IMG/VR virus record: IMGVR_UViG_3300004888_000001 | Location: 1-55,935 of that record | Strand: one strand, 5' to 3' | DNA from: a virus | Length of the DNA stretch: 55,935 nt | Shown here: positions 1 through 55,935 of the stretch, piece after piece | Layout: every line of letters begins with the position of its first letter | Numbering within the stretch: the first letter of the stretch is position 1 | Notes under the pieces: model-generated | Databases searched by the model: none | What the model was told of the DNA's origin: nothing | What the model saw: the letters and a program-made list of their open reading frames with translations, nothing else | Translations under genes and position numbers: made by a program

Positions 1-99
1 AGTCAAATTCCGTTTTCTTTTGTCATCTAACCTGTTACTAGCTTGAGTCACTGATTCGGCTATGACTGACAAAGATCCGTTTTGCACTCCTTCTACAAT
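1..99. repeat. Direct terminal repeat, left copy (identical to 55837..55935)
   Basis: Bases 1-99 (agtcaaattccgttttc...cactccttctacaat) recur exactly at the right end of the window. This is typical of a circularly closed or terminally redundant viral contig. Confidence 0.95.
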
Positions 100-159
100 A
101 GAGTTAAGCAGAGTGATAACTTCATTCTGCGTTAATTGTGATGTTTTTAGTTTAGCCAT
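1..159 (-). CDS. Hypothetical protein, 5' part (53 codons) of an ORF that crosses the circular junction (about 80 aa in total)
   Basis: ATG at 159 (minus) is preceded by GGAGACCTAACAGG. The frame is open to base 1 and continues in phase at 55836 down to TAA 55753-55755. Confidence 0.5.
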   Translation of the reverse strand, partial: MAKLKTSQLTQNEVITLLNSIVEGVQNGSLSVIAESVTQASNRLDDKRKRNLT

Positions 160-253
160 CCTGTTAGGTCTCCATGTTATTTATCGGTTTTTGTCGTGTG
201 AAGTGTCATATTAGCCGTTATCGGTCACCAGTCAATACCGTCTGCTGGAAATT

Positions 254-466
254 TCAAACAAACTTGGTCAATTTGATCTTACTTGGTTCCTTATCCTTGT
301 ATTTAACTTGAAACCCTACTTTTATCAACTCCTCATCCGTTAGGTAACTAGCTATCTTTTCAGCTTCTGTAACATTGAAACATTCAATGTTAATGTTGTC
401 GTACATCCCTGATGCAAGATGACTCTTGATGTTCATTGCGTCGTCAAGTTCTGAGTTGGAACTCAT
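254..466 (-). CDS. Hypothetical protein (70 aa), first gene of the leftward early operon
   Basis: ORF track entry. Its leader ACGGAAAAGACTGATG resembles the leaders at 55733, 55444 and 9950. Confidence 0.55.
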   Translation of the reverse strand: MSSNSELDDAMNIKSHLASGMYDNINIECFNVTEAEKIASYLTDEELIKVGFQVKYKDKEPSKIKLTKFV

Positions 467-479
467 CAGTCTTTTCCGT

Positions 480-1690
480 AGGCTTAGTTAGTAATACCTC
501 AATGTATCGACATTCCACCACCGAGTCAATGAGAATTTCCATCAATTTGCTGGAAAATCCAGATTTCTCAGAATTTGGATGGAATGCCTCGCCTCCGTCC
601 GTAGGACTCTACCCCCCCTGCCCCCTGTTCGCGCTTGCAGCCACTGTCATCGCTTGCCACTGCACTCACTCACTGCACTGCACTGTTGTTATAGTACTAT
701 GTTATACATAGCTATACATACGTATACATACATAGGTAGCTATATAGCTATGCCTATATAGTAGGCAGGTATAGCCTATTCGTTATGCACCTCTGTTATT
801 GGCATGGTACTTGCACTGTTAACAGATCTATTGCATCCAAACATTAGGGTTAATAATAGCACCCCAATATGGCATATAGCTCTGTTATGGGTGCTTGTTA
901 TCACATTAAAAAAAGGGCTAAATTGCGTCTAACGCGATATCTCACTTGTTACCCTACTCTGATACCCTTATCTGTTATAGCTCATTCTGAGCTATCTGAG
1001 CCCTGTTTAAGACGATATCGAAAACGGCCATTTTTGCCTGTTATTGCACTGTCGTTATTTTAAGCACTTACCTTTGATATCCAGCAATCTGTGCCGTACC
1101 GGCTACCAACACGCTACTTAATACTGTCATTGGTTATCCCTCTATATAGTACTATTCCATACATACTTAATAAAAATAATAAAATGATACTTCTCTGGGG
1201 ACACCCCCCCCCTAGAAGGCGCGGCAGCTCAGCGACCTCTCACGGGCATCCAGTCCCCCTCTGGCTCCCGCGTATTATTTGTATTAAGTATGCAGTGAAC
1301 CCTTTCATATCCTACGATAGGTACTTACCCTCCGAAAATTTATTAAGTAGCGTTTGCGTAGTAACTGCACTATATAAAGCTGTTTTGAGCTTCATATTAG
1401 GTACTGACCAAATTTATTAAGTTGGCAGCCCATGTGAAAATAACCGCCCTTAGCGGTATTGGGCATATCCTGTATATCATGGCAAGGGTAGCTATATATC
1501 AAGGAAACAGGCATGATATCAAGCTATCGGATTACTTTGGAAAATCCATAAAGATTTTAAAGATTAGGGTTTGAAAGGTCGAAACCATATGGTAGAACTT
1601 ACATATCTCAAGTGAACAACACTTGAGCGGGCAACACTGCCCACAACTAACCAGCCCAACAACGGGCAACAACTTAACGAGGAATCAAGA
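480..1690. promoter_or_regulatory. 1.2-kb non-coding divergent control region; candidate origin or regulatory hub
   Basis: Only short Cys/His/Leu-rich track ORFs without an RBS lie here. Genes diverge from both sides. An AT-rich repeat-laden core (690-1190) is bounded by C-tract/GC-rich islands (600-690 and 1197-1272). Confidence 0.6.
684..1060. repeat. Iteron-like array of TGTTAT motifs
   Basis: TGTTAT occurs 7 times (687, 700, 794, 883, 896, 973, 1039). Copies at 794, 883 and 973 have (C/A)TCTGTTAT context and lie 89-90 bp apart. CGTTAT is at 781 and 1053. TTGCACTGT is at 811 and 1044. The palindromic (A)TAGCTAT motif is repeated at 707-752. Confidence 0.6.
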
Positions 1691-2278
1691 ATGAGTAATA
1701 CAACTAACAAAGCAAACAGTATCCAGTTCTCTAACGCGTTCGGGCTTAATGTTTCACAACTCGCAATTGTAGCCGCTGAATACAAGCTACCCGCTGAAGC
1801 TGTCGCAAAGTTCCCTACAATGGTTCGGCACTATCTCAACTTGAGACACGTTGTCAACGGTGAATACGCTCGACAGTGGGAAGGGAACGTATCACACTCG
1901 CTTATTGAGTCCAGTGGCCAATATCTTGAAACTGAAACTGAAAGTCAAGACGGCGACTTACAGAACTTGACTTATTGGGTGTTGAATGAAACCGGCGAAG
2001 AATACCTAGCTATGGCAACGCTAGTTTTCGAGACGTTGGAAGCTGAAGCACTTGACTCAATTAACTATAGGGCAAGTGGAACGCTCGTTTACAGTCGCCC
2101 ACTGAGCGAGTCCGGGCGGTTTGTTGTAATGATCGACCGGGGTGATAGTTTCACTTATGGGCGTTGGGTTGCCAGCAAGTATATCAACGGTCAAAGCGAG
2201 TGGTGCAACGGTCGCTACTTTGATAGCCGTGGTGATGCTCACGAATGCTACCTAGCATTGTTCAAGCCAGCCAACTAA
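1691..2278 (+). CDS. Hypothetical early protein (195 aa)
   Basis: ORF track entry with RBS GAGGA 8 nt upstream. It is the first gene of a same-strand, tightly packed operon. Confidence 0.75.
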   Translation: MSNTTNKANSIQFSNAFGLNVSQLAIVAAEYKLPAEAVAKFPTMVRHYLNLRHVVNGEYARQWEGNVSHSLIESSGQYLETETESQDGDLQNLTYWVLNETGEEYLAMATLVFETLEAEALDSINYRASGTLVYSRPLSESGRFVVMIDRGDSFTYGRWVASKYINGQSEWCNGRYFDSRGDAHECYLALFKPAN

Positions 2279-2374
2279 CCAGTGGGCATAATGAACGGGC
2301 TTGACACTGAGCGAGCCCGCTATTATCTTCACTGTTTTAACCGGGCTTTACTGCCCACAACTGAAAGAATTACA

Positions 2375-2845
2375 ATGGACCCTAACGCAATACTAGCTAT
2401 TATTTTGGACCCTTCAACAGGGCTAGCAGAACGTGCTGAAGCTATTAGAAACCTTGAAGCGTGGCTTGACGGTGGTGGTTTTGTACCAACTATCGACAGT
2501 GAACAAGTAGATAGGCTTACAAACCACTTGGAAGCGTGGGCGAACGCTATCACACCAGAAGCAAAGTATCTGTTGAACGGTTGGACGGGCTCACAAGATT
2601 CGATGACTTACGCTCTTGTAAGCTCCAACGGTTTGAAGCGTGGAAGCGTGCGACCTAACGTCGAAAGCTCGCTAGAGTGGTTGGCTACGTTGTGGGGGAA
2701 ATTGGAAACTGAATTGAGAAAAGACATTGTGCCAGCGGTGCAAGCAAACCCAGAAGCGCCAAGCGAGCCACGTTCTCACGAGAACTTACTATTAACTGTT
2801 CAAAGAATCGAACGTATGCTAGATCGTTTACTTGAAGCTCTCTAG
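2375..2845 (+). CDS. Hypothetical early protein (156 aa; the track gives an alternative start at 2282)
   Basis: The stretch from 2282 to 2375 contains the same hairpin family found in other intergenic gaps (gggcttgacactgagcgagccc, 2296-2317). The internal ATG at 2375 is therefore favoured. Confidence 0.6.
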   Translation: MDPNAILAIILDPSTGLAERAEAIRNLEAWLDGGGFVPTIDSEQVDRLTNHLEAWANAITPEAKYLLNGWTGSQDSMTYALVSSNGLKRGSVRPNVESSLEWLATLWGKLETELRKDIVPAVQANPEAPSEPRSHENLLLTVQRIERMLDRLLEAL

Positions 2846-2919
2846 TGGTTGTGGCTACGGGCTTGTGATAACGAGCCCGCTACCGTACTCACTTTAGAAA
2901 CCCTTTACAGGACAAAACT

Positions 2920-3282
2920 ATGAAAACAAAACAACAGCTTGGATCGGAAACTCGCAAACAATACCTTACAAAAGCCCGCCGTTATGCAGCTCGTAAGCTA
3001 CGTGAGCAACGAAACGAGAATCAGTTTTACCGCCATGACAGTTTCAACGTGGCTGAAGCGTTGCGGCTCACTGAAGCTCGCTTTGTTGATATGGGGACTT
3101 TTGGCGTTGAAAGTATAACCAGTGTGAACGGCGATGAAACTTACGGGCTGGAGCTTCAATATCTAAACAGCGGTGAAATGTATTGCCTAACGCTTTGCTT
3201 TGATGAAACCCGCAATTGTTTTCTAATTGCTTGCGTTGGTAATATGATTGAAGCCGCTGAAGCTGAAGCCCGTAACCGATAA
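2920..3282 (+). CDS. Hypothetical early protein (120 aa)
   Basis: ORF track entry, preceded by the conserved leader ACTTTAGAAACCCTTTACAGGACAAAACTATG. Confidence 0.75.
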   Translation: MKTKQQLGSETRKQYLTKARRYAARKLREQRNENQFYRHDSFNVAEALRLTEARFVDMGTFGVESITSVNGDETYGLELQYLNSGEMYCLTLCFDETRNCFLIACVGNMIEAAEAEARNR

Positions 3283-3358
3283 GTGAAAACAGCCAACGGG
3301 CTTGTGATAACGAGCCCGCTACTGTTTACACTTTAGAAACCCTTTATTGGATAAAACT

Positions 3359-4438
3359 ATGCCTACTTTCAAAAATACAGATACAACTTTTCACGCTTTT
3401 GCAAGCCGTAACCACTCAGAAGGCAAGTGTGGCAACGTGAGCTTTGACAGTGACACCATTTACAGCTATGGAAACCACTTTCCAATAGCCACGTTCCACG
3501 GTGACAGTTTTGTATTGATAACAAACCGAACCCACTCAGTGACAACAGCGGGCCATATATCGGCAACCAAACGAGCGTTAAACCACGTTCCAAGCTGCAT
3601 AGTTGATAACGTGAACCCCACAACAACTAGAGAGCATCGGGCGAACGTGGTTGATATGCTCCAGCGGGCTCGCTCACTTGCTAACGACTGGACACGTTCA
3701 CGCAAATACAAAGATATGATACAGAGCGACATTGTGGGCTTGATGAATAGCGTAAAGCGTTATTTAGCTCACTTCAAACTGAAGCCGTTAAAAACCACTG
3801 CAAAAGCTCTTGAAGCATTCGCACCTATCGGCTTTGCTTATCCTCAAAACGTGATTGACGGCGAAAATCAAAAACCGAGCGAGCAAAAACAAGCTGCCGT
3901 TGTTGCCTTTATTGGCTACCTACTCGACTGGTCTGAAGCCGAATCCATCAAGCAAGCTGCAAAACGTAAGCGTGACGCTGCAAAACTAGAGCGTGAGCGA
4001 GCCGCTGAAGCTGAAGCCGCTGAAGCCCGCCGCGTAGAATCTGAAGCTCGGGCGCTGGAACGTGTAGCCGAGTGGCGCACCGGAGCCACCGTGGCAGCTC
4101 GCTTGATGGATGCCGCGCCCGTAGCGTTGCGGTTGTCAGTCGGCGGCTTTGAAGTCGAGACGAGCCACGGCGCAGCGGTTAGCGTTAGCGACTTCAAACG
4201 AGCGTGGAAAGCATTAAACAGTGGAAAGCTCCAACCCGGTACGACCATTGGTGACTTCACTTTCAACCGTATTGACGGCATTGGTGACAAGCGTATCATT
4301 GTTGTTGGCTGTCACCGTATCCCAATCAATGAAATACGGGCGTTAATTGACTTTGTAACCCGTGATAAACGCCCGTGTGATTGCGGTGGTTCGATATCTC
4401 ACGATGTTTGTAATACTTGCGGCAAGATTGACGATTAA
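3359..4438 (+). CDS. Hypothetical early protein (about 359 aa) with an Ala/Glu/Arg-rich helical segment and a C-terminal CxC...CxxC cluster
   Basis: ATG 3359 sits at the same distance from the conserved leader as ATG 2920. The track start at 3347 is a TTG inside the leader. Confidence 0.7.
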   Translation: MPTFKNTDTTFHAFASRNHSEGKCGNVSFDSDTIYSYGNHFPIATFHGDSFVLITNRTHSVTTAGHISATKRALNHVPSCIVDNVNPTTTREHRANVVDMLQRARSLANDWTRSRKYKDMIQSDIVGLMNSVKRYLAHFKLKPLKTTAKALEAFAPIGFAYPQNVIDGENQKPSEQKQAAVVAFIGYLLDWSEAESIKQAAKRKRDAAKLERERAAEAEAAEARRVESEARALERVAEWRTGATVAARLMDAAPVALRLSVGGFEVETSHGAAVSVSDFKRAWKALNSGKLQPGTTIGDFTFNRIDGIGDKRIIVVGCHRIPINEIRALIDFVTRDKRPCDCGGSISHDVCNTCGKIDD

Positions 4439-4518
4439 GTAACTCCAGCGGCGGGCTTGGATACTATCAAGCCCGATACTGTATTTACTTAAATTACCCT
4501 TTACAGGATAAAACTACA

Positions 4519-4965
4519 ATGTTTGCTTTCATTTGTGATGCTAATGGTATTGAACTTTTAGGTTCTGACTCTGTTGTTAATATCGATGGGCGGCTGTCGC
4601 TATCTAATCGACTAGTTGAAGTAAGCGAGTATAAACAGGGTTTTAAAAAGCACTTTCGCCACAAGTTCGACGATATGGTTTTCGTTGCCTTTACAAAGTC
4701 GATACGTGACTTCAAGCTGGAACCAGATAAGCTCCATCGAATACCGAAACACCCTAGCGAGCGCGAAACCGCGATAACCCGCAAGCTGTCCGATATGGAA
4801 AGCCACTTGTCGCGATGGCCCGATGTTAAAAGTACTCGTTGCCTTTACTCAGTTAATGCCGATTGCATGGTGGTTCGTTGTCGAATCGTAAGCCCGTCGT
4901 TTAGCGGTGGTGGTAAGTTTACGCGAATTGTAGACTACGATGAAAACGGAAACAAAGTGAGCTAA
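4519..4965 (+). CDS. Hypothetical early protein (148 aa)
   Basis: ORF track entry with the conserved leader CCCTTTACAGGATAAAACTACAATG. Confidence 0.7.
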   Translation: MFAFICDANGIELLGSDSVVNIDGRLSLSNRLVEVSEYKQGFKKHFRHKFDDMVFVAFTKSIRDFKLEPDKLHRIPKHPSERETAITRKLSDMESHLSRWPDVKSTRCLYSVNADCMVVRCRIVSPSFSGGGKFTRIVDYDENGNKVS

Positions 4966-5013
4966 CCGGGCGACGTTGCCCACAAACCTTAAACCTTCAC
5001 TGGATAAAAATCG

Positions 5014-5589
5014 ATGATCAAAACATTAGCGCAATTGAAACGAGAAGCCGCAAACTATACTTGGCAGCTTTATTCATACTCTCACGATAACGGTAAGACT
5101 GAAAAGGCTCACCCGTTTAAAGACTTTGTTCGCACAGTCGATAAAGTGGCAAGTAAAGAGATTTACTTATCAACTCCGAGCGGCAACAGTTCTTCAATGC
5201 CATTTGGCAAAGCTGCAAATTGGAAGTTCGAAAAATACCTGTATAACGATACTGACGTTATTGTTGTTGTGCAAGTACCAGAAAGCTCAGTGGTGATGCG
5301 ATACCATTTGAGACCGGTAAAGGTTAAGCCCGCTCACGTTGACCATATCACCTTATCTGAATTTTGGGCTTGTGACTTCTGTATGGTTCAGCGAGTGGAT
5401 ACAGAGACTGTGATTGTTCGATTCGATTCCGCCCTTGAAAGCGGCAGACCTTGCGGACTTGCTCGCTATGCAACACTTAAAAACGTAAGTGGTCAAAGAG
5501 CTAACGACAATGGCACGCTTAAAGTACTAGGTACTGCTATGGTGGCTCGCAAACTATTTGACTGGATAGGTGACGACAGCGAAGTTTAA
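5014..5589 (+). CDS. Hypothetical early protein (191 aa)
   Basis: ORF track entry with the related leader ACCTTCACTGGATAAAAATCGATG. Confidence 0.7.
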   Translation: MIKTLAQLKREAANYTWQLYSYSHDNGKTEKAHPFKDFVRTVDKVASKEIYLSTPSGNSSSMPFGKAANWKFEKYLYNDTDVIVVVQVPESSVVMRYHLRPVKVKPAHVDHITLSEFWACDFCMVQRVDTETVIVRFDSALESGRPCGLARYATLKNVSGQRANDNGTLKVLGTAMVARKLFDWIGDDSEV

Positions 5590-5595
5590 AAATAG

Positions 5596-5643
5596 AGGGT
5601 TGCCGCGTCCGGGCGGTCTAACGGGTTCGATACCCGCAACCCT
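5596..5643 (+). ncRNA. Mini tRNA-like element: acceptor-type stem, a small hairpin and a T-arm-like hairpin
   Basis: The 7-bp stem agggttg (5596-5602) pairs with caaccct (5637-5643). It encloses the hairpin ccgc/gcgg (5603-5616) and cggg-TTCGATA-cccg (5622-5636). Confidence 0.3.
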
Positions 5644-5682
5644 ATTGGATTTTACTTTACGAACCTTAACAGGATAGAACTG

Positions 5683-6231
5683 ATGGACGACGATAGAATT
5701 TTACAACTAAAACCTGAAGCCATTGACGGGCGCGAGTTCGACGGCGTGATTATTGATCGAGTGCAAAATAACAAAATGTATTTTGACTCTAGCGGGTTAC
5801 TTGGTGATGATACCGACAACGATTTTACAGTGAGCTACGTTTGGAAAAGCAATGAGGGTAACTGGCAAGCCGTCAAGCCCTCAGAATTTAAACGAGCTTT
5901 TGAGAGTTGTAAGAACGTGATTCGCGTAACTGATGGACGATTCGGTGAGCTTCACATTGAGGTAGACAGTGAGTGGTCGCCGTTAGACTTGAAGCTGGCT
6001 GAGCGTGACTATTTAACCTCAATGCTTCGTTATTACAAGTGGTTGAATCAACACGGTTTGAGCTATTCAGCAATCAGCGGTGTTAGGATTTTGCCTCATG
6101 GCTCACGTCAAAACAAAAACAAGTATGACGTGGTTGACTTTCGAGTTAAGGGTAAGACTGAACCAGTTTGTTTCCCGCGTCACCTAGTACCGTTCACCGA
6201 CAATGTGGTATTTAATAGAGGTGTTAAATAA
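5683..6231 (+). CDS. Hypothetical early protein (182 aa)
   Basis: ORF track entry with the conserved leader ACTTTACGAACCTTAACAGGATAGAACTGATG. Confidence 0.7.
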   Translation: MDDDRILQLKPEAIDGREFDGVIIDRVQNNKMYFDSSGLLGDDTDNDFTVSYVWKSNEGNWQAVKPSEFKRAFESCKNVIRVTDGRFGELHIEVDSEWSPLDLKLAERDYLTSMLRYYKWLNQHGLSYSAISGVRILPHGSRQNKNKYDVVDFRVKGKTEPVCFPRHLVPFTDNVVFNRGVK

Positions 6232-6644
6232 TGAAAACCAAAACCCAACCTTTGAACGTCCGCGCATCCCTACTGAGCTTTAGCAATCCGCGACGGCTAG
6301 CAGTGTTCCACAATTGGCCCGCTGGCAATCAAACAGTGACTTGCGAGTTTGCAGTGCAGCGTGACGATTCAGGACGCGAACGAGTCCTCAGATGGACTCG
6401 ACACAAGCCGAAAACGACCTATTGGTACGACTGGTGCCGAATCGTTGACGGTGACGACAGGCGAACCTATGTCATCTGTTATGAGGGCGACCGGCGAACT
6501 GAACCAGTTGACAATCAGGGGCGACACTGCCCTGTTGAGGGTCAAGCTGTTATTTACAGCGGCTCACTAGATGAATGCGTTGTAACTAACGCTGGGCCGA
6601 TTTTTAGAATGATTCAATCAATGAGGAACTTGACCAATGGCTAA
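6231..6644 (+). CDS. Hypothetical early protein (137 aa)
   Basis: ORF track entry. Its ATG overlaps the upstream stop (TAATG coupling). Confidence 0.7.
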   Translation: MKTKTQPLNVRASLLSFSNPRRLAVFHNWPAGNQTVTCEFAVQRDDSGRERVLRWTRHKPKTTYWYDWCRIVDGDDRRTYVICYEGDRRTEPVDNQGRHCPVEGQAVIYSGSLDECVVTNAGPIFRMIQSMRNLTNG

Positions 6645-6732
6645 ACTATGTATAATTGTCGTTCTGTTTATGATCTGCTGGCCTATCGGCGCGGCAGCTC
6701 TTTGTATCTCTCTTGCTTATGGTGATGGATAA
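6637..6732 (+). CDS. Small hydrophobic peptide (31 aa: MAKLCIIVVLFMICWPIGAAALCISLAYGDG)
   Basis: Too short for the track. AGGA lies 10 nt upstream. The start overlaps the upstream stop (AATGGCTAA) and its TAA overlaps the next ATG (6732). It has one predicted TM helix. Confidence 0.45.
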   Translation: MAKLCIIVVLFMICWPIGAAALCISLAYGDG

Positions 6733-6998
6733 TGATTGATCGAACTAACAACACTTGGAACAAGGTCTGTATCAAAATCCTCTTTGAAGAGTTTAAAGAG
6801 TTCGACCGTGGCAACGGCATCGGTCCGGCTATCAATTGGTTGATCGATCAAGAGGATACTGGACGTTCACCGTTTCACGTTCGTCGATTGCGTGATAAGT
6901 TCCGGCATGATCTGGCAACAGACTATGTGGATAGAATCACTGAGCAAGCGACGGCTTCATACCTTTGGCCCTCTGAGCAAGCTTTACCGATCGGATAG
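6732..6998 (+). CDS. Hypothetical protein (88 aa), last gene of the rightward early operon
   Basis: ORF track entry. Its 3' end overlaps the convergent primase gene by 62 nt. Confidence 0.55.
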   Translation: MIDRTNNTWNKVCIKILFEEFKEFDRGNGIGPAINWLIDQEDTGRSPFHVRRLRDKFRHDLATDYVDRITEQATASYLWPSEQALPIG

Positions 6999-9288
6999 CA
7001 AAGCAGCGACCGTGAAAGTCCAATTCCTTAATCGCTTGAGCCTTTCCAATCTCTTGTAAATCGCCGTTGTCAATTAAGTTGGCAACGGCTCTTTTTATGG
7101 AATTAGTTGCACCAATTTTCGAATCCTTAAACGGTTTGACTCGTACAAGCTTGCGGCTGAAATATGCCCAAGGGATCACGCGGGCTCGATGCAGGGTTTG
7201 AGGTACGCCATACGATTTTAACTCTTTAGCGTCCGTAATTAGGTACTTGACAATCGAATCCTCAATTTTCTTTACTTCATTTGATTCAGAGTTTCCATAG
7301 TTGGCTAACGCGCCACCTTCGCCAAACTTGGATTGAAGCTTTGCCAAATTGTATTTGACGAATCGCTCAGCCCAACCCCAAGACTCTGAATCGATGACTG
7401 GGTTATAAGGATTGATACCAACGGCGATGAGTCCAGCGACCTTGATTGTATTTAAGTGGACGCGATTCCAAAGTTCACAGATAACGTCTTCGTTGGATGT
7501 GTTGATTGTATGGTCGCACTCTTTATCAAGATGACGGCTGAGCGATTTAGCACTATCGGCAATTGGCATCTGATAAGGTAGGTTTGCGTCAATGTTGCGA
7601 AAAGATTGCTCGGCCAATGCCATGATGGATTCGCATAGTTTTTGGTTTGGATAGATTAGCGGTCCTGCCTCATTGGATGGAACGCGGATTCCGTCATATT
7701 GCGCAATGATGAATCGTGGCAGCAAACCCGTCTCAATCATTCCCTCATCGGCCAGAATGTCGAACCACTTAGGGGCAGACTCAGCAACGAAACTAAACGC
7801 TGGCGACTGGATGGATTTGGTGTTGCGTTCTGCATCTGAATACGCTGTTGGATCAACGCGACCTGAACGTCCTGATTTCGAATAGAAGTCCAGCATAACT
7901 TTTTGTGTCATCAGATCAGCACCTATCGCAGTTGGTGACGTGATACGTTTTAGCATTGGACCAAATTCGCCAAAGACAGAAACGAATGACTTGCTCTGAT
8001 GTTCGCTCATGTATCGCAACAGAGCTTGACCGCTGGCAAGGTCGCCCGGACCCTTAAACGCTCTAATTGTGGGCATCATCGGCGCGACGGCATCAAAGAT
8101 TTTCTCATACGATTTTGAAATTGCTTCCTTGCCGCGTCCAGTCTTTGCAAGCAAAAGCAAATACAGGTTTAGACCATAGCCGCTTGCATTATAAGATCGT
8201 CCTGCGATACCTGCCATGAGCCCCAAGGAACCAATGACTGCGATCTCTTTGACTGGCTTCCAAGCCTGCTCATAAGTAAAGTTTGCAATCTCACCTACGA
8301 GTCCGGGCGGCTTTCCATAAGCCAATCCTGAATCGTCAACAATGACTGGATCAATTGGTTTTGCAGGTACAGGTTCGGGCTCAGTTATTGACTGCAACGA
8401 GTTGAGTTTGTCAACAGGGCTAAGCTCCTGAAGATCCATTTGAGCTACGAGCCCCGTAATATCAACTTCAGGAATCAAACGATCAAAAGCTTTTGTGATA
8501 GAATCCTGCACGTATTTGTTACGCTGAGCTTTCGGTCTTTGCCCTAAACCTGAAGCGCGAAACATGCGCGTGATTTGTCCGCGATCCTGAGTGTAGAAAG
8601 CAAGAATATCAATCAGAGCAAAATCAGCGCGCGAATGATCGCCAGCATGATAAGTATCAATATCGCCGCTAAACAATGCCTTGAATTTTTCTCCGTTCGC
8701 GGCATCAGAAGCCATGCGATATATATCGTCATCACTAGAATCAGAGACAACACTGTGAGAACTATATTCAGAATTAGCATCAACACCCTCCAAGGATACC
8801 CACAGTTGGTCGACGAGAGTTTGAGCCTCGCGAATCGGTACATCGTGATAAACGTCACCGGTCACAGTCATAAACGAATAAGGGTAAACTTCAATCGCAT
8901 CGCGACGGCGACCAGATGGAAGTTTGCCACGGACAAGTATATGCAAACCCTTCCCTGAAGGCGACCGTTCAGAGTAAGAATTGAGTTGCTGAAAATAGAA
9001 TTGCTGATTAGCTCTTGCAGCAGGATCATCAGTGTCGTCGAAGTCAACGAAGATGTATGGGTCGTCATGGCTGACCATGAATCCAATTCCATCGTAAGCG
9101 ACACTGTGAGCAATGGCATCTTCAAAAGAACACCAAGTTTCAGGATCGTTTTTCTTTGCCCACTTTTTCGTTAGTGGGTTGAGTGGAACTTTTGTTGGCT
9201 TCCCTGAATCAGTATCTCGATACAGCCAACAGACCCATTGTTTTCGCTCTTGAAGCTCCAACGGGACATTAAAGAAAGCAGAATTCAT
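6937..9288 (-). CDS. Bifunctional primase-polymerase (prim-pol) fused to a P-loop helicase-like domain
   Basis: The N-terminus has prim-pol motifs (IFVDFDD, SGKGLHILV). The centre has a P-loop (AKTGRGKE). At 783 aa it matches the size and layout of phage/plasmid primase-helicases. Confidence 0.8.
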   Translation of the reverse strand: MNSAFFNVPLELQERKQWVCWLYRDTDSGKPTKVPLNPLTKKWAKKNDPETWCSFEDAIAHSVAYDGIGFMVSHDDPYIFVDFDDTDDPAARANQQFYFQQLNSYSERSPSGKGLHILVRGKLPSGRRRDAIEVYPYSFMTVTGDVYHDVPIREAQTLVDQLWVSLEGVDANSEYSSHSVVSDSSDDDIYRMASDAANGEKFKALFSGDIDTYHAGDHSRADFALIDILAFYTQDRGQITRMFRASGLGQRPKAQRNKYVQDSITKAFDRLIPEVDITGLVAQMDLQELSPVDKLNSLQSITEPEPVPAKPIDPVIVDDSGLAYGKPPGLVGEIANFTYEQAWKPVKEIAVIGSLGLMAGIAGRSYNASGYGLNLYLLLLAKTGRGKEAISKSYEKIFDAVAPMMPTIRAFKGPGDLASGQALLRYMSEHQSKSFVSVFGEFGPMLKRITSPTAIGADLMTQKVMLDFYSKSGRSGRVDPTAYSDAERNTKSIQSPAFSFVAESAPKWFDILADEGMIETGLLPRFIIAQYDGIRVPSNEAGPLIYPNQKLCESIMALAEQSFRNIDANLPYQMPIADSAKSLSRHLDKECDHTINTSNEDVICELWNRVHLNTIKVAGLIAVGINPYNPVIDSESWGWAERFVKYNLAKLQSKFGEGGALANYGNSESNEVKKIEDSIVKYLITDAKELKSYGVPQTLHRARVIPWAYFSRKLVRVKPFKDSKIGATNSIKRAVANLIDNGDLQEIGKAQAIKELDFHGRCFAIRSVKLAQRAKGMKPSLAQ

Positions 9289-9307
9289 CCGTGTCTCAAT
9301 TCAGATT

Positions 9308-9535
9308 TTAGTAGCTAAGAGGTTCGCCTTTAAGCGTTTCGTAAAGTCGTTGGATCGCGTTCACGCCGGGACGGCGCGGAGGGTTCGGACTCATCAAAGT
9401 TGACAAGAATGCTTTTGTGCAGTCGCATTCTTTTGCCAACTTGTCAAGGGTCCAAGTTCGATCACGATGCTTCATCAGCTCTATCGTGGTTTCCAGAAGC
9501 GTCTTTCGCCTCGGTTTTTGCTTAGTTTTTGCCAT
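9308..9535 (-). CDS. Small HTH DNA-binding regulator (75 aa)
   Basis: The helix-turn-helix-like segment WTLDKLAKECDCTKAFLSTLMS. The gene sits at the divergent promoter region, next to a 20-bp palindrome. Confidence 0.6.
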   Translation of the reverse strand: MAKTKQKPRRKTLLETTIELMKHRDRTWTLDKLAKECDCTKAFLSTLMSPNPPRRPGVNAIQRLYETLKGEPLSY

Positions 9536-9558
9536 GTCAAGCCCAAATTGAAAATAGT

Positions 9559-9578
9559 AAATCGGAGGTCTCCGATTT
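9559..9578. promoter_or_regulatory. Perfect palindromic operator candidate AAATCGGAG-GT-CTCCGATTT
   Basis: The 9-bp arms are perfectly inverted with a 2-bp spacer. It lies at the predicted +1 of the minus-strand promoter. An extra half-site ATCGGA is at 9596. Confidence 0.5.
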
Positions 9579-9582
9579 GATA

Positions 9583-9611
9583 ACTCTATTAACTTATCGG
9601 ATATTAGTCAA
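9583..9611 (-). promoter_or_regulatory. Sigma70-like promoter for the HTH/primase transcript
   Basis: On the minus strand: TTGACT (9606-9611), a 17-nt spacer, then TAGAGT (9583-9588). Confidence 0.45.
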
Positions 9612-9651
9612 ACCTAATTTGATAATTCTCAAATCTTTTTCTGAATTGCTG

Positions 9652-9679
9652 TTGACTGATGAACCGAAGATGATAATAT
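9652..9679 (+). promoter_or_regulatory. Sigma70-like promoter P1 for the plus-strand middle operon
   Basis: TTGACT (9652-9657), a 16-nt spacer, then TAATAT (9674-9679). Confidence 0.5.
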
Positions 9680-9759
9680 CTTCAATGTCGAGCGGGAAAG
9701 CCGGAATGCTCGAAATAAAAGACACTGAGATCGCAACGGGCGGCCCCTAATGCGATGGC

Positions 9760-9788
9760 TTGACAGAGCGGAGAGACGTTTTTAATAC
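9760..9788 (+). promoter_or_regulatory. Sigma70-like promoter P2
   Basis: TTGACA (9760-9765), a 17-nt spacer, then TAATAC (9783-9788). Confidence 0.5.
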
Positions 9789-9855
9789 AACGCAGGATGT
9801 GAAAATGTCAGCAATGACTTTCAAGGTAAGTAAGCCTCGATTCATCCTGCTAAAT

Positions 9856-9920
9856 GGCAGGGTGCCTGTCTTCGGTAACGATTCAGGTGGGCTAACGTCC
9901 TTGACACACCCTGTCTTTTT
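9856..9920 (+). terminator. Leader terminator or attenuator-like stem with a U-tract upstream of gene 9950
   Basis: ggcagggtg (9856-9864) pairs over 9 bp (one G-U) with caccctgtc (9907-9915). TTTTT follows at 9916-9920, and the RBS GGGAGAAGAC lies 16 nt downstream. Confidence 0.45.
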
Positions 9921-9949
9921 AAAACAATTTAACCCATCGGGAGAAGACG

Positions 9950-10420
9950 ATGAGTATTGACTACCAGCCACAAGCGACAGCAACAACTCCAACCAAAGAG
10001 CAAATCGATGAGGCTCTTGCTCATTGGCAGAGAGCCAAAATTGCACTCCAGCAATGGAAAGATCACGAGCAAGAACTGCGGCGATACATTGTTGAACATG
10101 GCGGCTTCTTTGATCCAACTAAGGACAAGGGAACTGAGACTGTTGAGCTTGGCAACGGTTACAAGCTAAAAGCTAAAAAGTCAATTAGCTACAAAGTGGC
10201 TAACAAAGAAGGTGAAGCCTTCGACGTTCTTTCTAAACTAACCGCTCTTGGTGAAGTTTCAGCTCACAAAGCAAAGAAGATTTTTCGCTTTGACGCTGAG
10301 CTTCGACTAAGTGAGTACAAAGAACTTAACAACTCAGAACGTGCATTGGTTGACTCTGTGTTGACAACTAAACCCGGAATGCCGACTCTGGAATTGGTGG
10401 AGCCAAAAGCAAAGCCATAA
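9950..10420 (+). CDS. Hypothetical protein (156 aa), first gene of the replication/recombination operon
   Basis: ORF track entry with the strong RBS GGGAGAAGACGATG. Confidence 0.75.
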   Translation: MSIDYQPQATATTPTKEQIDEALAHWQRAKIALQQWKDHEQELRRYIVEHGGFFDPTKDKGTETVELGNGYKLKAKKSISYKVANKEGEAFDVLSKLTALGEVSAHKAKKIFRFDAELRLSEYKELNNSERALVDSVLTTKPGMPTLELVEPKAKP

Positions 10421-10483
10421 CATTTCCGTCTCGATAAAACGTAACTATCGAGCAAACCCCATCTTTTAGAATGGAACAGTTTT

Positions 10484-11023
10484 ATGAAATTTGAGTACAC
10501 TTTCAAGCTTGCTCCTGCAACCGAGCAGGTAACACGAAAAGCAACAATTGGAGTCAACGGACAAGTTGAAACGGTTGTTGTTAAGGATAACCAACTTATT
10601 CGTGAGTTCGCGATCAATGAGGTTGTTGACGTATCGTTTTTCGATGTTGATGCAGCAGGTAATCCGTCAACGCCAACAGTCGTCTTGCAAAACAAAACGA
10701 TGGTTGATGATGTTGCACCTGAAGCGCCCGGCGTTGAGATTTGCGTAAAGCAAATCGAAGCTGAAGGTTCAACTGAAGGTTCAACTGAGCAAGTTGAACA
10801 GGAAGACGGAAACGGAGAAGGTCCGGTTGGAGAAACCAACACTGAGCAGCCTCCAGCAGAGCAAGAAGGTGTCGAAGCAATGCAAGACACTGAGCCACCT
10901 GCACCTCCAAAAGTTGAAGAACCAACAGTTGAGCAGACTGGTTCGACTGTTGCCGACAATGGAGCAATTGTTCCTCCACCTGCAAACGGATCAGGTGCTA
11001 GTAACCCAGAAACTAGCGGCTGA
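10484..11023 (+). CDS. Hypothetical protein (179 aa): beta-rich N-terminal half and a very acidic Glu/Pro-rich C-terminal half
   Basis: ORF track entry. The antisense track ORFs here are low-complexity artefacts. Confidence 0.7.
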   Translation: MKFEYTFKLAPATEQVTRKATIGVNGQVETVVVKDNQLIREFAINEVVDVSFFDVDAAGNPSTPTVVLQNKTMVDDVAPEAPGVEICVKQIEAEGSTEGSTEQVEQEDGNGEGPVGETNTEQPPAEQEGVEAMQDTEPPAPPKVEEPTVEQTGSTVADNGAIVPPPANGSGASNPETSG

Positions 11024-11028
11024 TGCTG

Positions 11029-11060
11029 ATTCAGGATAACAGTTTGTTATTCTGAATTTT
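11029..11060 (+). terminator. Rho-independent terminator-like hairpin
   Basis: The 13-bp stem attcaggataaca/tgttattctgaat (one G-U) has loop gtt and is followed by TTT. It begins 6 nt after the stop codon at 11021-11023. Confidence 0.55.
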
Positions 11061-11140
11061 CAGAATGATGGAGCGTATGTAAATCCATATAAGGTCCGAT
11101 TTATTCGGCTTAGGTTTTACCCTTTGTTATTCTGATAGTT

Positions 11141-11246
11141 TGATCGGTGACTGAGCGGTTTAAAGTTAATCCTAAACAACAATGGTGAGCGATAGCTTTT
11201 AGGAAGCTGCAAGAATCCATCGCAGGTTCGAATCCTGCCCGATCAA
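11141..11246 (+). tRNA. tRNA-like element (Leu-UAG-like) with a 25-nt insertion between the D arm and the anticodon stem
   Basis: Perfect 7-bp acceptor stem (tgatcgg/ccgatca). Type-II D arm (act-GAGCGGTTTAA-agt). Anticodon arm tagct-TTTAGGA-agctg. 12-nt variable region. T arm gcagg-TTCGAAT-cctgc. At 106 nt it is too long for a canonical tRNA. Confidence 0.4.
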
Positions 11247-11447
11247 CTTGAGTGAGAGGTGCAATACCGCTATTAAAATAAGGGGTTTGAATCCCTAAGT
11301 CGCTCACTCATTCATTTACTTATGTCAAAAACACTGGTAACTTTTAAGCGAGACAGCCAGTAGTTTCAACCACGGGAAACGTCAACGAAATCATAAGAAT
11401 TTGTAGGTACAAGTGGTTGTTTTTATTTACATTCACGGAGGAACACG

Positions 11448-11708
11448 ATGTTAGTTTTGTCAAGAAAGAAAAATGAGATGGTAATGGTCGGTGACGACAT
11501 AAAGATAGTCGTTGTCGAGATTCGAGGCGATAAGGTACGATTGGGGATTGAAGCTCCGCAAGATGTGCCAGTTCATCGAATTGAAGTTTATGACGCAATA
11601 CAACGAAAGAAGAAGGCAGACCCAGATGCTACCAATCAAATCAACAAACACGATACCGATCAAGCCCCACTCAGTCGTTTTCGGACCAGCAAAGTCGGGA
11701 AAGACTAG
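11448..11708 (+). CDS. csrA: CsrA/RsmA-family RNA-binding translational regulator with a C-terminal extension (86 aa)
   Basis: MLVLSRKKNEMVMVGDDIKIVVVEIRGDKVRLGIEAPQDVPVHRIEVYDAI matches the CsrA signature (MLxLxRK...GDDIxI...GxxVRxGIxAPxxVxVxRxExY). The RBS is ACGGAGGAACACGATG. Confidence 0.9.
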   Translation: MLVLSRKKNEMVMVGDDIKIVVVEIRGDKVRLGIEAPQDVPVHRIEVYDAIQRKKKADPDATNQINKHDTDQAPLSRFRTSKVGKD

Positions 11709-12297
11709 ACTGATACCCACATTGGAGGCTCCGCTTATCTGCTCAGTAGATAAGGGTTTGGAGAGCATTCGGCAATATGATATTCCATGCGTCGAATGCG
11801 ATACTTGGGATCATGTTGCAGCATTCAATCAATTCGTTTACAGCGACAGTGCTGAAAAGAAAAAGTATCGTGAGTTCGTTTACGATGATTTGACTGAGGC
11901 AGCCGGGCTTTATTTAGTTAAGTGCTTACTTGCTAACAAAGATGGTCGGAAGGCGTACGGTCAAATGGGCGAAGAGATGATGTACTTCTTTCGCGCCATT
12001 CGAGAACAACGAGAACATATTGCAGTGCTACTTTGCAAAGAGGAACGTGTTCAGAACAATAAAGGTGAGCTGCTTTATTCGCCAATGTTGCCCGGACAGG
12101 CTTTGCAACCAATGGTTCCATACATGTTCGGTCAGATTTACCACATGGAACTTTGGACTCATCCTGAAACACAGCAGATTCACGAAGTTCTTCGGTGCAA
12201 ACGCAATCAGCAAATCGAAGCTGGTGATCGAAGTGGTAAGTTAGCCGAGATTGAGTATGCGGATCTCGGAGCAATCAACCGAAAGATAATGAGTTAG
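11626..12297 (+). CDS. Sak4-like RecA-fold ATPase (AAA_24-type), recombination-associated
   Basis: Walker A VVFGPAKSGKTRL lies near the N-terminus when translation starts at ATG 11626. Walker B is FVYDDLTE. The start overlaps the csrA 3' end by 83 nt. The track start at 11512 lies inside csrA. Confidence 0.7.
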   Translation: MLPIKSTNTIPIKPHSVVFGPAKSGKTRLIPTLEAPLICSVDKGLESIRQYDIPCVECDTWDHVAAFNQFVYSDSAEKKKYREFVYDDLTEAAGLYLVKCLLANKDGRKAYGQMGEEMMYFFRAIREQREHIAVLLCKEERVQNNKGELLYSPMLPGQALQPMVPYMFGQIYHMELWTHPETQQIHEVLRCKRNQQIEAGDRSGKLAEIEYADLGAINRKIMS

Positions 12298-12303
12298 AAG
12301 TTG

Positions 12304-12369
12304 TGTAGGGCTAAGATGGTTCTGGCGCACCATGGGTGTCCAAAGTGGGTTCAATTCCCGCCCCTACGC
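12304..12369 (+). tRNA. Short tRNA-like element (CAU anticodon position), non-canonical
   Basis: Acceptor tgtaggg/ccctacg (U-G at pair 1:72). Tiny D arm aga-TGGT-tct. Anticodon arm ggcgc-ACCATGG-gtgtc (two G-U pairs, C at position 33). T arm gtggg-TTCAATT-cccgc. Only 66 nt long. Confidence 0.3.
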
Positions 12370-12428
12370 CTGTCAATTGACTTTGTGGGCATGACAACCC
12401 AGAACATTAAACCTAAGAGGATAAATTT

Positions 12429-13199
12429 ATGTCAGCCAATTTAGAAGGCGTTTTCAATCCGCAAGACCATGACCCAACAATGGGCGGTGGTCAGTCACTT
12501 CCACCGTCTGGTCCTGATGGTTGGTTAGTAACCATCATCGAATCAGAGATGAAACAAACGCAAGATGGTACGAGTATGATGCTCGCTCTGCTTTGTAAGA
12601 TCATGGAAGGACCGCAAACAGGCGTTGAAGGTTATTGGAACCTTAATTTGGGACATGGCAACCCGGTAGTGGTTCGCATTGCTCAGCAAGCTCTATCCTG
12701 CATCTGTCACGCTGTCGGTCATCTTGGACCGATTCAGAACACAGAACCGTTGCATAACAAGCCTTTCCGTGTTGTTGTTGCTGCTCAAATCGATAAGGCA
12801 ACAGGTTTGCCTGATGAACGCGGTTACGTTGACATTAAGAAGGTGTTGCGTGCCGATGGGTCAAAGTTGAGCGATCCTGCCGGGAGTGGCGGTGCGGCTC
12901 CCGCACCGGCGCCAGCTCCAGCGCCGACAGCACCTGCTCCCTCGCCTGCCCAAGCAGCACCGGCGCCAGCTCCAGCTCAGCCTGCGATTACTAACGAAGT
13001 TCCTTTGCCGGCCGCTCCAGCAGCCCCACCGGCAGCTCCAGCTCAGGCAGCACCTGCTCAGGCTCCAGTGACTCCGCCGACTCCGGCAGCAGGCTGGCCG
13101 ACAGAGGCAGCTCCGGCTCCACCTGCGGCACCTACTCAGGCAGCGCCGGCACCTGCGACAGCGCCGCAAGGTCAACCGTGGAATCAACCTTCACAATGA
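12429..13199 (+). CDS. DUF669-like phage ssDNA-binding/recombination accessory protein with a roughly 110-aa Pro/Ala-rich tail
   Basis: It lies directly after the Sak4-like ATPase, and the N-terminal 150 aa resemble DUF669 proteins. The C-terminus is (P/A)n low complexity (GC-rich, 12880-13190). Confidence 0.55.
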   Translation: MSANLEGVFNPQDHDPTMGGGQSLPPSGPDGWLVTIIESEMKQTQDGTSMMLALLCKIMEGPQTGVEGYWNLNLGHGNPVVVRIAQQALSCICHAVGHLGPIQNTEPLHNKPFRVVVAAQIDKATGLPDERGYVDIKKVLRADGSKLSDPAGSGGAAPAPAPAPAPTAPAPSPAQAAPAPAPAQPAITNEVPLPAAPAAPPAAPAQAAPAQAPVTPPTPAAGWPTEAAPAPPAAPTQAAPAPATAPQGQPWNQPSQ

Positions 13200-13305
13200 C
13201 CTAAGTGTTTAACCGTCGGTTGTGACGGAGAATGTGTACCATTCTAAGAACTTGAGCGGTCGGTGTCTTCTCCTCCGTTTAGCTGGCAACAGCACGCTCA
13301 TTTAT

Positions 13306-13423
13306 GCCGAAGTATGCAAACGGTATAGCAGCCCTCCTGTGAGGGGGTGGTTAGGGGCATCGATCAACGATCTGGTCGTATTGATGAACACCTGATGTGA
13401 GGGTTCGAATCCCTTGTTCGGAA
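13306..13423 (+). tRNA. tRNA-like element (His-GUG-like) with a roughly 50-nt insertion in the variable region
   Basis: U8-A9 are present. D arm tgc-AAACGGTATA-gca. Anticodon arm ccctc-CTGTGAG-ggggt. T arm gaggg-TTCGAAT-ccctt. The acceptor pairs only 5 of 7. The 50-nt insert folds as a hairpin (atcaacg...cgtattgat). Confidence 0.3.
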
Positions 13424-13438
13424 TTTTATTTTTAACCT

Positions 13439-14251
13439 GTGAGAGCAATGAATCATCAAGTTGTCAACATGGATTGCGTTGAATACTTACGCAACGGATT
13501 GTTATGCCCACAGAAGTTTGATTTGATAGTTGCAGATCCGCCATTCAATATAGGACAAGACTATCAATCGTACAAGGATGTAATGACAGAAGGGCAGTAC
13601 AACAGATTCACTGAGAGTTGGGTTGCTCACTGCTTTATCAAATTGAAACCGGGAAGCGTCATGTTTTTACATGGCTCAACTAAGGTATGTAGGACAATAA
13701 CTAGAATTCTATTTTTACTTGGCTTGGAGAAATTTGTCGAACAGGAAATAGTTTGGGCGTACAATTTTGGTCAATGCAACTTCAGCCGATTCATCGAGAC
13801 TCATTGCCGCGCAATCGTGGTTCGTAAGCCCGGTGATGAACGCAAATGGAATGTTGAGTCAGTAATGACTCCATCCAAGCGATTGCTTATGGGTGACAAG
13901 AGAGTTGAAACATCAAAATACAAAGGCATGATACCGTTCGGAACTGTTTGGGGTGTGAAATCTGAAGACAGTGTGCCACTGGAGCCAATGGAGGGCGAAC
14001 CTAATTGGGGTCGCGTCCAAGGCAATAATAAAGAACGTCGCAAGGGACACCCTAACCAGTTACCTGAACGATACATTGAAAGGATAATTCTTGCATACTC
14101 AAACCCGCCAGATACTGTTTTTGATCCTTTTGGTGGTAGCGGGACTACTATTGCAGTAGCAAAGAAACTTGGTCGTAACTGTGTAACAACCGATATAAGC
14201 GAGTGGAATTGTGATTCGATTAAGCAAAGATTGGGAGCCTCAAATGGTTAA
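13439..14251 (+). CDS. DNA amino-methyltransferase (N6-adenine or N4-cytosine), beta-class motif order
   Basis: Catalytic motif IV IVADPPFNIG comes before the SAM motif I FDPFGGSGTTIAVA. The track start is GTG at 13439; an in-frame ATG is at 13448. Confidence 0.85.
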   Translation: MRAMNHQVVNMDCVEYLRNGLLCPQKFDLIVADPPFNIGQDYQSYKDVMTEGQYNRFTESWVAHCFIKLKPGSVMFLHGSTKVCRTITRILFLLGLEKFVEQEIVWAYNFGQCNFSRFIETHCRAIVVRKPGDERKWNVESVMTPSKRLLMGDKRVETSKYKGMIPFGTVWGVKSEDSVPLEPMEGEPNWGRVQGNNKERRKGHPNQLPERYIERIILAYSNPPDTVFDPFGGSGTTIAVAKKLGRNCVTTDISEWNCDSIKQRLGASNG

Positions 14252-14387
14252 ATCAGAACAAACTAAAAGAGAAGCGGTCGGCTGTGCAATTATCCTATTA
14301 GCGTTTACTTTTGGGGTTTTCTGTTCAATCTTAATTTTCGTCTCTATACCTCTAATAAGCTTTGTATTTACATGGTGGTTTGCATGA
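14244..14387 (+). CDS. Small membrane protein (47 aa)
   Basis: Not in the track. GGGAG lies 6 nt upstream. The start overlaps the methyltransferase stop (AATGGTTAA) and the stop overlaps the next ATG (ATGA). The hydrophobic core is AVGCAIILLAFTFGVFCSILIFVSIPLISFVFTWWF. Confidence 0.45.
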   Translation: MVKSEQTKREAVGCAIILLAFTFGVFCSILIFVSIPLISFVFTWWFA

Positions 14388-14581
14388 GTCGCATTTGCGT
14401 CAATTGCGGTAATCCGTCTAACGTAATTGATAGTCGAGCTAAAGGCGATCTTACCAAAAGGCGTAGACGTTGTTCGGGATGCAAAAACGCTTGGACGACT
14501 TACGAACTACGACCAGAGTACATTGATGAAGACAAATTACAAATTGCCCTTGAAACCTACATGGAAGAATTAGATGAGTGA
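14384..14581 (+). CDS. NrdR-like zinc-ribbon protein lacking an ATP-cone (65 aa)
   Basis: MSRICVNCGNPSNVIDSRAKGDLTKRRRRCSGCKNAWTTYE parallels the NrdR N-terminus (CxxC...VIDSR...RRRRxCxxC...TTxE). The ORF ends about 25 aa later. Confidence 0.65.
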   Translation: MSRICVNCGNPSNVIDSRAKGDLTKRRRRCSGCKNAWTTYELRPEYIDEDKLQIALETYMEELDE

Positions 14582-15494
14582 AACAGCAGACATAACAAGC
14601 GTTATCGACCAAAAACGTATCTCTGAATCAATCTTGATTGATATTGAAGAGTGGTGTGAAAAGGAATACAGCGATGGGCATCGCAAACACCTCGGCGGAT
14701 CTGCAATAGGAAAGAGTTGTTCTCGCGAGCTTTACTATGCTTTCCGTTGGGCTAAGAAGCCAGACTTCAGCTCGGAGACTCGCCACGCCGGACAAACATT
14801 GAGATTGTTCCAGCGCGGACATAAGGAAGAGATCAGCTTTACTGAATACCTGATCGGTATCGGCTGTACTCTTAAAGCGACACCTGAAACGCAAATCAAG
14901 ATCAGCGATGTTGAAGGTCACTTCGGCGGCTCCTGCGACAATGTGGGCTTCCTACCAGCTCGGTACAACATCCCTGCCGAACTGCTGTTCGAAATGAAAA
15001 CTATGAACATGGCTTACTTCAATAGGCTAAAGAACAAGATCAAAAAGAACAAAGCTGCGAATATTGTTGAACCGATCTTCCCTAAGTTGTTTCCTGTTTA
15101 TTGGTCTCAGGTCTGTGTTTACGGGTACAAGCTTGGATTGTCTTATGTGTTCTTCATGGCAGTTGATAAGAACACAGATGAGCTTTACATTGAAATCGTT
15201 ACTCTTGACTGGGAGTTGGCTAAGTCAATGCTTGATAAGGCAGCGATGATTATCACTGCCGACCAACCACCAGCTCGTAAATCTATGCACCGCACAAACC
15301 TAGCTTGCAAGTGGTGCAACTTTACTGATATCTGTCACGGCGAAGAACAAGTAGAAAAAAACTGTCGTTCTTGTAAGCATTCAAGTGCTGCTGCTAACAA
15401 GCAATGGGTTTGCGGATTAGCTCCGCCAGCGGACAATGTGATTCCAGAGCATGTGATACCAAACGGGTGCAATAGTCACGAAGGGATAAAATGA
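14574..15494 (+). CDS. Cas4/RecB-like PD-(D/E)XK exonuclease with an Fe-S cysteine cluster
   Basis: Catalytic D...EMK (CDNVG...LLFEMK), the QxxxY motif (QVCVY), one N-terminal Cys (GKSCS) and C-terminal CKWCNFTDIC. Confidence 0.75.
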   Translation: MSETADITSVIDQKRISESILIDIEEWCEKEYSDGHRKHLGGSAIGKSCSRELYYAFRWAKKPDFSSETRHAGQTLRLFQRGHKEEISFTEYLIGIGCTLKATPETQIKISDVEGHFGGSCDNVGFLPARYNIPAELLFEMKTMNMAYFNRLKNKIKKNKAANIVEPIFPKLFPVYWSQVCVYGYKLGLSYVFFMAVDKNTDELYIEIVTLDWELAKSMLDKAAMIITADQPPARKSMHRTNLACKWCNFTDICHGEEQVEKNCRSCKHSSAAANKQWVCGLAPPADNVIPEHVIPNGCNSHEGIK

Positions 15495-15691
15495 TGAGTG
15501 AATTAGATGAATTGAAAGCGATGTTCGATGAAGCCAGACATAAAGCAAGCGTTGCCTTTGACGGAGCTTTTGTTTTTAGCGGAGTGGTTATTCTCTTCCT
15601 TTTAGAAGGTCGATGGTTATCTCTTTTAATCTGGTTTGGCTTAGGTTGGTTGGTAAAAGCTACTCTGATGAAAGTGTTTTTCAAAAAGTGA
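15491..15691 (+). CDS. Small membrane protein (66 aa)
   Basis: ORF track entry with ATGA overlap to the upstream gene and two hydrophobic segments. Confidence 0.55.
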   Translation: MMSELDELKAMFDEARHKASVAFDGAFVFSGVVILFLLEGRWLSLLIWFGLGWLVKATLMKVFFKK

Positions 15692-15876
15692 ATCGTCCAC
15701 CTCTACATCCTGACATTGTAAGACTGATAATTGCAACACCTCCAGTATTGCACAGTCGAAGAAAAGGCTCTATCTCAAAGTGTATAAAAGGTTGTAAAGC
15801 TTGTGAGTATCTTGATTTAAAAGCTAAAGCTTTAGATCAAGTCTCACAAATCGATGTAATTGAAAATAATGAATAG
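15688..15876 (+). CDS. Small hypothetical protein (about 62 aa, GTG start)
   Basis: The GTG overlaps the upstream TGA (GTGA). The track ATG at 15613 would lie inside the previous gene. Confidence 0.35.
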   Translation: MNRPPLHPDIVRLIIATPPVLHSRRKGSISKCIKGCKACEYLDLKAKALDQVSQIDVIENNE

Positions 15877-17578
15877 ACCTCATCAAATATTCCCTCGCTC
15901 ATACCAGACTGAGTGCATCAATACGTTATGGAATTGGTTCCATGCTGGTAACACAGGCAACCCCGTATTGGCATTACCTACAGGTACGGGTAAAAGCCTA
16001 ATACCTCCGTTGTTCATTGAGCGTGCATTCAAACATTACCCATCAACTCGTATGGTAATGTTGACTCACGTTAAAGAACTGGTAGAGCAGAATCGCAAGG
16101 CATTGCAACGAGTCATGCCGACCGCGCCAGTCGGCGTTTACTCAGCCGGGCTCGGAAGGAAGGAGCCGGGCGCCCCGATCGTGTACGGATCGATTCAGAG
16201 CGTCAAGAACGCAGTGAAGCTTCTCGGTCGCCGTGATATGCTTTGGATCGATGAAGGGCATCTGCTGTCGCCAAAAGACGGTACGATGTATCAGGATGTT
16301 ATTGCCGAGCTAAGAGAGATGAATCCGGGGATGCCTGTTGTCGGTATGTCGGCAACACCATTTCGAATGGGGCAGGGAATGCTCACTGATCCGACGTTTG
16401 ACAAAGAAGGTAACCCTAAACCTGCTATTTTTGATGAGATTGTTTTTGACATAACTGGAGTCAGTGCGTTTAATCGCCTGATTGATGAGCGATACCTTTC
16501 TCCGTTAGTTCCTAAAGAGACCGACATTGTTATCGATGTTAGTGATGTTAGAATGCTCGGCGGAGAGTACAATAAGGAACAACTCAGGGAAACAATTAAG
16601 AAACAAAACATAACAGCTAGAGCTTTGACAGAAGCTTACGATTTGTTGGGAGACCGAAAGTCATGGATTGTTTTCGGTGCAGGTATCGAAAACTGTATGC
16701 AGATAACAGAGCTTATGAACAAGATGGGTATTTTAACCTGCTGCGTTCATAGTAAAATGAAAGCTGAGCAACGCGACAAATACATTGCTGCATACAAAGC
16801 TGGTCGTTTCAGAGCGATTGTATCAAACAACATTTTGACAACAGGGTTCGACCATCCTCAGATTGATGCAATTGTTGATCTAAGACCTACCGTCTCTGTG
16901 GTCATGCACCTTCAGAAATACGGTCGCGGCACTAGACCTTATTTTCACCCGTCTTATTCATTTTTGCAACTATTGGAGTTACAACATCGCATTGACGCTA
17001 TGGCGATGGGAGGCAAAGCTAATTGCAAAGTATTGGACTTTGCAGGCAACACAGCTAGACTTGGACCTATCAACGACCCATGTATTCCGAAACGTAAGAC
17101 CAAACCGGGTACAGGTGAAGTACCAATTAAGATATGCCCACAATGTGGAGCGTACAATCATACACCTGCTCGCTTCTGCTGCGATCCCGATTGCAACTAC
17201 GAATTTGTGTTCAAGGAAAAACTTAAACCCAATGCTTCAACAGCAGTGCTGATTCGTAGAGATGAGACAGGTATTGAGATTTGGGATGTTTCAGCAATGC
17301 AAGCCTTTCGCCATAAAGGTAAGAACGGTAAGCCAGATACGATACGAGTACAGTATTTTTGCGGTATCCAGCCTGTATCAATGTGGCTTGGTTTTGGCGA
17401 CGGTCACAAAGGATTGACAAAGCATCGATCTCACGATTGGTGGCGACAGCACTCCGCTGGAGATCCACCGCAATCAATCGAAGAAGGACTTGAACGGTTC
17501 AGTGAGTGTCGTCAGACAAAGAAATTAAAGGTTTGTTCATCAGGTAAATACGCGGAGGTTTTAGAATGTCTGTTTTAA
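15860..17578 (+). CDS. SF2 DEAD/DEAH-box-type DNA helicase with a C-terminal zinc ribbon
   Basis: Walker A LPTGTGKS, motif II WIDEGH, motif VI QKYGRGTR, and CPQCG...CCDPDC. Confidence 0.85.
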   Translation: MKIMNRPHQIFPRSYQTECINTLWNWFHAGNTGNPVLALPTGTGKSLIPPLFIERAFKHYPSTRMVMLTHVKELVEQNRKALQRVMPTAPVGVYSAGLGRKEPGAPIVYGSIQSVKNAVKLLGRRDMLWIDEGHLLSPKDGTMYQDVIAELREMNPGMPVVGMSATPFRMGQGMLTDPTFDKEGNPKPAIFDEIVFDITGVSAFNRLIDERYLSPLVPKETDIVIDVSDVRMLGGEYNKEQLRETIKKQNITARALTEAYDLLGDRKSWIVFGAGIENCMQITELMNKMGILTCCVHSKMKAEQRDKYIAAYKAGRFRAIVSNNILTTGFDHPQIDAIVDLRPTVSVVMHLQKYGRGTRPYFHPSYSFLQLLELQHRIDAMAMGGKANCKVLDFAGNTARLGPINDPCIPKRKTKPGTGEVPIKICPQCGAYNHTPARFCCDPDCNYEFVFKEKLKPNASTAVLIRRDETGIEIWDVSAMQAFRHKGKNGKPDTIRVQYFCGIQPVSMWLGFGDGHKGLTKHRSHDWWRQHSAGDPPQSIEEGLERFSECRQTKKLKVCSSGKYAEVLECLF

Positions 17579-17949
17579 AAAGAGGTCAAACTGGCACTTG
17601 CCGTAATTGCGGATGTCAAATAAAAGTCTATAGGAATGGCAGACCTGATAACTACTGGGATCATTCAGTCAACACCAGATGTAATTACCCCCAACCGCTA
17701 AATGAGCATGAAGCAATCACCAAAGAACAACAAACAGCCAACAATCGACAAGTTGACGGCGACCACTATCAAAGTGAGATACAACCTTGGGATTTCATCG
17801 AAGCTAACAATCTTACCTTTATTGAAGGCTCTATTGTCAAATATGTTAGCCGTCATAGAAAGAAAAACGGTGTGCGAGACCTCAAGAAAGCACAACACTT
17901 TCTTGAAAAACTAATTGAAATTGAACAATCAAAACCTTTAGGTGACTAA
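17566..17949 (+). CDS. DUF3310-family phage protein with an N-terminal Cys pair
   Basis: VDGDHYQSEIQPWDFIEANNLTFIEGSIVKYVSRHRKKNGVRDLKKAQHFLEKLIE is the DUF3310 signature. Confidence 0.65.
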   Translation: MSVLKRGQTGTCRNCGCQIKVYRNGRPDNYWDHSVNTRCNYPQPLNEHEAITKEQQTANNRQVDGDHYQSEIQPWDFIEANNLTFIEGSIVKYVSRHRKKNGVRDLKKAQHFLEKLIEIEQSKPLGD

Positions 17950-18251
17950 TGAGAAATGGTAGATTCAAGAGAATACGACCTTTTAGTACAGGTCAGTTTA
18001 AGATTAACTGCGCTCATTGTACTCGTATAGCTGAAGTGCGACTTGTGCCAAAACCGCATTGGAAAAGCAAGTCAAACGGCCCTCGTGGTAAATCACCAGA
18101 AGAGGCAACAAGTCTAAATGCAAAAATAAAGTTTTTTGCCAGAGGTTGGGTTGAACATCGTATTGATGGTTGGCGTTGCCCTGTTTGTGCCAAAGAAAAA
18201 CGATCCTTACCGGGTCCAAAAGAGAAAGTTGGAAATGTCAGCAAAATGTAG
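17949..18251 (+). CDS. Hypothetical zinc-finger-like basic protein (100 aa)
   Basis: ORF track entry with cysteine pairs CAHC...CPVC and ATG/stop coupling to its neighbours. Confidence 0.6.
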   Translation: MRNGRFKRIRPFSTGQFKINCAHCTRIAEVRLVPKPHWKSKSNGPRGKSPEEATSLNAKIKFFARGWVEHRIDGWRCPVCAKEKRSLPGPKEKVGNVSKM

Positions 18252-18408
18252 ATGTGACCGTTGTGGAAAACCTTCATTAAGACTTAATGTTGTTGATCCT
18301 GATGAAATCGTTCAACGTCAGTTTTGTGATGAATGTACTGACAAACTGATTGTTGAAATTGAAAAAGTTATCAAAAACATAGAGAAAGCGAATAATAAAC
18401 ATGCCTAA
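18235..18408 (+). CDS. Small Cys-rich protein (57 aa)
   Basis: The internal ATG at 18235 avoids a 115-nt overlap with the previous gene. CRCDRCG...CDEC. Confidence 0.5.
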   Translation: MSAKCRCDRCGKPSLRLNVVDPDEIVQRQFCDECTDKLIVEIEKVIKNIEKANNKHA

Positions 18409-18856
18409 ATACGACATAACAATGGACGAACAAACTTATCGCGTATTTGCAGAGTGCGGTAAGAAAATGAACTGTGGTGATGCAACTGAGTTGATCGCTA
18501 TGGCTGTTGAATCATTAGCTCAGAAGCTGAACATGGATGAAGCAATTCAAGCTAACAAAAAATTCATCGATCAGTGTGATGACCATCTTCTGCATCCGGC
18601 AGACTTTGAAGGTTCTAATGCAGTATTCGGACCTCCACCGGGTCAAACTGAAGATGAAGTCTACTCGCTCTGCGCTACAAAAATTAACTGGGGTGGCGCA
18701 CCGTCAGTGCTAACCTGTTGGAAACCAACCCATCACCATCTGAAGTCGATAAAGAAAACAGGTCGTATCTGGTTAGCTCAGATGGCAGATCGACCAAACC
18801 CAGTATGTTTGTCAGCTAAGAATCCATTGGAGTTTCAGGGGATTGAATTGCAATGA
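18401..18856 (+). CDS. Hypothetical protein (151 aa)
   Basis: ORF track entry with a coupled start. Confidence 0.65.
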   Translation: MPKYDITMDEQTYRVFAECGKKMNCGDATELIAMAVESLAQKLNMDEAIQANKKFIDQCDDHLLHPADFEGSNAVFGPPPGQTEDEVYSLCATKINWGGAPSVLTCWKPTHHHLKSIKKTGRIWLAQMADRPNPVCLSAKNPLEFQGIELQ

Positions 18857-19074
18857 AGTTAGAAGCAACATGTAGATGCGAATTATTTGCAGGGTTTTTC
18901 GGAATAGACGCTAGTGGTAATCAACCCGAATGCGGCAATACTATTGAAATCGATGTTGAATTAGACGATTTAATAAAAGTAGATGATGATTCTTTTTGCT
19001 TGCCTTATTCTATCGAGTGCGAATCATGTGGCTTTACTCACGATAGCGAATACCTTCTTTTTGAGTTAGTATGA
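18853..19074 (+). CDS. Hypothetical Cys-rich protein (73 aa)
   Basis: ORF track entry with ATGA overlaps at both ends. Confidence 0.55.
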   Translation: MKLEATCRCELFAGFFGIDASGNQPECGNTIEIDVELDDLIKVDDDSFCLPYSIECESCGFTHDSEYLLFELV

Positions 19075-21059
19075 CCTTAACCTACACAACCCCTGAAGTA
19101 GAACCTGCTCCGATTCATTTTATGTCGCCTCAGCAAGTAGTAGCTGAGAACGGTAACGAAATGCTGATGGATATTGAGTGCTACCCTAACTTCTTTCTGA
19201 TCGGAATGAAGTCATTCCAAACAGGGTTTGTTAAGTTCTTTGAGCGATCATCTGAGAACGATATTGATTTGCCGACTCTTCGCCACATGGTTCTAAACAC
19301 AACCATGATCGGTTTCAACATAACCGGTTACGATCTTCCGATGCTATACGCAGCATTAGCAGGTCGCAACTGTGGGCAACTCTACGAGATATCTCGTAAG
19401 CTCACTGAGAAGAAACATAACAACTTCGGCAAAGAGATTAAAGTACGACCTTGGCAGGTGGCTAAGAAGTTTGGCTTTAAGATAGGTCACTGCAAGTCCG
19501 TCGATCTCCAAACCGTCGCGCCAGCTCTCGCGCAGCAGCTCAGCTTGAAGCACTACGGCGCCCGGATGCACACCGACCGGCTTCAGGAGCTGCCGGTCGA
19601 TTTCAGGAACGACCTCAGCTACGATGAGGCTCGCGGAATCCGCACCTACAACATAAATGACCTCGACGTTACCGGTTGGCTCAGAAACGCCCTCACGGCG
19701 GATCTCGAACTCAGGAAGCAAATGAGTCAGGTCTACAGTATCGACCTCATGTCTCGCTCAGATGCTCAGATCGCGGAGCGGGTCATGGCGGCTGAGATCA
19801 AAGCTCAAACAGGTATTGTTGTCACTGCCAAACAAGCTCAGGAACTTTGGCCTACTGGTTCAACTTTTCGTTACTCTGCTCCTGATTATATACAGTTCTA
19901 TACTCCGAAGCTTCTGAATCTTTATGCTCAAATTCTAAACCAAGACTTTGTTATCACCCAGTCCGGTAAAGTTGCAGCCGTCGGTAAGACTGAAGAGAAA
20001 ACCAAATGGCATATTAGAATCAACGAAACTGAATACACAGTTGGGTTAGGTGGATTACATTCAACTGAAAAACAACAGACTTATTTCACAAACGATCGAT
20101 GGCAGCTTTTTGATCGCGACGTTGCAAGTTACTATCCAGCGATCATTCTAAACCAAAGCCTTTACCCCAAGCACATCGGACCGGGTTTCATTCCAACCTA
20201 TCGCGATATTGTTGAGCGACGACTTGAGGCCAAAGCCAACAAAGATAAAGAAACTGCTGATAGTTTGAAGATTGTTATCAACGGAGGTTTCGGTAAGCTC
20301 GGCTCCAAGTGGTCTATCTTCTATTCGCCAGACCTTCTCATCCAAGTTACGATCAGCGGTCAGCTCTCACTACTCATGCTTATCGAGATGCTTGAAGTGT
20401 GCGAGATACCAGTTGTTAGTGCAAACACTGACGGTATTGTGATTAGATGCCCACAAGGGAGACAGGAAGATTATCTTCAAGTTGTTGCTGATTGGGAACG
20501 TATCACTGGGTTTGTGACTGAAGAGAGCCGCTATCAGTCGATTCATAGCCGAGACGTTAATAACTATATTGCGATTGGTGACGATGGTAGCATCAAGGCC
20601 AAAGGTGCTTACACAAATCAACTGAGTTTCAAAAACAAGAACCGTGAAACACTTATGAGTAATCCTGCTGCTGAGATTGTTAGCGAGGCAGTTATGCTAT
20701 ACCTCAAAACCTGTAAGACAAATAGTGTTATCACTGTCGATGAGACAATCGAAAAGTGTAAAGACATTAGGAAGTTTCTATTTGTTAGGCGAGTGAATGG
20801 CGGAGCAGTTCATAACGGAGTAAACATCGGTAAGGTCGTACGATGGTACTACCAAAAAGGTCAGCATGGTGATATTAGAAACTCTAAACCAAACAAGGCA
20901 GGTCAAAGAACAGTTGTTAGTGAATCTCAGGGGGCGATGCCGCTGATGAACCTGCCAAAGAAGTTCCCCAAAGACGTAAACTATATCAAGTACATCCAGA
21001 GAGCTAAGAATGTTCTTGAGGATCTGGGGTACGGAGCCCAACTGGAGTTATTTAGATGA
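19071..21059 (+). CDS. Family B DNA polymerase with a 3'-5' exonuclease domain
   Basis: Exo I MDIECYPN, Exo II NITGYDLPML, motif A DRDVASYYPAIIL, motif B KIVINGGFGKLG, motif C SANTDGIVI. Confidence 0.85.
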   Translation: MTLTYTTPEVEPAPIHFMSPQQVVAENGNEMLMDIECYPNFFLIGMKSFQTGFVKFFERSSENDIDLPTLRHMVLNTTMIGFNITGYDLPMLYAALAGRNCGQLYEISRKLTEKKHNNFGKEIKVRPWQVAKKFGFKIGHCKSVDLQTVAPALAQQLSLKHYGARMHTDRLQELPVDFRNDLSYDEARGIRTYNINDLDVTGWLRNALTADLELRKQMSQVYSIDLMSRSDAQIAERVMAAEIKAQTGIVVTAKQAQELWPTGSTFRYSAPDYIQFYTPKLLNLYAQILNQDFVITQSGKVAAVGKTEEKTKWHIRINETEYTVGLGGLHSTEKQQTYFTNDRWQLFDRDVASYYPAIILNQSLYPKHIGPGFIPTYRDIVERRLEAKANKDKETADSLKIVINGGFGKLGSKWSIFYSPDLLIQVTISGQLSLLMLIEMLEVCEIPVVSANTDGIVIRCPQGRQEDYLQVVADWERITGFVTEESRYQSIHSRDVNNYIAIGDDGSIKAKGAYTNQLSFKNKNRETLMSNPAAEIVSEAVMLYLKTCKTNSVITVDETIEKCKDIRKFLFVRRVNGGAVHNGVNIGKVVRWYYQKGQHGDIRNSKPNKAGQRTVVSESQGAMPLMNLPKKFPKDVNYIKYIQRAKNVLEDLGYGAQLELFR

Positions 21060-21610
21060 ACGAAATGTCAAACACAGAAAGTTACCCGTCACCAAGCAAA
21101 GCTGACCTAGGGGGACGCAACACTTCAAACAACAGCGAGCGATTTAAGCGAGCTGGGTTTGAAGTACACAAAGGCTCAACCGGAAATAAAACAGTAACTA
21201 TCGATCTTATAATTAAAGGTTTAACTTCTGTTTCTAATCATGCTAAGCAAGTCAGTCAGTTTCGTATTTCAGAACTTGCCTCTGAGGTTGTCAGCCACCT
21301 CTATCAGGTTAGAGATAACTGCTTCGGTCGTCGCGTTGCCAAATGGTTCGACGATCGCAAGATTACTCAGAACGCGACTCTAGACGCTCAAATGGGAAAG
21401 CTCCGAGAGGAATTCGGAGAACTGGATCAAGGCATTGAAGACAACGATCTTGAAGAGATTAAAGACGGCATCGGTGATTGCGCAGTTGTTCTCGCTGGCA
21501 TGGCCCACATGTGCGGTATGACTTTCGAAGAGTGTTGTGAACACGCTTGGAACGAGATCAAAGACCGCACAGGACACCTTAACGAAGAAGGTGTTTTCGT
21601 TAAGGATTAA
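21056..21610 (+). CDS. MazG-like nucleotide pyrophosphohydrolase
   Basis: The C-terminal half has GKLREEFGELDQGIEDNDLEEIKDGIGDCAVVL (EExxE...D metal-binding helices). Confidence 0.7.
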   Translation: MNEMSNTESYPSPSKADLGGRNTSNNSERFKRAGFEVHKGSTGNKTVTIDLIIKGLTSVSNHAKQVSQFRISELASEVVSHLYQVRDNCFGRRVAKWFDDRKITQNATLDAQMGKLREEFGELDQGIEDNDLEEIKDGIGDCAVVLAGMAHMCGMTFEECCEHAWNEIKDRTGHLNEEGVFVKD

Positions 21611-22449
21611 AACTGAGCAAGATAGTCTTGCTCAAAGGTTCCACGGTTATCAAAAGTTTGAGGAACACTTGCATCATCGTCGATAATGAAAGTATCTTCG
21701 ATAGCCATGTCTCCAATACCGATATGACCGCTAGGTCTAACTCGTATCTCTATATCAAATACAAAAGGGTGTTGTCTAGAAACGGACACACCTATTTGTA
21801 TCGGGTAGTCCCCTATCGGTGCAGTCGGTGTTCCAAAAATCTCCCCCGTTAATGGTTGTAAGGTCAATCCTTCAGGTAAAGCACTAGACTCAAACAACAA
21901 ACCACCAAACCCCATATTCGGGTTAGTCAACAGATGAGCTAAAGGAATAGACTCTAAGTCACCTAATGTGGATAGGTAGTTATTAAAAAGTAACGGATCA
22001 GTTAAAAACAAAGGCTGAAAGCCAACATTTAAAAGATCAACTTTAGGGTTGGCTGCAAACGCAGCAAGTCTCAATTGATTCAATTGCTCATTTACCTCAA
22101 CGGGTCTGACCTCAAACGTTGCCGAACATCGATAGAAATGTCCTCGCTGTTCTACCAGCCCAAACCCTCTAAGAAATCGACAAATGTGCGGCTCAGGGGT
22201 AGGGTGGTCCGTTATCAAGTCAATCTCAAACTCATCAACGCCTTGATTGACACCTGACTCAAAAAAGGTGGTTAGGTATAAATACCGACTTCGATCTCCG
22301 CTGAATGTGCATTGCAGAACTTTGTGGGCATTCTCAGCATCTTTACGAATGCGAGATCGACCGGAAGCCAGTCGAGTGATTACGCGAGTTTCCTCCGGCT
22401 CACTCCACTGGTAGCTTTCAGCATCAGGTTTTATGTGCATTCTAATCAT
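21607..22449 (-). CDS. Hypothetical virion/tail-tip protein (280 aa), last gene of the late operon
   Basis: ORF track entry. Its start is coupled to the upstream tail protein. Confidence 0.6.
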   Translation of the reverse strand: MIRMHIKPDAESYQWSEPEETRVITRLASGRSRIRKDAENAHKVLQCTFSGDRSRYLYLTTFFESGVNQGVDEFEIDLITDHPTPEPHICRFLRGFGLVEQRGHFYRCSATFEVRPVEVNEQLNQLRLAAFAANPKVDLLNVGFQPLFLTDPLLFNNYLSTLGDLESIPLAHLLTNPNMGFGGLLFESSALPEGLTLQPLTGEIFGTPTAPIGDYPIQIGVSVSRQHPFVFDIEIRVRPSGHIGIGDMAIEDTFIIDDDASVPQTFDNRGTFEQDYLAQF

Positions 22450-25178
22450 TATATCACTTCTGTTACGTTGATTGTCAGGTCTACATCGCGAGTCAAACCG
22501 TTAGAGTCTGTAACTCTAAACATAAGCTCATAACGATTATTTGTATCTAAATCAGTAGGTAGGTCATAGTCTGGGGCAGCGATGAAAGACAAATCACCAG
22601 TTGGAGTGAAGTTGAATTCACTATGGTCTCCAAAAGGAAGCATTGAAAACGTAAACGTATCTCCATTGATATCAAAGGCTTGCAGACTAAAAAATACAAT
22701 GTCTGTTCCTTCATCAATATTGACAACCTGACCGTTGGTAGCGTTAGTGAAGAAAGGTGCGCGAGATGTTCGAGTAGGATTTGGAATAATGTTTTGACGA
22801 TCGTTTACAACGCCTACCGTTACTGGTGCGGATCGCGTCAAAGCCCCATCTGTCACTGTAACTGTAAATATGTAAAAGTTATCACCGTTTGCATCTTGAG
22901 GGTTGTTAAAACGAGGGTTTGTGATCCAATGTACTCGACCTGAATTACCGATAGTGAAAAGGTGAGCATCTGGCCCGCTTATAGAGTAGGTAACTGCATC
23001 CCCATTAACATCGAAAGCTGAAGCGTTCAATTGCAAATCTTCTTCAGGTATACCCGGATAGTTTTCAGTATAGTCTGCATACCAAATCAAATCGCCCGGT
23101 CTCAGCGTTCTAAAAAATGGAGCAGTGGGACTATCCGAAGAATTACCTGCTAAAACGTCATTAAATTCTCCGGGGTTAGTCGAGTTCCTGAAGTCTTGAT
23201 CGTTAGCGTAGTACCTAGCGTCATAGTTAATCATTTCCAGAGTCACAGATAAGTTATCATTAACCCGCTTAGACTGAACTAAGAACTCTGAGATTTCGTT
23301 ACTGTCAACTTCTTTTATTTTAAACAAGGACTGAACATAGTTGTTTGGATCTAGTGACATAACAACTCCTGTCAGGTCGGTCACCTCAACCATATTATTA
23401 GAGAACAACGTGATAGGTCTTGAGACAACAACACCGGAAACGTCTTGAATAAAGATTGAGTAATTCACACCCAATTGCAAATCAGGCATGGGGTCAAGCG
23501 TTAGAACATTACCCACAGTGTTAAGAATCACGCCTGACATTGTTGTTGAATTCGTACCATCAGCTACTAAAACTTTATCGTTGTTAGCTAGGGCTGCAAC
23601 CTCCTGAGTGCAGTTAGATGACAAGAAAGTGTTAGTGTAGATCAGTTTGTTATATTCGCGATTAGCGTGCATGTAGGCTTGCAACCTTCGCTTAACTCCA
23701 AGTCTTGTTATTTTGTTTGGGTTGGTGGCTGATTGATCTGCCGGCACATAGATGAATTGTGAGTTTCCTTCGCTGTCAAAATACTCTAACTCAACTCCAT
23801 CGTAATCTCTTTCGACACCGAATGAGATTCTTCGGCGCTCGGAATCGGGTAATCTGTTATCATCACTGATGAGCAGAGATGAAGTAGCGTTATCTCTCTC
23901 AAAGAACAGCTTTATTTTACTACCTTCACGGTACGCAGTACAAAACACAGCTTCAGCCACTATTGCAATGGTTTCTTCAAATGAAAGAGAGCTATCATCA
24001 AAGGTGTAATTGAACTGAGTGAGTCGGCTGTCCCCGAAATAAGTAGCTACTTCATTTATTGTCTCGCGAAAGTTAACCAAATCTAACTGGTCAAGAGACT
24101 GGCGACCTATGAACTCATCGGTACAAATTGAAACAAGAACGCTGGCAGCATCGCTGGTAGGGAAAGGTCCATTAGGTGCAAACTGACCATCAGCAGCGAG
24201 TCTTGGTATCAGCCGACTTACTTGACAGCTTAGTTCCCGATCAGAAATAGTCTCTTCGCCTTCCTCAATATGGGCTCGCGTTCTAGTATAAATTGTTGTC
24301 ACGTTGCCAAAGTGAGGTTGAGTAAAAGGCACTACCTCATTGACAACTACTGAAGTTAATGACTGCTCAATTACTTCACCTGTAACCCTTGTCGGCGGAG
24401 GATCGGGATATGTTTGTTCTCCAAAACCTCTCTGTATCCATTCCTCTAAGGGAATTTCTTCAACCACTTGTCTCGGCTCAGAAAACCTCCGCAAGCTAAC
24501 ACTTGTTTCAATTCCAACATAAGGGTTTGTCAAATTAAGATCGTGAGTACCAACTTCATAAAAATCATCAATGCTTGTTGTTGCTTGATCTGTTAGGCGA
24601 GTGAATATGACCGAGATACCTACCGCTGGACCTTCCCCTTCAACAGTAAAGCCCACAAGAATTGAGCTGGCTCTAGTTGTTCTCTGTAGAGGATTTGTCT
24701 CATCGTCACTAAAGATTGTATTTACGGAACCTAACTGATTGGTTATAGCCGGACCAACTAAAACATCAGGTTCGGAGTTGTTAGGAGATTTAAACGGACC
24801 GTATATTTCGTAGCTTGAATCTTCCGATCCGTTGATTAACAAGTTACCATCCATCACCTCAGCTACATCGTAAGCACCTTTGCCGATGCAGTACATTGCG
24901 ATTTCAAAACCGCCAATGATGTAGGGTGGGAAGATTACATCAGGGGTTGAGCGAACGCTTCCGTAAATGTCAGGTATACGTCCGCCGACTCGTGTTTCAT
25001 TTGATCGCTCTGAGATCCGGTTGTTGGGAGATCGCCCTTCACTGGCTTCACCTTGACGAATGGCAGCGTAGATCGCGCCGAGCCCCGGAAGCCTAGTGAT
25101 AGGGTGACCGCTGATAGATGAAAGCTCACCTGTACCGGCGGGAAAAATGCTTGTTGAAGTACGTCTAAGTGTTGGCAT
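22449..25178 (-). CDS. Large distal tail protein (Tal-like, 909 aa) with two C-terminal cadherin-like repeats
   Basis: It lies two genes after the tape measure. The C-terminus has tandem segments: FDVNGDAVTYSISGPDAHLFTI...YIFTVTVTDG and FDINGDTFTFSMLPFGDHSEFNF...YELMFRVTDS. Confidence 0.6.
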   Translation of the reverse strand: MPTLRRTSTSIFPAGTGELSSISGHPITRLPGLGAIYAAIRQGEASEGRSPNNRISERSNETRVGGRIPDIYGSVRSTPDVIFPPYIIGGFEIAMYCIGKGAYDVAEVMDGNLLINGSEDSSYEIYGPFKSPNNSEPDVLVGPAITNQLGSVNTIFSDDETNPLQRTTRASSILVGFTVEGEGPAVGISVIFTRLTDQATTSIDDFYEVGTHDLNLTNPYVGIETSVSLRRFSEPRQVVEEIPLEEWIQRGFGEQTYPDPPPTRVTGEVIEQSLTSVVVNEVVPFTQPHFGNVTTIYTRTRAHIEEGEETISDRELSCQVSRLIPRLAADGQFAPNGPFPTSDAASVLVSICTDEFIGRQSLDQLDLVNFRETINEVATYFGDSRLTQFNYTFDDSSLSFEETIAIVAEAVFCTAYREGSKIKLFFERDNATSSLLISDDNRLPDSERRRISFGVERDYDGVELEYFDSEGNSQFIYVPADQSATNPNKITRLGVKRRLQAYMHANREYNKLIYTNTFLSSNCTQEVAALANNDKVLVADGTNSTTMSGVILNTVGNVLTLDPMPDLQLGVNYSIFIQDVSGVVVSRPITLFSNNMVEVTDLTGVVMSLDPNNYVQSLFKIKEVDSNEISEFLVQSKRVNDNLSVTLEMINYDARYYANDQDFRNSTNPGEFNDVLAGNSSDSPTAPFFRTLRPGDLIWYADYTENYPGIPEEDLQLNASAFDVNGDAVTYSISGPDAHLFTIGNSGRVHWITNPRFNNPQDANGDNFYIFTVTVTDGALTRSAPVTVGVVNDRQNIIPNPTRTSRAPFFTNATNGQVVNIDEGTDIVFFSLQAFDINGDTFTFSMLPFGDHSEFNFTPTGDLSFIAAPDYDLPTDLDTNNRYELMFRVTDSNGLTRDVDLTINVTEVI

Positions 25179-25688
25179 TTAAAGTCGTTCCAATCCTTGA
25201 AACCTATCCTTAGTGTAAGCTTCACCTGTAGTGACAAGGTTAAAGTTAGGAGCAGATGCTGTGAAAGCGACAGATTCCTTACTAAGCTCTAAGGTTTCTA
25301 TTTCCAAATCAATGGGTCCAAACAAAGGCTTGGTTAAGTCATCAGAGCGATAGGTTCGATATATGAAGACAGGTTTGTTTATAAATCCATCTGTGGGTAT
25401 CAGCAAAGCTAACTCACGACTTAAAATCTCGCCAACGTCACCAAGAGTAACTTGAATCGAATAGTCTAAATTTGTACGAGTAGCTTGGGGTTGCAATCTC
25501 ATGGGTACAAATTCAAAATGAATCTCTGGCCCTAAAGCTCCATTACTACCTTCAAGGCGAGCATCTAAGCCGTCCGTGTTATTACGAACGAAATAGAAAA
25601 CTCTGCTAAAGTCTTGATGAAATATTTGAATTGTCTCAAACTCAACCAGCGAAGCGGGCGAGTTCAAATAGAAATCATTTAGCGACAT
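25179..25688 (-). CDS. Distal tail (Dit-like) protein (169 aa)
   Basis: It lies immediately downstream of the tape measure with a coupled start. The call rests on position only. Confidence 0.45.
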   Translation of the reverse strand: MSLNDFYLNSPASLVEFETIQIFHQDFSRVFYFVRNNTDGLDARLEGSNGALGPEIHFEFVPMRLQPQATRTNLDYSIQVTLGDVGEILSRELALLIPTDGFINKPVFIYRTYRSDDLTKPLFGPIDLEIETLELSKESVAFTASAPNFNLVTTGEAYTKDRFQGLERL

Positions 25689-28600
25689 TAGAGGTTAAGT
25701 CTTCTAAGTGAGTAGTTACTTGAAATCGATCGCGAAAAATCACTGTTCGGATTATTTACCTGAGTCGATATTGTTTCAACAGCTCTGTTAGCAGCTTCAT
25801 CAATCATAACAATGATTTCACCGTCACTCATTTGTCTAGCTTGGACAGTAGCTGTTGAATTGTTATTGATAGTGATATTGGTCTCACCGCTTGAGTTATT
25901 AGGAATAACAGCATCAGGGATACGGTTACGCAACTGCTGAGAATTGTAAATTCTACCGTTACGTTGCGGCTGAAACCATTCAGGTCCGTTCTCACCAACG
26001 ATGTACCCTTTGCTCCGATCAACTGGGCCACCCGTAGCTCGGAAACCCCCGAAATCAATACCTCCACTCAAACCATCAATCCCGTCTAAAGCAGGACCGC
26101 TGGCACCACCTAAACCAAAGATACCTCCGCCCCCACCTCCGCCACCAATTCTTGCAATGGCATCCCTTGCCGCATTTGCCGCGCTAGTGACCTCACTGAG
26201 AGAACTGACAGCACTATTGGAAAAGGAGGTGATAGCTTGGGTTGAGCTTGTAGAAGCCGTACCGATACTATTGATAGAGGTCTTGACGGAATCTGCCGAA
26301 GTGGACACTTGGGAGATGGAACTCTTCGCTGAAGTCGCGAATGAAGTCGCGGCCGAGACACCCTGAGTAAACGGTTCTGCGAGCCCAGTGGCAGGTATGC
26401 TATTCAGTTTCGAACCGATCGAGCCCACTTGACTGCTAACAGATGAGAGCTGAGTTGTCACGCTGGCAGGCACAAAATTCTCAAACCTACCTGTTGGCAT
26501 TCGAGCAAGTTCTTGACTCAAACCTGCAACTTGACCGGATAAGGCATTAACGGATTGTGAAGCAACCTGAGCGCTTTGACTTACCTGTTGGAGCTTTTGA
26601 TCTTCAATATTGCTCCCAACTTGTTGTGAAGCTCTACCCGGACCCGCAGCGGCTAAGCGACTACTGAAGTCAGCATTACGAGAATCAATGAAGGAATTGA
26701 ACAACCCCTTAAAGAATTCCCCAAACCCAGCTTTATCTCCGGCAAGACCGTTACCTAATCCTTCAGCAGCCCCCTGCAATGATTCTTGAGCCGATTGCCT
26801 GAATTCAGAAGCTTTAGAAATTAAGTTTGTGTATCCCTCAGATAAAGAATTAAAGTACTCACGACCGCTTTCAATATTAGATTGAAACCCTGAAGATATG
26901 CCTTCAATATGAGATTCTATCTCACTGCCTGTTCGGTTGAATGAAGTTAAATATTCATGGTTGGCATTAGTTTGCAAACGAAGCACATTAGTTTCGCTCC
27001 GCCTATTAGAAATACGCTCAGCAGTGTTACTCTTAACCTTATTTGTTGCTTCTTGCTCGGCTTTAATTGCTTCGCTCAGCGGTTCAATCCAATCGTTTTT
27101 GAGCATGTTGCGGACTTCCTCACCGCTCTTACCTGTCTGCTCTCCAATACGTTTCATAATTGCAATTTGCAAATCTTTGTTCTTCTGGAAAACATCAGAG
27201 GTAGCTTGCTCGATCGATCGCAACCGAACATTACTAATCTCAGAGATACGAACCCGCTCAGCCTGCGTTGCTCTAAGAGATTCAAGCAAGTTTCCTTGTT
27301 CTTCAAGAGTTAAAGTCCCAGCGGCATTAGTTGCAGCAGGAGTTAATGCCGCCTTTCTTGATTTGTTTAATTTCTCTTCTGCGACACCAATTTCATCAGC
27401 AGTTTTTTTGGCAATTCTAACTCTTTCCTCACCCCTTTTTCTAACTCTTGTTTCAAAAGCAACAGCGTTAAGATCAAGACTCAACTGTAAGTTATCATTG
27501 AATTTCTTTTTCTCCGCTGCTGCTTTTCTTTCTATTTCACTGAGGTTCTTCTGGTGGTTACTAAACTCTGACTCGATACCTTTCAATCGATTATTAAAAC
27601 CTTTGTCGACATCTAGTGCGAACTTACCAATATCTACAGAAGTAAGACCTGTCCATAACTCCAATGCTTTATTCAAGTTTGGGTTGTTTGCCAAACCAGA
27701 AAGTACAGGTTGAATCAAACCCTTGAATGCAGTCTGTGCAGTCTGTGTTACAAACTTTAAAAATCTCAACCAAATTGACTCCATAGCGGGTATGATCCCA
27801 TTGAACCAAGTCTTTACATCTACCCACAGATTATTAAATGTACTTCCTGCGAAGAAAGCCATATCTGTCCACAACTGATTGTACGTGTTTAGGAAGTTAT
27901 TTTCAGGTGGTAGAGAGAATAAAGAGTTGATTTGATCGAGAACAAAGCTAGACCCGGCAGAAGATGCTTCTTTTATGCGTTCCCACTGAACAATCATTGC
28001 ATCGCCCAACGTCACTGCTTCGTCACTGGTTACTTTGATCTCATCTCGATATGCAACAAGTGTACCTACTCCTATTGCGGCTCCAGCGGCAAGTAACGAT
28101 AACCCTCCAGTCGCCAATGCTGTTGCACCAGTAACGCCTCTAAGAGATAGAACTAAGTCGGTTAGTTGATTTACTAAACCTGCACCAAACTTCAGTGCTT
28201 TGAATACACCGAAGGCAACAACTGATCGTGTAACCTCTCGCTCAACAATATGAAGGTTATCGCCAAGTTCGAATATTTTATCACCTATGAATTCAAATAC
28301 ACCTGTTCTATTTTCAAAACCCTCTAGGAATTGCGTAAACTTTGTTCCAAATTGAATCAAACGGTCTGTAAAAGGAATGTCTAATCCTTCAAAAGCTTTC
28401 CTCACACCTTCTGCTGAGTTGGCAATAGCTTGACGGATAACTTCTGCTGTTAACTTACCCTGACGACCTAGTTCTTTAAGTTCTTTAATTGAAGCGCCCG
28501 TAGCTTTAGCAAGAGCTTCAAGAAGTTCTTTTGGGGCATTCTCACGTAAAGATTTAAGTTCCTCACCTTGCAGAGTATCTGAAGTCAAAGCTTGACTCAA

Positions 28601-30391
28601 CTGAGTGATAACGGAAGCCGTTTCCTGAGCAGTGTTACCGTTATTCTTCAAAGCCTTAGTTAATGTCTCGGTGAAATCTAATACCTCTTGCTGACTAGCA
28701 CCTGTTACAGACAAAGCTTTATCGTATCTTTGAAAAGATGTAGCTAATTGCTCAATCGGCACACGAGTATCTATGGCAATATCAAACAGTTTTCGTTTAA
28801 CTAACTCTAACTCACCTGCTGTTTCCGTGATGTTAACTAGCCGATTGTTAACTTGAGTAAATGTATCAAGACCTTCACCTACAGCGAACAATAAATTGTA
28901 ACCACCATAAATAGCAAGCAGATTTCTCACACTTCCAATAGTTCGCTTTAGAACGCCATTCTGAGTTCTGTGGGAATTTGTTAATCGATCAACTGATGTG
29001 GCAGCTCTGTTACTTGAAACAGATACTCCGTTCTCAGCTTTCGACAGTCTCAGTTCCGCGAGCGATGCCTGAGCTGCGCTGATCCGCAATTCGTTTTGCG
29101 ATCGGGCAGCGAGGTTGTTCGAGGTCGCGAGACGGTTCGCTGAGTGCGCAGCCGCGATCTCAGATGAGTTGAGCGTCGTCGTGTGGCGAGCGGTGATCTG
29201 AGTCGTTCCTGAGAGCCGAGAATTAGCTGCTGCGAGCGCGTTCTGTGAGGCAGCGGCTGCGAGCCCCTTCCTAGCCAGTTTGTCTTCTTCAAGGCTCAGA
29301 CGGTTCAAGTGTACCTGAAGCCGTTCGGCGCTGCGCAGAGCTGCCCTCTCAGAGGTACTTTGCGAGAAGTCAGATGTTCGAATGTTATCGCGGTTTCTTG
29401 CACCAGTATTACGATCTCTCAATCGTTGCTTGTCCAAACGAGTACGGTCGCGACCGCGATTTAATATCTCACGAGTCTTAGCAGCTTCTCTCTCAGCAAT
29501 CTCGATTGTCTGGTTTGATATGCGGCGTGTAAACTCTAACTCTTGACGCTTCAACTTACGTCGAACTGAATGAGTTCTTTGTTCTTCGCGTCGAACCTTC
29601 TGACCTTCACGTTCAGCAAGAGCTTGCAATTTGGTAGATCCTGCTCTTGCGGCATCCAGCGTAACTTGTTGTTCTCGCTTCTTAATTTCAGCGGTTTTAT
29701 TTGCTTCACGTTGAGCAAGCTGGACAGATTTATCTGACTCGCGACGTTTTAAGTTTCGAGTTCTAATCTCACTACGCTTATTGATCTCGTTACCGGCTTG
29801 AGTTGCGCGTCTCTCAGCTTCTCTTTGCTTGGCGGCTGCTGCAATTACAATAGCTGTTGTTTCGTTTGCAGCTTGCTTACGAATTTGTTTTTGCCTAGCA
29901 GCTTCTGTGCGAATAGCCTCGGTTGTTGTTCTTTCAGCTATAAGTGTTTTGTTGTTAATGTCTTTACGGATAGCCAACTGCTTAGCAGCTTCGGTGCGAA
30001 TGTCCTGAGTAGTCTTTGCAGCCAACGCTCGTAACTTCTCATCAGCTCTAACAGCTAACTCAATCCTCTTATCTTGCAACCTCTTTTCAAGATCGATAGT
30101 TCTAGCGATAGCTTGTTGAGACTTTTGCTGACTCTGAACAATTGCTGAAGCGGATTGTTGAACAGACGCTGAAAGCTTAGCTGATTCAGCGGTAGCTCTT
30201 TGAAGATCCAAACCAAACTTACTGATCCCGCTATTGCGCAAACCAAGACTTAATCCATTAAAGTTCAATGACTTCTTTAATGAATCAATCCGAACTTGAG
30301 CAATTTCGGAAGCGCGAGCAATATTGACAATCTTTCGCCTGATGCGAGAGTTTATCTTGTCGCGTACTATAATGTCAATTTCATCAGGCAT
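25688..30391 (-). CDS. Tail tape measure protein (1567 aa)
   Basis: Very long, helical, Ala/Arg/Glu/Gln-rich and repetitive, with hydrophobic central segments and a Gly run. It lies downstream of the frameshifted chaperone. Confidence 0.9.
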   Translation of the reverse strand: MPDEIDIIVRDKINSRIRRKIVNIARASEIAQVRIDSLKKSLNFNGLSLGLRNSGISKFGLDLQRATAESAKLSASVQQSASAIVQSQQKSQQAIARTIDLEKRLQDKRIELAVRADEKLRALAAKTTQDIRTEAAKQLAIRKDINNKTLIAERTTTEAIRTEAARQKQIRKQAANETTAIVIAAAAKQREAERRATQAGNEINKRSEIRTRNLKRRESDKSVQLAQREANKTAEIKKREQQVTLDAARAGSTKLQALAEREGQKVRREEQRTHSVRRKLKRQELEFTRRISNQTIEIAEREAAKTREILNRGRDRTRLDKQRLRDRNTGARNRDNIRTSDFSQSTSERAALRSAERLQVHLNRLSLEEDKLARKGLAAAASQNALAAANSRLSGTTQITARHTTTLNSSEIAAAHSANRLATSNNLAARSQNELRISAAQASLAELRLSKAENGVSVSSNRAATSVDRLTNSHRTQNGVLKRTIGSVRNLLAIYGGYNLLFAVGEGLDTFTQVNNRLVNITETAGELELVKRKLFDIAIDTRVPIEQLATSFQRYDKALSVTGASQQEVLDFTETLTKALKNNGNTAQETASVITQLSQALTSDTLQGEELKSLRENAPKELLEALAKATGASIKELKELGRQGKLTAEVIRQAIANSAEGVRKAFEGLDIPFTDRLIQFGTKFTQFLEGFENRTGVFEFIGDKIFELGDNLHIVEREVTRSVVAFGVFKALKFGAGLVNQLTDLVLSLRGVTGATALATGGLSLLAAGAAIGVGTLVAYRDEIKVTSDEAVTLGDAMIVQWERIKEASSAGSSFVLDQINSLFSLPPENNFLNTYNQLWTDMAFFAGSTFNNLWVDVKTWFNGIIPAMESIWLRFLKFVTQTAQTAFKGLIQPVLSGLANNPNLNKALELWTGLTSVDIGKFALDVDKGFNNRLKGIESEFSNHQKNLSEIERKAAAEKKKFNDNLQLSLDLNAVAFETRVRKRGEERVRIAKKTADEIGVAEEKLNKSRKAALTPAATNAAGTLTLEEQGNLLESLRATQAERVRISEISNVRLRSIEQATSDVFQKNKDLQIAIMKRIGEQTGKSGEEVRNMLKNDWIEPLSEAIKAEQEATNKVKSNTAERISNRRSETNVLRLQTNANHEYLTSFNRTGSEIESHIEGISSGFQSNIESGREYFNSLSEGYTNLISKASEFRQSAQESLQGAAEGLGNGLAGDKAGFGEFFKGLFNSFIDSRNADFSSRLAAAGPGRASQQVGSNIEDQKLQQVSQSAQVASQSVNALSGQVAGLSQELARMPTGRFENFVPASVTTQLSSVSSQVGSIGSKLNSIPATGLAEPFTQGVSAATSFATSAKSSISQVSTSADSVKTSINSIGTASTSSTQAITSFSNSAVSSLSEVTSAANAARDAIARIGGGGGGGGIFGLGGASGPALDGIDGLSGGIDFGGFRATGGPVDRSKGYIVGENGPEWFQPQRNGRIYNSQQLRNRIPDAVIPNNSSGETNITINNNSTATVQARQMSDGEIIVMIDEAANRAVETISTQVNNPNSDFSRSISSNYSLRRLNL

Positions 30392-30810
30392 TACAATTTG
30401 AACCTTTGAATTCGATCGTTCAGTTGAATATCAGCAATGGCTACAATTTTGTCAACGTCACCATCAAAGGCTATATCGATATGGTCTACGTTGTTTGTTA
30501 TATGAATTTCTTCGCCGGGTTTCTTTCGCTTAATCTTTTGCCTGCCCACAAGTCTCACTTCGGCTCGTGACGCGGCAGCAGTGCTTCCAGCTTTACCTTT
30601 GAAGAAAGGTGCGCGAGTTGAAGGGTCTCTTGCTCCGAGACCGATGCGCCAGTTAGAGAGAGCTTCGCTAGTATCCACACGAGTTACCCCCGGAGAGGTA
30701 ACAAGCGTGAGGATATCGCTAGCTGTTTGCTGAGCAAGTTTATTAACTCGCTCAGGAAGACGATCGTTAATCTTATCAAGTTTTTTAGCAAGAGATTTAA
30801 AAGTCGCCAT
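30391..30810 (-). CDS. Hypothetical tail-associated protein (139 aa)
   Basis: ORF track entry, coupled to neighbours on both sides. Confidence 0.6.
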   Translation of the reverse strand: MATFKSLAKKLDKINDRLPERVNKLAQQTASDILTLVTSPGVTRVDTSEALSNWRIGLGARDPSTRAPFFKGKAGSTAAASRAEVRLVGRQKIKRKKPGEEIHITNNVDHIDIAFDGDVDKIVAIADIQLNDRIQRFKL

Positions 30811-31151
30811 TACTTTTTCTTTGCCTTTTTATCTTGATACTTGAGAAAAACATTATCCATTGAACGAATCAAATAAACAAAGTCTCTTTCTTCTTCGTAG
30901 TCCAGTTCAAGTCTATCGCAATAATTGATGATTGAACTATAAGGTATTGGTCCGTGTCCGAAACCGATTTGCCTATCCGTTCCTAGATCGTTAAACGCAT
31001 CATAGTAAAACTCCATGAACTCAAGAAGAGTTGGCGCGTTGGCAATCCGATCAGGTAAATCCTTACCTAATCGGATGCACTCTTTAACAATTGCGTTTTC
31101 CCTATCCGGGTCTAGTGCGAGTTGGTACTCTAAGAAGTCGGCAAGTTTTTT
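30810..31151 (-). CDS. -1 frame extension of the tail assembly chaperone (T-like), made only as a G-T fusion
   Basis: Manual translation shows the -1 frame open from 31160 to 30810 (GFGKKLADFLEYQLALDPDRENAIVKECIRLGKDLPDRIANAPTLLEFMEFYYD...). The track's 68-aa ORF (30810..31016) is its tail end. Confidence 0.6.
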   Translation of the reverse strand, partial: KKLADFLEYQLALDPDRENAIVKECIRLGKDLPDRIANAPTLLEFMEFYYDAFNDLGTDRQIGFGHGPIPYSSIINYCDRLELDYEEERDFVYLIRSMDNVFLKYQDKKAKKK

Positions 31152-31591
31152 GCCAAATCCTCAACACCTTCCGATCGATACGATTCCAAGTCGGTCGCTT
31201 GGTTCATAACCATTTCGTAAGTATCCGGCGATACTTCAAATAGAAGCAACACATTCTCAGGGGTGCATGGCATGTACTCAGGTTTAGGAGGTTCACCTTC
31301 AACTTGAGCATGAAGGTTTTCCATGTTCTCCCACTCAACAACGCAAGTGTGGGCAACCGCTTCCTTGATCGCTCTCTCTTGCAAAGCATCCTTATCGCCT
31401 CGCATCAAAGAGTACTTTTTACCCCGCTTCGCCACTTCTTTGCGGTACTCTTTATTTGAGCTACCTACTCGACGGACTTTGATGCGAGTCAAAACAGCAG
31501 GTTGTTTTTCTTCGTCGTAACCGATTTCAATCCAAGTGCCTTCCTGTTGTTTGGTTTTGTCGGCAACTAAGGTTCGGGTAATCAGACCCAT
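31130..31591 (-). CDS. Tail assembly chaperone, zero-frame product (G-like, 153 aa)
   Basis: It lies between the putative major tail gene and the tape measure. It ends 13 nt after the slippery heptamer. Confidence 0.65.
   Translation of the reverse strand: MGLITRTLVADKTKQQEGTWIEIGYDEEKQPAVLTRIKVRRVGSSNKEYRKEVAKRGKKYSLMRGDKDALQERAIKEAVAHTCVVEWENMENLHAQVEGEPPKPEYMPCTPENVLLLFEVSPDTYEMVMNQATDLESYRSEGVEDLAKNLPTS
31145..31151 (-). promoter_or_regulatory. Programmed -1 frameshift slippery heptamer A_AAA_AAC
   Basis: The minus strand reads GCA AAA AAC in the zero frame (A K N of ...EDLAKNLPTS), an X_XXY_YYZ pattern. Confidence 0.6.
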
Positions 31592-31611
31592 AATAAACTC
31601 TCTCTTTCTGG

Positions 31612-31644
31612 GAATTAAAATAAATAGTGGGGTATCCTTACCCC
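31612..31644 (-). terminator. Rho-independent terminator after the 528-aa gene
   Basis: The minus strand has GGGGTA-agga-TACCCC followed by ACTATTTATTTTAATT. A second hairpin (AGAACCA-tga-TGGTTCT, 31651-31667) lies just upstream. Confidence 0.6.
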
Positions 31645-31689
31645 TGCAATAGAACCATCATGGTTCTGCTTTCGCGTAGGAGCGACACG

Positions 31690-33276
31690 TTATGCAATCT
31701 CAGCCATTGCTGCATCAGGTAGATAGTTGAAGAAAGTTGCACCGAGCGTAAAACCCATGTGGTTTTCAGCACCCTTCTTTTCCAATGGCAATTTGATCGG
31801 CTCATCCTTTTCAACACCAACTCGACCACCGCCAAGAGAAAGCAACGGAATATCGTAAACGAATCCGGTATTGTCTTTGGTTGAGATCAGATTGAAGCCA
31901 GCATCAGCATTTCGCTTAACTGCATTTACGGCAGCAACGGTTGAGAAGTATGCTTCGACTTCACCAGTAACAACAAAGTTGCCCACAGTGATATCGAAAT
32001 TGCCAAGGTTTCCAATGCACTTGTTACCTGAAGCATTGTTTTCAATCGAGATTGAAGCTTCCATCACTTTAGCGTAAAGTGATTCAGGGGTTGCTTTCAG
32101 CGGATCGTTAATGAACAATCGCATCTGGAAAACATCGCTAGTTGTGTTGAACGCATCTTCGATAGGGAACGTCTCATCACGATTACCCGGTTTCAAACCG
32201 TCACTCCCTGATCGAAGCTCGTTATTCAATGCCATATAGGAAAGATCAGCAGTCATCTTGTCGGCAGTTGACAAGTTCAGAGTAAACTGGTCAGCTACTG
32301 CTCCGGTGATGTACTCCGATTGAACTCCGTTGTTGTCTTGACCAAGTGTTCGCTCAAACTGATAAGATCGACGTTTGATGAGAGCAGGATCATCTTCATT
32401 GCGAATGAAAGTACCGGTGTAAACTTGAACAAGTTTACCTGCACCTGCGTCATTGGCAGGGGTCCAAGTTGGCTCTTTAAGAGTCAAATAACCCGAAGTG
32501 ATTTCTTCAATTCGAGCATACCCTTGATTGTCATCGAAAAATGTGAGAGGGTTGTCACCACCGATGAAAATCCACTCGCCTACATTGTAACCAAGTAGGG
32601 TGAGATCCTGACTTGCACTTTGCAAACGAAGTTGTTCTGTTGTTGAAAACGAAACAGACAAATCACCAACAGGAAATTGAAAACCAACAACTTCAACTTT
32701 TGACTGAGGCGTTGCAGACTCAGGAACAAAGGTAGCCCCAGTAACGACTGAATCTCCCACCACTGAACTGATCGTTACGTTATTGCGATTGTTTGAGTTG
32801 TTACTCATGTTGGACAAACGCAAAATGTCACCCGTCTTGAGCTTACCCCCGCTACCAGTTCCGAAATCCAAACCGTTAGCTGTAAGAGCGGTCAACGTAA
32901 TCAAGTATTGAGCGTCGTCACTAATCGGTTGACTGCTTGGACGCTCGCGAGCATCAGCGAAAAAGAATCCCTGAAGCGGTCGCTGAAGAGCGCTGTGAGT
33001 AACATCTTGATTGAACCCCCCGGAAGCTTCGAGGTCGGTGATGACTCCCTTTTGCTCTTGGCGACTAGCTGTGATCGGGTCGCGAGCCGTGAGCGAAGTC
33101 TCGCCTCCGAAGTCGTCATATTCGTTCGGATTCATTGGTCGCCAAATGCCACCTGCGCGATCACCTACAACAGGACCGTCCGGCAAAACGCCGATACATT
33201 GTTCTTCGGCATAAGCCAAACCGGTGATGTTTGAATCGACTTTGTTTATTGGGCAGTTTGAGCTGTTAGCAGCCAT
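31690..33276 (-). CDS. Putative major tail protein (528 aa)
   Basis: It lies after the connector genes and before the chaperone, and is followed by two hairpins (high-expression signature). The call rests on position only. Confidence 0.45.
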   Translation of the reverse strand: MAANSSNCPINKVDSNITGLAYAEEQCIGVLPDGPVVGDRAGGIWRPMNPNEYDDFGGETSLTARDPITASRQEQKGVITDLEASGGFNQDVTHSALQRPLQGFFFADARERPSSQPISDDAQYLITLTALTANGLDFGTGSGGKLKTGDILRLSNMSNNSNNRNNVTISSVVGDSVVTGATFVPESATPQSKVEVVGFQFPVGDLSVSFSTTEQLRLQSASQDLTLLGYNVGEWIFIGGDNPLTFFDDNQGYARIEEITSGYLTLKEPTWTPANDAGAGKLVQVYTGTFIRNEDDPALIKRRSYQFERTLGQDNNGVQSEYITGAVADQFTLNLSTADKMTADLSYMALNNELRSGSDGLKPGNRDETFPIEDAFNTTSDVFQMRLFINDPLKATPESLYAKVMEASISIENNASGNKCIGNLGNFDITVGNFVVTGEVEAYFSTVAAVNAVKRNADAGFNLISTKDNTGFVYDIPLLSLGGGRVGVEKDEPIKLPLEKKGAENHMGFTLGATFFNYLPDAAMAEIA

Positions 33277-33286
33277 CTCGTATCCT

Positions 33287-33796
33287 TTAAGTTATTACGG
33301 AATCGTATTCATACTCCGCCAATACATTTGAGCGGTAATGGTTTTCTTCACTGGGCAAATCAACAATCACAGAGTTTCTAAACCAGAGACCCTGAGCGTT
33401 TCGTTGTATGAAGCATCGTTTAATCAACTGAGTCAATCGATCTTCATCTATTGTTTGGTAAGCTGTCTTGGAAAAGTAAACCTCAACCGTGACATAACCG
33501 TAAGTTGTATAATGAGTTCCCACAATGCTTTTACGCCCACCTGTGAAACTTCTTTGATTCTCACTGGTATTCTGCATTGCAAAGTGCAGGAAGTGTTCTG
33601 CGTTATCGTTTTGTCTCCGAGTTTCAACCTTCTGCCAGTATATCGTTGGGACATATACTTTGGATGATTTTAATTTCGTTAGACCCAACGGTGGAAAAAC
33701 AGGATCTTGATTTGGTATCCCATTGAGAACATAATTTCTAAAGCGGGTGAGGAACAAATTCCTAATTTCGTTCTTAGCCTGAACGTGATTAAGCAT
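33287..33796 (-). CDS. Putative tail completion/terminator protein (169 aa)
   Basis: Call based on position in the head-tail joining block. Confidence 0.4.
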   Translation of the reverse strand: MLNHVQAKNEIRNLFLTRFRNYVLNGIPNQDPVFPPLGLTKLKSSKVYVPTIYWQKVETRRQNDNAEHFLHFAMQNTSENQRSFTGGRKSIVGTHYTTYGYVTVEVYFSKTAYQTIDEDRLTQLIKRCFIQRNAQGLWFRNSVIVDLPSEENHYRSNVLAEYEYDSVIT

Positions 33797-34197
33797 TATG
33801 TTCCAAACTCTAAAATGTAAATGATCGGTGTGTCAACAGGTTGAACAGGGTCAATAGCTCGTACAACTAAATCTTTGCCTTGCCATCTAACAATGTCTTT
33901 AAGGTTGGGTTCAAAATCAGGATAGTGGTACATTATTGCATTGACTTGACCTGATCTAATTACTCTGTTTTTAAGGTACTTGAGCAGTTGCCGGTCTTCC
34001 AAGGCATCCTGCATGAATAATATTTTGATCGGAAATTCATCGCAATTTGGCTGTTCAACATTCCAAGGTTTGTTTTCATCGGGAATCTTATGGTTGGAGA
34101 TTTGAACCCATACGGCGTTGGGCTGTTTAATGCAGTCGTCAATCAACTCCATTGCACACTCAAGGAACTCAACAGTTATGTCTTCGCTCTCGTTCAC
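33796..34197 (-). CDS. Putative head closure/head-tail joining protein (133 aa)
   Basis: Call based on position. ATGA-type coupling at both ends. Confidence 0.4.
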   Translation of the reverse strand: MNESEDITVEFLECAMELIDDCIKQPNAVWVQISNHKIPDENKPWNVEQPNCDEFPIKILFMQDALEDRQLLKYLKNRVIRSGQVNAIMYHYPDFEPNLKDIVRWQGKDLVVRAIDPVQPVDTPIIYILEFGT

Positions 34198-34703
34198 GCT
34201 CTCAAGGTTTCCTTATGATTACAACATGATCCTCCGTTGCAACTATCACTGCTCAATACGGATTTCAAGAACATTTCAACGCTGGCAATACAAACTGGTT
34301 CTTTGGGATCAGCTCTGCCTCCAAACACTCCGTTGTTGCTATTCGAACCCGCTTGAAACTTTTTAGTAAGCGGGCCAATTGTTTTCTCGGTTACAAACCC
34401 CTCAACGCTGGAGGTTATAGGTTTAGGCCAAAGTCTTGTGCCTCGCTGTTGCTCAACAACCAATTGAGCTTGAGCGAACTTCAGGTTTTTCGGTATATCT
34501 GTAAAGGTACATCCGTGGTCGGCTAATCGACACTGGAGGTAGTCAAAAGCGATAATCAGAAATCGCTCTCTGTCTTCATTACTTGTGGGGATAGCAAAGC
34601 CCCGAGCATCAGCATAAGATGAAAGGAACTCAACGTCAGCATAGCTGTTAGCGTTTTCAACACCTGTTCCGTTTTCGATTATAAGACTACTCATAGTTTC
34701 CAC
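34194..34703 (-). CDS. Head-tail adaptor (gp6-like / DnaT-like family)
   Basis: The N-terminus IIENGTGVENANSYADVEFLSSYADARGFAIP...RFLIIAFDYLQ resembles gp6-like connector proteins. Position also fits. Confidence 0.5.
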   Translation of the reverse strand: METMSSLIIENGTGVENANSYADVEFLSSYADARGFAIPTSNEDRERFLIIAFDYLQCRLADHGCTFTDIPKNLKFAQAQLVVEQQRGTRLWPKPITSSVEGFVTEKTIGPLTKKFQAGSNSNNGVFGGRADPKEPVCIASVEMFLKSVLSSDSCNGGSCCNHKETLRA

Positions 34704-34759
34704 CTATAAAACTTGATCCGCCGAACCCAGAACTCGACGAATCAAGAACCGCGAACGGT

Positions 34760-35143
34760 TTACTTCGACAAAGACTTCAGAGCCGCGTTAAGCTTTTGTT
34801 GACCCTCGTAGTCTTCTTTGCGCTTCTTCGCGTTACGCGCCAGTTCAGCTTGAGCAACATCAGCAAACGACGGGGGGTCGTCTGTTGGAATCTCGTCTTG
34901 ACTCGTGCTTTGACGGGAGGTATCAGTGGTGGATGTTCCAACACTTACACTTTCGTCAACTTTAAACCACGGATGGTTTTCGGGAACCGGGTAAAGCTGA
35001 TGGGTTTCAGGAACTTGAACGTCCTTGGTCGCTTCCGCATACCAAGCATTCATCTCCTGCGGATTCATCAACCCGCCCTTCTCAGCCAGAACTTCACGCT
35101 CTGCCTGATTGGACTTGTTAACTTTCTGGATCTGGTATTTCAT
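34760..35143 (-). CDS. Hypothetical head-associated protein (127 aa)
   Basis: ORF track entry directly after the capsid gene. Confidence 0.5.
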   Translation of the reverse strand: MKYQIQKVNKSNQAEREVLAEKGGLMNPQEMNAWYAEATKDVQVPETHQLYPVPENHPWFKVDESVSVGTSTTDTSRQSTSQDEIPTDDPPSFADVAQAELARNAKKRKEDYEGQQKLNAALKSLSK

Positions 35144-35209
35144 ATCTACTCTCGTAAAGGTTAATCTTTAATCAGAACAATAGCTGCTTCAAGTCAACGC
35201 ACTGACTAA

Positions 35210-36277
35210 TTAGTTAGTGCGAAGGAAGGCAATAGGAACATTCTGACGGAAGTAGTTACGTTTCCAGTTGGCAGCCAATCGACAATCGGCCAGAGTTTGA
35301 CTGATGAAGCCAGTAGCGGCACCGTTACCGTTACGCTGACCACCGCTATTGACTGCGTTTTGGTTACTGTGACCAAAAGCGTGAATCATCCAAGTGTTTC
35401 GTTCATAAAGAACAGTTTCACCTGAACCGTTTCCGATAGAAGGGTCACGATCCAATTCGAAAGGAGTATCGTGAACACCCATACCGTAACCGATGGCGGC
35501 AGGTCCGAAAATGATTGTCAAGTAGCGAAAGCTACCATCGCCATTCGCTGTAACCGGAGCATTGTCGCTCACGATAACGCGATGACCTGAGTAGATCTCG
35601 ATAACTTTACCGAGAGTCGAGTCTTGAATGTACTCAATGTCGTTGTTTTTCAACAAACGAGCATGAATCGTTGGATGGATCAAGATAGAGTTCAACTCTT
35701 GAACTCGCTCACCCATTGTGAATCGAGCATCAACGAACGCATCGTAGCTGAACTCGGTAGCCGGATTGACTCCAGCGAGAGTACCTGAAGAAATGTCGAG
35801 AATCATATCTCCAGCGGAACCAAACCCGGCATCGATATTACCAGCAACATTGGCGTTGTAAACACCTTGCATACAGGCAATCGCTCGACGCTGCCATTGC
35901 CACATCCAATACTTACCGGTACGCTCACGGATGCGAGTCATTGGGTCAACACCCATTGTGAACTCACTGGTAAGATCGCGAGCAGCCCAGCTCTTGTTCA
36001 AGTGAGCCCGCTTGCCGCTCATTTCACCTTGGACGACCTTGCAAGGTGTTGAGCGGTCATCAGCATTGGAGCTGTAGTTGGGCTCATCTGTCGGATCGAG
36101 GTCGCGCCAGAAAGGCATGTTGGTAGTATCAGATTCAACGCGAGCTTTCGCGTCTAGCTCCGGTGTTCGGATGGCAACACCTGACTCAAACCAAATGGTT
36201 TGTTCAGGGTTGTTTTCCGGTTCGATGCCGCCATAAATTTCGACATCAATTACATCTTCAAGTTTCACGGTCGCCAT
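35210..36277 (-). CDS. Major capsid protein (HK97-fold type, 355 aa)
   Basis: It follows the scaffold gene and has a typical size. The calls for this gene and its neighbours rest on the portal-scaffold-capsid gene order. Confidence 0.7.
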   Translation of the reverse strand: MATVKLEDVIDVEIYGGIEPENNPEQTIWFESGVAIRTPELDAKARVESDTTNMPFWRDLDPTDEPNYSSNADDRSTPCKVVQGEMSGKRAHLNKSWAARDLTSEFTMGVDPMTRIRERTGKYWMWQWQRRAIACMQGVYNANVAGNIDAGFGSAGDMILDISSGTLAGVNPATEFSYDAFVDARFTMGERVQELNSILIHPTIHARLLKNNDIEYIQDSTLGKVIEIYSGHRVIVSDNAPVTANGDGSFRYLTIIFGPAAIGYGMGVHDTPFELDRDPSIGNGSGETVLYERNTWMIHAFGHSNQNAVNSGGQRNGNGAATGFISQTLADCRLAANWKRNYFRQNVPIAFLRTN

Positions 36278-36286
36278 GTTGGTAGC

Positions 36287-37048
36287 CTATGTTCGTTCGG
36301 ACTTTAGTTTCTGAAATTGCTCCGGGTCCGATCGCTTAATTGCCATCAATTCGCTCGGAGCGTAATCGCTATAAGTCTTAGGTCTACCTTCGTCGGTCTT
36401 ACCGTTCGGGAGCCCAGAGGACTTTCCGTCGTTGGCACTACCACCCGACGCTTTTGACACAACAACCATAGGGGCGAAGGACGGATTAGTCGAGAGATTT
36501 TTCTCCAGATTCTCGAAATTTTGATCCAGTGACTGCTGACCGGTTGTAGGGTCGAGAATGCCCACAGTTGGAACGTCACCGTCGATGATTCCCAAACGAG
36601 CCTCAACGTGCGGGAGCATCAAAGCAGCATTGGTTCCAAACAACTTGCTTGCAAGCTCAAGAGCTTTGGTTCTTCGTTGACCTTCAGCTACTTTTGTTAA
36701 AGCGTCTTTGCGATCAGCAGCCTCTTTTTTGCGCTCATCGGCATGGTCTTTTCGGATCTTGTCAACTTCCTGTTTGAATGATGCTCGCAACTCTTCAGCA
36801 TCAGTGATCTTTGAACGATCGGCTTCAAGTTTGTCAGCTTCAAGTTTGTCAGCAGCTTTCTTTGTTGCTGCGTGTTCCTTACGCTCATTCTCCAACGCTG
36901 ACATTAACCCTGCCGGGTCTTTGTCTGTCGTGAACACATTAGGTCCAAGATCAAGAGCATAGCTCAAGTCTGGCTGAATTTTGTATTCAGCTTTCATTTC
37001 ATCAGACAGGGCTTCGAATTCAGTTGAGTTAATTTTTACTTTGAGCAT
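36287..37048 (-). CDS. Scaffolding protein (about 253 aa)
   Basis: Charged, helical and Lys/Glu/Ala-rich, with a tandem ADKLE duplication. The internal ATG at 37048 reduces the overlap with the portal gene to 20 nt. Confidence 0.6.
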   Translation of the reverse strand: MLKVKINSTEFEALSDEMKAEYKIQPDLSYALDLGPNVFTTDKDPAGLMSALENERKEHAATKKAADKLEADKLEADRSKITDAEELRASFKQEVDKIRKDHADERKKEAADRKDALTKVAEGQRRTKALELASKLFGTNAALMLPHVEARLGIIDGDVPTVGILDPTTGQQSLDQNFENLEKNLSTNPSFAPMVVVSKASGGSANDGKSSGLPNGKTDEGRPKTYSDYAPSELMAIKRSDPEQFQKLKSERT

Positions 37049-38567
37049 TGTTATTATCCGTATTCTGGGTTTTACCATCCGTTCCGGCACCACCAACTGG
37101 TTCCGGTGGTTGTGGCATTAGTTCCTCTTTCATTGTCTTGTCAGACATGATTTCTTCTTTAGCTTTTTCGTGATCTGTTTCTTTAGCGATACCTGATCGT
37201 AACAAAGCTTCACGATGTTCTTTAAACGAAATCTCTCCGCCTTGATAGAGTTCAGAAGAAGCTCGAATTTCATCTGGGTCCATAGAGGTGAGATCAAAGT
37301 TTTCGTTGAGTTCAAGTTTGTGTTCGTCCTCATTGACTTCAATACTTATAAATGAGGCAGCTCTGACAATTGAAGCAAACAACGCCATCTGTAGATTGTT
37401 TCGAATGGTCATCAAAACCGATCGCTGACTTGCAGCTTCAATTTCGACTTCTTTCTCTTTCTTCTCAACCTTTTGATCCCGATTGATAATCTTGGCACCG
37501 ATCGAAAACATCTGGTCTTCTTTGTGAGTCATAGCTTCAAAAGCCAAACTGTTAGGTTCAGCTTGAAGCAATTGAGCGCTGGCTCCATCGTTCAAAGTTA
37601 CTGATACCCTACTCCCGAAAGGAATACCTTTAGGGAAGTAATTTTCCATCCAATCTTTAGTTAGTCCTGAATAAACAGGGGTAGGTTGACCTACAAGAAA
37701 TACCGACTCTTCATAGTCAGCACTATTTCGGAAGTGAGCAAGATTTAGATTAGCAAGGTTGGTAAACGGAGGTTCATCCATCTCCATATCGTTGTTTTCT
37801 GATCCGATAGGTTCAAAGGGAATCCCATCCAACGGAAGACCGTCCTTCCCACAGATATCATATCGCTCAACAGAGTCGCCGTCCTCATCGTAAATCTCGA
37901 CAGAGCAGCAATAATCTTCTCCAACTTTCGTCAAACGATAAACCCTCTGGCGAATCACAGTTTCGATATCAAACTCATTATCGCTTACTGGTTGCTCAAA
38001 TGCCTCATCAAGAACAAGCATTGTAAGTTTTTGAACAGTGCCAATACGTTCCACTTTCCAGTTTCGTATAGCCCAAGGTTCAAAGAATTTGATTACTGGT
38101 CTGAACTCACCACTGTCAATTTGACCTTGCGTAACTTCACCATTTGTAGGCGGAGCATCTGTCAAAAACCCACCGCGACCATAGGGTAATACGTGATTGG
38201 CTGCTTTACGAGCAGACTGTTCAAGAGTAAGACCGTTACCGTCCATATCTTCAACTAAAAACTCAAGACCGTCGGGTAGTTCGATCACCGGAGGGCGCAA
38301 GAATATCTGACCCACCAAAGCGTCACGAGTAGGTTGGCAAACATTGTAATAGTTTGCTCTAGTCATATAAGCTTTATATCGCTTATCGTTTGTACCTTTA
38401 CTGCAACAGGACGGAACAGGTAGGTACTTATCTTTGCGGTACTTCACTGCATGTTCACCCGCAATAGCGTCACTAATACGCTGGTATCGATCAGACATTT
38501 TCTCCAGCTCATATCGCTGAATCCTAACGTCTTGTTTCTTCTTCTGAGTTCGTTGTCTAACAGGCAT
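37029..38567 (-). CDS. Portal protein (about 512 aa)
   Basis: It lies directly after TerL. The ATG at 38567 shares a base with the TerL stop (TAATG). The track start at 38636 would overlap TerL by 70 nt. Confidence 0.7.
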   Translation of the reverse strand: MPVRQRTQKKKQDVRIQRYELEKMSDRYQRISDAIAGEHAVKYRKDKYLPVPSCCSKGTNDKRYKAYMTRANYYNVCQPTRDALVGQIFLRPPVIELPDGLEFLVEDMDGNGLTLEQSARKAANHVLPYGRGGFLTDAPPTNGEVTQGQIDSGEFRPVIKFFEPWAIRNWKVERIGTVQKLTMLVLDEAFEQPVSDNEFDIETVIRQRVYRLTKVGEDYCCSVEIYDEDGDSVERYDICGKDGLPLDGIPFEPIGSENNDMEMDEPPFTNLANLNLAHFRNSADYEESVFLVGQPTPVYSGLTKDWMENYFPKGIPFGSRVSVTLNDGASAQLLQAEPNSLAFEAMTHKEDQMFSIGAKIINRDQKVEKKEKEVEIEAASQRSVLMTIRNNLQMALFASIVRAASFISIEVNEDEHKLELNENFDLTSMDPDEIRASSELYQGGEISFKEHREALLRSGIAKETDHEKAKEEIMSDKTMKEELMPQPPEPVGGAGTDGKTQNTDNNNAQSKN

Positions 38568-40255
38568 TAGTAAGGGAACTCCGTTTGCATATTTGTTACG
38601 TAATGGTTCGAACCTTGAAGGATTCGATATCGCCAATCATCCCAACAGTGGTCGATGGCATCTGTATCAACATCGTCCAAGTCATCTTGGTCGCGAGGAA
38701 GTACAGGAAGTGTTTCAATTGAAGCCTCACAGTTGCGAGTCACATACAAGCCCGGACCTTCGCCCAAAACCGAAGCTTGAAAACGATCGCGGGCCAGTTG
38801 CAAACCAACCTTACGAGAACCCGGAGACTTGTCCGATTTGATAAAGCGAATGCCTTCATTTGCCATCTTCTGTTCAATGGTTTCAACGTCCGACTCACGA
38901 ACGTCACGGATCTGATTATCCGCAGGTCCGGCTTGAACAGGTCGCTGTATCCAACCATCTTTCAAAAGCTTTGCTTCTAACTCCTTACCTCTTATAGCAA
39001 TGTCCTTCGCAGACATTTTCAAACCCTTGTTCTGGCTAAAGTCCGGGTTGCCATAAGAGTCATTCACCACTCCGTAAATTTCAGCAATGCGGATCAAAGA
39101 CCCTCTCTGAGGGGTCCAGATGGACCCGTCCATCATTGTTACCTCTTCACCGTTCGCCTCAGCCCAAATGCCATAGCTGAACGGATGAGTGGAGCCCCAG
39201 TCAAATGTACGATTCACCTTCCAAGATTTAGGTACTTGAAATCTCGGTATAACGTGAACTTGATTTTTCCAAACATCGTCAAACGCACCACCGGCAGTAA
39301 CATCCCAACTACCGTCAACCCAAGCAGCTTTCAGATGCGGCTCGCGAGCGCAAGACTCAATCAGTCCAGCTTTGTAAACCGGATCAAGATATGGGTTTTC
39401 GTAGAACGATCCAAAAATAGCAACTTGCGTCCTAATGATTTTTCTATCTTCCCCAATAGCTGGATCGAAGTAAGAGATATCTCTGCGTACCAATTCCCCA
39501 TACTTAGCAGGTGTAATGAATCGCTTACGCACCCAACCATGCCCAGCACCTGATGGGTTCGTAGTGCTGAAGACTTCAAGCGGAATCGGCGGAAGTGGTT
39601 GTTGATTAGGAGTATCGTAAAACTGTTGATTACCTTGCTTGATTTTTGGAGTGTGGCTTTCAGGATCAAACGACGAACGATTGATTGACATAAACTTATC
39701 GTAAATGTCAGGAGTCGGGTATTTCGTTAATTCGTTCCAACCAACGAATGGGATCTCCCAACCGTGGAAGCCGTCGTAGTCTTCTAACTTCTTAACATGG
39801 CGGAACATCAGTTCTTCACCAGTAGGCCAAATCCATTTGTATTCAGTTGCTGAGTTAAGCCATTTACATCCATCTTCAAACTGTGGGAAGAAACGCTTAG
39901 ACTGCGCAATCATATCTTGCAAGTTCTTAAACTCGCGATCAAAGATAATGCCTCGCCAATATGAACCGTAACCGATGCCCACACGAGAGCGGAACTTCAT
40001 TATTTGAGTGATCGTCTTGCCCGGACCGCGAGCGCCGCAATAAAGAGTGTGGTGGGCCGGAGACGTTATCGCCAGCTCTTGAGAGGAACCTTCAATAGGT
40101 CTCCAAACAATATCGTAGTCCTGCTCAACTTGCTTTGGCTTCGCGGCAGGTTCTATTGTTCTTTTTAAGAGTTTAACCCCTTCAAGAACTTTACCGAAGT
40201 CAAACGATTCTGACTTTTCAGGAGCTACTGGGTATTGCCAAGAGTTAGCGACCAC
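38567..40255 (-). CDS. terL: Terminase large subunit
   Basis: 562 aa with an N-terminal P-loop (CGARGPGKT). Size and position before the portal gene fit. Confidence 0.8.
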   Translation of the reverse strand: MVANSWQYPVAPEKSESFDFGKVLEGVKLLKRTIEPAAKPKQVEQDYDIVWRPIEGSSQELAITSPAHHTLYCGARGPGKTITQIMKFRSRVGIGYGSYWRGIIFDREFKNLQDMIAQSKRFFPQFEDGCKWLNSATEYKWIWPTGEELMFRHVKKLEDYDGFHGWEIPFVGWNELTKYPTPDIYDKFMSINRSSFDPESHTPKIKQGNQQFYDTPNQQPLPPIPLEVFSTTNPSGAGHGWVRKRFITPAKYGELVRRDISYFDPAIGEDRKIIRTQVAIFGSFYENPYLDPVYKAGLIESCAREPHLKAAWVDGSWDVTAGGAFDDVWKNQVHVIPRFQVPKSWKVNRTFDWGSTHPFSYGIWAEANGEEVTMMDGSIWTPQRGSLIRIAEIYGVVNDSYGNPDFSQNKGLKMSAKDIAIRGKELEAKLLKDGWIQRPVQAGPADNQIRDVRESDVETIEQKMANEGIRFIKSDKSPGSRKVGLQLARDRFQASVLGEGPGLYVTRNCEASIETLPVLPRDQDDLDDVDTDAIDHCWDDWRYRILQGSNHYVTNMQTEFPY

Positions 40256-40722
40256 TAGACCACCTGCCCTTCGACAATTTTCGCTTGTTGAGCAATAGCT
40301 TTATTCTCCCAAGCGTCTTCATCAACTGTACCGTTTGCATTTAGCTGAGCAGGTACAACCATCACCTTATTGTTAGTCGTTGATGAATTGTTAATTGTGA
40401 TACCTGCTTTCTCAATAAAGCCTCGCATCTCAGCCACAAGTTTATAATTCTTAGGCATATCTGCAAAAGGATCGGTGCGAGCTTGTTCAATTAAGTCTCG
40501 GCACATTTCAGCTTTTGTAGGTAAGAAATGATCTTCACCGTGTTGCTCAATCAAGTCTTTCTTAAACTGTATGACTTCTGGGTCATGTGACCAAGCGTCC
40601 ATCATTTTCATTGCAGCGAAGGTGTCTCGCTGAGTTATTATCAAGGCAGCAGCATACGCATTGGTTGGTTGCTTTAACCACTCATACGCAAACGCTAATT
40701 TTATCTGTTGCTCTTGTGTCAT
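40255..40722 (-). CDS. Putative terminase small subunit (155 aa)
   Basis: It lies immediately upstream of TerL and is coupled to it. The call rests on position only. Confidence 0.45.
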   Translation of the reverse strand: MTQEQQIKLAFAYEWLKQPTNAYAAALIITQRDTFAAMKMMDAWSHDPEVIQFKKDLIEQHGEDHFLPTKAEMCRDLIEQARTDPFADMPKNYKLVAEMRGFIEKAGITINNSSTTNNKVMVVPAQLNANGTVDEDAWENKAIAQQAKIVEGQVV

Positions 40723-40940
40723 TGTCTTATTCGAAACCTACGATTAAAACGTCGGTTGTTGTTCATAAACCTTCGCTGACGCCAATCATCAAATTTGATT
40801 TGACGTTCTTCTCTTCTGTCATGTCTCCGTTGTTGACGTTGCTCTTGACGCTCACGCATATTGTGTAAAACACCGCAACCCTGAAAACGCAGGATTGCGG
40901 TGAGTGCAAGTATCGCGATTATTGCGTAGAGGTACTTCAC
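40719..40940 (-). CDS. Small membrane-anchored, Arg-rich protein (73 aa)
   Basis: N-terminal hydrophobic segment YAIIAILALTAILRF, then an RQ/RR-rich tail. Confidence 0.5.
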   Translation of the reverse strand: MKYLYAIIAILALTAILRFQGCGVLHNMRERQEQRQQRRHDRREERQIKFDDWRQRRFMNNNRRFNRRFRIRQ

Positions 40941-41611
40941 CAGTTTCTCACCACTCCAAATAAAGACCTACCACGCAACGCTCTACTTACGCCCCGACCG
41001 GCTTGACAAGTTCCATCGGGGCATTGTTCGTAAGAAACACTTTGAGTTGTTACTCGCTGAACAGGAATTCTAACAATGTCCCGCCTCTGGATCGGTACAG
41101 GCGCCACAATCGGCTGAGAACTGACAACGATCGCTGGAGCTGAGAGTAGGCTCGCGGAGCCGAGCTGTACGCTCACGTTCCCGCTGGAGCTTCCACTGAC
41201 CGTCTGAACCGGCGCGGGCGAGCTGAGTCTAACTGCGTTACCGTTACTCGAACCCGAACTTAAATACGAGGACGACCCCCAACCTCCCATCGTACTAACC
41301 GGATTTGAACGGTATTCAATAGCTGGCTGCGGAGTAGGTTGAAGATCAACGGAAGATGCAGTAAGTAAGGGTTTACCTTCGAGCTTGCTAACTCTACCTT
41401 CTAGTTGCTCAATCTCAATTGAGTTTGTTGTACCGACAACGATAGCTTCATCGAGGTCTTGCTTAATCTTACTAATATCAAAACTTCCAAGGTCACCTTC
41501 TTGTTGAACTGACGTTTCAGCTTTTTCCAAAAAGTCAAGTTCAGGGCTTGCAGCCATACAACTAACTGTTGCAAGGCTTAAAGCCACCACGCTAAAAAAT
41601 AAACGAATCAT
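40937..41611 (-). CDS. Secreted or lipoprotein-like protein (224 aa)
   Basis: Signal-like N-terminus MIRLFFSVVALSLATVSCMAAS and a Ser/Gly-rich centre. Confidence 0.5.
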   Translation of the reverse strand: MIRLFFSVVALSLATVSCMAASPELDFLEKAETSVQQEGDLGSFDISKIKQDLDEAIVVGTTNSIEIEQLEGRVSKLEGKPLLTASSVDLQPTPQPAIEYRSNPVSTMGGWGSSSYLSSGSSNGNAVRLSSPAPVQTVSGSSSGNVSVQLGSASLLSAPAIVVSSQPIVAPVPIQRRDIVRIPVQRVTTQSVSYEQCPDGTCQAGRGVSRALRGRSLFGVVRNW

Positions 41612-41649
41612 CTGTTCATCCTCAAAAAAATCAAACGGTAGGGTTTCTT

Positions 41650-42501
41650 TTAGTTGATCCCTAAATTCTCAACTGTTCTCATCGATTCGCACGAGCAATG
41701 CTCGTGGACTTGCGACGGTTGAACCATGTGATCGTATGTATGGAGGTAGCAACCATTGGCGCCATACTCGGCACCATGACTGTTAATTGTCCAAATTTTG
41801 ATATCTCGTAATGAGCCAGCAGATTCAACACCTACGAGCTCAGCTCCGCAAACGGCGTGGTTACCCATACCTTGATCGACACGAGCATTACCTTTACTGT
41901 CGCATGAGAAAAATCCATCCCCACAATGAACAGCCATCAAAACAGGGTCACGGTTAGCAATCGCTGACAGCGTTGCTTGCCAACACTTATCAGGGGAACT
42001 GTGAGGCATCTTCAACCAATCAAGCGGTCGGTACTTCATACCTTCCTGATTAGCAAAACGCTCCTCTTCCATCGACATTGAATCAAGCGTATGAACTTGA
42101 TATGGTACTGATTCGCGAAGGCAGCAACCACCTTTTAACAACTCTCGCATAATACTGCCAAGAGTTGCACCGTGGTCCTGACCGTCGTTTACACGAGTAT
42201 ACAAATGCTCAGGACCAAACTCCACATCATCCTTGCGATCAAATACATTTTTGACTTCGCAAGCTGTTGTTCCGGCATAGGCCGCGCAAGATGATTTACG
42301 ACCTTGCTGCTTACGTCGCTTGTAAAGATCCCAAGCAGCTTTACGACCTTTCGCAGCGTACAGCTTTTTAAGATCAGACAAGTCAAGCAACTTCACCGGA
42401 GGGTAAGAAGCATACGTAGTGTCGATCTTATCGGGAGCAATAAGACCTGTACGAAACTCCTTGTTACCAACAGTGTGAACGAATTGCGATGGGTTACTCA
42501 T
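41650..42501 (-). CDS. Papain-like (C1-type) cysteine peptidase; candidate lysis or virion enzyme
   Basis: QGRKSSCAAYAG has Gln 6 residues before the Cys, as in papain Q19/C25. GNHAVCGAELVG supplies the His. WTINSHG corresponds to the papain NSWG motif. Confidence 0.5.
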   Translation of the reverse strand: MSNPSQFVHTVGNKEFRTGLIAPDKIDTTYASYPPVKLLDLSDLKKLYAAKGRKAAWDLYKRRKQQGRKSSCAAYAGTTACEVKNVFDRKDDVEFGPEHLYTRVNDGQDHGATLGSIMRELLKGGCCLRESVPYQVHTLDSMSMEEERFANQEGMKYRPLDWLKMPHSSPDKCWQATLSAIANRDPVLMAVHCGDGFFSCDSKGNARVDQGMGNHAVCGAELVGVESAGSLRDIKIWTINSHGAEYGANGCYLHTYDHMVQPSQVHEHCSCESMRTVENLGIN

Positions 42502-42991
42502 TGAACAATTTCTCTTTGATAGGATCGGTGCTGCCCTTTGGTAAAGCTATTTGCCAAAGAACTGTTTTAGTATTTGAATCAATCAAGCAAACAACTGGAT
42601 GCTCAAGATTGTTACGCTCAAGAAATTGTTTTGCCTGATCGTCTTCGGGTGAAACAAACTCAAGGTTCTTAACTTTGCTTTCGGCTTCATCCCAAAACTC
42701 ATCATCAACCATTGTCAAGCCGTAATCTGGTTCCTCGTTGAGCTGTCGCTTGTCGCGAATTACCAGTAAAACACATTCACTGAGAGCAACGCCTTCGTTT
42801 TCAGGTTCAACAGAGTCACCCTTAATAACAATTGTTTCATTTGGCTGATAGTTGCCATCGCGATCAGGAAGGTTTATAAACCCCATCTGACTCGCCATGA
42901 CAAACGCCAACAACCCAAGGATCAAAAGACCTACAGTGAACCCCTGATTATTGCGTCTAGGTTCTGGTTTTTTAAATACCGAATACGGCAT
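42494..42991 (-). CDS. Membrane-anchored protein (165 aa)
   Basis: N-terminal TM segment GFTVGLLILGLLAFVMASQMGF. Confidence 0.55.
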   Translation of the reverse strand: MPYSVFKKPEPRRNNQGFTVGLLILGLLAFVMASQMGFINLPDRDGNYQPNETIVIKGDSVEPENEGVALSECVLLVIRDKRQLNEEPDYGLTMVDDEFWDEAESKVKNLEFVSPEDDQAKQFLERNNLEHPVVCLIDSNTKTVLWQIALPKGSTDPIKEKLFNE

Positions 42992-43557
42992 TACTCACCA
43001 CCTTTCACAACAGGGAAGCCGCCGGGGGTTAGTTCCTCAACCTCTTTGGCAGTTCTAGGAGCCACGATAATGAAATCAGATTGATGGATTTTATTCAACA
43101 CCGATCCGCACATTTTAACATCGCCGTCAATTGCAGCTTGTGCAAGTACTTGCATGTAAGTCTCAAACCCATCGATAGGTTGATACTCTTTAACATCAAC
43201 TGTATTTACTGTGTTGGTCACTTCAGTCGGACCGTTAGCAAAACTGTTAACCGCTGATTCAAACGGACTTGAAAGCCAAGCAATCAACCTAAAAGCTATG
43301 GCGATGAACAATGTACCCACAGTTGAGACAATGGTGGCAAGGATCTCCAGAGCTTGGGATATCAAATCTGCTGTTCCAGCCGATCTCAGTGCAGCCGGGT
43401 TCCCTGCATTGAGCGCACTATTGAGCGAGTCAAATCCCTCGGGCGCGGGAGGAACAAACCATCCTGCGAAGATACCTGAACCAAACCAAAAATTGTAGAA
43501 CACATATAGCACAACCACACCGACGATGATTGTAATTACTTTCTGAATCTCTCTCAT
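42991..43557 (-). CDS. Multi-pass membrane protein (about 188 aa), holin-like candidate
   Basis: Three hydrophobic helices. The ATG at 43557 has RBS GAGGAAGAAATG and avoids overlap with the upstream gene. Confidence 0.5.
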   Translation of the reverse strand: MREIQKVITIIVGVVVLYVFYNFWFGSGIFAGWFVPPAPEGFDSLNSALNAGNPAALRSAGTADLISQALEILATIVSTVGTLFIAIAFRLIAWLSSPFESAVNSFANGPTEVTNTVNTVDVKEYQPIDGFETYMQVLAQAAIDGDVKMCGSVLNKIHQSDFIIVAPRTAKEVEELTPGGFPVVKGGE

Positions 43558-43574
43558 TTCTTCCTCTGGGTTTG

Positions 43575-44057
43575 TTATGAAACTTCTAAGTAACCTATAC
43601 CTAAAGCAATAGGTTGCTGTCTCAGCCAAGCAACAACTCTTGCATCAGTTATAGTTCCCGACAGTGTTCCTGTTTTGAACCCTATCACTGTACCCTTGGG
43701 GACAAAGATAGGTTCTGGGAAAATGTAAGTTGTATGCTGTGACGTAACATTAAAAGTAGCAATGATTGAATCGTCAGCCATATTCTTAATCTGCATACCG
43801 GTAACAGAAGCAGAGTTAAAAACATCACAGTTAAATGAAGCGCCGTATAGTTCCCAATCTTCAACTAGCGGAATTCCGATATCGGCTCCAACGGAACCGT
43901 TACCGAAACTCCACTCATTGCTATTTGAGTTGAGCCCCCCGTTTTCTTCAGCCCATATAGCAATCTTGGCAATCCCGTAACCTAAAAAGTTACGGAGATC
44001 TCTAACATCCAAGCCAATTTGATTCAGCGCCGTCGAAATACGTTCTTCAAGACTCAT
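43575..44057 (-). CDS. Hypothetical tail-fibre-associated protein (160 aa)
   Basis: ORF track entry within the fibre cluster. Confidence 0.5.
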   Translation of the reverse strand: MSLEERISTALNQIGLDVRDLRNFLGYGIAKIAIWAEENGGLNSNSNEWSFGNGSVGADIGIPLVEDWELYGASFNCDVFNSASVTGMQIKNMADDSIIATFNVTSQHTTYIFPEPIFVPKGTVIGFKTGTLSGTITDARVVAWLRQQPIALGIGYLEVS

Positions 44058-44083
44058 AGTTTTTCTTCAGATTGGATTACCAA

Positions 44084-44653
44084 TTATGCAGAATCGCGAG
44101 CTGCAACATAGTCAGCAACAAAGTCATGCTCAGGGTTACCTACGCCAATGTTGTTACAAGCTTGAAGCTGCTGGGCAGGGGTAGCCGACTGCACTGAATT
44201 GAAGTCAACTTTTGCTGCCAGTCCGTTGGCTACAGTTGCAGCAAAGTTCGCATCGTTACCGAGCGAAGCTGCAATCTCATTCAGTGTGTCCAACGCAGCA
44301 GGCGCCATACCTACGATCTCCTGAACACGAGCATCGACCTCGGCTTGATTCAAACCACCAAGACCGGCTAAAGTAATGGCTGCGATAGCCATTGTAATTT
44401 CGCTGGTGATTTCCGCTGTCGATGCGACACCCATGTTAGATCGAGCCGTAGCGTAATCTGCCAACCCTGCAAGGTTTTCAGACTTCAACATGTCTCCGCC
44501 GTTGGCTGAGACAAGCACTTCATTGATCGCAGCAACAAGACTTGTCTTGTTGGCAGTTGACAAACCTGCAAGTGATCCATCTTGTGCCAAAAGCGTCTTA
44601 ACGTCGGCGCCGACACCTTCAGCTAATGCTTTGACCTGTAATTCCAAACTCAT
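44084..44653 (-). CDS. Tail fibre protein (189 aa)
   Basis: The N-terminal motif LSTANKTSLVAAINEV is common in phage fibre proteins. The rest is Ala/Gly-rich. Confidence 0.55.
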   Translation of the reverse strand: MSLELQVKALAEGVGADVKTLLAQDGSLAGLSTANKTSLVAAINEVLVSANGGDMLKSENLAGLADYATARSNMGVASTAEITSEITMAIAAITLAGLGGLNQAEVDARVQEIVGMAPAALDTLNEIAASLGNDANFAATVANGLAAKVDFNSVQSATPAQQLQACNNIGVGNPEHDFVADYVAARDSA

Positions 44654-44654
44654 A

Positions 44655-44897
44655 CTATCCTCGTGCTAAAATATAATAAGCAAGTAACAAACTGCCATCA
44701 ACTACTCCGTCAGTGGCTTCTTCATATTCCTTAGATTTCTCAGCCAAGTCCGTTAAGACTTCACCGATAGTGTCGCCCTCAACCCCCAGTGATGGGTCAA
44801 GAGATACAGGTGATTGCAAAATACCATCAACTGTGGGTTTAACAGGAGTGGTTATCCCAACTGTACTCTGAGTTCTGGTTTGAACACTTACGGGCAT
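44655..44897 (-). CDS. Hypothetical protein (80 aa)
   Basis: ORF track entry, tightly packed. Confidence 0.5.
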   Translation of the reverse strand: MPVSVQTRTQSTVGITTPVKPTVDGILQSPVSLDPSLGVEGDTIGEVLTDLAEKSKEYEEATDGVVDGSLLLAYYILARG

Positions 44898-45298
44898 TAC
44901 TCACCTGCGTTTTTTGGATAACCTGTTATTTTACCAACAATCAATCTGGCTATCTCACCAACCTTATAACCAGTTTCAGGATCGTCAGTGTTCGCTCTTT
45001 CAACATCAATGACCAACACGTAACGAGTCTTCTTTTTAATTTGCTCAGTGTCTGATTTTGGGATTCTTAATTCAAACTGACCGGTTGAAGCCGATAACTC
45101 AATACTTCCATTTTCAACAGTGTAAGGACCAAACGCCATACCACCCGTAGTATACAAAACACAAGCCGTGATTTCGTAATTATTCAGGTTTATTGGATCG
45201 CCCGCATTGTCCGCCCACAAGTAGTCCCGGAAAAAGGTCGCGCCTTGATCCAAGCGAGGGCAAGTGTCATCAACTGTTGGTAATATCGAGTCGGACAT
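44897..45298 (-). CDS. Hypothetical protein (133 aa)
   Basis: ORF track entry with a coupled start. Confidence 0.55.
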   Translation of the reverse strand: MSDSILPTVDDTCPRLDQGATFFRDYLWADNAGDPINLNNYEITACVLYTTGGMAFGPYTVENGSIELSASTGQFELRIPKSDTEQIKKKTRYVLVIDVERANTDDPETGYKVGEIARLIVGKITGYPKNAGE

Positions 45299-45525
45299 TA
45301 AGTTTTCTTTGTTTTCAAACTTTCAATTTCAGATTTGAGAAATTCGACTGTCTCAGCTTTTTCAACAAAAGCTTTATCTGTAAGTCTTTTGTTTTCCTCT
45401 TTGAGTTCATCTCTCTCTTTTTTTACTTCATAGTATACGTGACGAAATCCCGCCGCCATTATACCAATAACTGAACAGAGAACTCCAAACGATGTCTTTA
45501 CCCACAATGGTAAGTCTTCTGGCAT
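45298..45525 (-). CDS. Small membrane protein with a coiled-coil tail (75 aa)
   Basis: One TM segment (WVKTSFGVLCSVIGIMAAGF), then a charged helix. Confidence 0.5.
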   Translation of the reverse strand: MPEDLPLWVKTSFGVLCSVIGIMAAGFRHVYYEVKKERDELKEENKRLTDKAFVEKAETVEFLKSEIESLKTKKT

Positions 45526-45875
45526 TTCGAATCCTTCATATCTTGGTTTATTGCGTATTCTTTATTGAGCCACAAGCAAAAGACACCACCCATGCTAACC
45601 CCCACTGTAGTAAGGGACGCTACCCATGCTGAGTTGGGGAACATTGTCATGCTAAGACCTGCTAAGATACCGAACACACCAAGTATCAACCAAGACGTTT
45701 TAGTTCTTTTTGGCTCAATTTTTCCCATCATAGTTAACCATGTCCAAGATAGCGTTGCAAAGAAAAACGCAAATGCAAATGACAAGTGAGTTGGAGCGTT
45801 TAATCGCATGAAGATCCCCCATCCAATAAAACAATAAGCGATGGAGAAAACAGTCCTACAAATAAAGCTCTGCAT
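45498..45875 (-). CDS. Multi-pass membrane protein (125 aa)
   Basis: Four hydrophobic segments. Confidence 0.5.
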   Translation of the reverse strand: MQSFICRTVFSIAYCFIGWGIFMRLNAPTHLSFAFAFFFATLSWTWLTMMGKIEPKRTKTSWLILGVFGILAGLSMTMFPNSAWVASLTTVGVSMGGVFCLWLNKEYAINQDMKDSKCQKTYHCG

Positions 45876-45885
45876 CGTAAGCCTT

Positions 45886-47439
45886 CTAGGAAGTTAGTAA
45901 GGTTGCTAGTACCGCACCAGCCGCATCACTTCCCGCTGCGTTAGGGTGAATATTGTCAGCAGCAAGTTGATAAGGAGCATCCAACCCGTTGTCATCGTCA
46001 GCGTCCAACACCGAATAAATATCGAATACACGGCGAGAATTGTTATTCACCCACAATGTGTCCAACCATTCATTGAATTCATCAATCACTGCCTGTAACG
46101 CTGCGTTGTAGTCCGGTCTGGCACTCAAAGGTGGCAACTTTGTCACCACTAACTGCTTATCTCCGAACAAACCAATTACGTGAAGCATTCGGTCACGAAG
46201 GACGTTGAAAGGAATACCTCCCAAAACGTCATTGGTCGCCCTACCGATAACAACTGTATCAAAAGGCGAGGTATCAAACCCTTGAAGTATTGAGGGGATT
46301 TGAGTCAAAGTAGAACCCGCGACGGACAAGCTCCTATTCCCGGGGACACCAGAGTGAAAAATGGACCTCTGTGCGATATCAACTGCATCATTCCAAAACG
46401 AATCGCCAATATAAAGTACATTTGTCGGAGTTGTCCAACTGGTAACTGAAGTGAGGTTGGCAAGCATCTTAATCATAGATGTTTGATTAGCCTCAATTTC
46501 AGGCGAGCTGAAATTAAAACCAAACGGTTCGAAGTTAACAGCTTCGTTCGATTGAGCAACCATTAAGATATCAATCTCTGGCTTGTTAAAACTGAATCGA
46601 AGGTACGCGGCGTTAGGAGGAGCTGTTAAAACAATACCTGCACCGTTAACATTGGAACCTGAAATGAAAGCATTATTGGAATCGTACCAAGCCCATCTGT
46701 GGCGACTAGAAACGTAATAGTTTAAACCACCCTCAACCTCAATCGGATGAGTCAGGTAGTAAAGATCATTACCTCCAATCACTGCGCCTGTAAGATGACT
46801 GATAAACGTGTCAACCAAAACTTCAGGGTCATCACGATTGAAAAGATTGTCTGATGACACGATAGCTTCATCGATCCCTGCGACAGTTTCGGCTAATTCG
46901 CCAACAGTCACTCTGTCCTGTAAGACACCTGCGACACTACTTGCAGGTATAGCTGGAGTGTAGGGTCCGTTGAATTGAGAAAAAGGCAAGCTTGTCGCAC
47001 CTGAATAAACAGGTGATAAGATCATTTCTTGCCATAGAGAATGACTTAACAATAAACCGATGCTAAAACGTACATACCGGGCGCCGATAGGGGCTACTCT
47101 TGTTGTAGAGGTTCTACCAATACTTTCACCGCTAATGAAATTCTGATCGGCATCATACCAAGCAAATCGCTCGACTGTACTAAAGTAGTAGTTTACTTCT
47201 GGTTCTACCTCGACGAAATGTGAAGCACTGTGATTAGAGTTAGCGGATAGCGTTCCGTTGGTTTGAAGAACGAAAAAACCTTGCTGATTAGCAACATCAA
47301 CAATGTTGAATAAATTAGACCCTTCAGGGATCACGGGTACAAGTTCATTGTAGCAAGCATCGATCAACTCAACAAATTGTTCCTGAGTAGGGCGATCGTT
47401 ACGCTCAAAGTAAGTCTTCAGTTGTTCTTTAGTAGTCAT
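45886..47439 (-). CDS. Tail fibre/spike with a C-terminal SGNH (GDSL) hydrolase domain
   Basis: Fibre-type N-terminus TTKEQLKTYFERNDRPTQEQFVELIDA. SGNH blocks YIGDSFWND, GRATNDV and ADNIHPN. The ATG at 47439 avoids overlap with the upstream gene. Confidence 0.65.
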   Translation of the reverse strand: MTTKEQLKTYFERNDRPTQEQFVELIDACYNELVPVIPEGSNLFNIVDVANQQGFFVLQTNGTLSANSNHSASHFVEVEPEVNYYFSTVERFAWYDADQNFISGESIGRTSTTRVAPIGARYVRFSIGLLLSHSLWQEMILSPVYSGATSLPFSQFNGPYTPAIPASSVAGVLQDRVTVGELAETVAGIDEAIVSSDNLFNRDDPEVLVDTFISHLTGAVIGGNDLYYLTHPIEVEGGLNYYVSSRHRWAWYDSNNAFISGSNVNGAGIVLTAPPNAAYLRFSFNKPEIDILMVAQSNEAVNFEPFGFNFSSPEIEANQTSMIKMLANLTSVTSWTTPTNVLYIGDSFWNDAVDIAQRSIFHSGVPGNRSLSVAGSTLTQIPSILQGFDTSPFDTVVIGRATNDVLGGIPFNVLRDRMLHVIGLFGDKQLVVTKLPPLSARPDYNAALQAVIDEFNEWLDTLWVNNNSRRVFDIYSVLDADDDNGLDAPYQLAADNIHPNAAGSDAAGAVLATLLTS

Positions 47440-47447
47440 AATAAACC

Positions 47448-48590
47448 TTACAAGATAGCGCCGAGTGAGTTTAACCACTCTTGTTCAGTACCTACAAAAC
47501 CGTGACGAACCGCTATTTCATAAGCACTTTCACCACGAATAAAACCTCCGAAATCAAACTCTATCTCGGTAACCTCAAACCGAAAGCCGGGATCATTGCC
47601 GCTAAAGTTTGATCTAAAACGTAGAATGCCGTTGGCCAGATCCCCGTCATTCAAAATCATACTTAAATAATCGTTATCGAAATGAAGTATCATATAACCT
47701 TGAGCTATGTTTCTTAAAACATGTCTCAAAGCCACACGAGCGACTAAAGGCCAAGAAGTGAATCCAGTCGCTGAACCCGATACTACTCTTCTTCGAAAGT
47801 GTACCCAGATATCCCTAACACCTGTCAAATCCAAACCTGTTGGTATTTCAGTACCCTCGGCCGTAACGCTGCACAGGACTTCCCCCGTCCAAGACTCGAT
47901 TGAAGTAGGAGCAAGAGTTTCACCTACGGTAACATGTTGCGACATCTGCTTTATCTCAAGCGTCCTATCAAGAATGTCGAGCGTATTCCCACCTGAACCC
48001 GTATCGCCTTCTGTTACCACCATTCCAATAAGAACTGGTCCGGCAGAGGCATCAACTACAGCCATCATGTTTGGTTGGTAGTATTGATAACCTGACTGTG
48101 TTCCGGTCACTGAAAACGAACTAGCTGTTGCGTTAGTGCTTCCCGGTAACCGAACCCCTGTAACGATATTCCATAATTCAATCGACCAGTCCGCAGATCC
48201 GGGGTTGCCGTCAAGGTCAACACCGGCTGTACCCTCAACAACATAAGGAATGTCGCTTTGAGGTAACGTGAATACAGACTTTGCCTCGTTAGCAGTAATA
48301 CTGCCACTCAATAAAGTAAAAGTTTCGAAAGGCAGTTGTGTCCCTGTTGTCGGTGCTTCAATTTGCACCGATGTTAGAGCAACCGCATTGTTGAGTTCTT
48401 CGATATCCTCCGCCGCACCCCCGCCCCCGGCGAGCAGTGCCTGAACCTGCTGATACTGAGCCGAAGTCAGTTTTCGAGGGTCGAATTTCGTTCTTCTTCG
48501 CATGATAGCAATCCGTTTGCCGAAAGAAATGCCGATTCTAGGTGGACACTTGGGAAATGTGACAAAGCCGTCTGCCCAAAGATCAGGCAT
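47448..48590 (-). CDS. Tail fibre protein (380 aa; possible later start at 48503)
   Basis: The C-terminal motif GESAYEIAVRHGFVGTEQEWLNSLG is a common fibre signature. Confidence 0.6.
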   Translation of the reverse strand: MPDLWADGFVTFPKCPPRIGISFGKRIAIMRRRTKFDPRKLTSAQYQQVQALLAGGGGAAEDIEELNNAVALTSVQIEAPTTGTQLPFETFTLLSGSITANEAKSVFTLPQSDIPYVVEGTAGVDLDGNPGSADWSIELWNIVTGVRLPGSTNATASSFSVTGTQSGYQYYQPNMMAVVDASAGPVLIGMVVTEGDTGSGGNTLDILDRTLEIKQMSQHVTVGETLAPTSIESWTGEVLCSVTAEGTEIPTGLDLTGVRDIWVHFRRRVVSGSATGFTSWPLVARVALRHVLRNIAQGYMILHFDNDYLSMILNDGDLANGILRFRSNFSGNDPGFRFEVTEIEFDFGGFIRGESAYEIAVRHGFVGTEQEWLNSLGAIL

Positions 48591-48601
48591 CGGTTAGAAC
48601 G

Positions 48602-48630
48602 ATCATAGGGCTATTTTCTCCGAAGGTCAA
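48602..48630 (-). promoter_or_regulatory. Sigma70-like promoter for the fibre genes
   Basis: On the minus strand: TTGACC (48625-48630), a 17-nt spacer, then TATGAT (48602-48607). Confidence 0.5.
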
Positions 48631-48631
48631 T

Positions 48632-48664
48632 AACAAAACCCCGTCCTGAATGAACAAGACGGGG
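48632..48664 (-). terminator. Rho-independent terminator after gene 48710..49552
   Basis: The minus strand has CCCCGTC-(12 nt)-GACGGGG followed by TTTTGTTATT. Confidence 0.65.
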
Positions 48665-48709
48665 TAATTCACTAAAAGGCTGAGTAAGCTTCGCGTGATT
48701 TGCTGTCGT

Positions 48710-49552
48710 TTAGCTCAGGACTACGCGATATACGCGAACGCCTTCGCCTTCAGGATCGGCGGAACCAACCTGATGAGAAACGAACTTGCGAGTACGCTTC
48801 ATCTTGATCCGAGTCGCCGGGGTCAAAGTCGAAGTACGCTTACCGTTTTCACCGATGACGTAATCACCGTTTTCGTCACGGTTGTAAGTACGCTTTTCCC
48901 AAGCTTCCTGTTGTGTCTGACCACTGGCGTCGAGATCAGGTTCTTCGTATCGCTTGTTCGCGGCGCTGGTGTTGGAAGACATCTTTTTAATCAAGTCTTC
49001 AATGGTTTTGCCTTCTTCAATCTTAACGTGAAACGAAGGTGGCTGTTGTCCGACAACGGGTTCAGGAAGTTGCTCGTAGGGATAACGAGATCCGACATTG
49101 CGAGATCCACCACCGCGAGGCTTTGGTGCTGGTAAACCAACATCGTTACGAATAGCACCGATGTTATCAGTTTGACTGGCATCGAAACCAACGCCAGTTG
49201 TTACAGGCGGCGTTGTTGGAGCTGCCTCAGAAGAGGCTGGAGCTGTTGGAACCGCTGGTGCGGCTTGCGGAGCTGCTGGAACAGCAGGTGGAGTCGCCGG
49301 AGTACCGGGAGCTGTAGGTGGAGCAACAGGAGCGTTAAGGGCTTGTTGTCCGGCCGGTGTCAAAGTCACAAGAAAAGCATTCTGATTGTTTGGATCTTTT
49401 TGAGCAGGATTCGCTTCAATCAAACCATTTGTCGCAAGGACTTCACCTTCAGCGCTTGTCATGTAAACAGGTTGTCCTGATGCGAATTTTGTTTTTTGTT
49501 CAGGTGTGAACATTCTTAATCTCCGGGGTTTAAGGATTGGCGTTGTTGCCAA
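48710..49552 (-). CDS. Hypothetical protein (280 aa) with a central Pro/Ala/Thr-rich linker
   Basis: ORF track entry. It has its own terminator. Confidence 0.65.
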   Translation of the reverse strand: MATTPILKPRRLRMFTPEQKTKFASGQPVYMTSAEGEVLATNGLIEANPAQKDPNNQNAFLVTLTPAGQQALNAPVAPPTAPGTPATPPAVPAAPQAAPAVPTAPASSEAAPTTPPVTTGVGFDASQTDNIGAIRNDVGLPAPKPRGGGSRNVGSRYPYEQLPEPVVGQQPPSFHVKIEEGKTIEDLIKKMSSNTSAANKRYEEPDLDASGQTQQEAWEKRTYNRDENGDYVIGENGKRTSTLTPATRIKMKRTRKFVSHQVGSADPEGEGVRVYRVVLS

Positions 49553-49565
49553 AGTTAGTAATTCG

Positions 49566-49976
49566 TTACTGAGATAGGTAGTTTATCGTAAACTGAACGG
49601 CTTGCAAGTAGTGAAAAGCAACAAAGTGACCATAATTTTGAGATAAAAGATAATCGCGATAGCGAATTTGATCTGGGTTCGTCACTGTACCCTTCATTGC
49701 TTTCTCAAGGTCCGGTTTTTTGAACTCAATGTAAAGACCGTGTTGCTGCCCACATGGGATTGGGATGACAACATCAGGTACTCCGCGTCGAACTCCCTCC
49801 GCTACCAACCTAGCTGCCTCGCGACCACTACGGGCTCCACCATTAGGTACAGCATAAGCAAATTCGAAACCCGGCTGCAAATGCTTGTTGTTGTGCAACC
49901 AGCAAAAAAATGCTTGCTGATGACTTGATTCTGTTTTAGATTTCCCCAATACCTGCTCTGGCGTCATTAGTACCAA
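49566..49976 (-). CDS. VRR-NUC domain nuclease
   Basis: A PD-(D/E)xK pattern: GVPDVVIPIP...GLYIEFKKPD. Confidence 0.7.
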   Translation of the reverse strand: MVLMTPEQVLGKSKTESSHQQAFFCWLHNNKHLQPGFEFAYAVPNGGARSGREAARLVAEGVRRGVPDVVIPIPCGQQHGLYIEFKKPDLEKAMKGTVTNPDQIRYRDYLLSQNYGHFVAFHYLQAVQFTINYLSQ

Positions 49977-49997
49977 ATCTTTCTTGTGAAAAAGTTT

Positions 49998-50318
49998 TCA
50001 AGCTTCATTGCCGGTCCGATCGATCGACCAAATCTTACAGTTACATCGCCATTTTAAATCTTGCCCGATGATAATCTTCTTACTGCATTCAGGGCAAACA
50101 GCACCTTTCGGTAGCTGAACTTGTTCGGGTTCAGGTTCAGCGCCGGGGTTATTTTTTATCCAACCCATCCACTTGTGGGTATCTAAGAACTGTTCCAAAC
50201 CCAGTACCAAACAAGTCTCAACTAAGCACTGCATTTGGTAGTCAGTTGGAGTTATACCCTGCTCAGCAAAAAAGCTATTAGCTTCATGTTGAAACTGTTC
50301 GTTTATTTCCACCTGCAT
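49998..50318 (-). CDS. Hypothetical protein with a C-terminal zinc ribbon (about 106 aa)
   Basis: CPEC...CNC. The ATG at 50318 has AAGGA 9 nt upstream. Confidence 0.55.
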   Translation of the reverse strand: MQVEINEQFQHEANSFFAEQGITPTDYQMQCLVETCLVLGLEQFLDTHKWMGWIKNNPGAEPEPEQVQLPKGAVCPECSKKIIIGQDLKWRCNCKIWSIDRTGNEA

Positions 50319-50505
50319 TTTGAATCCTTTCAAATTCTTTAGTCATTTTGTTAAAATCAGGAAAGCCACCCGGAGTCTTGTAACCGTAAGCGTCGAGCGT
50401 TTTCATCACCTGCTCATCAGCAGGTAACGTACCCTGTTGTACCATAAAGCAAAGGAAGGCACAAGGGTCAATGCAATCCCAAAGAGAGCCTGAGTTACCG
50501 CTCAT
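50284..50505 (-). CDS. Hypothetical protein (about 73 aa)
   Basis: The internal ATG at 50505 has RBS GAGGTAACTGGAATG. Confidence 0.5.
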   Translation of the reverse strand: MSGNSGSLWDCIDPCAFLCFMVQQGTLPADEQVMKTLDAYGYKTPGGFPDFNKMTKEFERIQNAGGNKRTVST

Positions 50506-52261
50506 TCCAGTTACCTCGATTCGGATGAAATTTAGCTGCCTGCTGAACACTAATCAAATCGATAGCTTGTCCGCGAGCAGCAATTAACTTTAAGATGTTT
50601 TTTACATCACGACCTGACAAATGCGGGAATTGAGCTGTTATTTGAGAACGAACAGTCCAATCAAGTTCCATACCTGCGCTAGTTGAAAGTATATCCCAAA
50701 TCTTGTTAAGATCCTTTGGTTTCGGGATACTGTAATCGATGCGAGCAATGCAACGTGATGCAATAGCGTCATCAACAGACTCAGGTAGGTTAGTTGTCAT
50801 AAACATAACAGATTCTTGGTACTCAAGCACCCGCAAGAACACACCAACAATTGCATTCTTCTCAAGGCAGTCGCCACGCTTCGCAACGTACACATCGGAC
50901 TCATCCAAAAGGATGATTGCTTTCCACCGGGCGGCGCGACGGAACACCTTCAGGAGCTTCTGTTCAAGCTCATCGGGATCAGTTCCCAGTTGAGAGCATT
51001 GAACGCGATACAGTGGTCTTTCAACAGCTTCACTGAATATCTCAGCGGTAAGGGTCTTGCCGACACCGGGAGGTCCGGCAAGCAAAACAGTCGTACCTCC
51101 AGTCTTACCGGCAACTACGTCTTTAAACCCACTACTTTGAGAACGCGAAAGCAGTCCGATTAGTTCTTTCACTTCATCGTCAATGACCAATTTTTCATCC
51201 AGATTCTTATCGTAGATGTATTTTTCAATGTGATTGATATGCAGGCTGTAATGAGTGTGCCGTCTCAAATCAAAACATTTAATCAAAGGCTTGACGGGCA
51301 TGGTAACGTACCTTTCTTGCTCGCCGTCAAAGTCATCATCTTCCATTTCAAGTATTTTCAAACCTGTAGCTTTAGCTTTCAAAGTTTGAAACAAGTACGG
51401 ATAGTTTTTGTGACGACGCTCACAGTTATACATATTGCTGTCATCCTCATCGCTGTCGTCAGCAACATCAATGACTAATATCGATTCATTGCCGTTTACT
51501 CCCAAGTTTTTCTCATTGCTTCCGTAGTCGCTATGAGAGATACCTGTACCCACAGATTTGACTTGCAATCCCACTTGAGTTGCAAACTTAACATACCTTT
51601 CAAATTCAGCATCGTGTCTCAGGCATTCTTTAGCCGTTGCAGCTCTGTATCCTTCTTCGTTTAGTAACTCTTTTGGTGTTTTACCTCGACACTCTGAATT
51701 AGCAAAAGCGATACTGGTTGACGACTCTCTACCTTTAGAGGTGAACTTCAATCGTATAGTTATGTATGCAGGTCTATAGTCTCTGGGGTCAGTACAAGCT
51801 GGCGTGAAATCAACGGAACTTGCAAGGAAGAACCGATCGGTATTGGCTTGCTCTACAACTAACCAAAACCTAGCTGCCTCAAGAGCAATGTAACTTTGCA
51901 TCAAAAAGCACATTTGTTCAGCTCCGCTGGCTCGAACAATCTTACCTTCCTGTAAAGATAAGTATTTGTTAATCTTGGTTTTTGCTCCGCGAGGAACAAA
52001 ATCTTTGTGTATTGAGTAAACCGCAGCCTTGAGAGTTTTCAACTCATGGAGGTCCAATGTTGCTATATTGATCTCAGTTGTATTTTCGTATTCGATTGGT
52101 TCATCATCATTACGCCATCGATTACTGATAAAGTCAGAACTGCGAACTCCGCAAGCGTTCCAATCAAAGTTCTCGTTTTTGTTATTGATCTGTTGATAGA
52201 AATCGTAATCGATTTCAATTTCGATCTTTTGCTCTGAAGTTCTCGATTTACGTCGTGGCAT
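50495..52261 (-). CDS. AAA+ ATPase (classic AAA domain) with a roughly 380-aa N-terminal region of unknown function
   Basis: Walker A LLAGPPGVGKTLTAE, Walker B AIILLDESD, sensor-1 region MFMTTN, and a second-region-of-homology-like DDAIASR. Confidence 0.8.
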   Translation of the reverse strand: MPRRKSRTSEQKIEIEIDYDFYQQINNKNENFDWNACGVRSSDFISNRWRNDDEPIEYENTTEINIATLDLHELKTLKAAVYSIHKDFVPRGAKTKINKYLSLQEGKIVRASGAEQMCFLMQSYIALEAARFWLVVEQANTDRFFLASSVDFTPACTDPRDYRPAYITIRLKFTSKGRESSTSIAFANSECRGKTPKELLNEEGYRAATAKECLRHDAEFERYVKFATQVGLQVKSVGTGISHSDYGSNEKNLGVNGNESILVIDVADDSDEDDSNMYNCERRHKNYPYLFQTLKAKATGLKILEMEDDDFDGEQERYVTMPVKPLIKCFDLRRHTHYSLHINHIEKYIYDKNLDEKLVIDDEVKELIGLLSRSQSSGFKDVVAGKTGGTTVLLAGPPGVGKTLTAEIFSEAVERPLYRVQCSQLGTDPDELEQKLLKVFRRAARWKAIILLDESDVYVAKRGDCLEKNAIVGVFLRVLEYQESVMFMTTNLPESVDDAIASRCIARIDYSIPKPKDLNKIWDILSTSAGMELDWTVRSQITAQFPHLSGRDVKNILKLIAARGQAIDLISVQQAAKFHPNRGNWNER

Positions 52262-52526
52262 AGTTCACCGTTACATACACTGGGTTTGAGTTAAATAAGT
52301 CGAACTGCTGTTGCAGCAAGCCACCGAGTTCATTGTGGCTCGCAGTGTTGTCTTGGTAGAACAACCAACCTGCTCCTTTGCCTCTCCTGTAATCAGCAGC
52401 GAGAGGGCTCGGCTGAGTTGATAGTTCAAGCCAAGCAACGCAGTTACCGAATGCAAAGTCTAGCGGCAGTTGTCCGAAGACTTTGCAAACGATGGGAAGC
52501 TGTTCGTTGGTGAGAGGGAGGATCAA
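52248..52526 (-). CDS. Hypothetical protein (92 aa)
   Basis: ORF track entry, coupled to its neighbours. Confidence 0.55.
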   Translation of the reverse strand: MILPLTNEQLPIVCKVFGQLPLDFAFGNCVAWLELSTQPSPLAADYRRGKGAGWLFYQDNTASHNELGGLLQQQFDLFNSNPVYVTVNYATT

Positions 52527-53104
52527 AACTCACAACCCTCCAAACCGAGACGTTTAATGAGAGCTTCCACCCTTGACCTGAGATCATCAACTTCGTCTGC
52601 AACTTCACCAATTTCAGTCATCACAGACTTGTTGTCACTACCAGTACCACTCACCAACTCTGGCTTAAACACAACCCTACCATCACGATCTACTCGCAAG
52701 CCGATATCACGATGCTGTGGGCGAGTTTTAGATGGAGCAAAGACCACTTCAACCCGGTTATCAGAACGATTGACCGCCTCAACTACCTGTTCTTTTGATA
52801 CCTCTACAGGTTCACTGTTGCCGAAAGACCAAGGCTGATCGACTTTACTCATCATGTCATCTTCAGATGGACGAATAGGTTCTTCAGTAGGTTCTTCAGT
52901 AGGTTCTTCAGTAGGTGCTTCAGGTAGATGAGCCGTCAGCTCCTGATACCTCTGTTCGAGCAAATCATTCTCATGCGAGCCAACCTTATGAAATCCCACC
53001 TGACTGGGACTTGGACAAAAATTATACCAACAACCTTGTTCATCCCTCCAGATGCAAGTCCTTTCGTTAATCTTGAACTTTGTGTACGTTTTTAATTTTT
53101 GCAT
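52523..53104 (-). CDS. Hypothetical protein (193 aa) with a (EEPT)n tandem repeat
   Basis: ORF track entry. It contains a 12-bp tandem repeat at 52877-52924. Confidence 0.6.
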   Translation of the reverse strand: MQKLKTYTKFKINERTCIWRDEQGCWYNFCPSPSQVGFHKVGSHENDLLEQRYQELTAHLPEAPTEEPTEEPTEEPIRPSEDDMMSKVDQPWSFGNSEPVEVSKEQVVEAVNRSDNRVEVVFAPSKTRPQHRDIGLRVDRDGRVVFKPELVSGTGSDNKSVMTEIGEVADEVDDLRSRVEALIKRLGLEGCEF

Positions 53105-53352
53105 TTCTTCACCTTTAATCTTGTGATCGATTTAATACAACCTCTGGGTATTGAGATCGCGTTACATTGACTTCCTTCACCTACTCCATGAAAGCACACG
53201 TTCTGAACTAACGTGATCGCTTTCTTGTTCTTTGCACTGAGAAAACCTACTGAGCATATCACTGCCAGTTCAACACCTACTTCGTGTTCCCAACCTATTG
53301 CATGATTGGCGCTGTCAACCCAATCAACAGCATAAACTTTACCAATCTTCAT
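53092..53352 (-). CDS. Hypothetical protein (86 aa)
   Basis: ORF track entry. Confidence 0.5.
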   Translation of the reverse strand: MKIGKVYAVDWVDSANHAIGWEHEVGVELAVICSVGFLSAKNKKAITLVQNVCFHGVGEGSQCNAISIPRGCIKSITRLKVKKCKN

Positions 53353-53360
53353 CGTTTCTT

Positions 53361-53777
53361 TTAACCTACCTTATAAATTGCATGGATCGGATTATCAGAT
53401 AAAACAATGTTTGGCGCGTGCGGTTTAGGAGGATAGCTATCCAAACACAAATATGATTCTTCACCTACCGTATGAGAAGCAATCAAACCAAATCTGTCAG
53501 CAATAGCATTGTATAGTTGAATTCTAGGATTTGGGACTAAGAATTGATGTCTACCCGGCTCTATCGGCGAGTTGTAAGGTATTTGCAAATCCCAACCTAC
53601 AACAATCATTGTATGAGGTGACGTACAATGCAACAATTCTGAAGCTACTAGTTCTGCGTATTCAAGAGTTGCTAGGTGTATATATTTACTTATCCAATAT
53701 TGTTCCTCAACAATATGCCGCTTGCGGCTCCAATTGTTAAGATGATAAACCCAATCGGGCCATTGTTTACTTACCAT
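53361..53777 (-). CDS. Hypothetical protein (about 138 aa)
   Basis: The internal ATG at 53777 limits the overlap with the upstream gene to 11 nt. Confidence 0.5.
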   Translation of the reverse strand: MVSKQWPDWVYHLNNWSRKRHIVEEQYWISKYIHLATLEYAELVASELLHCTSPHTMIVVGWDLQIPYNSPIEPGRHQFLVPNPRIQLYNAIADRFGLIASHTVGEESYLCLDSYPPKPHAPNIVLSDNPIHAIYKVG

Positions 53778-53991
53778 GTTTCTTTGGTCTCCCTTTACTG
53801 GTACACTTGCCGCAAGACTTCTTCTTACCGCGATGCAGATAAGTGCCGGGTATGATTGCGTATTGCCCACATGAACACAAGCACCAGTAATGGCGACCGC
53901 GAACCTTAGACTCAGGTGGAGTTACGCACTCGTATTGAACAGTAAGTTTACCGTATCGCCCACCGTTACTTATTTGGTAAGGTTTACTCAT
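53767..53991 (-). CDS. Small zinc-binding basic protein (74 aa)
   Basis: GKLTVQYE...WCLCSCG...SCGKC, a pattern common in small phage Zn-ribbon proteins. Confidence 0.55.
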   Translation of the reverse strand: MSKPYQISNGGRYGKLTVQYECVTPPESKVRGRHYWCLCSCGQYAIIPGTYLHRGKKKSCGKCTSKGRPKKHGK

Positions 53992-54295
53992 AGGAACTCT
54001 TTATTTCAGGTTGCCCGTTTTCATCAACATACATTACGTGTTTACCTTCAAAACATTTTTGAGCAATAAACTTAGCTTGTTGGTCGCGAGGCTTGATAAC
54101 AATCGGCACACCCATAAAAGTTATAGGTACAGTTGTGTCATATTTATCATAGTGCGACTCGCTTTCCAACTTATCGAAATGCTCTTGAGATAGGACAACT
54201 AGATCGGCATACCTCCTATGAGCAGACCTTCTACGGAGGATTTGTCTTGCTTCGTGAGCTGCTTCTACCAACTGCTCTATTGTGGGTTTACCCAT
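53984..54295 (-). CDS. Hypothetical protein (103 aa)
   Basis: ORF track entry. Confidence 0.55.
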   Translation of the reverse strand: MGKPTIEQLVEAAHEARQILRRRSAHRRYADLVVLSQEHFDKLESESHYDKYDTTVPITFMGVPIVIKPRDQQAKFIAQKCFEGKHVMYVDENGQPEIKSSYE

Positions 54296-54497
54296 GTCCT
54301 AGAATCCTAATACTGAGTTCTCTCATCAGAGCTTGATTATCAACAGCATGGTTACCGTGAGCCTTACCGTTACCTTGTTGTCTCTGATGGAATTTGTAGA
54401 GAGATCCGCAGCCGTTCCGGCGAGCTTTGGAGCTGGCTCGGCGTTTGGCTGCCTTCTTCTGACGGCGATGTTCTTGTTTCTTGCTCATGGTTACCAT
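54288..54497 (-). CDS. Small, very basic protein (66-69 aa)
   Basis: KKQEHRRQKKAAKRRASSKARR. The start is ambiguous (54497 or 54488). Confidence 0.45.
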   Translation of the reverse strand: MVTMSKKQEHRRQKKAAKRRASSKARRNGCGSLYKFHQRQQGNGKAHGNHAVDNQALMRELSIRILGHG

Positions 54498-54661
54498 TGC
54501 CTATCTAAAAAGTCATCATGGGATTCGAATCTGTGGGGGAACAGCAGATTCCAAACGTATTTTACGAGCTTCATCGCTTCTCCTGCTGGAAAGTGTAGTA
54601 TTGCTGGAAAGTGGTTGGTGGTCAAGGGCCGATATAGGGATTCCGAGGTCGGTGCTGGAAA

Positions 54662-55072
54662 TTATTCGATATTTTTCCAGCAGTCAGGCTCTCGAATGAT
54701 GTTTTCTGACCAATCAACGATCGTTTCACCGTTGTCATCAACATCAGTTTCACCTATCGCAAAAATAGGAACGTCCCCGTTATCTGATTCCCATTTCAAC
54801 AAAATTTGCCTGTTAGCTACAGGTCTCACGCTCATTGGTGTCCAAGTCTTACCGGGAGGAGGCGTCATTCGAGCAGCAGCGAGTTGCGATTTACCTGCGC
54901 CACGCCCCATTGCTTGCATAAAGCGGTAACTTGCTAAACCGTCAGGTCGAGTTTGAAATTGGACGCAGCAAATTCCACCTTCAGATCGCCAGCCATCCCT
55001 CATCGCAATATTAACCTTATCAATTAGCAATGAAAGGTTATCGGCTTCAATTACAGTATATATGTATTTCAT
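54662..55072 (-). CDS. DUF1737-like N-terminal domain fused to a DUF551-like C-terminal domain (about 136 aa)
   Basis: MKYIYTVIEADNLSLLIDKVNIAMRDGWRSEGG resembles DUF1737. The C-terminus ...ILLKWESDNGDVPIFAIGE...WSENIIREPDCW resembles DUF551. Confidence 0.5.
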   Translation of the reverse strand: MKYIYTVIEADNLSLLIDKVNIAMRDGWRSEGGICCVQFQTRPDGLASYRFMQAMGRGAGKSQLAAARMTPPPGKTWTPMSVRPVANRQILLKWESDNGDVPIFAIGETDVDDNGETIVDWSENIIREPDCWKNIE

Positions 55073-55120
55073 CACTTTACTCTTTCTTGTTGCTGGAAAA
55101 CGGACCGAACTTGCCCACAA

Positions 55121-55444
55121 TTAGACTTGTTGTCCTACTGAGACATTCATTAGTTTCATCCAAAGGTGATTAACTATGGAGCGAGCATAGTTACCTGTTT
55201 TTTGATCCATAGCATGTATTCTAATACACGTTATGGATAATTGAGCCATAAGTTGTTCGCCTTCCTTATCAAGAGGGTTAACAACAGATGTTATCTCAAC
55301 AGTTGGTTCCGATTCCAAAAGTCGGATATCAAGGCAGCCGTCAGTTTGCTTCTTAAACGGCCACTCTTTAATCACATCTTCAGCGAATCGGTAGATTGAA
55401 CTGGGCAATATGTTCGTATCTACGTGATTATTGCACTGCATCAT
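55121..55444 (-). CDS. Hypothetical early protein (about 107 aa)
   Basis: The ATG at 55444 is preceded by CCAATGGAGAAGACACG, the same leader as at 55733. Confidence 0.55.
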   Translation of the reverse strand: MMQCNNHVDTNILPSSIYRFAEDVIKEWPFKKQTDGCLDIRLLESEPTVEITSVVNPLDKEGEQLMAQLSITCIRIHAMDQKTGNYARSIVNHLWMKLMNVSVGQQV

Positions 55445-55475
55445 CGTGTCTTCTCCATTGGATTTTGTGAGTAAG

Positions 55476-55733
55476 TTAAAGCGCCATTCCGCACTTGATA
55501 ACAACCAGTTTGCCTTCGAGTGTGCGGATAGCATCTATTGCAGCAGCCAAACTGATAGGTTCCTGATTGTACTTACCTTCTTTGTCATAGATTAGTTTTA
55601 CAAGCTCATCTTCCGCCGACTGATTACCAGTCACGTTGATGATAGTTTCGTCGAGATGGGTCAACTGCTTGTCTTTGATTAAGAACCATAACGGGAATGA
55701 TTCAAATGTTTCAAATAGTATTAGCGTGTTCAT
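55476..55733 (-). CDS. Hypothetical early protein (about 85 aa)
   Basis: The ATG at 55733 is preceded by CCAATGGGGAAGACACG. The track start at 55763 would overlap the junction-spanning ORF. Confidence 0.55.
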   Translation of the reverse strand: MNTLILFETFESFPLWFLIKDKQLTHLDETIINVTGNQSAEDELVKLIYDKEGKYNQEPISLAAAIDAIRTLEGKLVVIKCGMAL

Positions 55734-55752
55734 CGTGTCTTCCCCATTGGGT

Positions 55753-55836
55753 TTAAACTTCAAGCGATTGCATCAAATTATACATCGAACCTCGCGGCCC
55801 GTCTACTTTAAGCGAGATGATTGATTGGTCAAAACA
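55753..55836 (-). CDS. 3' part (27 codons plus stop) of the junction-spanning ORF
   Basis: Manual translation from 55836 downward gives CFDQSIISLKVDGPRGSMYNLMQSLEV then stop. It is in phase with 159..1 once the repeat is collapsed. Confidence 0.5.
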   Translation of the reverse strand, partial: CFDQSIISLKVDGPRGSMYNLMQSLEV

Positions 55837-55935
55837 AGTCAAATTCCGTTTTCTTTTGTCATCTAACCTGTTACTAGCTTGAGTCACTGATTCGGCTATG
55901 ACTGACAAAGATCCGTTTTGCACTCCTTCTACAAT
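55837..55935. repeat. Direct terminal repeat, right copy (identical to 1..99)
   Basis: Exact 99-nt match to the window start, read directly. Confidence 0.95.

Follow-up and report, generated by a model that had tools for sequence, protein, structure and literature searches.

A candidate family of tRNA-derived, tRNA-shaped RNAs between early genes of an uncultured tailed-phage clade

The window analysed was the whole 55,935-nt stretch of DNA from IMG/VR record IMGVR_UViG_3300004888_000001, an uncultured phage. Three tRNA-shaped elements lie on its + strand, at 11141-13423, in gaps between early replication and recombination genes. We tentatively read them as members of one lineage-specific RNA family, tRNA-derived and tRNA-shaped, whose RNAs would be excised by host RNase P and RNase Z and are not ordinary decoding tRNAs. 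The family probably originated from a type-II tRNA-Leu and sits between the early replication/recombination genes of a clade of uncultured tailed phages.

The neighbouring genes, all on the + strand, were a csrA homologue (11448..11708; Pfam CsrA, E = 1.7e-24), a Sak4-type AAA_24 recombinase (11629..12297; Pfam AAA_24, E = 1.2e-19), a DUF669 gene (12429..13247; Pfam DUF669) and an N6/N4 DNA methyltransferase (13448..14251; Pfam N6_N4_Mtase, E = 1.1e-41). The start of Sak4 is uncertain, the annotated ORF overlapping the 3' end of csrA. The DUF669 reading frame comprises 12429-13199, ending in TGA, and a Cys-rich, in-frame extension of 15 codons past it (13200-13247); the TGA and such an extension occur in 8/8 clade members. 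The original prediction placed one element in each of three intergenic gaps. This was correct for the elements, but the gaps also hold terminator-like hairpins, and 13200-13247 looks coding, so that the true gap 3 is shorter.

Rfam tRNA models matched all three elements on the + strand at the positions first proposed, the match to element 2 starting at 12303. Each had been credited with a textbook T loop, and a T stem with a UUCRANY loop does lie next to the acceptor in every case, paired 5/5 in all three; the acceptors of elements 1, 2 and 3 are paired at 7/7, 7/7 and 5/7 positions. Their lengths are 106, 66 and 118 nt, against approximately 72-95 nt for a canonical bacterial elongator tRNA.

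Element 1 (106 nt; 11141..11246, +) scored 36.3 bits with the Rfam tRNA model, above the cut-off of 29. It comprises an acceptor (11141-11147 / 11239-11245), a D arm (11150-11166), a 25-nt insertion (11168-11192), an anticodon-type arm (11193-11209), a variable region (11210-11221), a T arm (11222-11238) and A73 (11246). U8 and a D-loop GG are present. The anticodon arm is canonical (UAGCU-UUUAGGA-AGCUG, with UAG, U33 and G37), displaced by 25 nt; the RF00005 alignment accordingly shows 45 nt in place of the model's 17-nt anticodon arm. The claim that this element has every type-II Leu(UAG) feature is overstated, because the variable region is 12 nt long and has neither stem nor arm. Its acceptor and T arm are common to elements in six relatives (L003, L030, L028, L011, L002 and L013).

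Element 2 is compact (66/67 nt; 12303..12369, +) and scored 20.6 bits with the tRNA-Sec model, below the cut-off of 47. G-1 (12303) is followed by the acceptor (12304-12310 / 12362-12368; 8/8 pairs if G-1:C73 is included), a reduced D arm (12313-12323), an anticodon-type arm (12324-12340), a T arm (12345-12361) and C73 (12369). Position 8 is C, the D stem has 3 bp, and the 4-nt D loop (UGGU) and C33 were as originally described; the anticodon arm reads GGCGC-ACCAUGG-GUGUC, giving CAU. The equivalent position in relatives is occupied by a tRNA-like element. Assignment as tRNA-Sec (RF01852) was considered, given 8 possible acceptor pairs and the 4-nt D loop, and rejected: the score is below the cut-off, there is no UCA anticodon or long variable arm, and the D stem is only 3 bp, where a tRNA-Sec has 6 bp and an 8/5 acceptor/T-stem geometry.

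Element 3 (118 nt; 13306..13423, +) scored 18.2 bits with RF00005, below the cut-off of 29. Its acceptor (13306-13312 / 13416-13422) is mismatched at 1-72 and 7-66. The D arm (13315-13330) is normal, and the anticodon-type arm (13332-13348; CCCUC-CUGUGAG-GGGGU) carries GUG in a canonical loop on a stem with one mismatch (4/5). A 50-nt hairpin (13349-13398), aligned by RF00005 as a 47-nt insertion, fills the variable region and is followed by a perfect T arm (13399-13415), A73 (13423) and then UUUUAUUUUU. The GUG arm, the hairpin and the incomplete acceptor were all as first reported. The positional counterpart is L033 4950-5035.

The sensitive Rfam scan covered 10900-13600. Rfam E-values are multiplied by 4227 families; by arithmetic, the per-family values are approximately 2e-4 for element 2 and 6e-4 for element 3. 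An Rfam run in gathering mode, using fast filters, gave no match in the window, and neither did ARAGORN at default settings. The suggested ARAGORN run with introns allowed (-i) also called nothing at the default threshold, and relaxed thresholds gave only noise. Perfect T arms, defined as 5/5 pairs, G53-C61 and a UUCRANY loop, number 4 on the + strand of the window, three of them in these elements, and 0 on the - strand, with 0.075 per strand in shuffles. GGTTCRAWTCC with at most one mismatch was matched 13 times against 3.6 expected. A tmRNA (RF00023) was considered and rejected, as neither ARAGORN nor Rfam gave a match in the window and the acceptors have no G3:U70; a partial tmRNA match in L005/L028 reached only 13.7 bits.

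Directly 3' of element 1 is a terminator-like long stem (11250..11319, +), identified by folding and by covariation in relatives. GAGUGAG (11250-11256) pairs with CUCACUC (11303-11309), followed by AUUCAUUUAC, and the hairpin encloses the T-arm-like GGGGUUUGAAUCCCU. Its closing stem covaries in L005, L003, L011, L030, L032 and L002 and is always trailed in relatives by a U-rich tract of UUUACA type; its 5' part recurs upstream of the gap-3 hairpin (repeat family D5). A second stem with a U-run, read from the sequence, lies upstream of csrA (11367..11431, +): CAACCAC (11367-11373) pairs with GUGGUUG (11413-11419), then UUUUUAUUUACA, and the module resembles one abutting csrA in relatives. Directly 3' of every gap-2 element is a conserved 32-nt block, in the window CTGTCAATTGACTTTGTGGGCATGACAACCCA (12370..12401, +), with 94-97% identity in L001, L002, L005/L028, L006 and L033. 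It holds the palindrome GTCAATTGAC, which is preserved by the substitution in the L003 version, TGTTAATTAACT. A terminator-like hairpin also lies directly 5' of element 3 (13254..13305, +), in which GAGCG (13254-13258) pairs with CGCUC (13295-13299), followed by AUUUAU. GC-rich homologues with a U-run occur in L001, L002, L003 and L033, and in L033 the order hairpin, UUUAU, tRNA-like element is the same as in the window. Elements in gaps 1 and 3 abut covarying hairpins with U-runs.

Relatives were uncultured phages found via Sak4, of which 53 homologues were used. In relatives with 43-83% Sak4 identity, tRNA-like elements occupy the same gaps on the same strand, and the elements of the window and relatives are between 66 and about 154 nt long. 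Each has kept a paired acceptor stem, a GG in the D loop and a canonical T arm. A strict architecture scan (5/5 T stem with G53-C61, UUCRANY loop, abutting 7/7 acceptor, U8 and GG) over 174 kb found 15 elements on the gene strand and 0 on the opposite strand, with 0.2 in shuffles, and every element on this list has the D-region GG. Across the acceptor and T stems of 12 gap-1 elements, 99.3% of cells are paired and double changes occur at 9/12 pairs, a result reached by 0/500 shuffles. These statistics, from both scan and covariation set, are inflated, because pairing helped to decide which sequences entered the sets, and because these sequences are related to one another. Of 31 pairs compared between L003 2813 and L028 4126, 5 have changed in a compensatory way and 0 are broken, and the two share a covarying insert hairpin. 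The comparison with related phages that had been proposed as a check did find compensatory substitutions in acceptor and T stems. The final 25-26 nt are 96% identical among the window, L005, L028 and L011, while bodies and flanks are unalignable.

The anticodon region is variable across the family, with A33, G33 or C33 in place of U33 and loops of 5, 6, 8 or 9 nt. In L002 4416 a CUUG tetraloop replaces the anticodon loop, yet the element scores 48.3 bits. Inserts of 25-90 nt occur at varied sites (D loop, 26/27 junction, anticodon arm, variable arm). Above-cut-off Rfam matches in relatives number 7, all at only 36-51 bits, and the ARAGORN calls in relatives (7/7) show A34 or C33, or an anticodon that is undefined or reads a stop codon. 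U is found at -1 in 18/27 elements and A73 in about 20/26; CCA is encoded in no element, and CU follows the discriminator in 19/26. Gap-2 elements differ despite identical Sak4 in L001 and L002 and in L005 and L006, and the L030 paralogues 2008, 2555 and 3941 have the same acceptor on different bodies. No such elements were found in the clade relatives L009, L019, L025 and L027, which makes them dispensable.

On this comparative sequence evidence, selection retains the part read by the maturation machinery: the acceptor and T arm as a coaxial 12-bp helix, the T loop, the elbow-forming D-loop GG and, mostly, U-1 and A73. The anticodon/variable region is free to change, expand or be replaced. 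This combination makes decay and introns unlikely and routine decoding doubtful. Of the explanations originally offered, tRNA mimics that recruit RNase P/Z fit the comparative pattern best, and cleavage is predicted; the polycistron that they were supposed to cut needs amendment, because gaps 1 and 3 contain terminator-like hairpins, so that the 'operon' is not simply one unbroken unit. The elements would be co-transcribed with neighbouring genes, and host RNase P would cut their 5' ends and RNase Z their 3' ends, the latter assigned because no CCA is encoded. Early transcripts would be severed at fixed points beside protective hairpins, and stable tRNA-like small RNAs, possibly receiving CCA, would be released; the useful product could be either the severed mRNA or the small RNA that is set free. 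Other points count against this processing reading, besides the inflated statistics and the absence of the elements from some relatives. The hairpins of gaps 1 and 3 could set transcript ends alone. The loops of elements 1 and 3 are canonical (UAG, GUG), which a pure signal would not need, and the cassette-like swaps at identical Sak4 resemble an arms-race locus more than a housekeeping signal.

Such turnover is compatible with the decoys for tRNA-targeting defences that were among the original suggestions. Here, released CCA-bearing RNAs would soak up or block host immune enzymes that read the acceptor, T arm, elbow or anticodon loop, and non-decoding RNAs would leave translation undisturbed. 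We regard this as possible, though on the doubtful side. It is in keeping with the location of the elements in the early region on the gene strand, with the rapid exchange of gap-2 elements within the L001/L002 and L005/L006 pairs, and with several paralogues per genome that share an acceptor on unlike bodies, as in L030. Changes concentrate at position 33 and in loop size, beside known anticodon-nuclease cut sites, and published defences can read only acceptor, T arm and CCA: Cas12a3 cleaves despite stepwise loop removal (PMC12851939). Phage tRNAs are known counter-defences, but the counter-measures known from phages are decoding tRNAs, not mimics. A decoy would not need large structured inserts, and sequence does not separate it from the processing reading.

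Structured inserts are central to a more speculative and rather doubtful proposal, that of a 'tRNA scaffold' system occurring in nature: a tRNA-Leu-derived chassis stays constant and carries an exchangeable middle payload acting in trans, with cassettes swapped between phages at conserved junctions. If this were so, the chassis would secure excision, CCA addition and stability via host tRNA enzymes, and the payload would be the altered anticodon loops, long hairpins and ~90-nt structured inserts, serving for example as a regulator or as uncleavable bait for tRNA-directed immune nucleases or transferases. Engineered tRNA scaffolds are man-made, with the payload inserted instead of the anticodon arm; like the family described here, they join a variable insert, sometimes structured, to a constant acceptor/T-arm/D chassis. 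The literature searched yielded no natural counterpart in phages.

It is unlikely that the elements are working, unorthodox tRNAs, with element 1 reading Leu CUA, element 2 Met/Ile AUG/AUA and element 3 His CAY, and with odd loops and arms that evade anticodon nucleases. Elements 1 and 3 do have a 7-nt loop, U33, purine 37 and the nucleotides that make the tertiary contacts of the L shape (U8, A14, GG, T loop), and element 2 has CAU in a 7-nt loop on a 5-bp stem. The D/anticodon coaxial stack fixes the anticodon-to-acceptor distance, and from tRNA structure the 25-nt insertion of element 1 between position 26 and the anticodon stem is expected to break this stack. In element 2, U8 and U33 are missing and the D arm is reduced. 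Element 3 has the acceptor mismatches at 1-72 and 7-66 and is also without the G-1:C73 pair found in bacterial tRNA-His. Syntenic homologues do not keep anticodons, one having no anticodon loop at all; ARAGORN rejects 3/3, and 2/3 fall under the Rfam cut-off. Nuclease-evading phage tRNAs with altered anticodon loops are described in a published report (PMC10264068).

Decaying tRNA pseudogenes, functionless relics of a former phage tRNA cluster, would explain the low covariance-model scores, insertions, non-canonical loops and element 3 acceptor mismatches, and also the complete loss of elements in some relatives. Decay should affect all arms equally, yet T arms are perfect in 3/3 and the acceptors pair at 7/7, 7/7 and 5/7 positions. 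Stems evolve by compensatory pairs within intergenic DNA diverged past alignment, and orientation is uniform (15 on the gene strand vs 0). This second of the original options is accordingly very improbable, and the acceptor, T arm and elbow in particular lend it no support. The first, interrupted or intron-bearing tRNA genes from which extra segments are removed, fares worse still and is highly improbable. A near-normal cloverleaf does result if 11168-11192 in element 1 or the 50-nt hairpin in element 3 is taken out. The inserts are, however, at 26/27 or in the variable region, not in the anticodon loop, where bacterial group I tRNA introns sit, and at 25-50 nt they are far under ribozyme (group I) size; in homologues they lie elsewhere with unrelated sequences. 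No Rfam intron or ribozyme match was found in 10900-13600 or the relatives scanned, the intron-permitting ARAGORN run at default threshold was negative, and csrA argues for a bacterial host, which would be without archaeal splicing endonuclease. That the elements are attP sites, copies of the 3' portion of a host tRNA gene that serves in integration, is barely credible: conservation is indeed highest in the T arm and 3' acceptor strand (96% identity over 25 nt across phages), but the 5' acceptor strand is kept too and covaries with the 3' strand, there are up to three elements per genome, and no integrase was found among the window proteins scanned, which cover part of the window.

Compared with known systems, the elements share with phage tRNA genes, such as the T4 and T5 clusters, a cloverleaf-derived form with acceptor stem, D-loop GG and T arm GGUUCGAAUCC, the absence of an encoded CCA and a gene-strand position between phage genes; the Rfam score of element 1 is also above the cut-off. 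They differ in their sizes, in rejection by ARAGORN and in anticodon arms that are displaced or altered, in homologues replaced, with same-gap anticodons not kept. The MHV68 TMER vtRNAs and MALAT1 mascRNA, non-decoding viral and cellular mimics processed by RNase P/Z, are likewise tRNA-shaped modules in longer transcripts with adjacent hairpins, valued for tRNA-enzyme recognition and not for decoding. Those are eukaryotic (pol III/pol II, ELAC2), whereas here the virus is bacterial, the inserts are much larger and more variable, and processing is only predicted. In mitochondrial tRNA punctuation, processing enzymes define mRNA ends and the tRNAs still decode. Units of tRNA shape between one-strand ORFs and reduced D arms, as in element 2, are shared with that system; spacers of 6-130 nt from element to ORF, with terminator-like hairpins alongside, are not.

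Some bacterial tRNA-like RNAs are reported to be retained without a translation role, namely B. cereus tRNA-Other (PMC3399842) and the Y-RNA-like YrlA RNAs (PMC4201824). The gene for tRNA-Other has one chromosomal copy, of normal size. YrlA, with a tRNA-like domain closed at the acceptor end and an rsr (Ro) gene next to it, has the reverse topology, the RNA ending at a Ro-binding stem where the elements here end at the acceptor. No Y-RNA-type Rfam match was found in the window scan (10900-13600) or the relatives scanned, and no TROVE/Ro domain among the window proteins scanned (part of the window). The proposed mechanism has a direct precedent, in that host RNase P cleaves the tRNA-like folds of certain phage and operon transcripts: the P1/P7 C4 antisense RNA precursor, phi80 M3 RNA and polycistronic operon mRNAs (PMC11143913). 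Such cleavage is known for RNAs of partial tRNA resemblance; the elements described here form a multi-copy syntenic family with full tRNA hallmarks (T loop, elbow GG and 7-bp acceptor).

The window is the complete contig (55,935 bp) of an uncultured tailed phage. Its early region comprises an NrS-1-type primase-polymerase, DUF7173, an ORF without assigned function (10484-11023), CsrA (11448-11708), a Sak4-type AAA_24 recombinase (ending at 12297; start codon uncertain), DUF669 (12429-13199) and a DNA methyltransferase (13448-14251), together with an NrdR-like zinc ribbon, a Cas4-like exonuclease, a helicase and a DNA polymerase. Three tRNA-like elements were located in this region, all on the gene strand: element 1 upstream of csrA (gap 1), element 2 between sak4 and DUF669 (gap 2) and element 3 between DUF669 and the methyltransferase (gap 3). 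Among the window proteins scanned, no tRNA-related enzymes were found, and the module around the elements consisted purely of replication and recombination genes.

Rfam tRNA-clan models, run with sensitive filters over 10900-13600, matched exactly at the coordinates of the original prediction. Element 1 (11141-11246, +) scored 36.3 bits with the tRNA model (cut-off 29), with 45 nt replacing the 17-nt anticodon arm; element 2 (12303-12369, +) scored 20.6 bits with the tRNA-Sec model (cut-off 47); element 3 (13306-13423, +) scored 18.2 bits with the tRNA model, with a 47-nt insertion in the variable region. Rfam at gathering thresholds with fast filters reported no match in the whole window. Relaxed speed filters are needed for element 1 to exceed its cut-off, and the standard gathering run missed it, so routine annotation would overlook this class of element. 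ARAGORN, originally proposed as a check, made no tRNA call in the window at default settings; its relaxed modes (lower thresholds, long introns, mitochondrial, tmRNA) gave approximately 100 to 150 calls across the window and were discarded as noise. Because standard annotation misses all three, such elements may be under-counted in viral metagenomes.

The anatomy described in the original prediction was also correct for inserts, loops and pairing, as read from sequence and fold. Element 1 comprises a 7/7 acceptor, U8, GG in the D loop, 25 inserted nt, a canonical anticodon arm (UAGCU-UUUAGGA-AGCUG), a 12-nt variable region, a perfect T arm and A73. The elements presumably originate from tRNA-Leu, judging by the UUUAGGA loop and a D-arm likeness. 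Element 2 (66 nt) has a 7/7 acceptor (8/8 counting G-1:C73), C8, a D arm with a 3-bp stem and 4-nt loop, and the loop ACCAUGG, giving CAU with C33. In element 3 the acceptor is paired 5/7 and the D arm is normal; a 4/5 stem bears the loop CUGUGAG (GUG), and a 50-nt hairpin takes the variable position ahead of a perfect T arm. Four perfect T arms were counted on the + strand of the window and none on the - strand, against a chance expectation of 0.075 per strand (shuffles); three are those of elements 1-3. The fourth T-arm-like hairpin (5412-5428, GAUUG-UUCGAUU-CGAUU) lies inside ORF 5014-5589, lacks an acceptor partner and probably arose by chance. A further candidate element at 11250-11311 was not counted: the T stem and the closing stem are not coaxial, and the closing stem is a covarying terminator-like stem present in all relatives.

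No DNA match to known phages was obtained from the phage collection, and Sak4 was at most 34% identical to that of cultured phages. Neither Sak4 nor the exact 3' motif had a match in IMG/VR; a degenerate 3' motif recovered one genuine relative (L013) plus chance matches, and a gap-2 motif search recovered no relatives. A search of genome contigs gave a single partial, irrelevant match, and in E. coli genomes the sole match, 26 nt of the T arm, was to a plasmid tRNA-Arg. Syntenic loci of uncultured phage relatives (L001-L033) were obtained from Sak4 homologues in metagenome assemblies. tRNA-like elements occupied the same gaps on the same strand in most loci with Sak4 at least approximately 49% identical to that of the window, and also in L007 (Sak4 43%). 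Rfam placed seven elements of the relatives above cut-off, each at only 36-51 bits, and ARAGORN made seven calls; many more, 66-154 nt in length, were recovered with a parser anchored on the T arm. MAFFT could not align the variable bodies, so the analysis relied on the Rfam model and an explicit architecture scan in place of a family covariance model. The strict scan (5/5 T stem with G53-C61, UUCRANY loop, abutting 7/7 acceptor, U8, GG in the D region) found 15 elements on the gene strand of 174 kb, against 0 on the opposite strand and 0.2 expected from shuffles. The sample comprised approximately 25 non-redundant elements related by descent, from loci spanning +/-3.5 kb only.

Common to the elements upstream of csrA, whose lengths are 69, 71, 74, 85, 104, 106, 112 and 135 nt, are the acceptor UGAUCGG/CCGAUCA, discriminator A, the trailer CUU(G) and the leader ..GGUU. 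Across 12 of them, 99.3% of acceptor and T-stem cells are paired and both sides have changed in 9 of the 12 pairs (reached by 0/500 shuffles), covariation counts that are biased in that pairing was a search criterion and the sequences are related. T-stem pair 51-63 varies among G-C, A-U, C-G and U-A. The final 25-26 nt are 96% identical among the window, L005, L028 and L011 (Sak4 56-73% identical), and the bodies and remaining intergenic DNA do not align. The elements at L003 2813-2966 and L028 4126-4277 are homologous over their full length, with 5 compensatory pairs and 0 broken of 31; one compensatory pair falls in a hairpin within the insert. The compensatory substitutions sought in the original prediction are thus present in acceptor and T stems, both in the 12 gap-1 elements and in the L003/L028 pair. 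U occupies position -1 in 18/27 elements and A73 is found in approximately 20/26; CCA is encoded by none, and CU follows the discriminator in 19/26.

Despite the selection bias, the contrast between the stems and everything else is strong, and on this comparative evidence selection keeps the acceptor/T helix, the T loop and the GG of the elbow, which RNase P, RNase Z and the CCA-adding enzyme recognise. As the best explanation, held tentatively, we read the elements as tRNA mimics that the tRNA-processing enzymes of the host would excise, thereby severing early transcripts beside protective hairpins and/or releasing stable tRNA-like RNAs. RNase P is reported to cut phage and operon RNAs having tRNA-like folds (PMC11143913).

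The anticodon region is not conserved across the family. The element at L002 4416-4482 scores 48.3 bits, yet carries CCCG-CUUG-CGGG instead of an anticodon loop. The loop is 9 nt at L002 3168 (or has A33 on a 7-nt reading), 6 nt at L030 2555 and 5 nt in L012; C33 precedes UUU at L006 1642, G33 precedes CUA at L007 4247-4319, and no anticodon arm is recognisable at L028 3110 or L028 2601. The site of the insert differs as well: it is the D loop at L033 4950, the stretch after position 26 in element 1, an elongated anticodon arm at L003 3092 and the variable arm in element 3 and at L030 3941. Identical Sak4 proteins accompany entirely different gap-2 elements in L001 and L002 (P0002; 127 nt vs 67 nt) and in L005 and L006 (P0007; 152 nt vs 74 nt), which points to cassette-like exchange at conserved junctions. 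A homologous 152-154-nt element occupies different gaps in L003 and L028, and L030 carries three paralogues with nearly equal acceptors and differing bodies. ARAGORN assigned stop-codon-reading anticodons at L007 4247-4319 (CUA, 'Pyl') and L032 3100-3183 (UUA, 'Stop'); no sign of stop-codon reassignment was seen in the long ORFs of the window.

Cassette-like turnover and the changes around position 33 would also fit decoys against tRNA-directed immunity, a function we consider rather improbable and one that is compatible with processing of the elements as mimics. The acceptor, T arm and CCA can by themselves suffice as targets of tRNA-directed immune systems (PMC12851939). Routine decoding by the family is unlikely because the anticodons are neither canonical nor conserved across it; in element 1, judging from tRNA structure, the 25-nt insert between position 26 and the anticodon stem would break the D/anticodon stack. 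Elements 1 and 3 retain canonical loops, so these two alone might conceivably decode. Two further options of the original prediction were not supported: the positions, sizes and diversity of the inserts do not fit intron-bearing or interrupted tRNAs, with no ribozyme or intron model matching, and pseudogene decay does not fit because it would erode every arm alike, and the acceptor and T stems are kept instead. An attP copy was rejected, as a covarying 5' acceptor strand would be superfluous.

The junctions of the elements with their surroundings are fixed. Every gap-2 element ends flush with a conserved 32-nt block (CTGTCAATTGACTTTGTGGGYATGACAACCCA, window 12370-12401), and the block directly 3' of element 2 (CTGTCAATTGACTTTGTGGGCATGACAACCCA) is 94-97% identical in six relatives. 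Its palindrome GTCAATTGAC is replaced by GTTAATTAAC in L003, a symmetric double change. The block may serve as operator, promoter element or processing signal. A long covarying stem and a U-rich UUUACA tract come after element 1 and its homologues, and element 3 and L033 4950 directly follow a conserved GC-rich hairpin and (A)UUUAU. In the window the long stems lie at 11250-11319, 11367-11431 and 13254-13305, with tracts AUUCAUUUAC, UUUUUAUUUACA and AUUUAU; their closing stems covary among relatives, and the motif AACTTGAG begins both gap-1 and gap-3 hairpin copies (repeat family D5). By their form, the hairpins flanking the elements resemble intrinsic terminators or attenuators. Upstream of element 1, a 13-nt direct repeat (TTTGTTATTCTGA) was also found in two exact copies, at 11043-11055 and 11123-11135; the second copy stops 5 nt short of the element.

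Among the closest known things are ordinary phage tRNAs, which share the origin of the elements and differ in constraint, RNase P substrates such as the P1/P7 C4 RNA, mitochondrial tRNA punctuation and engineered tRNA scaffolds, as well as MHV68 TMERs and mascRNA, which are tRNA mimics of the same logic as proposed here, but eukaryotic. Full-text literature searches turned up no account of a phage family like this one. The usual reading of phage tRNA genes is codon supply or, more recently, replacement of tRNAs destroyed by host immunity. A conserved family in which just the half of tRNA recognised by enzymes is kept would exemplify a third use, the borrowing of host tRNA maturation machinery to shape phage transcripts or make stable non-coding RNAs, and it supplies defined, testable predicted cleavage sites. 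If the elements do act as decoys or scaffolds, they would constitute a new class of RNA directed against defences, and a natural template for scaffolds in RNA expression.

The element shared by L003 2813-2966 and L028 4126-4277 recurs at about L005 1036-1187. Its insert contains a conserved hairpin ([G/C]CCCGA..UCGGG[C/G]) and, in L003 and L028, a conserved four-codon mini-ORF (AUG CUN NCC CGC UAR); a pattern search of IMG/VR for the latter returned chance matches in coding sequence only. The tmRNA model gave a weak 13.7-bit match overlapping the same element in L028 and L005, and a tmRNA-like reading of the 152-154-nt elements was rejected; G3:U70 is absent. A search for antisense targets of the inserts within the phage gave just 10-12-nt matches (E >= 0.1).

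A CsrA sponge or binding site, prompted by AGGA in the element 1 loop upstream of csrA, was not convincing: the 25 elements contained 31 GGA (31.7 expected) and 8 AGGAA (3.4 expected). The csrA leader (11432-11450) reads UUCACGGAGGAACACG-AUG, and ACAGGAACGGAUUCAA-AUG in relatives. GGA motifs span the ribosome-binding site in both forms, so CsrA might control its own translation. The csrA 3' end overlaps the sak4 ORF 5' end by tens of nt (11629-11708), likewise in relatives.

DUF669 ends in TGA followed by an in-frame Cys-rich extension (PKCLTVGCDGECVPF; 13197-13247) without its own start codon, an arrangement also seen in L001, L002, L003, L011, L012, L028 and L033. A UCA anticodon was found in none of the tRNA-like elements. 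All 8/8 clade members carry the TGA and an in-frame extension of 15-53 codons, mostly with (V/I)PF at the end, and in L001-L003 a covarying hairpin or pseudoknot-like structure immediately follows the TGA. The arrangement suggests programmed UGA read-through, or other recoding, that adds a zinc-ribbon tail to DUF669.

Follow-up and report, generated by a model that had tools for sequence, protein, structure and literature searches.

A CsrA homolog conserved beside a replication-module ATPase gene in an uncultivated siphovirus, and its relation to the repeated leaders of the early genes

Homologs of the RNA-binding regulator CsrA are found in about 1.2% of phage genomes, and a role in manipulating the host or its defences has been proposed for them (PMC7366521, PMC8450108). 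According to its authors, that role had been untested before a study in which CRISPRi knock-down of a phage csrA resulted in smaller plaques (PMC11879866), and a plasmid-borne homolog, RsmQ, takes over translational control of its host (PMC9928087). The window analysed here, the whole of a 55,935-nucleotide stretch of viral DNA, carries an open reading frame of this family together with five early genes that share a GGA-containing leader, and raises the question of which messages a phage CsrA would act upon. A first-pass annotation of the sequence had offered two answers: translational switching from early to middle genes through those leaders, and hijacking of the host Csr regulon.

The first 99 nt of the window are identical to its last 99 nt, and the contig is therefore circularly closed and represents a complete genome of about 55.8 kb, with a GC content of 44.7%. 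The carrier is an uncultivated siphovirus, with the genes for the tape-measure protein, the major head protein, the portal and the large terminase on the minus strand. The primase/helicase gene (6937-9288, minus strand) lies between the early block and csrA, which sits in a replication/recombination module in the order DUF7173 gene, small ORF, tRNA-like element, csrA, AAA_24 ATPase gene, DUF669 gene and methylase gene. In addition to the DUF7173, AAA_24 and DUF669 proteins and the DNA methylase, the replication set comprises a helicase, a MazG-like protein, a Cas4-domain exonuclease and a DNA polymerase. No integrase, phage RNA polymerase or FliW match was detected among the proteins scanned, which amount to about half of those predicted. 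The part of the window compared at the DNA level with GenBank phages (9000-14000) yielded no match. Queries of IMG/VR with an early protein or the primase identified no close relative, and the CsrA query recovered only three distant homologs (42-55% identity).

The ORF at 11448-11708 (plus strand) encodes a predicted RNA-binding protein of 86 residues, beginning MLVLSRKKNE, in which the first-pass annotation had recognized a near-complete CsrA/RsmA signature. The Pfam PF02599 search that it had suggested as a check bears this out, matching profile positions 1-52 of 53 with 86 bits, where 27 would suffice, and an E-value of 1.7e-24. The ORF is likewise matched by PHROG 9500, 'CsrA-like regulator' (2.4e-21), by every CsrA, RsmA and RsmE chain of solved structure in the PDB, with E-values from 6.6e-15 to 4.3e-13 for full-length chains and of 2.9e-9 for a truncated CsrA. 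The protein was aligned with CsrA of E. coli and B. subtilis, RsmA of P. aeruginosa and its nearest homologs in the databases, including those from Planctomycetota. Residues L2, L4, R6, H43, R44 and E46 do not vary in this alignment, and conservation at V40 and V42 is 90% or more. The RNA-binding residues assessed on this alignment, L2, L4 and R6 in beta-1 and V40, V42 and R44 in beta-5, together with E46, are hence all retained; these residues are reported to be functionally important (Mercante et al. 2006).

The protein divides into a core, residues 1-57, and a tail predicted to be disordered. Over residues 1-60 the AlphaFold monomer model, whose pTM is only 0.36, reaches pLDDT values of 74-86; strands are placed there at residues 11-14, 18-26 and 29-35, and residues 44-57 form a helix. 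The core is 44% identical to E. coli CsrA and 52% identical to B. subtilis CsrA, and with the cellular proteins in general (E. coli CsrA, Pseudomonas RsmA and RsmE, Bacillus and Geobacillus CsrA) it has in common the profile, the beta-1 and beta-5 residues and the predicted core of strands and a helix. The ribosome-binding site described for the gene, ACGGAGGA, is present at 11435-11442 (plus strand), 5 nt before the ATG, and the csrA leaders of related phages also contain one or two GGA motifs. By these comparisons the ORF is an intact and genuine phage-borne CsrA homolog, and its product is probably active on RNA.

An extension of about 25 residues beyond the 61 residues of E. coli CsrA had also been reported for this protein. 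The additional length is confirmed, but it is accounted for by the adjacent gene and not by a CsrA domain. The AAA_24 (Sak4-like) ATPase gene at 11626-12297 (plus strand; Pfam AAA_24, E-value 1.2e-19) must start at the ATG at 11626, inside csrA, and not beyond the end of csrA, because its product carries the Walker A motif VVFGPAKSGKT and its Pfam match begins at residue 16, corresponding to profile position 5. The resulting N-terminus, ML-P-IKSTNTIPIKPHSVVFGPAKSGKT, aligns with the N-termini of the ATPases of all relatives. Since the ATPase gene starts at 11626, CsrA residues 60-86 are encoded by its first 83 nt read in another frame (overlap at 11626-11708, plus strand). Conservation of the motif NQ(I/V)N(K/E)HD.DQ..L...RTS.VG.D in the tail follows entirely from that of IKSTNTI.I.PH..VFGPAKSGKT at the N-terminus of the ATPase. 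DNA identity to the relatives is about 50% in the csrA core and 70-87% from about position 11636 onward, and residues 61-86 have AlphaFold pLDDT values of 40-49. The closest CsrA homologs measure 62-85 residues in total, and variable hydrophilic tails are common in their clade. The tail is a by-product of overprinting, that is, of read-through into the ATPase gene, and not a functional domain.

A search with the primase recovered metagenomic relatives at 46-77% identity. Ten contigs, representing nine distinct phages with primases 49-77% identical to that of the window, were inspected with tblastn and a six-frame profile search. In eight of the nine relatives (L013/L014, L015, L016/L017, L018, L019, L020, L045 and L046) csrA lies directly upstream of the AAA_24 gene, and csrA is consequently a conserved gene of this phage lineage, fixed at the position adjoining AAA_24. 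The extent of the overlap with the ATPase gene varies, from 143 nt in L013 (CsrA of 96 residues) and 137 nt in L018 (94 residues) to 71 nt in L016 (72 residues), 23 nt in L046 (61 residues) and 11 nt in L045 (58 residues), while L020 encodes a CsrA of 62 residues that ends 81 nt short of the ATPase gene. Gene callers missed csrA in L016 and L018 on account of this overlap. The remaining relative, L021, whose primase is 49% identical to that of the window, has no CsrA-like ORF in the 22 of 51 kb retrieved, which include the syntenic site; an unrelated ORF of 62 residues lies there instead.

The alleles of this gene are strongly diverged. CsrA identity between allele groups is 40-58%, whereas the flanking ATPase is 63-80% identical among close relatives. 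The proteins of L013, L016 and L018, from which the C-terminal helix has been lost, share 86-90% identity among themselves; L2, L4, R44 and E46 are retained in every phage allele. The core of the window protein is only 40-54% identical to those of its sister phages; it is 79% identical to a Roseimaritima CsrA and 75% identical to a Sedimentisphaerales CsrA, both from Planctomycetota, as are all of its named nearest homologs. Long contigs bearing nearest CsrA homologs were considered as possible phages and turned out to be cellular chromosomes. A recent capture of csrA from a host is not supported at the DNA level, where the core shows 65-67% identity to cellular csrA genes and 54-63% to phage alleles, with a phage-like GC content of 0.41 as opposed to 0.52-0.53 in the cellular genes. 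In the window, a host-type copy may have replaced the former allele, or the ancestral form may have been retained. Its similarity to Planctomycetota CsrA proteins is the only apparent hint about the host: a scan of genome collections with the primase returned a best match of 39%, among assorted MAGs.

The probable main field of action of the phage protein is the host. Phage CsrA would bind GGA-containing RNA as cellular CsrA does, and its main targets are probably host mRNAs, because its binding surface is almost of the host type. By adding CsrA to the infected cell, the phage would shift the post-transcriptional regulation of host metabolism, motility or defence in a direction favourable to replication. 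Hijacking of the host Csr regulon, as proposed by the first-pass annotation, agrees with what the literature has put forward for such genes (PMC8450108, PMC7366521, PMC11879866) and fits the host-like core; host reprogramming would be the best-supported and most likely role. Our preferred reading, to which we assign a probability of roughly 0.6, is that an intact csrA fixed in the lineage probably acts on host mRNAs and that the repeated early leaders are a separate feature resembling the stem-loop cassettes of T4-type phages.

The five reported leaders are real. The 18-nt box CCTTTACAGGATAAAACT occurs, at up to three mismatches, exactly five times in the window, where 0.02 copies are expected, and each copy ends 0-3 nt before one of the ATGs at 2920, 3359, 4519, 5014 and 5683, which are all of the genes originally reported to share a leader. 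Shine-Dalgarno (SD) contexts within the boxes are TACAGGACA, TATTGGATA, TACAGGATA, CACTGGATA and AACAGGATA. Three of the copies belong to a repeat extending to 66 nt (family D2), and the box itself is the 3' end of a larger intergenic cassette, in which a GC-rich stem-loop right after the upstream stop codon is followed by GC(C/T)(G/A)-TAYYGT, a U-rich spacer, the SD sequence, 7-9 nt and the ATG. The GC(C/T)(G/A)-TAYYGT element is present in seven copies against 0.87 expected.

All five cassettes lie on the plus strand. The first (2857-2922) comprises a GC stem-loop at 2858-2879, GCTACCGT and a box at 2902-2919, and the second (3296-3361), 89% identical to it, a stem-loop at 3297-3318, GCTACTGT and a box at 3341-3358 with TTGGA as its SD. 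In the third (4453-4521) a stem-loop at 4453-4474 and GATACTGT precede the box at 4498-4515. The fourth (4966-5016) has an GGGCGACGTTGCCCACAA stem-loop and a box at 4994-5011, with CTGGA as its SD; the leader AACCTTCACTGGAGCAAACT of L018 has almost the same sequence as this box. The fifth (5590-5685) has a long GC stem-loop and a box at 5664-5681, and is the only boxed leader with two GGA motifs in the 45 nt that precede its ATG.

The succession of stem-loop, TAYYGT and SD is present in every relative, including the 22 kb retrieved of L021, and boxes of one genome resemble each other more closely than they do those of other genomes. No function is known for the genes that separate the cassettes. 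Of the seven relatives searched, zero to two have a homolog of any given early ORF, as against nearly all seven for the replication genes; the early block is hypervariable and mosaic, and is punctuated by the cassettes. Three exact DNA matches to the box in IMG/VR were discarded as chance occurrences with neither ATG nor stem-loop. This arrangement resembles the PeSL (promoter-early stem-loop) cassettes that occupy hyperplastic regions of T4-type phages (PMC2839356, PMC4122927), in that composite stem-loop motifs are repeated between variable genes whose content is mosaic among close relatives; both a repeated intergenic stem-loop motif and a hyperplastic region are found here. It differs from them in that the phage type is unrelated, the window cassettes include the ribosome-binding site and the promoter is here only a candidate. 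We regard the leaders as a feature separate from csrA, and the GGA of the box would simply be the Shine-Dalgarno sequence.

The best-surviving alternative, which we nevertheless consider unlikely, holds that phage CsrA binds the SD-embedded GGA of the boxed leaders and shuts down early translation, with possible autoregulation through ACGGAGGA. RegA of T4, a translational repressor that attaches to numerous early messages at their ribosome-binding sites, would be a functional analogue of such a switch and has no sequence relationship to the window CsrA. A GGA occupies the SD position in all five boxed leaders, compared with 24 of 65 other genes, a count in which the boxes, as paralogous copies, are not five independent observations. 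Further points in favour are that csrA, conserved across the lineage, is located away from the early genes, that the cassette leaders of every csrA-positive relative have GGA-type SDs, and that GGAGGA is present in the csrA leader of the window, as is GGAACGGA in those of L013 and L015. The first-pass annotation had equated the SD contexts, given as (T)ACAGGAYA or CTGGATA, with the core of the CsrB repeats. Three of the five boxes read ACAGGA(U/C)A and resemble the CsrB repeat; the TTGGA and CTGGA boxes contain no primary A(N)GGA site.

Several lines of evidence weigh against such a switch. In four of the five boxed leaders no GGA other than that at the SD position occurs in the 45 nt before the ATG. 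We applied the CSRA_TARGET rules (PMC4066749) in a simplified form that requires A(N)GGA at the SD and at least three sites (or two primary and two secondary sites), with pairs 10-60 nt apart; none of the five boxed leaders passes these multi-site rules, and neither does csrA. The authors of the criteria warn that single CsrA sites are inseparable from SD sequences (PMC4066749). Genome-wide, three or four genes pass, as against 3.7-5.7 in shuffled sequences, so that the comparison with shuffled controls that had been called for reveals no enrichment. Folding of the leaders does not predict the GGA in a hairpin loop. The conservation of the box also far exceeds what CsrA recognition would involve, continuing for some 20-50 nt past the GGA into the GC stem-loop and TAYYGT.

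Comparison across the relatives argues in the same direction. There is no correspondence between the type of box and the type of CsrA: the CsrA proteins of L016 and L018 are 90% identical and their boxes are different, whereas the window and L018 share a box and their CsrA proteins are only 50% identical. A relative that lacks csrA and keeps the same leader box had been named at the outset as an observation that would speak for a promoter or ribosome-binding feature unrelated to CsrA. L021, a single distant relative, answers to this description in part, with its cassette layout kept and csrA not found in the 22 of 51 kb seen, and weakens the switch model. The genome contains no sponge RNA of the CsrB/RsmZ type, the maximum being 10 A(N)GGA motifs per 300 nt, mostly in coding sequence, and no cluster of more than three CAGGA(U/C/A) copies. 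As far as can be read from the window, nothing supports a tie between csrA and the repeated early leaders, and the early-to-middle switch proposed in the first-pass annotation is left without sequence support beyond the presence of the SD itself.

An AGGA-loop hairpin upstream of csrA had also been noted. The 5-bp hairpin (11193-11209, plus strand; TAGCT-TTTAGGA-AGCTG, with a UUUAGGA loop) does exist. It forms one arm of a larger, degenerate tRNA-like element and is not an isolated CsrA-type site. A whole-window Rfam scan at the gathering cut-off gave no matches; a sensitive Rfam scan matched RF00005 at 11141-11246 with 36.3 bits (gathering threshold 29) and an E-value of 4e-6. In the element, at 11141-11247 on the plus strand, the acceptor, D and T arms are intact and 45 inserted nucleotides replace the anticodon arm. 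ARAGORN at default settings detected no tRNA anywhere in the window; under relaxed settings it fitted a tRNA model containing a 12-nt 'intron' to the element, in which the stretch that holds the hairpin is drawn as the long extra arm. Similar elements lie upstream of csrA in several relatives.

A composite of the two roles, in which the lineage would use its ATPase-overprinted csrA both on the host and as a RegA-like repressor of its own early mRNAs, with the host-like allele of the window as an adaptation to the Csr system of its own host, appears still less probable than the switch taken by itself. Less probable again is a local function, in which csrA would tune or couple the translation of its own operon, that is, of the ATPase and the downstream replication genes, and would have no global role. 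The adjacency of csrA and AAA_24 in nine of ten phages, the window included, mostly with overlaps of 11-143 nt, is what such coupling would call for, and the order of tRNA-like element, csrA and ATPase gene is retained in several relatives. The ATPase start has no A(N)GGA nearby, however, the sequence there being GAAGAAGGCAGACCCAGATG; the gap in L020 removes the overlap altogether, and adjacency would be equally expected of a gene fixed at its insertion site. A csrA that is a mere passenger of host origin, in decay or without function, is very improbable: its alleles are far more divergent than the ATPase and two of them escaped the gene callers, but the ORF is intact at the same position in nine phages, including the window, despite primases only 49-77% identical, its four key residues (L2, L4, R44 and E46) are kept throughout, and the ameliorated GC content of its core indicates long residence.

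The preferred reading, an intact csrA that probably acts on host mRNAs, places the gene within a known category. Phage csrA genes as such have been surveyed and annotated, and the window gene adds a member to them; 88 GenBank phage records match its product, which is at most about 54% identical to the GenBank phage copies. Like the other phage homologs (PHROG 9500 and 5527, the RsmM type of Pseudomonas F116-like phages, the 'CsrA-like regulator' of Vibrio phages and gp28 of PTXU04), it is a small PF02599 protein of a tailed phage. It differs from them in having Planctomycetota chromosomal CsrAs as its nearest homologs, and from the csrA of Vibrio phage D65, located among small early genes, in its position in the replication module and its overlap with AAA_24. 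With respect to cellular CsrA, the window protein adds the 27-residue overprinted tail, and the phage has no CsrB-like sponge. RsmQ of the Pseudomonas fluorescens plasmid pQBR103 (PMC9928087) is also a CsrA homolog on a mobile element; its carrier is a plasmid and that of the window gene a phage, and the host takeover demonstrated for RsmQ is one that we infer for the window protein.

Phage csrA has so far been known from surveys and from one published knock-down phenotype (PMC11879866). What distinguishes the window locus is the combination of fixed AAA_24 synteny and overprinting, conservation across the lineage and a core of nearly host type. In this lineage csrA belongs to the conserved core of the replication module and is not a sporadic accessory, and its alleles form a series from near-canonical to highly divergent that should be useful in defining what a phage needs from CsrA. 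The tail provides a clean example of a protein "extension" made by read-through into the next gene. Our results hold no evidence for a new regulatory mechanism, and a circuit linking CsrA to the leaders would be of interest only if shown experimentally.

Other properties of the cassettes were also assessed. A mini-hairpin sequestering the SD (CCU..AGG), seen by eye in the leaders of all relatives, performed no better than shuffles: the sum of stem lengths was 117, against 113.5 ± 7.1 in composition-matched shuffles, the pairing probability was 0.91 against 0.82, and the window copies fell at or below the shuffle median. Within positions 1-12500 there was no enrichment in intrinsic terminators (11 versus 13.1 ± 3.1) or in sigma-70 promoters (23 versus 18.2 ± 4.2). 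A T7-type promoter was considered in view of the similar leader core ACTCACTTTAGAAAC, and rejected, since no phage RNA polymerase gene was found among the proteins scanned. The sigma-70 scan gave a good match only for the copy at 2301-2329 (TTGACA-17-TATCTT). The TAYYGT that follows the stem-loop resembles a -10 element, and its spacing to -35-like hexamers is only 11-14 nt.

The 9-mer TGCCCACAA occurs ten times in the window, against an expectation of 0.5, with copies at 1638, 2352, 4977, 17135, 20448, 30543 and 55112 and, on the minus strand, at 8067, 12383 and 22322. In the window and in all of the metagenomic phage relatives, this 9-mer and its complement form the stems of many of the early-region hairpins (TGCCCAC...GTGGGCA). 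This sequence may be a palindrome to which a protein binds, and not a structure formed in RNA. In the replication module, the DUF669 gene has upstream of it the palindrome CTGTCAATTGAC, followed by the hairpin TTGTGGGCATGACAACCCA (12365-12400). Both elements are conserved nearly base for base in four relatives (L013, L015, L016 and L018), and this arrangement looks like a candidate operator. Adjoining the start of the early block, a gene-poor region of approximately 1.2 kb (467-1690) is dense in short direct and inverted repeats, including TATACATA, CTGTTAT, ACTTAATAAA and TGGAAAATCCA. It could be an origin or have a regulatory role.

Within the early block, the leader core (ACT)CACTTTAGAAAC, found at 2888-2905 and 3327-3344, is similar to CACTATAG, the conserved core shared by promoters of the T7/SP6 type. 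Inspection of the window proteins scanned, roughly half of those predicted, revealed no phage RNA polymerase gene, and the resemblance is therefore probably coincidental.

The plus-strand replication module harbors four intergenic tRNA-like elements (11141-11247, 11249-11311, 12304-12372 and 13306-13423), with equivalents at the same intergenic positions in relatives (L019, 8253-8322; L020, 7888-7960; L021, 7570-7642). Acceptor and T arms are good in these elements, and their anticodon regions are aberrant, presenting a 45-nt insert, a 3-nt loop or a 40-nt extra arm. Under default settings, ARAGORN called odd anticodons (Cys-ACA, Val-AAC) at the equivalent elements of the relatives and a CUA amber-suppressor-type tRNA at the L021 element. 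The tRNA-like elements could be degenerate tRNAs or, alternatively, processing signals for RNase P/Z.

The highest-scoring database homologs of the window CsrA (P0002-P0028) are proteins of 122-149 aa, about twice the length of CsrA, which suggests that they may be tandem two-domain CsrA fusions. In the replication module, the DUF669 protein carries a long, repetitive Ala/Pro-rich C-terminal tail, encoded by a degenerate DNA repeat present in 10 copies (12889-13171).

The first 99 nt of the window (1-99) are identical to its last 99 nt (55837-55935), and the contig thus represents a complete genome, circularly closed. A minus-strand ORF starting at position 159 passes beyond the left edge of the window and extends over the end junction.
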